A stretch of DNA of 16,076 bases from a virus. Lineage: Duplodnaviria; Heunggongvirae; Uroviricota; Caudoviricetes. The notes under the pieces are model-generated. The model was not told the origin of the DNA. It saw only the letters and a program-made list of their open reading frames with translations, and did no database searches. The position numbers were made by a program, and so were the translations under genes. Below are positions 1 through 16,076 of the stretch, piece by piece. Positions within the stretch are counted from its first letter, which is position 1. The number at the start of each line of letters is the position of its first letter. Location of the stretch: the IMG/VR virus record IMGVR_UViG_2690316153_000005; one strand, given 5' to 3'.

Positions 1-2150
1 GATGCGCCGCCACCAACAGCCCCGCCAATGGCGCTGCCGATACTCCCGACAATCCCCACCATTGCCTGCTTAAGCAGAATTTCTGTCATCATGGACAGCA
101 CGGAACGGGTGAAGCTGCGCCAGTTCTGCTCACTGCCGGTCAGCATCGCCGCCATATTCTGTGCAATACCATCAAAGGTCTGCGTGGCTGCACTTTTTAC
201 CTGCGACATACTGTCCGTGGCGCTCTCTTCCCACTCACTCCAGCCGGACTTCAGGCCTGCCATCCAGTTCCCGCGAAGCTGGTCTTCAGCCGCCCAGGTC
301 TTTTTCTGCTCTGACATGACGTTATTCAGCGCCAGCGGATTATCGCCATACTGTTCCTTCAGGCGCTGTTCCGTGGCTTCCCGTTCTGCCTGCCGGTCAG
401 TCAGCCCCCGGCTTTTCGCATCAATGGCGGCCCGTTTTGCCCGTTGCTGCTGTGCGAATTTATCCGCCTGCTGCGCCAGCGCGTTCAGGCGCTCCTGATA
501 CGTAACCTTGTCGCCAAGTGCAGCCAGCTGGCGTTTGTACTCCAGCGTCTCATCTTTATGCGCCAGCAGGGATTTCTCCTGTGCAGACAGCTGGCGACGT
601 TGCGCCGCCTCCTCCAGTACCGCGAACTGACTCTCCGCCTTCCACAAATCCCGGCGCTGCTGGCTGATTTTCTCATTTGCTCCGGCATGCTTCTCCAGCG
701 TCCGGAGTTCTGCCTGAAGCGTCAGCAGGGCAGCATGAGCACTGTCTTCCTGACGATCGCCCGCAGACACCTTCACGCCGGACTGTTTCGGCTTTTTCAG
801 CGTCGCTTCATAATCCTTTTTCGCCGCCGCCATCAGCGTGTTGTAATCCGCCTGCAGGATTTTCCCGTCTTTCAGTGCCTTGTTCAGTTCTTCCTGACGG
901 GCGGTATATTTCTCCAGCGGCGTCTGCAGCCGTTCGTAAGCCTTCTGCGCCTCTTCGGTATATTTCAGCCGTGACGCTTCGGTATCGCTCTGCTGCTGCG
1001 CATTTTTGTCCTGTTGAGTCTGCTGCTCAGCCTTCTTTCGGGCGGCTTCAAGCGCAAGACGGGCCTTTTCACGATCATCCCAGTAACGCGCCCGCGCTTC
1101 ATCGTTAACAAAATAATCATCCTTGCGCAGATTCCAGATGTCGTCTGCTTTCTTAAACGCAGCCTCTGCCTTAATCAGCATCTCCTGCGCGGTATCAGGA
1201 CGACCGATATCCAGCACCGCATCCCACATGGATTTGAATGCCCGCGCAGTCCTGTCTGCCCAGGTCTCCAGCGTGCCCATGTTCTCTTTCAGGCGGCGGG
1301 TCTGGTCATCAAACCCTTTCGTTGCGGCCTCGTTCGCCGCCTGCAATGCCCCGGCTTCATCGCCGGAACGCTGCAACTGAGCAACATACGCAATCTGCTC
1401 CGTCGTCACGTTATGGAACTGGCGTGCCATCGCCGTCAGCCCCGACGTCGGGTCTGTGGTCAGCTTCCCGAAGGCTTCAGCGACCTTGTCCACCTCCACG
1501 CCGGATGCAGAGGAGAAACGCGCCACACTCTGGCTGATGGACGCAATCTGAGCCTCACCGCTTACCCCCGCCTTAACCAGTGCGCTGAGTGACTCGCTGG
1601 TCTGGTTAAACGTCAGCCCTGCCGCCTGCCCGGCTCTGGACAGGACCAGCATACGATCTGCCGTCAGTCCCGCCTGATTGCCGGAAAGGACCAGCGTTTT
1701 GTTGAAATCGGACAGGGTTGAGTTGCCCTGATACCAGGCATACGCCAGCGCACCGGTCGCCACCGCCAGCGAGGTGGCCCCCACCATCGGCAGGGTGATC
1801 GCACCGGCAAGCCCCCTGAACATGGGGATCATCCCGCCGAAGGAGTCCTTCACCTGCCCCCCCTGTTGCAGCAGGATCAGCCACGGACTTTGCCCGCCTG
1901 CAAGCTGCGTGGCCACGTCGGTGAACTGTGCAGGCAGCATACGCATGGCGGCTTTATACTGCCCGACGGAAATCCCCGCTTTCTGTGCAGCCAGCGCCTG
2001 TCGGCTCAGCGACTGTTCAACGACTGCCGCTGTTTTTTTCGCATCACTTTCCGTACCGGAAAAATGACGCCTGACTCTGGCCATCTGCTCGTCAAATCTG
2101 GCCGCATCCAGACTCAAATCAACGACCAGATCGCCTACCGGTTCAGCCAT
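1..2150 (-). CDS. H: Tail tape measure protein (lambda gpH-like), 5' part only; the 3' end lies beyond the window start
   Basis: Reverse-complement translation starts MAEPVGDLVVDLSLDAA at the ATG at 2150..2148, and near the window start reads ...KQAMVGIVGSIGSAIGGAVGGGAS, both matching my recollection of lambda gpH. The frame appears open across the whole stretch: the ORF track shows no minus-strand fragments in this frame, as expected for an ORF with no stop inside the window. Plus-strand ORFs 28..2240 are antisense artefacts. Confidence 0.85.
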   Translation of the reverse strand, partial: MAEPVGDLVVDLSLDAARFDEQMARVRRHFSGTESDAKKTAAVVEQSLSRQALAAQKAGISVGQYKAAMRMLPAQFTDVATQLAGGQSPWLILLQQGGQVKDSFGGMIPMFRGLAGAITLPMVGATSLAVATGALAYAWYQGNSTLSDFNKTLVLSGNQAGLTADRMLVLSRAGQAAGLTFNQTSESLSALVKAGVSGEAQIASISQSVARFSSASGVEVDKVAEAFGKLTTDPTSGLTAMARQFHNVTTEQIAYVAQLQRSGDEAGALQAANEAATKGFDDQTRRLKENMGTLETWADRTARAFKSMWDAVLDIGRPDTAQEMLIKAEAAFKKADDIWNLRKDDYFVNDEARARYWDDREKARLALEAARKKAEQQTQQDKNAQQQSDTEASRLKYTEEAQKAYERLQTPLEKYTARQEELNKALKDGKILQADYNTLMAAAKKDYEATLKKPKQSGVKVSAGDRQEDSAHAALLTLQAELRTLEKHAGANEKISQQRRDLWKAESQFAVLEEAAQRRQLSAQEKSLLAHKDETLEYKRQLAALGDKVTYQERLNALAQQADKFAQQQRAKRAAIDAKSRGLTDRQAEREATEQRLKEQYGDNPLALNNVMSEQKKTWAAEDQLRGNWMAGLKSGWSEWEESATDSMSQVKSAATQTFDGIAQNMAAMLTGSEQNWRSFTRSVLSMMTEILLKQAMVGIVGSIGSAIGGAVGGGA

Positions 2151-2981
2151 ACCGGACTCCTCCTGCGATCCCTTCTGATACTGTCATCAGCATTACGTCA
2201 TCCTCTGTCATGTCCGCCACATCCGGGGAAGCGGGGATAACTTCATTCCCGTCCGGGCCAAAGCGGACACCTCCGGCAAGCCCTGCCGCTTTCTGCATCA
2301 GCACATCATCTTCAGGCTCTTCGTCAGCCTCGCGCCGGTTCAGCAGACTGAAATCCAGCGGATGCATATCCGGATCGCTGAAAAACAGGCTGAGCACGGT
2401 GTACGTCAGCCCGGAAAAGTGCATATCCAGCAGAACATCATGAAAATAATGGGTACTGTAAAAGCGGTGCCAGTCGGCATACTCCGTGGATGACATCCCG
2501 GCAAGCATGGCACGCCAGTCGGGTCGCCCCATCTCACGCGCCAGTTTCAGGGCAAAACTCAGCTCACCGTCGAACACTTTCCCGCAGAAACAGGCTCTGC
2601 GGGCCCGGCGACCTCTGTCTGTTCAGGGGCATTATTCACCACAAACTCATACATACCAGACAGCCGGTACACCACGTTTTCAGCATGAGAAATTGCCTCC
2701 GTGGGCCAGGTGGTAAGCACTTCCTGCTCAATCTGTTTAACGGCTTCATTCATGGACGGCATCTGCGTCTTCTGCGGATGGTTATGCCACAGGGACATCG
2801 CCACCAGAAACGCGCCGGTTCTGATGGCGTCTTCCACAGTAAACTTCCGGTTGCTGTCTGACTCCGCCTGTTCTGCCTGCCGTTTCATCAGGGCGAGATG
2901 CTCAATGCGCTGCAGGGCTGACAGTTCAGAAAGCGTGACGGTCACACCGTTATGTTCAAATGATTCGGTTTTCAGGAACAT
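2143..2981 (-). CDS. T: Tail assembly chaperone G-T fusion made by programmed -1 ribosomal frameshift (lambda gpGT-like)
   Basis: The G frame (2559..2981) and the T frame (2143..2577 in the ORF track) overlap at a slippery heptamer G GGA AAG (minus strand, plus coordinates 2583..2577). The heptamer sits in the G zero frame and the T frame is -1 relative to it. This arrangement is canonical for lambda G/GT. Confidence 0.8.
2559..2981 (-). CDS. G: Tail assembly chaperone G (lambda gpG-like), 140 aa
   Basis: ORF track protein MFLKTESFEHNGVTVTLSELSALQRIEHLALMKRQAEQ... matches recalled lambda gpG; position between V and T/H. Confidence 0.9.
   Translation of the reverse strand: MFLKTESFEHNGVTVTLSELSALQRIEHLALMKRQAEQAESDSNRKFTVEDAIRTGAFLVAMSLWHNHPQKTQMPSMNEAVKQIEQEVLTTWPTEAISHAENVVYRLSGMYEFVVNNAPEQTEVAGPAEPVSAGKCSTVS
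2577..2583 (-). other. Slippery heptanucleotide GGGAAAG for the G to G-T -1 frameshift
   Basis: Plus strand ctttccc at 2577..2583 is the reverse complement of GGGAAAG; it lies 6 codons before the G stop with the T frame open in -1. Confidence 0.75.
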
Positions 2982-2996
2982 CGCTGACTCTCCGGA

Positions 2997-3806
2997 TTAA
3001 CTGGCGGTGACGGTAATTTCTGCAACCGCAGCAAACTCACCATTACCGGATACAACCGGAATGTTGACCTTGCCTGCAGCAACGCCGTTCACGGTGATGG
3101 TCATACCACTGACCGACACGGTGGCTTTTGTTTTATCCGCAGACACCGCACGAAAGCTCTTGTCGGTTACGCCCTCCGGCTGGAAGGCCACGGTCAGCGT
3201 GGTGCTCTGCCCTTTCACCACCGAGGTGCTGGAAGGCGTCACGGTCATGCCGGTTGCCGCTGTTACCGTGCTGCTCTGCCCTTTCACCACCGAGGTGCTG
3301 GAAGGCGTCACGGTCATGCCGGTTGCCGCTGTTACCGTGCTGCGATCTTCTGCCATCGACGGACGTCCCACATTGGTGACTTTCACCGTGCGGGTGATCA
3401 CTTCCTTCGCCGTCACCGCCTTACCGATACTGCTGACCCAGCCACGGAACACATCGACCGTGCCGTTCGGGAAGCGGATTTTATAGGCACGGGTATCGCC
3501 TTCATTAAACCACGCCAGCAGCGCCTGCTGCCCCTGCTCTCCGGGCATCCACGCCAGCGTGAAGCTGGTATCTCCGGCAGATTTCTGCCCCTGCCCGGTC
3601 GCAGTCCAGTCTGCATCTTCATCATCGAGATAGCTGTCGTCATAGGACTCAGCGGTCAGTTCGCCGGGCGTCAGGTCTTTAACTTTTGCCAGACGCGACC
3701 AGTCAACGTCTGAAAGCGGATTCGCATAAGGGTCACCGCTCCCCTTATAAACCCACAGGGTGGTCCCGGCACCTTTCACCGGCATTGTAGGATTTGGTAC
3801 AGGCAT
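2997..3806 (-). CDS. V: Major tail tube protein V (lambda gpV-like) carrying an internal 23-aa tandem duplication (269 aa versus 246 aa recalled for lambda)
   Basis: ORF track ORF 2997..3836; the lambda-like start [24 protein letters not shown] is at 3806. The protein contains [23 protein letters not shown] twice in tandem. Confidence 0.9.
3203..3343. repeat. Perfect direct tandem repeat, 2 x 69 bp (with 3 bp more), in frame inside gene V
   Basis: Plus strand 3203..3271 is identical to 3272..3340; the match breaks at 3202/3271 and 3275/3344. Period 69 bp equals 23 codons. Confidence 0.9.
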
Positions 3807-3813
3807 AGCGTCC

Positions 3814-4209
3814 TCACATTTCATAGGTAATGACATAAGTCAGATCGGCTGAACTCCACAGGCCCGCATCATCGTCGCGCCGGTAGTCATAGCCACTGGC
3901 CACCATACTGGTGATCAAATCTGACAGTGCCGGGATATCGCTCATCACCGGATAAATCCGGGACTCCATCCACGCATCCAGCTCTGAATCCGGCACCTGA
4001 GCAGGCAGGAAAACTTCGATATGCAGCTCCGCCTGCCAGGTATCGCTGTCCAGCTCTTCGCCCGTGTATTCAGCGCCGGTGAGATAAACGGCAACTGCCG
4101 GAAAATCCGCCTCATCAAAAACAGCGGGGCGACCATCAAAAAACGTCGCCCCGGTGTCATGCTTCTCCAGTGCATCCAGTACGGCTGCACGGAGTTCAGT
4201 ATGTTTCAT
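3814..4209 (-). CDS. U: Tail terminator protein U (lambda gpU-like), 131 aa
   Basis: [52 protein letters not shown]... matches recalled lambda gpU; synteny Z-U-V. Confidence 0.9.
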
Positions 4210-4784
4210 CGCTTTATTACCATCCTCAGTTGATGCTGCAGCGCATAGCCCAGCTCTTTCGGAAGACGTTCACGCCGTATCCGCTCAATATTTTGTTTAA
4301 ACGCCGTGGTCAGCGGCACCGCCATCGGGATTTTCACCACATCAATGGGGTAACGGTTTTTCCCGGCCACACGCTGCATGACATGCCACCGGCCATTTTT
4401 CAGTTGCTGAATAAACGCGCCGGGAATACGACGGTTACCCACCACAAGCACGCTGCCGCCACCTTTCAGGGATGAACGCTGCCCCTTTTTACGACGCCTG
4501 CGGCGCGAAAGGACAACCCGCGCATTACCCAGCTTGATTACGGGCAAATCCCCCCGGTTAACTTTGATTCTGGCCTGCGGATTTTTGACCGTGGCCCTTT
4601 TCAGCCTGGCCCTTTCCTTTACCAGTTTCCGGCGTACCTTTGTCTCACGGGCAACCTGTGACGCCGACTGCGATATCGCGGATGAAGCAACGCGGTTAAT
4701 GGCCATTGCGGCGGCACCAGGCACCGCCGTTTTGCTGATACGGCTGAGGTTTTCAACGGCCTGCTCAAGACCTTTTATGGCCAT
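4206..4784 (-). CDS. Z: Tail completion protein Z (lambda gpZ-like), 192 aa
   Basis: MAIKGLEQAVENLSRISKTAVPGAAAMAINRVASSAISQ... matches recalled lambda gpZ; 4-nt overlap with the U start. Confidence 0.9.
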   Translation of the reverse strand: MAIKGLEQAVENLSRISKTAVPGAAAMAINRVASSAISQSASQVARETKVRRKLVKERARLKRATVKNPQARIKVNRGDLPVIKLGNARVVLSRRRRRKKGQRSSLKGGGSVLVVGNRRIPGAFIQQLKNGRWHVMQRVAGKNRYPIDVVKIPMAVPLTTAFKQNIERIRRERLPKELGYALQHQLRMVIKR

Positions 4785-4795
4785 ACATCCCCCTT

Positions 4796-5149
4796 TCAGC
4801 GGCGACGGTTAACGGCAGGCGGTACGCCCCGTCCAAGCCAGAGATGACAACTTCCGCCATCATCCGGCGAAACCCGATCTACCCAGAAATTTTCCTCACC
4901 GATGGTCAGCGTGTCTCCACGCCGCAGCTGCCGCACCTCATCAGTCCGGACAAACAGGGACGGGCTGGAGCCTTCAACGCGCACGCCCTGTCCGGCATAG
5001 CTGATATTTTCAGGGTCATCAAAAACACCACGTATCACCGCACCTGACTGCTCACCGGATGTAATGGTGGCTGACGTTCCCATGTACCCGCGTATCGTTT
5101 CATCGGCGCGGGCAATGGCAGCATCGAACAGGTTATCGAAATCAGCCAC
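4796..5149 (-). CDS. FII: Head-tail joining protein FII (lambda gpFII-like), 117 aa
   Basis: MADFDNLFDAAIARADETIRGYMGTSATITSGEQSGAVIRGVFDDPENISYAGQ... matches recalled lambda gpFII. Confidence 0.9.
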   Translation of the reverse strand: MADFDNLFDAAIARADETIRGYMGTSATITSGEQSGAVIRGVFDDPENISYAGQGVRVEGSSPSLFVRTDEVRQLRRGDTLTIGEENFWVDRVSPDDGGSCHLWLGRGVPPAVNRRR

Positions 5150-5160
5150 AGCGCCTCCCG

Positions 5161-5559
5161 TTATTGCATTCTGGCCAGGCCGCGCTCTGTCATTTCGGCT
5201 GCCACACCGGCAGAGACACGAAACGCCGTTCCCGGCAGCACAAATGCCACAGGTTCATCCCGCGTGGCGTGAAGTGCATCAGTATGCAGCTTCACCAGTG
5301 CCACGACCGTGACCAGTTCAGACGTATCCAGAATCACGGTATCCGGCTGCGCTGATCCCACCTCATTTTCATGTCCGGTCAGCACATTTTCCCGGCTGAG
5401 AGGGGTGTCCTGACCGGCAGTTTCATCCGTGTCATCAAGCTCCTCTTCCAGCTCTGCCACACGGAGCGCCAGTTCTTCTTTCGTCCCCGTCAGGCTGACA
5501 TCACGGTTCAGTTGTTCACCCAGCGAGCGGAGACGGGCAATCAGTTCATCTTTCGTCAT
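5161..5559 (-). CDS. FI: DNA packaging protein FI (lambda gpFI-like), 132 aa
   Basis: ORF track ORF 5161..5598; the lambda-like start MTKDELIARLRSLGEQLNRDVSLTGTKEELALRVAELEEELDDTDE is at the internal ATG at 5559. Confidence 0.85.
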   Translation of the reverse strand: MTKDELIARLRSLGEQLNRDVSLTGTKEELALRVAELEEELDDTDETAGQDTPLSRENVLTGHENEVGSAQPDTVILDTSELVTVVALVKLHTDALHATRDEPVAFVLPGTAFRVSAGVAAEMTERGLARMQ

Positions 5560-5600
5560 GGACTCCTCCACAGAGAAACAATGGCCCCGAAGGGCCATGA

Positions 5601-6626
5601 TTACGCCAGTTGTACGGACACGAACTCATCAGGGTCAGCCAGCAGCATCAGCGGTGCTGACTGAATCATGGTGAACTCACGCGCCGGATCGCCGGTGGTC
5701 ACCCAGTTTTTCGGGTAACGGGCAGAGGCGTTAATGCCTTCGCGCTGTGCGTCCGCATCCTGAATGCAGCCATAGGTGCGCAGACCGCGTGCCTGAGTGT
5801 TCCCCAGCACCATCGTGTTGTCCGGCAGGAAGTTCTTTTTGACGCCGTTTTCCACGTACTGTCCGGAATACACGACGATGGCCACATCGCCATACATCCC
5901 CTTATAGGACACCGCTTTACCTAGGTCTTTCACCGCTGTCTCCAGCTCGGAATTAGAGCCACGACGGGTATCCAGCTTCTCCTTGACGGCTTTGAAGGAA
6001 CGGAACAGCGCCCAGCCTTTCGGATCGAACACGATGATATTCACCACACCGCTGGCGTTCAGCGCGTAGGCTTCGATATCGTCGGTCGGGTCATACGTGG
6101 ACTTGTCACGCTTGCTCCACTCCGTGCCGCCGGACTGCGTGATGTTATTCTCCTCACTGCGGCCCATATCCACCTCAACCGGATCGAAGGCTTCACCGGT
6201 CATGGTGTATTTGCCCTTAAGCACGGCAGAAACTGCCTGCATCTCTTCGACCTGAGCAATGGCCAGCTCTTCGTCACGCATGTTCTGCATGATGATGCGA
6301 CGGCGGCGGTAAGCCGGGTCCGCCAGATTCTGCGGATCTTCATCCGGCAGGCGACGCAGGGTCATCTGCGGATTCACTTCATGCTTCGGCTTGACATATC
6401 CCGGCGTAAATTCAGAGGTGGAGCCGCCACGGGAACGGATAACCTCACCGGAAACAATCGGCGAAACGTACAGCGCCATGTTTACCAGTCCCGGAATTTG
6501 TGAGAGATAGACTTTCTCCGTGGTGAAGGGATAGCTCTCACGGAAAAAGAGACGCAGAAACAGCGGATCAAACTTAAATTTCTGCTCATTTGCCGCCAGC
6601 AGTTGGGCGGTTGTGTACATCGACAT
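5601..6626 (-). CDS. E: Major capsid protein E (lambda gpE-like), 341 aa
   Basis: ORF track ORF 5601..6653; the lambda-like start MSMYTTAQLLAANEQKFKFDPLFLRLFFRESYPFTTEKVYLSQIPGLVNMALYVSP is at 6626. Confidence 0.9.
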   Translation of the reverse strand: MSMYTTAQLLAANEQKFKFDPLFLRLFFRESYPFTTEKVYLSQIPGLVNMALYVSPIVSGEVIRSRGGSTSEFTPGYVKPKHEVNPQMTLRRLPDEDPQNLADPAYRRRRIIMQNMRDEELAIAQVEEMQAVSAVLKGKYTMTGEAFDPVEVDMGRSEENNITQSGGTEWSKRDKSTYDPTDDIEAYALNASGVVNIIVFDPKGWALFRSFKAVKEKLDTRRGSNSELETAVKDLGKAVSYKGMYGDVAIVVYSGQYVENGVKKNFLPDNTMVLGNTQARGLRTYGCIQDADAQREGINASARYPKNWVTTGDPAREFTMIQSAPLMLLADPDEFVSVQLA

Positions 6627-6681
6627 AAAAAAATCCCGTAAAAAAAGCCGCACAGGCGGCCTTTAGTGATGAAGGGTAAAG

Positions 6682-7014
6682 TTAAACGATGCTGATTGCC
6701 GTTCCGGCAAACGCGGTCCGTTTTTTCGTCTCGTCGCTGGCAGCCTCCGGCCAGAGCACATCCTCATAACGGAACGTGCCGGACTTGTAGAACGTCAGCG
6801 TGGTGCTGGTCTGGTCAGCAGCAACCGCAAGAATGCCAACGGCAGCACCGTCGGTGGTGCCATCCCACGCAACCAGCTTACGGCTGGAGGTGTCCAGCAT
6901 CAGCGGGGTCATTGCAGGCGCTTTCGCACTCAATCCGCCGGGCGCGGTTGCGGTATGAGCCGGGTCACTGTTGCCCTGCGGCTGGTAATGGGTAAAGGTT
7001 TCTTTGCTCGTCAT
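6682..7014 (-). CDS. D: Capsid decoration protein D (lambda gpD-like), 110 aa
   Basis: ORF track ORF 6682..7020; the lambda-like start [27 protein letters not shown] is at 7014. Confidence 0.9.
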
Positions 7015-7023
7015 AAACATCCC

Positions 7024-7419
7024 TTACACTGGTGTGTTCAGCAAATCGTTAACGGCATCAGATGCCGGGTTACCTGCAGCCAGCGGTGCCGGTGCCCCCT
7101 GCATCAGACGATCCAGCGCAGTGTCACTGCGCGCCTGTGCACTCTGTGGTGCTGCGGCCAGAATGCGGCGGGCCGTTTTCACGGTCATACCGGGGGTTTC
7201 TGCCAGCACGCGTGCCTGTTCTTCGCGTCCGTGAGCCTCCTCACAGTTGAGGATCCCCATAATGCGGCTGTTTTCTGCCGCAACCGCTGCGGTGATCTGC
7301 GCGTTCACGTCCGGCTGCGCCGCGCTGGCGTTCTCGCCCTCCGTCGCTGGCACCACGTCAGTAACGTCAGCCTGCGAAGCAGTGGCTGAAACAGTTGTTG
7401 ATTGAGTCTCTTTGGTCAT
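7024..7419 (-). CDS. Nu3: Scaffolding protein Nu3, in-frame internal start within the 3' third of C (131 aa)
   Basis: Internal ATG at 7419..7417 begins MTKETQSTTVSATASQADVTDVVPATEGENASAAQPDVNAQ... and shares the stop with C; known lambda C/Nu3 nested arrangement. Confidence 0.75.
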   Translation of the reverse strand: MTKETQSTTVSATASQADVTDVVPATEGENASAAQPDVNAQITAAVAAENSRIMGILNCEEAHGREEQARVLAETPGMTVKTARRILAAAPQSAQARSDTALDRLMQGAPAPLAAGNPASDAVNDLLNTPV

Positions 7420-8323
7420 TCGCCCTCCTGAGAGACGGGATTTACGTGCATCCAGTGCATCACGCATGACGGTGATCGCATCGGTGCTGTTAACAAGTTC
7501 ATCAGCCAGTCCGGCATCAATGGCCTCCTGACCGCTGTACACTGCAGCCTCGGTATCCAGCACAGCCTGCACGGACAGGCCGGTATATGCCGACACCTTC
7601 TGCGCAAACATCCGGCGGGTTGCGTCCATCCGGGACTGCAGTGTCTCCCGGACGTCATCCGGAAGATGGCTGTAGGGGTTGCCATCCACCTTATGGCTGC
7701 CGCTGTAAATCAGCGTGATTTCCACACCCTGTTTCTCCAGCGCAGCACCGTAATTACTGTGAGCCATCATGACGCCGATGGAGCCTGTCCGGGCGGTCTG
7801 CGTGACCAGACGCCGGGAGGCGGCACTGGCAAGCAACTGACCTGCACTGCAGTTCATGTCGTTGGCAAGCGCCCATACCGGTTTTATGTCACGCACACGG
7901 GCGATGATGTCAGCGCAGTCAAATGCCCCCGCCACCATCCCGCCGGGCGTGTCCATATCGAGCAGAATGCCGTCCACCATCGGATCGCTGGCAGCCTGTT
8001 GCAGACGGGCGATAATGCCGTTGTAACCGGTCATCCCCGAGTACGGCTGCAGCGCCCGCGTCCGGCTGACCAGCGTGCCGGACACCGGCAGCACGGCGAT
8101 GCCGTTCATGACCTGATAACTGCGGGCCTGTCGTGGTCCGTCATCATCACCGGATAATGCCAGCGTCGCGAGTGCCTCCTGGGCAGTCAGGCTGTCGCCG
8201 GACACCGCATCCGTCAGGCGGCTGATCCCAAGCTGGCCTGCAAGCGCACAAAAGAAAACCCGCGCATAGGCGGGTTCAAGCATCAGCGGCTCATTAAAGG
8301 CCATGCTGGCAATATGCGGGAGA

Positions 8324-8343
<20 letters not shown>
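7024..8343 (-). CDS. C: Head maturation protease / scaffold protein C (lambda gpC-like), 439 aa, GTG start
   Basis: ORF track ORF 7024..8478 contains (V)TAELRNLPHIASMAFNEPLMLEPAYARVFF, the lambda gpC N-terminus. The start is the GTG at 8343..8341, preceded by GGAGGAG (reverse complement of plus 8347..8359). It overlaps the 3' end of B. Confidence 0.85.
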
Positions 8344-12024
<3,681 letters not shown>

Positions 12025-12050
<26 letters not shown>

Positions 12051-12570
12051 TCAGCAACCCCGGTATCAGTTCATCCAGCGCGGCTGCTTTGTTCATGGCT
12101 TTGATGATATCCCGTTTCAGGAAATCAACATGTCGGTTTTCCAGTTCCGGAAAACGCCGCTGCACCGACAGGGGGAGCCCGTCGAGAATACTGGCAATTT
12201 CACCTGCGATCCGCGACAACACGAAAGTACAGAATGCGGTTTCCACCACTTCAGCGGAGTCTCTGGCATTCTTCAGTTCCTGTGCGTCGGCCTGCGCACG
12301 CGTAAGTCGATGGCGTTCGTACTCAATAGTTCCTGGCTGGAGATCTGCCTCGCTGGCCTGCCGCAGTTCTTCAACCTCCCGGCGCAGCTTTTCGTTCTCA
12401 ATTTCAGCATCCCTTTCGGCATACCATTTTATGACGGCGGCAGAGTCATAAAGCACCTCATTACCCTTGCCACCGCCTCGCAGAACGGGCATTCCCTGTT
12501 CCTGCCAGTTCTGAATGGTACGGATACTCGCACCGAAAATGTCAGCCAGCTGCTTTTTGTTGACTTCCAT
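12025..12570 (-). CDS. Nu1: Terminase small subunit Nu1 (lambda gpNu1-like), 181 aa
   Basis: MEVNKKQLADIFGASIRTIQNWQEQGMPVLRGGGKGNEVLYDSAAVIKWYAERDAEIENEKLRREVEELRQASEADLQ... matches recalled lambda Nu1 (winged-helix DNA-binding N-terminus). Confidence 0.92.
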
Positions 12571-12790
12571 TGTTCATTCCACGGCCAAAAACAGAGAAAG
12601 GAAACGACAAAGGCCCAAAAGTTCGTTTTCAGCACCTGTCGTTTCCTTTCTTTTCAGGGGGTATTTTAAATAAAAACATTAAGTTACGACGAAGAAGAAC
12701 GGAAACGCCTTAAACCGGAAAATTTTCATAAATAGCGAAAACCCGCGAGGTCGCCGCCCCGTAGCCTGCCGGATCGCCGGAAAGGACCCA
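12571..12790 (-). promoter_or_regulatory. cos packaging site region: cosB (Nu1/IHF binding) between the Nu1 start and cosN, cosN at 12748..12759, and the cosQ side to the right
   Basis: Plus strand 12748..12759 aggtcgccgccc is the reverse complement of the lambda 12-nt cohesive end GGGCGGCGACCT. Flanking sequence on both sides closely resembles the recalled lambda left end (reverse complement of 12661..12747) and right end (12760..12789 cgtagcctgccggatcgccggaaaggaccc). Confidence 0.8.
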
Positions 12791-12815
12791 ATAAATGATA
12801 ATAATTATCATTTAT
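12791..12815. promoter_or_regulatory. Perfect 25-bp palindrome ATAAATGATAAT-A-ATTATCATTTAT, Fur-box-like
   Basis: Read directly: 12791..12802 is the reverse complement of 12804..12815 around a central A at 12803. The core TGATAATAATTATCA fits the 7-1-7 Fur-box inverted repeat TGATAATnATTATCA. Confidence 0.5.
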
Positions 12816-12996
12816 ATAAATACCATCACACATCCCACGTACACCATAAAACCACGACAAATAATCAATTTTGTCCAAGTCATGCATTAATTGATCTGTG
12901 TCAACTTAACGTAAAGACATCTTAAGACAATACAAATCAGCAGCACTGAACACGGAAAAACACAATGTCATCAAAAAATAAAGCTTCCCAAACCAG

Positions 12997-13137
12997 ATGA
13001 TTAATCAAATCCATATTGCCCTTGAACGTAAGGGATCGGGTAATTTTTCGGCATGGGTTATTGAAGCCTGCAGGAGAAGGCTGGCAACAGATGCAAAGCA
13101 CCTGCGCCCGGCCAGCATGAAAAATAACGAGAAATGA
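12997..13137 (+). CDS. Small putative DNA-binding protein (46 aa) resembling a small ORF I recall near the lambda right end; possibly ribbon-helix-helix / DUF3950 (YlcI-like)
   Basis: Hand translation of the plus strand: MINQIHIALERKGSGNFSAWVIEACRRRLATDAKHLRPASMKNNEK. It resembles the recalled lambda right-end ORF segment ...MIEQINIALEQKGSGNFSAWVIEACRRRL.... A short out-of-frame ORF (12965..13000, MSSKNKASQTR) precedes it. Below the ORF track size cutoff. Confidence 0.5.
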   Translation: MINQIHIALERKGSGNFSAWVIEACRRRLATDAKHLRPASMKNNEK

Positions 13138-13269
13138 ACGTTCGGTTACAGGAACCGGTAGCTACTGTCTTCTAACAATATTTCATCTTCATATCCGGCG
13201 AAACAAGACTTTACCCTGCAGGGATGTACTGAATAGCAACAGAGTGATAATTAACTTCTGATAAAATAA

Positions 13270-13596
13270 TCAGGGTGCTGAAGGACTAAAGATAAATGTT
13301 TTCTTCACGCCTTTACGCGGCTTGTCCTTCTCAAATCGCCATTTTGCCATCGCCTTTACAACCTGCTCATCAAACAGATGGTGCGGCTCTGAACGGATAA
13401 ACTCAATTCGGGTGACAGTACCATCAGCACCAATATCAAACTTCACATCAACCCGTCCCTTTATATAATTTGCCGCGGCATAGGCCGGATATTGTGGTAA
13501 TGCCTTAACCAACTGTCGAGGCATATCTGTTTTATGTTGCGTACAGCCCATAACCAAAGAAGACAACAAAATAATTAACGGAAGATTTCTTTTCAT
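13270..13596 (-). CDS. Predicted outer-membrane lipoprotein consisting essentially of a TonB C-terminal-domain-like fold (108 aa from the second ATG; 113 aa from the ATG at 13611)
   Basis: N-terminus MKRNLPLIILLSSLVMGC has a basic n-region, hydrophobic core and lipobox-like VMGC with +2 Thr. Residues 40-105 (PAYAAANYIKGRVDVKFDIGADGTVTRIEFIRSEPHHLFDEQVVKAMAKWRFEKDKPRKGVKKTFIF) align by eye with the recalled E. coli TonB C-terminal domain ([59 protein letters not shown]). Flanked by low-GC DNA. Confidence 0.7.
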   Translation of the reverse strand: MKRNLPLIILLSSLVMGCTQHKTDMPRQLVKALPQYPAYAAANYIKGRVDVKFDIGADGTVTRIEFIRSEPHHLFDEQVVKAMAKWRFEKDKPRKGVKKTFIFSPSAP

Positions 13597-13616
13597 TTTT
13601 ATTCCCGGCATAGATA

Positions 13617-13633
13617 AGAATAAGTCTTATTCT
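13617..13633. promoter_or_regulatory. Perfect 8-1-8 palindrome AGAATAAG-T-CTTATTCT immediately upstream of the lipoprotein gene
   Basis: Read directly; lies 6 to 37 nt upstream of the two candidate start codons on the minus strand. Confidence 0.4.
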
Positions 13634-13940
13634 AACAATGCAGCCCTGTCGGTCATCAATCCTCTGCTTAATGGCAATGACAATTATCCGACTTAAATCA
13701 CAAATCAGACACATGACATAACAGAGTTTGCGAGGTAACACATCGTCCGGTTTCTTCCACCATCGCACCGGACCAGCGACCATGAGGGGACAACGCCGCG
13801 CTCCGTTTACGCGGTAAACCCCGGTGTGTATCGTTTTTGATTATCCCCGCACACTCTCGCAGAGGAGTCTCCCTGTCGGGCTGCGGTCTCTGTTAATGCA
13901 GGAATACGGCGACAATACCGCGCATGGATAATAAGGTCGC

Positions 13941-14165
13941 TCAACACACTGGCTGTAATTCAGCGGATACCATTCGGCATTTATCAGTATTCATCACACA
14001 CTCAACGGTGAATTCTTCATGCGTGGCATTCACTTCATATGTTCGTGAATAACATTCAGTGCATTTACCTCTGAACACCTCTTCAAGCAGAACACGGCCA
14101 TGTTGCAAAACACGGAACGGAATTGTTCCCTGAAAAGGTTTTACCGTTACCTGCAATTTCTTCAT
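13941..14165 (-). CDS. Cys-rich small protein (74 aa), function unknown, translationally coupled to Rz
   Basis: ORF track protein MKKLQVTVKPFQGTIPFRVLQHGRVLLEEVFRGKCTECYSRTYEVNATHEEFTVECVMNTDKCRMVSAELQPVC; contains a CxxC motif and three further Cys. Its ATG overlaps the Rz stop as ATGA (14165..14162). I do not recognise the family. Confidence 0.5.
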   Translation of the reverse strand: MKKLQVTVKPFQGTIPFRVLQHGRVLLEEVFRGKCTECYSRTYEVNATHEEFTVECVMNTDKCRMVSAELQPVC

Positions 14166-14656
14166 ACATCCTCCGGATAATAAAAAGCCTGCTTAGTACA
14201 CTGAGTGCGGATATAGTCCTGTGCCCCTTCCAGTTGCTTCTGCATCGTCATCAGCCGCTCTCTGAGGGTGAAATAATCCCGTGTAACGGTGTCTGCCAGT
14301 TGGGGGCCGGTTGCATTATCCACGCGGGCGGTGCCGGTGGCTTCACGCACGGGACCTGGACAGGTGGCGTTGATCCGCAGGCTGCGGTGACCAGCGGCAA
14401 CGTCAGCGCGAAGAGTTTCATTTTCAGCTCTCGCATCGGCTAATTCCCTCGAGTATCTGGCATCAAGTGCAGCAACATCACGCTGGCGCTGCTGCATATC
14501 AGTAATGGTTGCATTTGCCAGCTCCAGCTCACTGACTTTTTTATCGCGCTGCTCTTTGTAGGTTATGGCGTTATCACGGTAATGATTCAGCCCCAGACTA
14601 AGCGCACCACAGGCCACCAGCAGGGCAATGATGACCACGCACAGTACGCGGTTCAT
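14162..14656 (-). CDS. Rz: Spanin inner-membrane subunit Rz (i-spanin), 164 aa
   Basis: MNRVLCVVIIALLVACGALSLGLNHYRDNAITYKEQRDKKVSELELANATITDMQQRQRDVAALDARYSRELADARAENETLRADVAAGHRSLRINATC... resembles recalled lambda Rz: N-terminal TM segment, NHYRDNAITYK motif, coiled-coil periplasmic domain. Confidence 0.88.
   Translation of the reverse strand: MNRVLCVVIIALLVACGALSLGLNHYRDNAITYKEQRDKKVSELELANATITDMQQRQRDVAALDARYSRELADARAENETLRADVAAGHRSLRINATCPGPVREATGTARVDNATGPQLADTVTRDYFTLRERLMTMQKQLEGAQDYIRTQCTKQAFYYPEDV
14251..14436 (-). CDS. Rz1: Spanin outer-membrane lipoprotein subunit Rz1 (o-spanin), embedded in the +1 frame of Rz
   Basis: MRELKMKLFALTLPLVTAACGSTPPVQVPCVKPPAPPAWIMQPAPNWQTPLHGIISPSESG has lipobox LVTAAC, a proline-rich body and conserved PPAWIMQP / GIISPSE motifs as in lambda Rz1; entirely nested in Rz. 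Confidence 0.85.
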   Translation of the reverse strand: MRELKMKLFALTLPLVTAACGSTPPVQVPCVKPPAPPAWIMQPAPNWQTPLHGIISPSESG

Positions 14657-14657
14657 T

Positions 14658-14795
14658 TCACCACCAGCGTATCTGACCGATGAAATAACCGGAGGCCATA
14701 ATCACAAACACCAGCCAGATAAGAATGAACTTCCAGGTGGATAATTTTTCAGCCATCACTCGAATCTCCCGAATCAGTTTGCTAAAATCAAACAC
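14658..14795 (-). CDS. Unannotated small single-pass membrane peptide (45 aa from GTG at 14795; 32 aa from ATG at 14756) immediately upstream of Rz
   Basis: Hand translation of the minus strand: (V/M)FDFSKLIREIRVMAEKLSTWKFILIWLVFVIMASGYFIGQIRWW. AAGGAGA sits 4 nt upstream of the GTG and GGGAGA 8 nt upstream of the internal ATG. The TGA stop (14660..14658) is 1 nt from the Rz ATG (14656). Below the ORF track size cutoff. Confidence 0.45.
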   Translation of the reverse strand: MFDFSKLIREIRVMAEKLSTWKFILIWLVFVIMASGYFIGQIRWW

Positions 14796-14821
14796 ACTTT
14801 CTCCTTTGACTTTTCCGGAGT

Positions 14822-14866
14822 CAGGAAACACAAAACCCCGCTTGCAGCCAACAAATGGGGGTTTTA
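14822..14866. terminator. Stem-loop AAAACCCC-(17 nt)-GGGGTTTT followed by a T-rich tract; candidate intrinsic terminator or RNA structure between the endolysin and the small ORF
   Basis: Read directly: 14822..14829 aaaacccc pairs with 14848..14855 ggggtttt; it is followed on the plus strand by ttttacttttatt and on the minus strand by gtgtttcc. The loop is unusually large for a canonical terminator. Confidence 0.35.
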
Positions 14867-14954
14867 CTTTTATTCACTTAGTTTTTGTCAGTTCTCAGGA
14901 TTTCGTGTTATCCGTCCGTGTGAGCAAACCGCATTTTTCAGCAAAATATTCTGC

Positions 14955-15488
14955 TTATCTGTCAATTCCCCAGCACGCCAGCGCACTCTCCTGGTCGCGA
15001 CGGGATACCTGACCGTAACAGTTATTTGAGCGAATACGGCAGTCTCTGCCACCGTCCTTAATCCACCAGCGAATCGCCTCACACGCTCCCCTGCGATCAC
15101 CTGCATTAATTCGTCTGTAAAACGTCGACGGGAAACATTTACCGGGACCAATGTTGTACGGACAGAATGACGCGATCCCCGCTTTCTGGGGTTCGGTCAG
15201 TGGCACTTTGATGTTTTTCTCCACCCATGCCAGCGCCTTATCACGTTCAATGGCGTTAACCTGGTCGCATTTCTCCTTCGACAACTTCATGCCCGGGACG
15301 ACAGGTTTACTATCCACCAGAATGGCACCGCGACAGATGGTCCAGATACCCGCGCCATCACGGTATGCCGTGGTGTGGTTACCTTCCTTTTCATCCAGAA
15401 ACTGGTCGAGGATTTCAGGCGCAGGCGCACCTGCGGCAATCAGCGCCAGAACGGCAGCCGACAGGCCGTATCTGATTTTTGCGTTCAT
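14955..15488 (-). CDS. R: SAR endolysin, T4-lysozyme-family (GH24) muramidase, phage-21 R / DLP12 RrrD type, 177 aa
   Basis: MNAKIRYGLSAAVLALIAAGAPAPEILDQFLDEKEGNHTTAYRDGAGIWTICRG... has an N-terminal weakly hydrophobic Gly/Ala-rich signal-anchor-release-like segment and an E-x8-D-x5-T catalytic triad pattern (EGNHTTAYRDGAGIWT). It follows a pinholin-type holin. Confidence 0.85.
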   Translation of the reverse strand: MNAKIRYGLSAAVLALIAAGAPAPEILDQFLDEKEGNHTTAYRDGAGIWTICRGAILVDSKPVVPGMKLSKEKCDQVNAIERDKALAWVEKNIKVPLTEPQKAGIASFCPYNIGPGKCFPSTFYRRINAGDRRGACEAIRWWIKDGGRDCRIRSNNCYGQVSRRDQESALACWGIDR

Positions 15489-15538
15489 GGATATTTATCA
15501 GGATTTATCGATTTCAAATCCCTGGATATGTTAAGTCT

Positions 15539-15886
15539 TCAGGCCAGCGGTGGAGTCTTCAGAGAACCAGTAATTATTCCCGGTAGTTTTCCTCTGTAGG
15601 TTATCAACACATCCTGCGCCTCTAAAATGATGGGCCGCTTTTCCGGCAACGGACCATCCCCTTCACATAACCCGGCAGCAACATCCATGAAAAACTGCTT
15701 CGCCTGCTTTTTCGCCTCAGCTTCGTAAAACTCCAGCGTGGCACCTTCAGTACGGTCAAGACTAATCGCCACATATGGCAACAACAGTGACGGATACCCA
15801 CCAATTTCCAGTGCCACAGTAACAGTAATCTTATCCGGGTAATTATTTATCCCTTTAACAACCAGTTCGTATTTTTTATTCATCAC
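15539..15886 (-). CDS. Conserved prophage protein of unknown function between holin and endolysin (115 aa), probably DUF1327 / YdfR-like
   Basis: MMNKKYELVVKGINNYPDKITVTVALEIGGYPSLLLPYVAISLDRTEGATLEFYEAEAKKQAKQFF...; its ATG overlaps the holin stop region (holin ends 15888). The YdfR-like assignment rests on position between ess and rrr homologues and on recollection, not on an alignment. Confidence 0.55.
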   Translation of the reverse strand: MMNKKYELVVKGINNYPDKITVTVALEIGGYPSLLLPYVAISLDRTEGATLEFYEAEAKKQAKQFFMDVAAGLCEGDGPLPEKRPIILEAQDVLITYRGKLPGIITGSLKTPPLA

Positions 15887-15887
15887 T

Positions 15888-16076
15888 TTACTCTCCCCGC
15901 GCCGCCTTACGCCGGTCCTCTCTGATTTTGAAATACAGGTTAGTCAGATACGTCAGCAGGCCAAACAGCAGACTCCCCAGCACACCTATCGCCACCCACT
16001 GGGACGGAGAGACTTTGTCCAGCAGCTGCAGTAACCAGTATCCCGTCCCCACCGCTGACGTGGTGTATGACACACC
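15888..16076 (-). CDS. S: Class II holin / pinholin of the phage 21 S21 type, N-terminus truncated by the window end
   Basis: ...[60 protein letters not shown] closely resembles recalled S21 (…[51 protein letters not shown]). The ORF continues to the window edge. Confidence 0.85.

Follow-up and report, generated by a model that had tools for sequence, protein, structure and literature searches.

[quoted passage not shown] According to the part of PMC8718954 that cites Pell 2010, tails still form when gpVC is removed, with about 100-fold lower activity, and the portion of PMC1885665 that cites Katsura 1981 describes up to a third of the gpV C-terminus as dispensable for tail assembly. As described in the section of PMC1885665 on display vectors (citing Maruyama 1994 and Dunn 1995/96), gpV is cut in these vectors at ...STSVVKG (primer CCCTTTCACCACCGAGGTGC) and linkers or peptides are fused there. 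In lambda the Ig domain is not wholly free, since it lies along the tube and touches a loop on the adjacent subunit (PMC8718954), and several arrangements of Ig-like domains are seen on the tube surface (PMC12617516).

The gene V described here shares with its lambda counterpart the position in the order U-V-G/T-H, both domains and the protein sequence except for A168S, the sole substitution, which is present in both copies of a duplicated segment; it differs in that residues 156-178, present once in the 246 residues of lambda gpV, occur twice in a product of 269. A further likeness is to the small-gpV mutants of Katsura and the lambda foo and truncated gpV fusions, in which, in the part of PMC1885665 that treats them, gpV is kept to about residue 176, with the remainder replaced or extended, and tails assemble. 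These are laboratory-made truncations, or fusions that carry foreign peptides, whereas here a natural allele has its own complete Ig domain as the 'fusion partner'. In-frame duplications and deletions in the lambda tape-measure gene H are also tolerated by assembly (Katsura 1987, the 'protein ruler', in the passage of PMC10721106 that cites it), with the difference that the length of H sets tail length and that no morphological effect is known for a change in the gpV tether.

The window and its prophage

The window, by which we mean the whole 16,076-nucleotide stretch of DNA analysed, corresponds from position 1 to about 12955 to the left arm of lambda in minus-strand orientation, with H first and Nu1 and cos last, at 99.5-99.8% nucleotide identity. 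Gene calls and Pfam families in a closely matching contig, CYDK01000062.1 (GCA_001285005.1; locus L001), show the order Z-U-V-G/T-H of the lambda morphogenesis module, and the morphogenesis genes from Nu1 to M are all at lambda lengths. Lambda identity ends about 400 nt past Nu1, and positions 12956..16076 hold a different lysis cassette, which is about 97-98% identical to that of Stx-converting phages and includes the following genes.

15888..16073, P21-type holin
15539..15886, DUF1327
14955..15488, lysozyme
14162..14656, Rz

The presence of lysis genes beside cos and Nu1 implies an integrated or circularly permuted genome, and thus a mosaic lambda-like E. coli prophage and not laboratory lambda. 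Also lying between the lysis genes and cos/Nu1 (13270..13611, minus strand) is an ORF of 113 aa that encodes the C-terminal domain of TonB (TonB_C, E = 2.7e-15), as in Stx-type lambdoid phages; in contig L001 this ORF adjoins a DUF3950 gene, and it may be a moron-type cargo gene.

The duplicated array in gene V

An earlier sequence-only reading of this DNA had described a perfect in-frame 69-bp tandem duplication in V, with a gain of 23 aa, and this description is confirmed, the same 23-aa peptide being present twice in tandem in the translation of gpV. Period-69 identity is perfect between 3203..3274 and 3272..3343 on the plus strand of the window, giving an array of 141 nt that comprises two units of 69 nt and a further 3 nt (TGC on the plus strand, GCA on the coding strand), and a 72-nt exact periodic match of this kind cannot arise by chance in 16 kb. 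Tandem Repeats Finder places the array at 3198..3343 (period 69, 2.1 copies, 98% matches, score 285), the extra 5 nt of this span being part of an imperfect 8-nt repeat that flanks it. The copies stand head-to-tail with neither spacer nor foreign sequence between them, and since the unit lies within the coding region and measures 3 x 23 nt, the frame is kept at every copy number. The features to which we refer below are as follows.

2997..3806, minus strand: gene V, major tail / tail-tube protein, 269 codons plus stop (translation, public gene call, Pfam)
3351..3755, minus strand: N-terminal tail-tube domain, Phage_TTP_12, residues 18-152 (Pfam), outside the duplication
3336..3343, minus strand, and again at the joint, 3267..3274: upstream flanking short repeat GCAGCACG (coding strand)
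3273..3341, minus strand: copy 1, promoter-proximal, codons 156-178 (translation), the putative extra tether
3259..3287, minus strand: novel joint, at which ...VKGQS is followed directly by STVTA..., GTGAAAGGGCAGAGCAGCACGGTAACAGC, a single occurrence in the window; the joint-spanning sequence of the duplicated allele is GGGCAGAGCAGCACGGTAAC
3204..3272, minus strand: copy 2, distal, codons 179-201, with the same sequence as copy 1 and running directly into strand B of the Ig-like domain
3021..3257, minus strand: Big_2 Ig-like domain, residues 184-262 (Pfam), complete if built from copy 2
3198..3205, minus strand: downstream flanking short repeat GCACCACG (coding strand), a 7/8 match to GCAGCACG

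In a mechanical list of open reading frames gene V spans 2997..3836 and encodes 279 aa from an upstream ATG that lies in gene U. The publicly annotated product begins with MPVPNP at 3806 and has 269 aa, against 246 in the lambda reference; as an exact look-up of the 279-aa form returned no record and the 269-aa form is the one called, the longer product was set aside. Two plus-strand ORFs over the repeat (3007..3486 and 3128..3379) are antisense within V and are treated as by-products of the coding strand. A reading of the repeat at the level of RNA was also discarded, its folding being no better than that of shuffled sequences (z = +0.53) and an Rfam search of the window returning no match. 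Tandem Repeats Finder gave no other notable tandem repeat in the window; a weak 21-nt x 2 repeat in the terminase gene A (11259..11300, 80% matches, score 56) is probably insignificant.

A single-copy parent and the carriers of the duplication

Removal of one 69-nt copy from the V gene of the window leaves a sequence identical at 741 of 741 nt, including the S168 codon, to the V gene (product WP_001298904.1) of E. coli 2011C-4251 (NZ_CP027388.1), where it lies within a lambda-like prophage at the DLP12 locus; WP_001298904.1 also occurs in other Shiga-toxin-type strains. The duplicated allele is thus a common parent plus one event, which supports a recent event, one of three possibilities offered by the sequence-only reading, and also explains the presence of S168 in both copies. 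The surrounding morphogenesis module of the parent prophage is 99.6-99.9% identical to that of the window, whereas its V has a single 69-bp unit and another lysis region stands beside its cos. The tape-measure gene H of 2011C-4251 (L007, 15232..17712) is annotated as frameshifted and split, and this sister prophage may be defective, or its assembly may contain indel errors.

The duplicated 269-aa protein is WP_053885835.1, represented by two GenBank proteins (CTW58878.1 and CTX90552.1) on two contigs of 10-20 kb, against at least 1000 contigs for the single-copy parent protein. Contig CYDK01000062.1 differs from the window by 5 mismatches over 13,806 nt, and these five differences indicate two separate assemblies of near-identical prophages with the same duplication in both. 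All five fall within 268..376, a 109-nt stretch of the tape-measure gene H, and the other 13.7 kb are identical; the patch looks like a small recombination or gene conversion from a paralogous prophage, or like read mixing in assembly.

Wider comparison with lambda-like V genes, which the sequence-only reading had proposed, yielded, besides the identical single-copy parent, a consistent picture of rarity. None of the 123 matching phage records has the duplication, those listed spanning 771 nt against the 840-nt query and aligning in two pieces. When a 351-nt query across the repeat was matched to complete E. coli genomes, 3,707 of 5,426 gave a match (3,727 records), and the duplication was in none of the 60 best-ranked of the 3,727 records, all 60 aligning as two pieces over 282 nt; a duplicated record would rank first. 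The novel joint, with wobble positions degenerate, had no match in GTDB species representatives, IMG/VR or JGI metagenomes, collections without draft E. coli isolates, for which reason this absence shows rarity only. A search of the literature found no described tandem duplication in a prophage major tail protein. Two public records, MW057783.1 ('Campylobacter phage CJLB-4') and a 'Major head protein [Bacillus thuringiensis Sbt003]' (P0123), match lambda V and E at 99.5-100% identity, and their Campylobacter and Bacillus labels are probably due to contaminating lambda DNA or to mislabelled database entries.

Both the joint and the copy number of exactly two come from two short-read draft assemblies, which may share a pipeline or a strain lineage, and since short reads can misjudge such arrays the real copy number could be two or higher. 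An assembly artefact was among the possibilities raised by the sequence-only reading. On this view overlapping contig ends would have been joined in scaffolding or gap closing of a genome that is truly single-copy, and it gains some colour from the state of both carriers, which are fragmented drafts with contigs of 10-20 kb, and from the up to eight V-like places per E. coli genome that complicate assembly. Some larger V and E 'duplications' on tiny contigs elsewhere look artefactual as well. We nevertheless regard such a false join as very unlikely here. The duplication is present in two separate assemblies; the window contains no N and the array lies about 3 kb from its nearer end; the duplication measures a whole number of codons; and its endpoints coincide with the one pair of octamers that match at 7/8 across this distance (1 in 665), where a false join would have arbitrary endpoints. 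Reasoning from the way de Bruijn assemblers work, the parent also has no long internal repeat from which a graph loop could be made, so that the k-mers of the joint would have to exist in the reads. As to the larger 'duplications' just mentioned, they add 74-142 aa to V (P0004-P0007) and about 80-90 aa to E (P0124, P0125) and sit on 2-8 kb contigs with GUB*/GKG* tags; apparently from one E. coli assembly set, they look like artefacts rather than biology.

Origin of the duplication

Strand misalignment at short direct repeats during replication gives rise to duplications and deletions (Farabaugh 1978, Albertini 1982, Lovett 2004). The parent gene has the octamer GCAGCACG at nt 464-471 and, at a distance of exactly 69 nt, the octamer GCACCACG at nt 533-540; the endpoints of the duplication fall on these two, with the crossover within the GCA that they share. 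At a spacing of 69 this pair is the only one of 665 positions in the parent gene with an octamer match of at least 7/8, and over all spacings from 12 to 300 the frequency of 8-nt windows matching at 7/8 or better is 0.0009. The perfect homology at the junction is 3 nt only, which is expected at about 6% of random endpoints. The location of the endpoints on the sole 7/8 repeat at this spacing argues for slipped-strand mispairing and, as set out above, against an assembly artefact.

From these features of the sequence we infer an origin by short-repeat misalignment or unequal exchange, and we propose the following course of events. In the parent gene, misalignment of strands during replication, or an unequal exchange, would have taken place between the imperfect 8-nt repeats 69 nt apart, with a crossover in the GCA common to GCAGCACG and GCACCACG, and the product is gpV(1-178) followed by gpV(156-246). 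Loss of one copy by a like misalignment would restore the parent allele.

Consequence for the tail protein

Two Pfam families cover the 269-aa protein: Phage_TTP_12 matches residues 18-152 over its full profile (1-135 of 135, E = 3.1e-70), and Big_2 matches residues 184-262 (profile 2-77 of 79, E = 9e-20). Alignment to the lambda gpV chains 6p3e and 8iyk runs in two stretches, query residues 1-178 matching gpV 1-178 and residues 179-269 matching gpV 156-246, which identifies the duplicated residues as gpV 156-178; the NMR construct 2l04 matches residues 181-269. The sequence-only reading had placed the duplication at the junction of tube and Ig-like domains, in the linker. It does begin at the domain boundary, and this part of the description holds, but it runs about 18-22 residues into the Big_2 domain, so that the duplicated unit is the last residue of the tube domain together with the start of the Big_2 domain and not the linker alone. 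The truncation point of the display vectors, ...STSVVKG, falls within the unit.

In an AF2 model the unit takes in beta-strands A and A' and reaches the turn that precedes strand B. This model was built with an alignment of 38 homologues that covers copy 2 only, and in it residues 147-180 have a pLDDT below 50, while the strands at 186-190, 193-197 and 201-209 (A, A' and B) are predicted at pLDDT 75-93. The structure prediction suggested earlier thus assigns strands A and A' to copy 2 and gives copy 1 low confidence, but as the homologues align only to copy 2 this evidence for the roles of the copies is biased and weak; a model made without the alignment, meant to avoid that bias, has a mean pLDDT of 37, too low to be informative. 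The same assignment still follows from the topology of the chain. Strand B directly continues the distal copy alone, and it would be this copy that completes the fold; use of the proximal copy would need 23 residues to be looped out.

In the arrangement that we propose, the distal copy would supply strands A and A' to a complete Big_2 Ig-like domain, the proximal copy would form about 23 extra, probably unstructured residues between tube and Ig domains, and the tube-forming domain would be left unchanged. On this model a longer tether of a non-essential, surface Ig-like domain is most likely the sole effect. The duplication is probably tolerated because only the tether of a dispensable surface domain is lengthened, and the allele itself would probably permit assembly and be close to neutral or else mildly deleterious. 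As the Ig domain contacts its neighbour and takes defined arrangements on the tube (PMC8718954, PMC12617516), a longer tether might loosen it and could carry a cost in fitness.

It may also be asked whether the change was selected, the longer tether or a spare A/A' hairpin altering the reach of the Ig domain to surface carbohydrates or its packing on the tube. Tail Ig-like domains have been proposed as weak binders of surface carbohydrates (Fraser 2006, in the passages of PMC10721106 and PMC8718954 that cite it), gpVC matters for lambda activity to the extent of the 100-fold loss on its removal (in the part of PMC8718954 that reports it), and the Ig domains have alternative arrangements on the tube (PMC12617516). 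The distribution of the allele speaks the other way: it is extremely rare, being on two contigs where the parent is on at least 1000, no spread to further backgrounds is seen, and the near-identity of the two prophages that carry it is what a single young lineage would give. We consider adaptive change very unlikely.

Other length variants of V

In-frame internal length changes of at least 3 aa are present in about 65 of the 120 top-ranking clusters (90% identity) of V-related proteins. Among the V clusters there are at least 10 different tandem duplications (12, 13, 17, 30, 39, 47, 74 aa and larger) and about 20 different deletions of 3-35 aa (for example of residues 72-90, 131-157, 140-156, 165-181 and 162-190), and several of the deletions recur on different sequence backgrounds. 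The set (P0002-P0122) comes from E. coli and Shigella prophages. Normal-length V clusters hold thousands of members each, so each variant is rare, and the many variants that have lost tube-domain core strands must come from defective prophages. The variants that we refer to individually are as follows.

259-aa V (P0017): 13-aa (39-bp) duplication flanked by the 10-nt repeat GCTGGCGTGG; in complete chromosomes, widespread
263-aa V (P0026): 17-aa (51-bp) duplication flanked by the 9-nt repeat GCACGGTGA
276-aa V (P0097): 30-aa duplication inside the Ig domain
217-aa V (P0002): 29-aa deletion

Reciprocal deletion alleles were found for the 39-bp unit (233 aa) and the 51-bp unit (229 aa), and in these two duplications the signature of short-repeat misalignment is stronger than in the 69-bp one. 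These sister alleles resemble the present one in being perfect tandem duplications or clean deletions, in frame and bounded by short direct repeats. They differ from it in unit and position, and the 259-aa form is widespread whereas the 69-bp form is private; in those checked at the DNA level the perfect flanking repeats measure 9-10 nt, against 3 nt perfect (7/8 imperfect) here. In the 217-aa V (P0002, P0003), which belongs to the same 90% cluster as the V of the window, residues 162-190 are deleted in frame (AAT joined to DKS) with the loss of strands A, A' and B; it occurs in several E. coli isolates, on a 224-kb contig among others, and it implies that in some prophages the Ig domain has been destroyed and the tube domain kept.

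In a control search, near-identical variants with in-frame length changes were fewer for the capsid protein E than for V, a comparison that is suggestive only, as the E list was filled with 89%-identity clusters of other genera and the clustering rules are opaque. Direct repeats of at least 8 nt occur in V at 6.7 per kb, which is unexceptional among the genes of the window (0-10.4 per kb). We record the abundance of slippage variants in V as an incidental pattern and not as a finding.

This pattern bears on another suggestion of the sequence-only reading, that of a contingency-type repeat, taken here to be one that would expand and contract at a useful rate and so vary the tail surface or the length of the tether within a population. 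In its favour, instability and the gain or loss of units are inherent in any perfect 69-bp tandem repeat, short repeats in the V genes of E. coli prophages have been the sites of numerous independent duplications and deletions that keep the frame, reciprocal pairs included, and by the rough control the variants of V outnumber those of E. The forms that such a repeat would be expected to leave have, however, not appeared: exact look-up among about 15 billion proteins returned no three-copy (292 aa), four-copy (315 aa) or reciprocal-deletion (223 aa) protein on the background of this allele, and these three lengths are unrepresented in the best 120 clusters. Public data hold one- and two-copy forms only, both carriers having exactly two copies and the parent a single copy on at least 1000 contigs. 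The unit is long, it is present twice only, its ancestor had no repeat tract, and copy changes that are always in frame cannot act as an on/off switch; among the remaining V variants, moreover, many lose core tube strands and look like the decay of defective prophages rather than regulated variation. With three- and four-copy and deletion forms unfound and the frame always kept, a contingency repeat is unsupported, and we think it extremely unlikely.

Conclusions

The explanation that best accommodates these observations, and one that we hold to be very probably correct, is a real, recent and strain-private 69-bp duplication of short-repeat origin that adds an extra tether to gpV and is near-neutral or mildly deleterious. 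It is an ordinary rare allele produced by ordinary slippage, and no new mechanism is involved. A bolder alternative would make the duplication non-neutral, the A/A' hairpin or the 23-residue tether altering display of the Ig domain through glycan reach, strand exchange between neighbouring subunits or a switch in packing, and would more broadly make V a hot spot of reversible slippage that supplies selectable in-frame variants of the tail surface; we judge this very unlikely.

Taken alone, the ordinary duplication that we favour is of little importance, and its interest is that of a clean natural tandem duplication at short homology whose parent allele has been identified exactly. It can be read as a natural experiment on the amount of added sequence that is tolerated by the tether of the lambda tail Ig-like domain, for which users of gpV in phage display may care. 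It also carries a warning for annotation and prophage typing, as dozens of in-frame slippage variants of V exist across E. coli prophages; given this abundance, length differences in V are common and mostly reflect mutation or decay and not new protein families.

Follow-up and report, generated by a model that had tools for sequence, protein, structure and literature searches.

A predicted lipoprotein with a TonB C-terminal domain in the post-lysis moron slot of a lambdoid prophage: a candidate competitor for TonB boxes

Siderophores and vitamin B12 enter the cell through TonB-dependent transporters, as do many phages, the group B colicins, microcins and antibiotics conjugated to siderophores. 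In E. coli, iron import through these transporters is inhibited by an overexpressed periplasmic TonB domain, and TonB-box peptides lower the sensitivity to colicins and to phage phi80, as stated in PMC9841981, which cites Howard 2001 and Tuckman 1992. Phage products are also described that act on a transporter of this type: Llp and Cor, both outer-membrane lipoproteins, target FhuA from within the periplasm (bioRxiv 10.64898/2026.03.26.714494).

The gene considered here lies in a stretch of viral DNA of 16,076 nucleotides (IMG/VR record IMGVR_UViG_2690316153_000005; the whole stretch is called the window below), the minus strand of which is recognisable as a lambdoid prophage late region. Its product is a plausible candidate for a phage lysogenic-conversion or exclusion lipoprotein operating at TonB-dependent transporters. 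The gene is already present in databases and hence is no unrecognised oddity: annotations in hundreds of genomes name it “TonB family protein” or “TonB C-terminal domain protein”, the latter name is used in phage 21, where the gene sits beside bor, and older annotations call it “partial tonB-like” or “TonB fragment”. At the same time, full-text literature searches returned no study on the function of a TonB_C lipoprotein, whether phage-borne or chromosomal, and the definition of the family, its recurrent post-lysis placement, the boundaries of the cassette and the association with Fur boxes were not found described elsewhere.

The gene, its product and its cassette

The earlier note had marked an open reading frame at 13270-13611 with a product of 108-113 aa. 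The frame exists in the list of open reading frames, on the minus strand, and encodes 113 aa when opened by the ATG at 13611; this codon, however, is an upstream in-frame ATG, and the true start is likely the second ATG at 13596, giving a protein of 108 aa (MKRNLPL...). The latter start is preferred because it is used by the RefSeq entry WP_000828067.1 and shared by the phage 21 clade, which is 70% identical. The coordinates of the gene and of its surroundings are collected in Table 1.

Table 1. Features of the late region discussed in the text (window coordinates; a point in the strand column marks features given without strand).
Feature	Position	Strand	Basis
Terminase gene A	10125-12050	-	follows cosN
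Nu1	12025-12570	-	follows cosN
cosN, exact lambda match GGGCGGCGACCT	12748..12759	-	sequence match
DUF3950 (YlcI/YnfO family) gene, convergent	12997..13137	+	Pfam DUF3950 8.1e-19
Moron cassette: lipoprotein gene with ~150 bp upstream and ~120 bp downstream, ~600 bp	13149..13751	.	colinearity break, GC
CDS of the 108-aa predicted lipoprotein with TonB C-terminal domain	13270..13596, including the stop codon	-	ORF list, RefSeq start, Pfam/NCBIfam/PDB matches
TonB_C domain, residues 26-104 (E. coli TonB 153-231), with YP motif and strand beta3	13285..13521	-	gapless alignment, AlphaFold2, Foldseek
Predicted lipoprotein signal peptide MKRNLPLIILLSSLVMGC	13543..13596	-	PROSITE-type lipobox rule, clade comparison
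Weak Fur-box-like element GATAAGAATAAGTCTTATT, 13/19, overlapping the -10	13613..13634	.	consensus and PWM
Promoter-like site (inferred): ATGACC, 16 nt, TAGAAT, with upstream TG (extended -10; TG-n-TAGAAT)	13629..13656	-	consensus scan, clade conservation
74-aa gene fragment	13941-14165	-	late-region listing
Rz i-spanin, end of the lysis cassette upstream of the moron gene	14162..14656	-	Pfam Phage_lysis 9.9e-48, PHROG 13
Rz1 o-spanin, embedded in Rz	14251-14436	-	ORF with lipobox and Pro-rich sequence
Lysozyme	14955-15488	-	domain/ORF assignments
DUF1327	15539-15886	-	domain/ORF assignments
Holin	15888-16073	-	domain/ORF assignments

The N-terminus of the protein, MKRNLPLIILLSSLVMG-C18, matches a scripted PROSITE PS51257-type rule, in line with the lipoprotein signal and the Thr at +2 claimed before: the n-region MKR is followed by the h-region NLPLIILLSSLV and the lipobox L-V-M-G-C18, with the Cys18 codon at 13543-13545. 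The rule asks for a positively charged n-region, a hydrophobic h-region and a lipobox of the form [LVI..][..][AGS]-C no further than ~35 residues from the N-terminus. Its strict form is matched by 34 members of a set of 36 relatives, and Asp is found at +2 in none of the 36. The h-region varies between the clades and the lipobox cysteine is retained, and throughout the family the spacing between the lipid-bearing cysteine and the YP motif is limited to 15-24 residues. Judging by the Thr at +2, i.e., by a lipobox devoid of the Asp Lol-avoidance signal, the mature protein is predicted to be sorted to the outer membrane.

Beyond the signal, the protein belongs to the TonB_C domain family, as it scores 57 bits with Pfam TonB_C PF03544 (cut-off 24.6, E 2.7e-15) and 56.9 bits with TIGR01352 (cut-off 27.1), and a phmmer search of PDB sequences retrieves the C-terminal domains (CTDs) of E. 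coli and Salmonella TonB at ~1e-16, aligned over 79 residues without a gap; 32 of the 79 residues (40.5%) are identical to E. coli TonB 153-231. The AlphaFold2 model, built from 13 family sequences, has a pLDDT of 86.6 overall and above 90 over residues 28-103, with helices at 38-42 and 76-83 and strands at 47-55, 61-70 and 94-103. Its best Foldseek matches (probability 1.00, target-normalised TM 0.88-0.92, rmsd 1.0-1.4 A) are 1u07, the monomeric TonB CTD, 2gsk_B, TonB with BtuB (1.0 A over 79 columns), and 2grx_C, TonB with FhuA (1.2 A). The profile search and the superposition on the TonB CTD, both proposed in the earlier note as checks, thus confirmed a free-standing domain of this type with the same fold.

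The resemblance extends to residues relevant to TonB. Y36-P37 aligns with TonB Y163-P164, the five TonB aromatic positions are retained (F180, F202, W213, Y215, which is Phe here, and F230), and the length of the beta3 strand matches. Two further positions are changed. TonB Gln160, a classic site of TonB-box suppressors, corresponds to Leu33 at a position that is variable across the family; TonB Arg166, which reportedly contacts the FhuA cork, corresponds to Tyr39, and Tyr occupies this position in 30 of 33 relatives. Since both residues are replaced, the interface is probably not simply that of TonB. The family also displays the motifs SEPxHLFD and KPxxGMxK, absent from TonB, along with the signature YPxYA, which holds the Tyr standing for Arg166.

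The transmembrane anchor and the Pro-rich spacer of TonB are missing, as had been recognised from the sequence alone: homology begins at TonB residue 153, and the stretch between Cys18 and the start of this homology is only 8 residues long. Full-length models of TonB equivalogs (NCBIfam PRK10819 equivalogs) reach at best 74 bits against cut-offs of 265-448. Because the anchor, the spacer, the equivalog score and Arg166 all fail, the protein is not considered to be a TonB energy transducer.

The gene resides in a discrete cassette. Phage vB_EcoS-569R3 is colinear with the window over 12985-13147 and 13744-14672 and lacks the segment between, and the microhomology CGGTT is found at both cassette junctions. 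The GC content is 43% in the gene, 43-45% in the cassette and 55% in the window, with local windows at 37-44% against flanks at 53-56%. By the criteria of insertion and base composition, the cassette is a moron. The low-GC island and the moron slot between Rz and cos that had been described earlier were both recovered, the former as a measured GC trough in the Rz-cos interval, the latter through the absence of the cassette from vB_EcoS-569R3 and the presence of both bor and a TonB_C gene at this place in phage 21. The convergent DUF3950 gene accompanies the TonB_C gene in 79 of 80 IMG/VR loci and is its constant neighbour in E. coli phages; it is also found in phages free of the moron.

As for expression, the promoter consensus scan by itself was no better than chance; the block TTGT(T/C)AGAATAAGAC at the promoter-like site is conserved between both E. 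coli clades, with diverging flanks. A terminator search yielded one weak site only, within the upstream ORF, and hairpins 3' of the stop codon, inspected by eye, were unconvincing. Q-antiterminated readthrough into the gene, which runs in the direction of the late operon, is expected by analogy with lambda biology. With a putative promoter of its own and this orientation, the gene would be expressed in lysogens as well as late in infection. PADLOC defence models gave zero matches to the protein at E <= 0.1.

Relatives, distribution and Fur boxes

The window allele is present in 415 of 5426 complete E. coli genomes and occurs, e.g., in EPEC E2348/69, in Stx1a phages, in JLK-2012 and in Lys8385Vzw; all of its 482 matches are chromosomal. 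A sister clade, represented by UTI89 and the classic phage 21, is present in 1225 of the 5426 genomes, so carriage of the gene may reach about 30% in this set. The exact window protein was found on 569 contigs under the label “TonB family protein”. Many clade-2 alleles are frameshifted at the C-terminus and lose beta3, which implies that the gene is dispensable in many prophages.

The wider family, delineated by an exhaustive profile search and a second, indexed one, comprises lipoprotein-TonB_C proteins of 104-132 aa with 34-51% identity from Enterobacterales. Its prophage copies, in Rahnella, Sodalis, Serratia and a Klebsiella phage, lie on the late strand after the lysis genes and before the terminase, and the same post-lysis slot is occupied in five host genera. 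Other copies are chromosomal and reside outside prophages, alone and with no conserved partner, in Salmonella Choleraesuis, Pantoea agglomerans, Klebsiella, Serratia grimesii and Erwinia. In a neighbour-joining tree, which carries no bootstrap and is indicative, the family is monophyletic and separated by a long branch from E. coli TonB. The same tree pairs phage copies with chromosomal copies of related hosts (Serratia with Serratia, a Klebsiella phage with Raoultella) and, being indicative in this respect as well, suggests several independent exchanges between phages and chromosomes. The gene is carried by phages with unrelated terminases, i.e., the lambda-type Nu1/A of the window and phage 21 versus the HNH + terminase arrangement of JLK-2012; hence, its function is apparently not bound to one virion type and probably does not concern the phage's own receptor.

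A match of 15-17/19 to the Fur consensus, situated 10-60 nt upstream of the start, was detected in 10 of 21 family loci, whereas only 0.5% of the 250-nt control windows taken at these loci attain this level; the ten loci include orthologues and represent about five independent lineages. Strong boxes precede chromosomal copies in Klebsiella, Raoultella, Serratia and Erwinia, as well as prophage copies in Serratia (L092, 16/19) and Sodalis (L136, 17/19). The element upstream of the window copy attains 13/19, which is also reached by 7% of the control windows; scored with a PWM trained on the boxes of the relatives, it is the second-best distinct locus in 16 kb, at 11 versus 19-29 for the sites of the relatives. 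No Fur box was found upstream of the phage 21 copy. Overall, Fur control is ascribed to the family and is not claimed for the window copy; the boxes appear to tie the family to TonB and iron physiology.

A perfect Fur-type palindrome, TGATAATAATTATCA at 12796-12810, was considered as an operator of the module and rejected: it is conserved beside cosQ in lambda and phage 21 and is best read as a cos-adjacent element outside the moron.

Proposed function and competing explanations

The reading that we tentatively prefer, with slightly less than half of our confidence behind it, is in essence the hypothesis of the earlier note: the protein is a candidate TonB-box competitor, an outer-membrane, periplasm-facing TonB CTD uncoupled from energy. 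A tether of ~8-15 residues would keep the TonB-CTD fold, as modelled, just beneath the outer membrane, its predicted location. The exposed beta3 edge could then pair with TonB-box strands, those of the transporters and perhaps also those of group B colicins entering the cell. Since the protein has no ExbB/ExbD-coupled anchor, such a complex would be unproductive and would compete with the host TonB. The lysogen would become less sensitive to TonB-dependent phages (T1, phi80 type), colicins and microcins, at a cost to TonB-dependent uptake. Non-productive occupation of TonB boxes is, in our analysis, the most economical of the mechanisms that can be predicted. The TonB_C fold, the retained aromatic residues and YP, the lipobox, the selection on the gene (see below), the discrete cassette, the recurrent slot and the occurrence in phages with unrelated terminases were counted in its favour, with the periplasmic TonB domain, the TonB-box peptides, Llp/Cor and the Fur boxes of the relatives as precedents; counted against it were the Arg166/Gln160 substitutions, the weak Fur-like site at this locus, the chance-level promoter, the want of a clear terminator and the frameshifted clade-2 alleles.

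As implied by their Fur boxes, the chromosomal relatives would be derepressed by iron starvation, which is a paradox if the protein does nothing but inhibit iron uptake. Together with the Arg166/Gln160 changes, this keeps alive two rival explanations, an accessory role in transport and a different binding partner, and it also motivates a variant with a decoy directed mainly at the TonB boxes of toxins entering the cell. In its broadest form, conceivable but doubtful, this variant would make the family a set of often Fur-controlled “anti-TonB” decoys stationed under receptors that are abundant in iron starvation; they would intercept TonB-box strands, chiefly the ones brought in by group B colicins, microcins or phage components, and would thereby blunt the entry of such parasites and spare most of the nutrient uptake. 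The host gene would have been taken repeatedly by lambdoid phages into the post-lysis moron slot as a lysogenic-conversion or exclusion function and would be carried as such by as many as ~30% of the complete E. coli genomes.

Strong Fur boxes in 10/21 family loci against 0.5% of the control windows, the orphan chromosomal copies outside prophages and the five TonB-relevant aromatic residues all speak for a positive accessory factor of TonB-dependent transport, an outer-membrane partner induced by iron starvation that aids uptake and improves the iron acquisition of the lysogen. It might act, e.g., by docking the TonB CTD via the conserved aromatic surface, by pre-organising TonB boxes or by handing over periplasmic binding proteins. 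Still, there is no known mechanism by which an un-energised TonB CTD helps transport, the sole cited experiment on free periplasmic TonB domains resulted in inhibition (PMC9841981), and the Fur boxes of the E. coli phage copies are weak or absent; an accessory role is judged unlikely. More improbable is a partner other than TonB boxes, such as peptidoglycan or an abundant envelope protein, with the protein serving as an envelope tether or stabiliser in a Bor-like host-fitness role. The slot shared with bor (phage 21 carries both genes), the replacement of the contact residues Arg166 and Gln160 and the motifs SEPxHLFD and KPxxGMxK, missing in TonB, are consistent with it, but they are set against 40% identity and a near-identical fold to the TonB CTD, with the best superposition on the copies of TonB in transporter complexes, and against the lack of similarity to the Bor, OmpA-like or LysM families.

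The position of the gene directly downstream of Rz/Rz1 in late-operon orientation, seen in every phage examined, and the PHROG 1267 label “Rz-like spanin” could suggest a component of the lysis cassette, i.e., a spanin-like or lysis-timing lipoprotein made late and acting at the outer membrane. The label itself was rejected, since the Rz/Rz1 pair is complete and the product of this gene, which lies 550 bp further downstream, is a globular TonB_C domain and not a Pro-rich o-spanin. The gene is also absent from close phages with the same lysis genes, its chromosomal relatives lie far from lysis genes, and, to our knowledge, lysis by phage 21 is accounted for by S, R and Rz/Rz1 alone; a role in lysis is accordingly given very little credence. 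Least credible, and largely refuted, is a functionless relic, a captured fragment of host tonB decaying in prophages, as the old labels with “partial” and “fragment” and the C-terminal frameshifts of many clade-2 alleles might have it. Between the window gene and the 70%-identical phage 21 allele, purifying selection is strong (dN/dS ~0.13, pN 0.17, pS 0.65), with synonymous sites near saturation across the clades; 34/36 members share a lipoprotein signal that was gained, the members form a monophyletic group apart from TonB, and the exact protein recurs on the 569 contigs. Judged by its sequence, the gene is functional and not a scrap of tonB. A share of our confidence is assigned to none of these readings.

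If TonB-box competition, the preferred reading, is true, prophages would have a novel means of altering their hosts, and a laboratory trick dating from 2001 would have a natural counterpart. The susceptibility of the lysogen to rival toxins, phages and Trojan-horse antibiotics (siderophore conjugates) could shift. Given how common the gene is (415 + 1225 of 5426 genomes, including EPEC E2348/69 and UPEC UTI89, Stx1a phages and phage 21), such a phenotype would matter for phage therapy, colicin ecology and iron-related virulence. Both the association with Fur boxes and the occurrence of relatives in chromosomes pose a question about the TonB system itself as well.

Comparison with known systems

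Among the small outer-membrane lipoproteins of phages, lambda Bor (an Iss-like lipoprotein) resembles the moron protein in its Rz-cos slot, its size and predicted location, its low GC content and its cassette nature. The two have no sequence or domain similarity, however, and Bor is encoded on the opposite strand; phage 21 carries both genes side by side. Llp of T5 and Cor of phi80, N15 and HK022 are likewise small phage lipoproteins, residing in the inner leaflet of the outer membrane and reaching a TonB-dependent transporter from the periplasm. They lock FhuA allosterically, whereas the moron protein would bind the generic TonB box, and their genomic position differs. A Foldseek search of the BFVD viral structures returned nothing at E <= 0.001, i.e., no structural link to Llp or Cor. 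Since the fold is that of the TonB CTD and a BFVD match is lacking, the protein is not a member of the Llp/Cor group but may work similarly.

The chromosomal lipoprotein-TonB_C orphans of Klebsiella, Raoultella, Serratia, Erwinia, Pantoea and Salmonella share the architecture, length and motifs of the moron protein, with 34-55% identity, and are interleaved with the phage copies in the neighbour-joining tree. They differ in residing outside prophages and, in many cases, in possessing the strong Fur boxes that are absent in the window copy.

The CTD of E. coli TonB (~150-239; 1U07, 2GSK chain B, 2GRX chain C) is alike in sequence (40.5% identity), fold, YP, the five aromatic residues and beta3. 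In contrast to TonB, the moron protein is predicted to be lipid-anchored to the opposite membrane, terminates 4 residues sooner, in the Pro-rich tail SPSAP, and carries the substitutions Arg166->Tyr and Gln160->Leu; devoid of the transmembrane anchor and the Pro-rich spacer, it would be unable to couple to ExbB/ExbD. In this respect, the closest functional model is provided by the engineered periplasmic TonB fragments (Howard, Herrmann, Stratilo, Braun 2001, J Bacteriol 183:5885), in which the TonB domain is likewise freed from its energised anchor and which, according to PMC9841981, inhibit iron import through TonB-dependent transporters. Those fragments are soluble, laboratory-made and overexpressed, whereas the moron protein is natural, diverged, phage-borne and, as predicted, lipid-anchored in the outer membrane.

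The Rz–cos slot and its neighbourhood

Comparison of the window with vB_EcoS-569R3, a related phage colinear with it on both sides and lacking the moron cassette, revealed the microhomology CGGTT at both cassette edges (see the table below). Since this motif marks both edges, the cassette is consistent, as judged from sequence, with insertion or deletion through illegitimate recombination. In phage 21 (OL657228.1, 2227-3327), bor and the TonB_C lipoprotein gene are immediate neighbors within the Rz–cos interval, with bor on the opposite strand and the lipoprotein gene on the late strand. Thus, the Rz–cos slot can accommodate two different lipoprotein morons simultaneously.

The 74-aa ORF directly after Rz is found only in some of the related IMG/VR loci, and its match to PHROG 2571 covers only positions 100-172/291; by this partial alignment, it looks like the remnant of a larger gene. 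On the other side of the cassette, 79 of the 80 related viral contigs (L003-L082) have a DUF3950 (YlcI/YnfO) gene facing the TonB_C gene in convergent orientation; the DUF3950 gene is also seen without this partner. Many DUF3950-bearing contigs stop shortly past this gene, and such clustering of contig ends suggests an assembly-breaking repeat boundary there.

Features of the window (nucleotide positions)
Feature	Position	Strand	Remark
Cos-adjacent palindrome	12796-12810		TGATAATAATTATCA
DUF3950 gene	12997-13137	plus	
CGGTT, one edge	13144-13148		
TonB_C gene	13270-13596	minus	PHROG 1267 match
CGGTT, other edge	13747-13751		
74-aa ORF	13941-14165	minus	PHROG 2571 match
Rz/Rz1	14162-14656 and 14251-14436		

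Family label and frameshifted alleles

PHROG 1267, the family containing the TonB_C lipoproteins, carries the label “Rz-like spanin”, which was rejected for this gene as the genuine Rz/Rz1 genes reside elsewhere in the window; the label is almost certainly an annotation error that arose from the gene position and the lipobox. In many phage-21-type (clade 2) alleles (P0010, P0012, P0013, P0015, P0018, P0019, and P0021), a frameshift divergence directly past the WRFEK motif leads to the loss of the beta3 strand, and one cluster of such variants comprises 130 members. These alleles could be pseudogenes that have arisen repeatedly, could mark a hot spot for mutation, or could serve as naturally occurring loss-of-function controls.

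Fur-like motifs

Strong Fur boxes (15-17/19) precede the start codon by 10-60 nt in the related loci L084-L090, L092 (a Serratia prophage), L095, and L136 (a Sodalis prophage). The Fur-boxed copies of the lipoprotein-TonB_C gene, both chromosomal and prophage-borne, come from Klebsiella, Raoultella, Serratia, Erwinia, and Sodalis; no description of iron regulation of this small family was found in the literature searched.

The window itself harbors a perfect 15-bp palindrome identical to the Fur 7-1-7 motif, occurring once vs. 0.02 times expected and situated ~20 bp from cosQ/cosN on the phage-upstream side. The identical motif in the Sodalis prophage (6679-6693) immediately precedes the terminase genes. 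Assignment of the palindrome to the moron was rejected, since it is retained next to cos at the right end of lambda (GATGATAATCATTATCAC) and likewise in phage 21; the palindrome resembles a cos-adjacent element conserved across these phages.

Follow-up and report, generated by a model that had tools for sequence, protein, structure and literature searches.

A small gene that directly follows Rz in an Escherichia coli lambdoid prophage probably encodes a late-expressed cytoplasmic accessory protein

The window, by which we mean the whole 16,076-nt stretch of viral DNA analysed here, ends on its right in the late genes of a lambdoid E. coli prophage, which are read on the minus strand. There, a class II holin gene (15888..16073) is followed by a YdfR/DUF1327 gene (15539..15886), situated between holin and endolysin, and by a lysozyme gene (14955..15488), all on the minus strand. 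Next on this strand come a small membrane ORF of 57 aa with one hydrophobic segment (14658..14831; phrog_6632, E 1.4e-29), which stops 1 nt ahead of the Rz start and is called hypothetical in relatives, and the Rz i-spanin gene (14162..14656; PF03245, E 9.9e-48), in which the gene for the Rz1 o-spanin is embedded (14251..14436, minus strand; PF06085, E 1.7e-20). The 74-aa ORF that is the subject of this study occupies the position directly after Rz, and a conserved, apparently non-coding element of ~180 nt (13746..13925, minus strand) lies beyond it. Farther along, the minus strand carries a 113-aa lipoprotein gene (13270..13611; PF03544, E 2.7e-15) whose product has the lipobox LVMGC and amounts to scarcely more than a TonB C-terminal domain. 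This gene has a TG-extended promoter-like site of its own at 13656-13629, and its product could serve as a periplasmic TonB-box decoy against TonB-dependent phages or colicins; the PHROGs label of its family (phrog_1267, 'Rz-like spanin') looks mis-annotated. Between the lysis region and cos/Nu1, a small gene of the DUF3950/YlcI-YnfO family is encoded on the plus strand (12997..13137), and the terminase genes Nu1 and A come after it. The position of the DUF3950 gene is kept in many relatives, and in HK97-type packaging modules it adjoins an HNH endonuclease gene.

An earlier note on this DNA had described a 74-aa ORF at 13941-14165, leaving its strand unstated. The ORF is present in the ORF listing at these coordinates, with an ATG start, and is encoded on the minus strand. 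Its ATG (14165-14163) shares bases with the TGA stop of Rz (14164-14162), forming the ATGA overlap (14162..14165, minus strand) that the earlier note had read from the sequence, and a GGAGG Shine-Dalgarno sequence (14170..14174, plus-strand cctcc) sits 4 nt before the ATG, within the last Rz codons. The same 4-nt overlap was found in 67 of 69 IMG/VR loci. In three other loci (L002, L006, and L008), the ORF starts 23–24 nt past the Rz stop; in the L002-type allele, an in-frame TAG in the leader ends Rz 23 nt ahead of the ATG, indicating that the overlap is a feature of particular alleles and not a requirement. The proposal that translation is coupled to that of Rz is thus supported by the arrangement of this allele but does not extend to all of them. 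Ribosomes might reach the ORF either from a ribosome terminating on Rz, at the ATGA, or straight at its own GGAGG.

Comparison with relatives indicates that the ORF is maintained as a gene. Homologues with 60–77% amino acid identity keep the reading frame, and all 80 copies retrieved from IMG/VR are intact 74-aa ORFs; one frameshifted copy was seen, in O55:H7 DEC5E. Between diverged alleles, dN/dS is 0.21–0.36 (Nei-Gojobori) and third-position changes are in excess. By these measures, the 74-codon ORF truly codes for protein and is an accessory gene of lambdoid prophages. It was found by blastn in 1244 of 5426 complete E. coli genomes, about a quarter, and by tblastn in 26 phage records, among them many Shiga-toxin phages: 19 of the 26 carry a copy at least 99% identical and comprise Stx2c, Stx2a, and Stx1a phages and the truncated H-19B record, while the other seven carry copies that are 72–76% identical. 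Annotations of an identical protein exist for Stx2a, Stx2c, and Stx1a phages and for E. coli chromosomes (RefSeq WP_000736096.1 and relatives), in RefSeq and GenBank alike under the name hypothetical protein, and a literature search found no paper on the protein. The gene also has an entry among the PHROGs, in phrog_2571, and in kind it is variable late-region cargo of lambdoid phages. An Rz homologue lies immediately upstream in each of the 69 IMG/VR loci that extend far enough in that direction, and this position after Rz holds across differing lysis cassettes and terminase types.

In profile searches, the ORF protein matched phrog_2571, a PHROGs family of unknown function, with an E value of 1.2e-28, residues 1–73 aligning to profile positions 100–172 of 291; a phrog_2571 match was also obtained for all 25 aligned relatives. 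The profile owes its 291 positions to the 280-aa proteins behind it, of which P0047, with an end-to-end match (E 2.9e-144), is an example, whereas the ORF protein corresponds to the central beta domain only. The commonest architecture in the family is nevertheless the stand-alone beta domain of 70–80 aa, and a minority of members bear variable C-terminal extensions or an N-terminal coiled coil. The possibility that the ORF is what truncation left of a 280-aa protein was rejected, as the stand-alone form is the majority, has its own Shine-Dalgarno sequence and start, and is under purifying selection. An exhaustive profile search returned 45 proteins at E≤1e-3, and a second, indexed search added 60 more from Klebsiella, Raoultella, Enterobacter, Yersinia, Xenorhabdus, and Salmonella, the Raoultella sequences coming from a cluster look-up of one protein of that second search. 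Multi-stretch matches to P0038, P0053, P0057, and P0065, which are cystatin, HYR or zinc-finger repeat proteins, were judged spurious. Across the family, the near-invariant positions are M1, K2, V6, F17, Q21, G33, K34, Y43, V45, and A68, and the C-terminal third is variable.

Outside PHROGs, the searches were largely silent. The ORF protein had no match in Pfam or NCBIfam and no relative in a PDB sequence search, and no PADLOC-DB profile matched at E≤1. Sub-threshold matches to PF24801, a domain family of tip attachment protein J, occurred in only 3 of 25 members, with a best E of 0.02, against the 27-bit gathering score of that family. Homology or fusion to the YdfR/DUF1327 domain was likewise rejected after negative hhalign and BLASTP comparisons, and an apparent likeness between YdfR and the extension of P0100 could not be confirmed (BLASTP E 3.0, no Pfam match). 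The C-terminal extension of P0032 (residues 96–180), on the other hand, matches the extension of phrog_2091, the extended YdfR family, at E 3.5e-31. Judged from these alignments, phrog_2571 and YdfR-type N-terminal domains share an exchangeable C-terminal module and are not detectably homologous to each other.

The product of the ORF has a mass of 8.6 kDa and no transmembrane segment. Its N-terminus, MKKLQVTVKPFQGTIPFRVLQHGR, is without a hydrophobic core, and the Kyte-Doolittle maximum is 0.44 in a 19-residue window and 0.64 in a 15-residue window. No signal peptide or lipobox was visible by hydropathy and inspection of the N-terminus, in contrast to the neighbouring TonB_C lipoprotein, which begins with LPLIILLSSLVMGC. 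On these sequence properties, the product is soluble and cytoplasmic. AlphaFold2, run on an alignment of 12 sequences, returned a model with six beta strands and one short helical turn (pLDDT 87.3, pTM 0.72), so that a single all-beta sandwich domain is predicted with confidence. The folds nearest to this model are CBM, Ig-like, and hemocyanin C-terminal sandwiches, yet Foldseek gave E values above 0.05 in BFVD and above 0.29 in PDB.

Distant members of the family are found in a range of genomic settings. In Klebsiella, the genes for P0062 and P0100 follow a DUF2514-type spanin, and in E. fergusonii the gene for P0047 follows Rz and a DUF4406 gene. Others (P0049, P0032, and P0048) are encoded between the Q antiterminator and the holin, P0040 in an early region with ParDE, and P0051 near an Ail/Lom gene. 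In Enterobacter, the genes for P0034 and P0044 lie just before Nu1 and directly upstream of a gene with an Acb2/Tad1 hairpin (E 2.3e-17 and 3.1e-16), and an N6_N4 DNA methyltransferase gene and a DUF4406 gene are located near Enterobacter members of the family. Nucleoside deoxyribosyltransferase-like genes also neighbour distant relatives. In one Xenorhabdus locus (L128), an Acb2-like gene itself takes the position after Rz, starting on the last base of that gene in a coupled arrangement like that of the ORF in the window.

Alignment with the empty site of phage BP-4795 and with the L002 allele delimits a promoterless cargo cassette of ~272 nt (13926..14197, minus strand) made up of a 32-nt leader, the ORF, and a 15-nt trailer. 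The window is homologous to BP-4795 as far as ...ACTCAGTG in Rz and again from ATGCGC onwards. The Rz C-terminus of that phage reads ...TQCLN* and that of the window ...TQC-TKQAFYYPEDV*, its end being recoded by the 11 codons that the leader adds to Rz; the leader also supplies the GGAGG. These exact borders, together with the empty site, provide a clean basis for deletion and swap designs. In BP-4795 itself the slot is empty, and the ~180-nt element comes directly after the Rz stop. The slot of 933W-like and lambda-like phages holds bor, encoded on the opposite strand with Rz on one side and the element on the other; this fits the earlier note's view that the cargo here differs from that of lambda. 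Phage Lys8385Vzw has a Rha-family gene in the slot. The ORF, bor, and the Rha-family gene thus share one slot between Rz and cos, ahead of the ~180-nt element, where they are optional and swapped among similar phages. The ORF was found in 26 phage records, as against 361 with the Rz region and 398 with the flanking element. A consensus scan, which is not proof of absence, revealed no promoter-like site upstream of the ORF on the minus strand and no credible terminator 3' of it, the sole terminator-like hairpin lying inside the ORF. The overlap with Rz and the lack of such a promoter-like site both agree with the suggestion, already made from the sequence, that the ORF is co-expressed with the spanin genes. 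Since it is present in a minority of records and its slot is elsewhere empty or filled by bor or a Rha-family gene, we infer that the ORF is optional cargo of the late operon and not a component of the lysis machinery.

The constancy of its neighbours nonetheless invites an accessory or regulatory role in lysis, in which the product would tune the timing of holin, endolysin or spanin action, for example by binding the cytoplasmic tail of the holin. Family members sit directly after the i-spanin in phages of E. coli, Salmonella, Klebsiella, and E. fergusonii, and this adjacency persists despite the exchange of PF03245 for DUF2514 spanins and despite differing holins and endolysins; other members are encoded just upstream of the holin, and the allele in the window is arranged for translational coupling to Rz. 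However, a spanin or other core lysis component requires a membrane anchor and obligatory presence, and the ORF has neither, as the record counts and the empty slot of BP-4795 illustrate. The ORF protein is soluble, while spanins act in the periplasm and membranes, and some relatives are encoded at a distance from the lysis genes, either together with ParDE in an early region or close to Lom. In addition, no similarity to antiholins or lysis regulators emerged from the Pfam, PHROGs, and NCBIfam searches. We therefore consider a role in lysis timing unlikely.

The slot that the ORF occupies also raises the question of whether it is a moron expressed from the prophage, acting in lysogenic conversion or superinfection exclusion. 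Lambda bor is such a gene, with its own promoter and an exported lipoprotein product that is expressed in lysogens, and the ORF lies where lambda-like and 933W-like phages carry bor; moreover, members of the wider family are encoded at several sites typical of morons, namely the interval from Q to the holin, the vicinity of lom, and the immunity region. A moron in the strict sense is flanked by a promoter and a terminator of its own, and the consensus scan detected neither around the ORF, whereas the TonB_C lipoprotein gene does have a promoter-like site. The 32-nt leader lies inside Rz and leaves no room for a promoter. Unlike bor, which is read from the opposite strand, the ORF is co-oriented with the late genes, overlaps one of them, and encodes a soluble product that bears no envelope-targeting signal. 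Expression as a bor-like moron accordingly seems a poor prospect, and we give it little weight.

The predicted beta sandwich could further be taken for a virion-associated or carbohydrate-binding module, such as an Ig/FN3-like decoration or debris-binding domain akin to those of lambda J. This reading draws on resemblance of fold only. Ig/FN3-like and CBM-type sandwiches, including lambda J FNIII-A and CBM35/36, have no detectable homology to the ORF protein (for lambda J against the family alignment, the hhalign probability was 0.2% and E was 0.3), and they sit in virions or secreted enzymes, whereas the ORF protein is free-standing and cytoplasmic. The ORF also accompanies Rz next to unrelated head and terminase modules, lambda-type Nu1/A in the window and HK97-type TerS/TerL with HNH in L001 and L005, which argues against a role in the virion. 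A structural or sugar-binding function is very unlikely.

The earlier note had drawn attention to the cysteines of the ORF protein and had entertained a zinc-ribbon-like or a periplasmic disulfide-bonded protein. The CxxC motif and three further cysteines are indeed present in this allele (C35, C38, C56, C63, and C74). In the commonest allele, however, which accounts for 55 of the 80 IMG/VR copies, the site reads GKCTQLHS, with CTQL in place of CxxC, and further alleles have CTQS, CTKL or CTEG, so that most alleles have L, S or G where the allele of the window has C38. C35 and C56 are the only cysteines invariant in the close Escherichia/Salmonella clade; C63 and C74 are restricted to a single E. 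coli sub-clade and are missing from Salmonella-type and short alleles. None of the near-invariant positions of the family is a cysteine, and the alignment of this Enterobacterales-wide family has no conserved cysteine. Because the CxxC is lost from the commonest allele and there is neither a family-wide cysteine, an export signal nor a ribbon fold, the protein having a single CxxC without a second zinc knuckle and a predicted six-stranded sandwich instead of two knuckle hairpins, both readings are unsupported and most improbable, even though co-occurrence of C35, C56, C63, and C74 in the E. coli sub-clade marks a candidate clade-specific metal site.

Considered as a whole, the data are best explained by a promoterless late cargo gene with a cytoplasmic product that is a small binder, most plausibly one engaged in counter-defence, and we put this combined explanation forward tentatively, as one that falls somewhat short of probable. 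Its first part is much firmer: it is highly probable that the ORF encodes a real cytoplasmic cargo protein expressed late. In this explanation, a cassette of GGAGG leader, ORF, and short trailer sits as an insert between the last Rz codons and the ~180-nt element. Having no promoter of its own, the ORF would be transcribed only within the Q-dependent late pR' transcript, together with S, R, and Rz/Rz1, and the cytoplasm would be where its product acts, at a late stage of the lytic cycle. The status of optional late cargo points further work towards accessory roles in that cycle, namely counter-defence and host takeover. We found no catalytic signature, and the C-terminal third and the extensions are variable in a family that occupies accessory slots by anti-defence-type cargo; these features suggest, with low confidence, a small protein without enzymatic activity that binds some factor of the host or of a competitor.

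That the ORF product is specifically a counter-defence protein or host-factor binder is possible but doubtful. The suggestion arises because distant relatives adjoin Acb2/Tad1-type sponge, methyltransferase, and deoxyribosyltransferase-like genes, and because an Acb2-like gene takes the slot after Rz in Xenorhabdus. The Acb2/Tad1-hairpin (PF24729) genes occupy late-region accessory slots in Enterobacter and Xenorhabdus (L026 5314-5598, L025 863-1147, and L128 3699-3941), and they and the ORF are both small late-region phage cargo. The connection between them is one of shared neighbourhood and slot only: Acb2/Tad1 is a helical hairpin domain, whereas the ORF protein is all-beta, has no sequence or fold similarity to it, and has no PF24729 match in Pfam. 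The case for counter-defence is guilt by association and comes from a few loci in which distant relatives occur. Within the window, the neighbours of the ORF (the TonB_C lipoprotein gene, the DUF3950 gene, and terminase) are not anti-defence genes, and the occurrence of some distant members near ParDE, GrlR-like or Lom-like genes would fit accessory cargo of any kind.

In several relatives, the phrog_2571 gene has a recurrent companion. Directly after it, in L008, L021-L024, and L128, lies a gene for a 71–73-aa protein of phrog_4280 (L008 2746-2961 on the minus strand, L022 449-670, L023 353-574, L024 371-589, and L128 1736-1951), whose consensus is MFV..GLK.DPDN.GWVLGW.VVR..PWHL.GVYATK… and which belongs to no Pfam family. 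The pairing spans three diverged sub-families at different genomic positions, and this recurrence suggests that phrog_2571 and phrog_4280 form a conserved two-gene module in some lineages; the phrog_4280 partner is absent from the window. A broader proposal would be that the phrog_2571 family, often with phrog_4280, represents a new class of late counter-defence or host-takeover binders that are delivered through a dedicated, promoterless post-Rz slot, the one that holds an Acb2-like gene in Xenorhabdus, bordered by a structured RNA that lambda shares. We consider this extension rather unlikely.

The downstream border of the cargo slot is formed by the ~180-nt element. The ~195 nt 3' of the ORF, of which ~180 are the element and the remainder the cassette trailer, keep 97–99% identity between alleles whose ORFs share only ~82%. 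Copies of the element occur in 398 phage records, lambda included (lambda J02459 at about 46,885-46,986; L117 1501-1680; L115 1501-1663). It has no match in Rfam, and a literature search found no paper on it. Its diversity is low, and it is essentially restricted to Escherichia phages, with six matches in a set of one genome per species. RNAalifold, applied to 15 variants, proposed a long-range helix (GUAUCGU…ACGAUAC and UAUUCCUGCA…UGUGCGGGGAUA) with small hairpins inside it and two further hairpins after it. The alignment that gave this consensus structure also served to score it: 96.3% of cells pair, and sliding the 3' partners by 1 to 3 columns lowers pairing to 34.5–57.8%. Six pairs are changed on both sides, compared with a shuffle mean of 1.7, and none of 500 shuffles reached six. 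Many of the one-sided changes are G-U wobbles, which on the opposite strand would give A-C mismatches, and this strand specificity points to an RNA in the sense of the late transcript. The single-sequence MFE z-score is only -0.2. From these alignments, the element is a candidate structured RNA of the late transcript, and a structured-looking element that follows the lysis cassette in about 400 lambdoid records and belongs to no Rfam family may be of wider interest.

Protein-coding alternatives for the element, a 46-aa ORF (13807-13947) and an 81-aa CDS annotated in phage VT2phi_272, are unlikely given that its homologues differ by indels of 1, 9, 12, and 17 nt. The latter CDS (L115 1443-1688, YP_009187371.1) lies downstream of bor, overlaps the element, and is labelled 'Rz-like spanin'; in light of the alignment, it is probably an annotation artefact.

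What the first reader, a model, noticed from the sequence alone, without database searches (positions are those of the whole stretch)
14657..14954. Unusual ~300 bp spacer between endolysin and Rz with an unannotated small membrane-peptide ORF and a hairpin
In the lysis cassettes I know, R and Rz are adjacent or overlapping; here about 300 bp separates them. The spacer holds a stem-loop (14822..14855) and a small ORF (14658..14795) with a good Shine-Dalgarno sequence, encoding a 32-45 aa peptide with one predicted TM helix and a C-terminal RWW. Its stop is 1 nt from the Rz start, suggesting coupling. It could be an additional lysis regulator (antiholin or spanin-modulating peptide), or a type-I-toxin-like small membrane peptide with the hairpin belonging to its regulatory RNA. 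I do not recognise it as an annotated gene.
Basis: partly seen in the sequence, partly recalled or inferred. Interest (0 to 1): 0.7.

Follow-up and report, generated by a model that had tools for sequence, protein, structure and literature searches.

The report
Small membrane-protein cassette before phage Rz
The gap between the phage lysozyme and Rz genes holds a real 45-residue membrane-protein gene that belongs to a widespread, uncharacterised plug-in cassette of phage late operons, made of a terminator hairpin, a structured leader, a tiny membrane protein and a probable antisense RNA.

Summary
The R–Rz gap is 298 bp. The ORF 14658..14795 (minus strand) is real, and its stop lies 1 nt before the Rz ATG. 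The hairpin is at 14832..14865, not 14822..14855.

The ORF is a genuine gene. Across 26 distinct versions, codons 14-45 show pS 0.80 against pN 0.18. Homologues of 44-54 aa occur from Escherichia to Pseudomonas phages. Some records already annotate it as a hypothetical protein, and it matches phrog_6632. Its function is unknown.

It is not specific to lysis. The gene always travels with the same upstream hairpin (P1), a second small hairpin (P2) and a Shine-Dalgarno sequence. This leader also precedes other small one-helix proteins, placed directly before spanin, terminase, portal or tail genes. About half of these proteins end in RWW-stop, 1 nt before the next start codon.

Both hairpins show compensatory base changes. 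A -10 promoter motif sits on the opposite strand at a fixed position, inside codons 3-5 of the ORF. It predicts a ~70-nt antisense RNA that covers the ribosome-binding site and ends at P1.

Best reading: a mobile late-operon cassette resembling a type I toxin-antitoxin. The RNA and any toxicity are inferred, not shown.

The parts
14955..15488 (-). Endolysin R (177 aa, GH24 phage lysozyme). This is the upstream neighbour, not part of the cassette.
   Evidence: PF00959, E = 2.5e-24; annotated 'lysozyme' in RefSeq homologues.
14875..14954 (-). 3' flank of the endolysin. It travels with R, not with the cassette. The same stretch precedes the antirepressor-type and family-B-type inserts in O157 Sakai prophages.
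   Evidence: Homology to Sakai Sp10 and Sp14 runs up to the point where the hairpin's A-tract begins and then diverges. Partial hits covering query positions 1-175, 1-181 or 1-202 appear in about 1100 E. coli records.
14832..14865 (.). Hairpin P1. It is G+C-rich with an A-tract on one side and a T-tract on the other, so it looks like an intrinsic terminator on both strands. It marks the 5' boundary of the cassette.
   Evidence: Sequence and fold. It is conserved in all distant family members. Across 58 copies, 8 of its 13 modelled pairs show changes on both sides. It folds better as sense RNA in 28 of 37 variants. The window's copy is weaker (-12.6 kcal/mol) than typical copies (about -20).
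14823..14831 (.). Conserved linker between P2 and P1. It reads GUGUUUCC on the sense RNA, where it is the U-rich terminator tail. It reads GGAAACAC on the opposite strand, where other copies have AGAAACAGAAAA, a run of A-R-N triplets.
   Evidence: Nearly invariant columns in alignment A4.
14808..14822 (.). Small hairpin P2 (GACUUU/GGAGUC on the + strand RNA). It lies immediately upstream of the SD on the sense strand and next to the anti-SD on the antisense strand.
   Evidence: A hairpin at this position is the commonest minimum-energy feature among 36 distinct leaders, with many different stem sequences. All 5 modelled pairs show compensatory changes.
14801..14806 (-). Shine-Dalgarno sequence AAGGAG of the 45-codon ORF, 5 nt before the GTG start.
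   Evidence: Sequence. A GGAG, GGGAG or AAGGAG motif is conserved at this spacing in homologues.
14658..14795 (-). 45-codon gene with a GTG start, encoding MFDFSKLIREIRVMAEKLSTWKFILIWLVFVIMASGYFIGQIRWW. The protein has a polar N-terminal segment with net positive charge, one transmembrane helix and the C-terminal RWW. The internal ATG at 14754..14756, with GGGAG at 14766..14770, would give a 32-aa form.
   Evidence: dN/dS is 0.09-0.17 in this frame only. For 26 distinct genes, codons 14-45 give pS 0.80 against pN 0.18. A profile search found 40 relatives that also share the N-terminal motif. phrog_6632 matches at E = 1e-29.
14780..14788 (+). Predicted extended -10 promoter TGcTAAAAT on the strand opposite the ORF, inside codons 3-6. 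A weak -35, TCGAAT, lies at 14760..14765.
   Evidence: The motif TANNNT sits at ORF nt 8-13 or 5-10 on the antisense strand in 30 of 32 distinct ORF 5' ends. No sense-strand position reaches 15%. The motif persists across different protein families. The Ser codon is AGC in every family-A and family-C gene listed, which supplies the TG.
14795..14870 (+). Predicted cis-antisense RNA of about 70 nt. Its 5' end is complementary to the start codon and SD, followed by P2, the A-rich linker, the P1 terminator and a U-tail (UUUUACUUUUAUU). This is inferred; no transcript has been observed.
   Evidence: The geometry follows from the promoter position and the terminator. The covariance model matches window 14780..14874 (+) at 59.5 bits, E = 1e-10.
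14657..14666 (-). Exit junction UGG UGG UGA A directly before the Rz AUG. The two Trp codons form a GGUGG SD-like element for the next gene.
   Evidence: 23 of 47 distinct cassette proteins end in RWW with the DNA CGN-TGG-TGG-TGA (or TAG), usually followed after 1-2 nt by an ATG. The next gene starts 1 nt after the stop in 105 of 170 cassette copies. The SD role is an inference.
14162..14656 (-). Rz i-spanin (164 aa) with the Rz1 o-spanin embedded at 14251..14436. This is the downstream neighbour.
   Evidence: PF03245, E = 1e-47; PF06085, E = 1.7e-20.

Best explanation
The spacer is not a loose intergenic gap. About 210 bp of it (roughly 14657..14870) is a self-contained mobile cassette inserted exactly in front of the Rz start codon. 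Its parts, in the direction of late transcription:
1. P1, a strong hairpin that looks like an intrinsic terminator on both strands.
2. P2, a short second hairpin.
3. A good Shine-Dalgarno sequence.
4. A GTG-initiated 45-codon gene for a single-pass inner-membrane protein (N-terminus probably in the cytoplasm, C-terminal RWW at the periplasmic face).
5. An exit junction, UGG-UGG-UGA-N-AUG, that hands ribosomes on to the next gene.

On the opposite strand, an extended -10 promoter embedded in codons 3-6 most likely produces a ~70-nt antisense RNA. This RNA would be complementary to the start codon, the SD and the leader, and would end at P1.

Proposed working: in the lysogen the peptide is kept off twice. 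P1 stops stray sense transcription, and the antisense RNA blocks translation initiation. After induction, Q-modified polymerase reads through P1, late mRNA outnumbers the antisense RNA, and the membrane peptide is made together with the lysis and assembly proteins.

In design this matches a type I toxin-antitoxin pair (SymE/SymR-like geometry) or lambda's OOP antisense control.

Shown: the gene is real and under purifying selection; the cassette is modular; both hairpins are conserved with compensatory changes; the antisense -10 motif is conserved.

Inferred: that the antisense RNA is transcribed; that P1 terminates; the membrane topology; any toxic or lysis-timing activity of the peptide.
For: The gene is real:
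- dN/dS is 0.09-0.17 in this frame only among E. coli, E. fergusonii and Salmonella.
- For 26 distinct 45-codon genes, codons 14-45 give pS 0.80 against pN 0.18.
- A profile search of 1.8 billion representative proteins finds 40 relatives of 32-86 aa (mostly 44-54 aa) that share xDFSKLIRELRxMxEKLxxWKFLLIW.

The cassette is modular:
- The homology block among three different lysis cassettes starts at the hairpin and ends at the spanin ATG. Those cassettes combine GH24 or GH19 endolysins with Rz or DUF2514 spanins.
- K-12 DLP12 and Qin lack the block.
- A scan for the hairpin alone finds the same hairpin and leader in front of other small one-helix ORF families.
- One phage can carry several copies, placed before terminase, portal and other late genes.

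The RNA structure is conserved:
- In 58 copies, 96.9% of cells are paired and 13 of 18 pairs show changes on both sides.
- None of 500 shuffles reaches these values, and slid controls are far lower.

An antisense promoter is indicated:
- TANNNT sits on the antisense strand at ORF nt 8-13 or 5-10 in 30 of 32 distinct 5' ends, with nothing comparable on the sense strand.
- The motif persists although the amino acids at those codons differ (D/N/K, F/Y/I/L/S, S/K/T), and also in G+C-rich hosts.
- The one family member without the hairpin (L099) also lacks the -10 motif.
- Synonymous variation in codons 2-13 is 0.26 against 0.80 downstream.
- The A-tract 5' of P1, which becomes the U-tail of an antisense transcript, is conserved in distant members.

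Exit junction.
Against: - No transcript data were available. The Hfq-CRAC catalogue for O157 Sakai lists no peak at the family-B cassette of prophage Sp14. That study's filter (antisense to a CDS, or more than 100 bp from one) would probably have excluded this site anyway.
- The -35 element is weak (3 of 6), and family B lacks the TG extension.
- The variant families share a related N-terminus, so part of the conservation of the -10 motif could come from common ancestry and amino-acid constraint.
- P1 folds better as sense RNA than as antisense RNA. Its main role may therefore be on the sense transcript.
- No promoter for the peptide's own mRNA was found, unlike classical type I toxins.
- There is no similarity to any known type I toxin family in Pfam or NCBIfam.
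- The window's own P1 copy is weakened (-12.6 kcal/mol).
Confidence: 0.55

Rival explanations
1. A plain late-operon moron with no antisense RNA. The cassette is an extra small membrane-protein gene, for example one that excludes superinfecting phage, counters a host defence or tunes the envelope. P1 is only a sense-strand terminator or mRNA-stability hairpin. The -10-like motif is a by-product of a conserved N-terminal peptide motif and A/T-rich early codons.
For: - P1 is more stable as sense RNA in 28 of 37 variants.
- All variant families share a related N-terminal motif: an aromatic residue, then S/T/K, K, and two hydrophobic residues.
- The -35 is weak and there is no transcript evidence.
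- The gene is present in some relatives and absent in others, as for morons.
Against: - The three key -10 bases stay fixed while the encoded residues change.
- The third base of codon 4 is T in every codon type seen (TTT, TAT, ATT, CTT, TCT), including in G+C-rich hosts. Ser is always AGC.
- Synonymous sites of codons 2-13 are three times less variable than later ones.
- The A-tract 5' of P1 is conserved although a one-way terminator does not need it.
- P2 contains many U-G pairs on the antisense strand, which would be A-C mismatches on the sense strand.
Confidence: 0.25
2. A dedicated lysis accessory. The peptide is an antiholin-like or spanin-modulating factor that tunes lysis timing, and its two in-frame starts give antagonistic long and short forms, as in holin S.
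For: - In Escherichia, E. fergusonii and Salmonella the gene lies directly before the i-spanin gene in three unrelated lysis cassettes.
- It has two in-frame starts, each with an SD, and Met14 is nearly invariant.
- Other R-Rz junction variants also place a small one-helix ORF just before Rz: ECs_1966 and ECs_5740.
Against: - Homologues with the same leader lie before the terminase large subunit, portal, DUF4054, DUF2460 and gpK genes, or among ParE, RelB and HicAB modules.
- One phage carries three or four paralogous cassettes spread through the late operon.
- There is no match to any holin family.
- Closely related cassettes (Qin, DLP12) lack it.
Confidence: 0.13
3. A leader ORF whose translation matters only for coupling ribosomes to Rz, as orf45 does for anrP in the Gifsy-1 isrK locus. 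The peptide itself would have no function.
For: - The stop is 1 nt before the Rz ATG and the WW codons form a GGUGG element.
- The isrK locus has the same layout: a terminator, a small ORF with two starts, then an overlapping next gene (PMC4825925).
Against: - The amino-acid sequence is under strong purifying selection and the transmembrane helix is conserved across distant hosts. In contrast, the orf45 peptide sequence is reported as variable.
- Some members have no closely following gene (L104, L107).
- Rfam's IsrK model does not match.
Confidence: 0.05
4. A chance ORF in a non-coding spacer.
For: The ORF is short, starts with GTG and is unannotated in most phage records.
Against: Selection is frame-specific, third-position substitutions dominate, and homologues of conserved length occur across genera.
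Confidence: 0.02

Closest known systems
Type I toxin-antitoxin modules with a cis-antisense RNA over the translation start (SymE/SymR; also Ibs/Sib and Hok/Sok)
   Same: A small hydrophobic one-helix protein of under 60 aa. A short antisense RNA of about 70 nt is predicted from a promoter inside the 5' end of the ORF, covering the SD and start codon and ending at an intrinsic terminator. Several paralogous copies occur per genome, and the modules sit on mobile elements.
   Different: There is no sequence similarity to any known toxin family. No promoter for the peptide's own mRNA was found, and sense expression seems to depend on antiterminated late transcription. A terminator sits upstream of the ORF. 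Toxicity and the RNA itself are untested.
Morons of lambdoid phages (HK97/HK022 concept of Juhala and Hendrix; recalled from my own knowledge)
   Same: An extra gene inserted precisely between two adjacent late genes. It is present in some relatives and absent in others, and it is exchanged among unrelated phages.
   Different: Classical morons carry their own promoter upstream and a terminator downstream, so they are expressed from the prophage. Here the terminator is upstream, no sense promoter is seen, and the only promoter-like element points the opposite way.
isrK-orf45-anrP locus of Salmonella prophage Gifsy-1 (PMC4825925)
   Same: An intrinsic terminator is followed by a small ORF of about 45 codons with two in-frame starts. 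The ORF's stop abuts the start of the next gene (translational coupling), and RNA structure lies around the ribosome-binding site.
   Different: In isrK the regulator is a sense sRNA ending at the terminator, and the orf45 peptide sequence is not conserved. Here the peptide is strongly conserved and membrane-spanning, the regulator is predicted to be antisense, and Rfam's IsrK model does not match.
Lambda OOP antisense RNA
   Same: A short phage antisense RNA with a constitutive promoter and its own intrinsic terminator, opposing a phage mRNA.
   Different: OOP covers the 3' end of cII and acts through RNase III. This RNA would cover a translation start in the late operon.
PHROG families phrog_6632, 1115, 4493, 12997 and 4906 (all of unknown function)
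   Same: The window's peptide is a full-length member of phrog_6632 (E = 1e-29). The other cassette proteins fall in the sister families.
   Different: These families record only protein similarity. The shared RNA leader, the antisense promoter and the exit junction are not part of any description that I found.

Membership tests
Type I toxin-antitoxin system | Small (under about 60 aa) hydrophobic protein with a transmembrane helix | tested here: met
   45 aa. Residues 23-39 have mean Kyte-Doolittle hydropathy 2.5. Flanking charges favour the N-terminus inside.
Type I toxin-antitoxin system | An antisense RNA that pairs with the toxin mRNA and blocks its translation | tested here: inconclusive
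   A conserved extended -10 on the opposite strand and a two-way terminator predict a ~70-nt RNA over the SD and start codon. No expression data were available, and no Hfq-CRAC peak is listed at the related Sakai cassette.
Type I toxin-antitoxin system | The toxin mRNA has its own promoter | tested here: not met
   No sigma-70-like site on the minus strand between 14796 and 14954. Nothing upstream of P1 is conserved between contexts except the A-tract.
Type I toxin-antitoxin system | Overexpression of the peptide is toxic or depolarises the membrane | not testable with these tools
   Requires an experiment.
Type I toxin-antitoxin system | Sequence membership in a known toxin family (Hok, Ldr, Ibs, TisB, ShoB, Zor, DinQ and others) | tested here: not met
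   No Pfam or NCBIfam match at E <= 0.1.
Moron (lambdoid phage accessory insert) | An extra gene between two genes that are adjacent in related phages | tested here: met
   R and Rz overlap in K-12 DLP12 and Qin. Alternative inserts occupy the same junction in Sakai prophages.
Moron (lambdoid phage accessory insert) | Its own promoter upstream and terminator downstream, giving expression from the prophage | tested here: not met
   The terminator-like hairpin is upstream, there is no sense promoter, and the stop abuts the next gene.
Holin / antiholin | Membership in a holin family and an obligatory place in the lysis cassette | tested here: not met
   No holin Pfam match. Homologues lie before terminase, portal and tail genes. 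The window already has an S21-type holin at 15888..16073.
Holin / antiholin | A dual-start motif giving two products | tested here: inconclusive
   GTG1 and ATG14 each have an SD, and Met14 is nearly invariant. Use of both starts was not tested.
IsrK sRNA / orf45 leader | Match to Rfam family IsrK, and a leader peptide whose sequence is not conserved | tested here: not met
   No Rfam match at E <= 1 in the window or in six related loci. The peptide is under purifying selection.
phrog_6632 | Full-length profile match | tested here: met
   E = 1.2e-29, residues 1-45 against profile positions 1-45 of 45.

The most novel reading that the evidence does not exclude
The window holds one copy of an undescribed class of plug-in cassettes that populate the junctions of phage late operons from enterobacteria to Pseudomonas-type hosts. 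Each cassette would bring four things:
- an entry terminator;
- a convergent ~70-nt antisense RNA gene whose promoter is written into the first codons of the ORF;
- a small one-helix membrane protein;
- an exit ribosome-binding site encoded by the terminal Trp-Trp codons.

This would be a new family of type I toxin-antitoxin-like modules. They would be silent in lysogens and fire only with Q-antiterminated late transcription. Because the antisense RNA could also act on the identical leaders of related phages, it might serve competition between phages.
Probability: 0.35. Interest if true: 0.75.

Novelty: new variant of a known kind. Interest (0 to 1): 0.6.

Why it matters
- About one in six complete E. 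coli genomes carries this exact element, as do many Shiga-toxin phages including H-19B. Yet it is mostly unannotated and has no known function.
- If the cassette model is right, it adds a new and widespread family of RNA-controlled small membrane proteins to phage biology.
- It would explain how extra genes can be dropped into a late operon without breaking expression of the next essential gene. The cassette brings its own entry terminator, which antiterminated polymerase ignores, and its own exit ribosome-binding site.
- It gives a compact test case of one DNA stretch serving three purposes at once: the first 13 codons also hold an opposite-strand promoter and an internal ribosome-binding site.
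- For Stx phages, any effect on lysis timing would bear on toxin release.

Tried and rejected
- Rfam: scans of the window region and of six related loci gave no match to the hairpin or leader.
- Protein libraries: Pfam, NCBIfam and PADLOC gave no match for the peptide or its sister families.
- A first candidate antisense promoter (+ strand 14673..14702, CTGACC-18-CATAAT) was rejected because it is not conserved in Salmonella or E. fergusonii.
- A sense promoter in the endolysin 3' flank was looked for and not found (and inspection).
- Known EHEC prophage sRNAs were compared. AgvB, AsxR and EcOnc03 have a different sequence. PasA-D lie between the esterase and holin genes, not here. EcOnc33, which has a ~71-nt Northern band, turned out to lie inside the esterase gene of Sp6. 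EcOnc10/11/12 lie downstream of Rz.
- The genome-contig scan with Rz returned only 4 loci, so it gave little diversity.
- The MAFFT alignment of the RNA did not align the inner stems, and RNAalifold recovered only the outer 9 pairs. A covariance-model realignment was used instead.
- Literature searches for the protein accession, for ECs2740, for small ORFs in lysis cassettes, for prophage type I TA systems and for late-operon morons found no description of this element. Fozo et al. 2010 do not list it.
- Structure prediction was not run. A 45-residue single helix would not discriminate between the hypotheses.
Full report
**Checking the observation**

The window is part of a lambdoid prophage whose late operon runs on the minus strand. 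It encodes, in order:
- an S21-type holin, 15888..16073;
- a YdfR/DUF1327 protein, 15539..15886;
- a GH24 endolysin, 14955..15488;
- Rz, 14162..14656, with Rz1 embedded at 14251..14436.

The R–Rz gap is 298 nt (14657..14954). It contains the ORF 14658..14795. This ORF has a GTG start with AAGGAG 5 nt upstream, an in-frame ATG at 14754..14756 with its own GGGAG, and a TGA stop 1 nt before the Rz ATG.

The element is common. 871 of 5426 complete E. coli genomes carry at least 80% of a 401-nt query across it. So do H-19B, CP-1639, TL-2011c and many Stx1a, Stx2a and Stx2c phages.

It is annotated in some records as 'hypothetical protein' WP_000459345.1 or 'putative bacteriophage protein'. It is a full-length member of phrog_6632. 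Most phage records leave it blank.

In K-12 DLP12 and Qin, R and Rz overlap with no spacer. The spacer is therefore an insertion.

**Is the ORF a gene?**

Yes. Among the E. coli, E. fergusonii and Salmonella versions (82% and 67% protein identity), dN/dS is 0.09-0.17 in the annotated frame. It is 0.3 to above 3 in the five other frames.

For 26 distinct 45-codon genes (245 pairs more than 8% diverged), codons 14-45 give pS 0.80 against pN 0.18.

A profile search of 1.8 billion representative proteins found 40 relatives, mostly 44-54 aa. They share xDFSKLIRELRxMxEKLxxWKFLLIW followed by a hydrophobic stretch. The N-terminal 13 residues are included in this motif, so the 45-aa form is a real product.

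The protein has:
- a polar N-terminal segment with net positive charge (5 K/R against 3 D/E);
- one hydrophobic helix, residues 23-39;
- a six-residue tail, GQIRWW.

**The ORF is part of a cassette**

The E. fergusonii copy lies between a GH19 endolysin and a DUF2514 spanin. The Salmonella copy lies between a different lysozyme and an Rz. Nucleotide homology between these loci and the window begins at the hairpin's A-tract and ends at the spanin ATG.

More distant family members are not in lysis cassettes at all. They lie:
- among ParE, RelB/YafQ and HicAB modules upstream of a terminase gene;
- after the tail gene K, next to a Bro-N gene;
- next to PrlF/YhaV.

All but one of them keep the same upstream hairpin, with different inner-stem sequences.

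A pattern scan of IMG/VR for the hairpin alone returned 120 loci. In those that carry the A-tract and leader, the hairpin is followed about 25-30 nt later by an SD and a small one-helix ORF. That ORF can belong to other families:
- MRKYKLILLRLTMKNGLE... (60 aa; ECs_2740 in Sakai Sp14);
- MINFSGGDWIV... (53 aa);
- several singletons.

These proteins match phrog_1115, 4493, 12997 and 6632, all of unknown function.

Of 47 distinct cassette proteins, 23 end in RWW. The junction is typically CGN-TGG-TGG-TGA-N-ATG, and the next gene starts 1 nt after the stop in 105 of 170 copies.

The next gene may be Rz, a DUF2514 spanin, the terminase large subunit, portal, DUF4054, DUF2460 or gpK.

One phage can hold three or four cassettes. 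In L134 they precede terminase, portal and the following gene. E. fergusonii has two in tandem before its spanin.

At the same R–Rz junction, O157 Sakai prophages carry alternative inserts. Sp6, Sp10 and Sp15 have an antirepressor gene plus a 48-aa one-helix ORF. Sp14 has the family-B cassette plus a 43-aa one-helix ORF. The first ~85 nt after R are shared with the window and belong to the endolysin module.

**RNA structure**

I built a covariance model from five Salmonella-type copies with a hand-assigned structure of two hairpins, P2 and P1. It matches the window at 14780..14874 (+) with 59.5 bits.

In the model-guided alignment of 58 copies:
- 96.9% of cells form standard pairs;
- 13 of 18 pairs show changes on both sides, including all five P2 pairs;
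- none of 500 shuffles reaches these values;
- slid controls drop to 32-67% paired.

This alignment was fitted to the model, which favours the structure. Independent single-sequence folds also give a hairpin at the P2 position as the commonest minimum-energy feature among 36 distinct leaders, with many different stem sequences.

P1 is flanked by an A-tract and a T-tract, so it resembles an intrinsic terminator on both strands. It is more stable as sense RNA in 28 of 37 variants (Wilcoxon p = 4e-4). P2 is slightly more stable as antisense RNA.

Rfam 15 has no matching family.

**An opposite-strand promoter inside the ORF**

In every cassette family, the best -10-like hexamer on the antisense strand falls at the same place. 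TANNNT occupies ORF nt 8-13 in 24 of 32 distinct ORF 5' ends and nt 5-10 in 6 more. The chance expectation per position is 1.6%. No sense-strand position reaches 15%.

In family A the motif is TGcTAAAAT, TAATAT, TAGAAT or TAAGAT, which is an extended -10. In the window it lies at 14780..14788 on the + strand.

The three critical bases are kept although the encoded residues vary:
- codon 3 is D, N, K or E;
- codon 4 is F, Y, I, L or S, always with T in third position;
- codon 5 is S, K, T or I, with Ser always AGC.

This holds in G+C-rich hosts too. The one relative without the hairpin (L099) also lacks the motif.

Synonymous sites of codons 2-13 vary three times less than later ones (0.26 against 0.80). 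That is expected if this DNA also encodes a promoter and the internal SD.

A transcript starting about 7 nt downstream, near 14795, would run through:
- the complement of the start codon and SD (CUCCUUU);
- P2;
- a conserved A-rich linker, which in most copies reads AGAAACAGAAAA, a run of A-R-N triplets;
- P1 and a U-rich tail.

That gives an RNA of about 70 nt.

**Mechanism proposed**

The cassette is a plug-in unit for late operons that are read by antiterminated polymerase.

In the lysogen, P1 blocks stray sense transcription and the antisense RNA occludes the ribosome-binding site. After induction, Q-modified polymerase ignores P1 and the peptide is made with the late proteins. The terminal UGG-UGG-UGA supplies a GGUGG element and a stop next to the following start codon, so the inserted unit does not orphan the downstream gene.

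The activity of the peptide is unknown. By analogy with type I toxins it may perturb the inner membrane. Its frequent position before spanin genes leaves a role in lysis timing open, but the non-lysis contexts argue against a dedicated one.

**Limits**

- No transcript or translation data could be consulted.
- The Hfq-CRAC catalogue of O157 Sakai (PMC4104026, Table S2) has no peak at the Sp14 cassette. Its filter would exclude a site within 100 bp of coding regions that is not antisense to a CDS.
- The -35 is weak.
- The families share ancestry in their first codons, so the promoter inference rests on the contrast between nucleotide and amino-acid conservation, not on independent origins.
- The window's own P1 carries a change that lowers its stability to -12.6 kcal/mol, against about -20 in most copies.

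**Comparison with known systems**

The design is closest to type I toxin-antitoxin pairs with a cis-antisense RNA over the translation start (SymE/SymR geometry) and to lambda OOP. It differs in three ways: it lacks a promoter for the peptide mRNA, it has an upstream terminator, and it belongs to no known toxin family.

It fits the positional definition of a moron but not the classical arrangement of promoter, gene and terminator.

It resembles the isrK-orf45-anrP locus in layout: a terminator, a small two-start ORF and a coupled next gene (PMC4825925). It differs in having a conserved membrane peptide and in not matching IsrK.

I found no description of the cassette in the searchable literature.

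**Verdict**

The finding is real and more interesting than a stray ORF. The gene itself is already recorded as a hypothetical protein, and the functional model remains inferential. I rate it a new variant of a known kind, with interest 0.6.

Noticed in passing
window 13813..13861 (+ strand): This stretch is identical (49 of 49) to the Hfq-CRAC peak EcOnc11 of O157 Sakai prophage Sp10. EcOnc10 and EcOnc12 appear to be repeats of it, and it is among the most abundant Hfq-bound orphan RNAs of Tree et al. 2014. It lies just downstream of Rz, antisense to the late operon. The window therefore probably encodes this uncharacterised sRNA.
   Followed up: partly
L012 3676..4140 (E. fergusonii); also L134 2871..7256, L104 2917..5384, L111 3836..6363: Cassettes occur in tandem or several times per phage. 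E. fergusonii has two between its GH19 endolysin and DUF2514 spanin (the first ORF is MKESSNK...WVKWW, 50 aa). L134 has model hits before terminase, before portal and after portal. L104 has three among toxin-antitoxin modules.
   Followed up: partly
L230 4286..5278 (Sakai Sp10), L231 (Sp15), L232 (Sp6), L233 31700..32215 (Sp14): The R-Rz junction is a hotspot with alternative inserts. One type is an antirepressor gene plus a 48-aa one-helix ORF (ECs_1966, ECs_5741, ECs_5713). Another is the family-B cassette ORF ECs_2740 plus a 43-aa one-helix ORF, ECs_5740 (phrog_4906). A small membrane ORF directly before Rz recurs in all of them.
   Followed up: partly
window 14875..14954 and L008 3753..3920: The endolysin 3' flank shares short conserved blocks between E. 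coli and Salmonella (CTGAAAAATG, and GGATAACA followed shortly by AAATCC) although the endolysins differ. GGAT-N8-ATCC is a small inverted repeat. Its function is unknown, and no promoter was evident.
   Followed up: no
window 14832..14865: The window's copy of hairpin P1 reads CCCCCATTTG where most E. coli copies read CCCCGTTTG. This weakens the stem to -12.6 kcal/mol as sense RNA, against about -20 in most copies. This copy may therefore terminate less well.
   Followed up: partly
window 13270..13611 (- strand): A 113-aa ORF carries a TonB C-terminal domain (PF03544, E = 2.7e-15) and a lipoprotein-like N-terminus. It sits between the lysis genes and the terminase small subunit, which is a likely moron position.
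   Followed up: no
window 13941..14165 (- strand): A 74-aa ORF directly after Rz matches only positions 100-172 of the 291-position phrog_2571. It looks like a truncated remnant of a larger gene.
   Followed up: no
window 15539..15886 (- strand): A YdfR/DUF1327 gene of unknown function sits between holin and endolysin, as in K-12 Qin. It is another uncharacterised member of this lysis cassette.
   Followed up: no
L107 4130..4218 (- strand): Rfam family sRNA-Xcc1 matches above its gathering score (63.3 bits). The match lies next to a Bro-N gene in the insert that also holds a family-A cassette, after the tail gene K.
   Followed up: no
P0025, P0027, P0017: A few database versions of the peptide carry internal frameshift pairs, a C-terminal frameshift or loss of the stop codon. 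Many gene callers also extend the N-terminus across the hairpin, giving 65-86 aa products that are probably artefacts.
   Followed up: no
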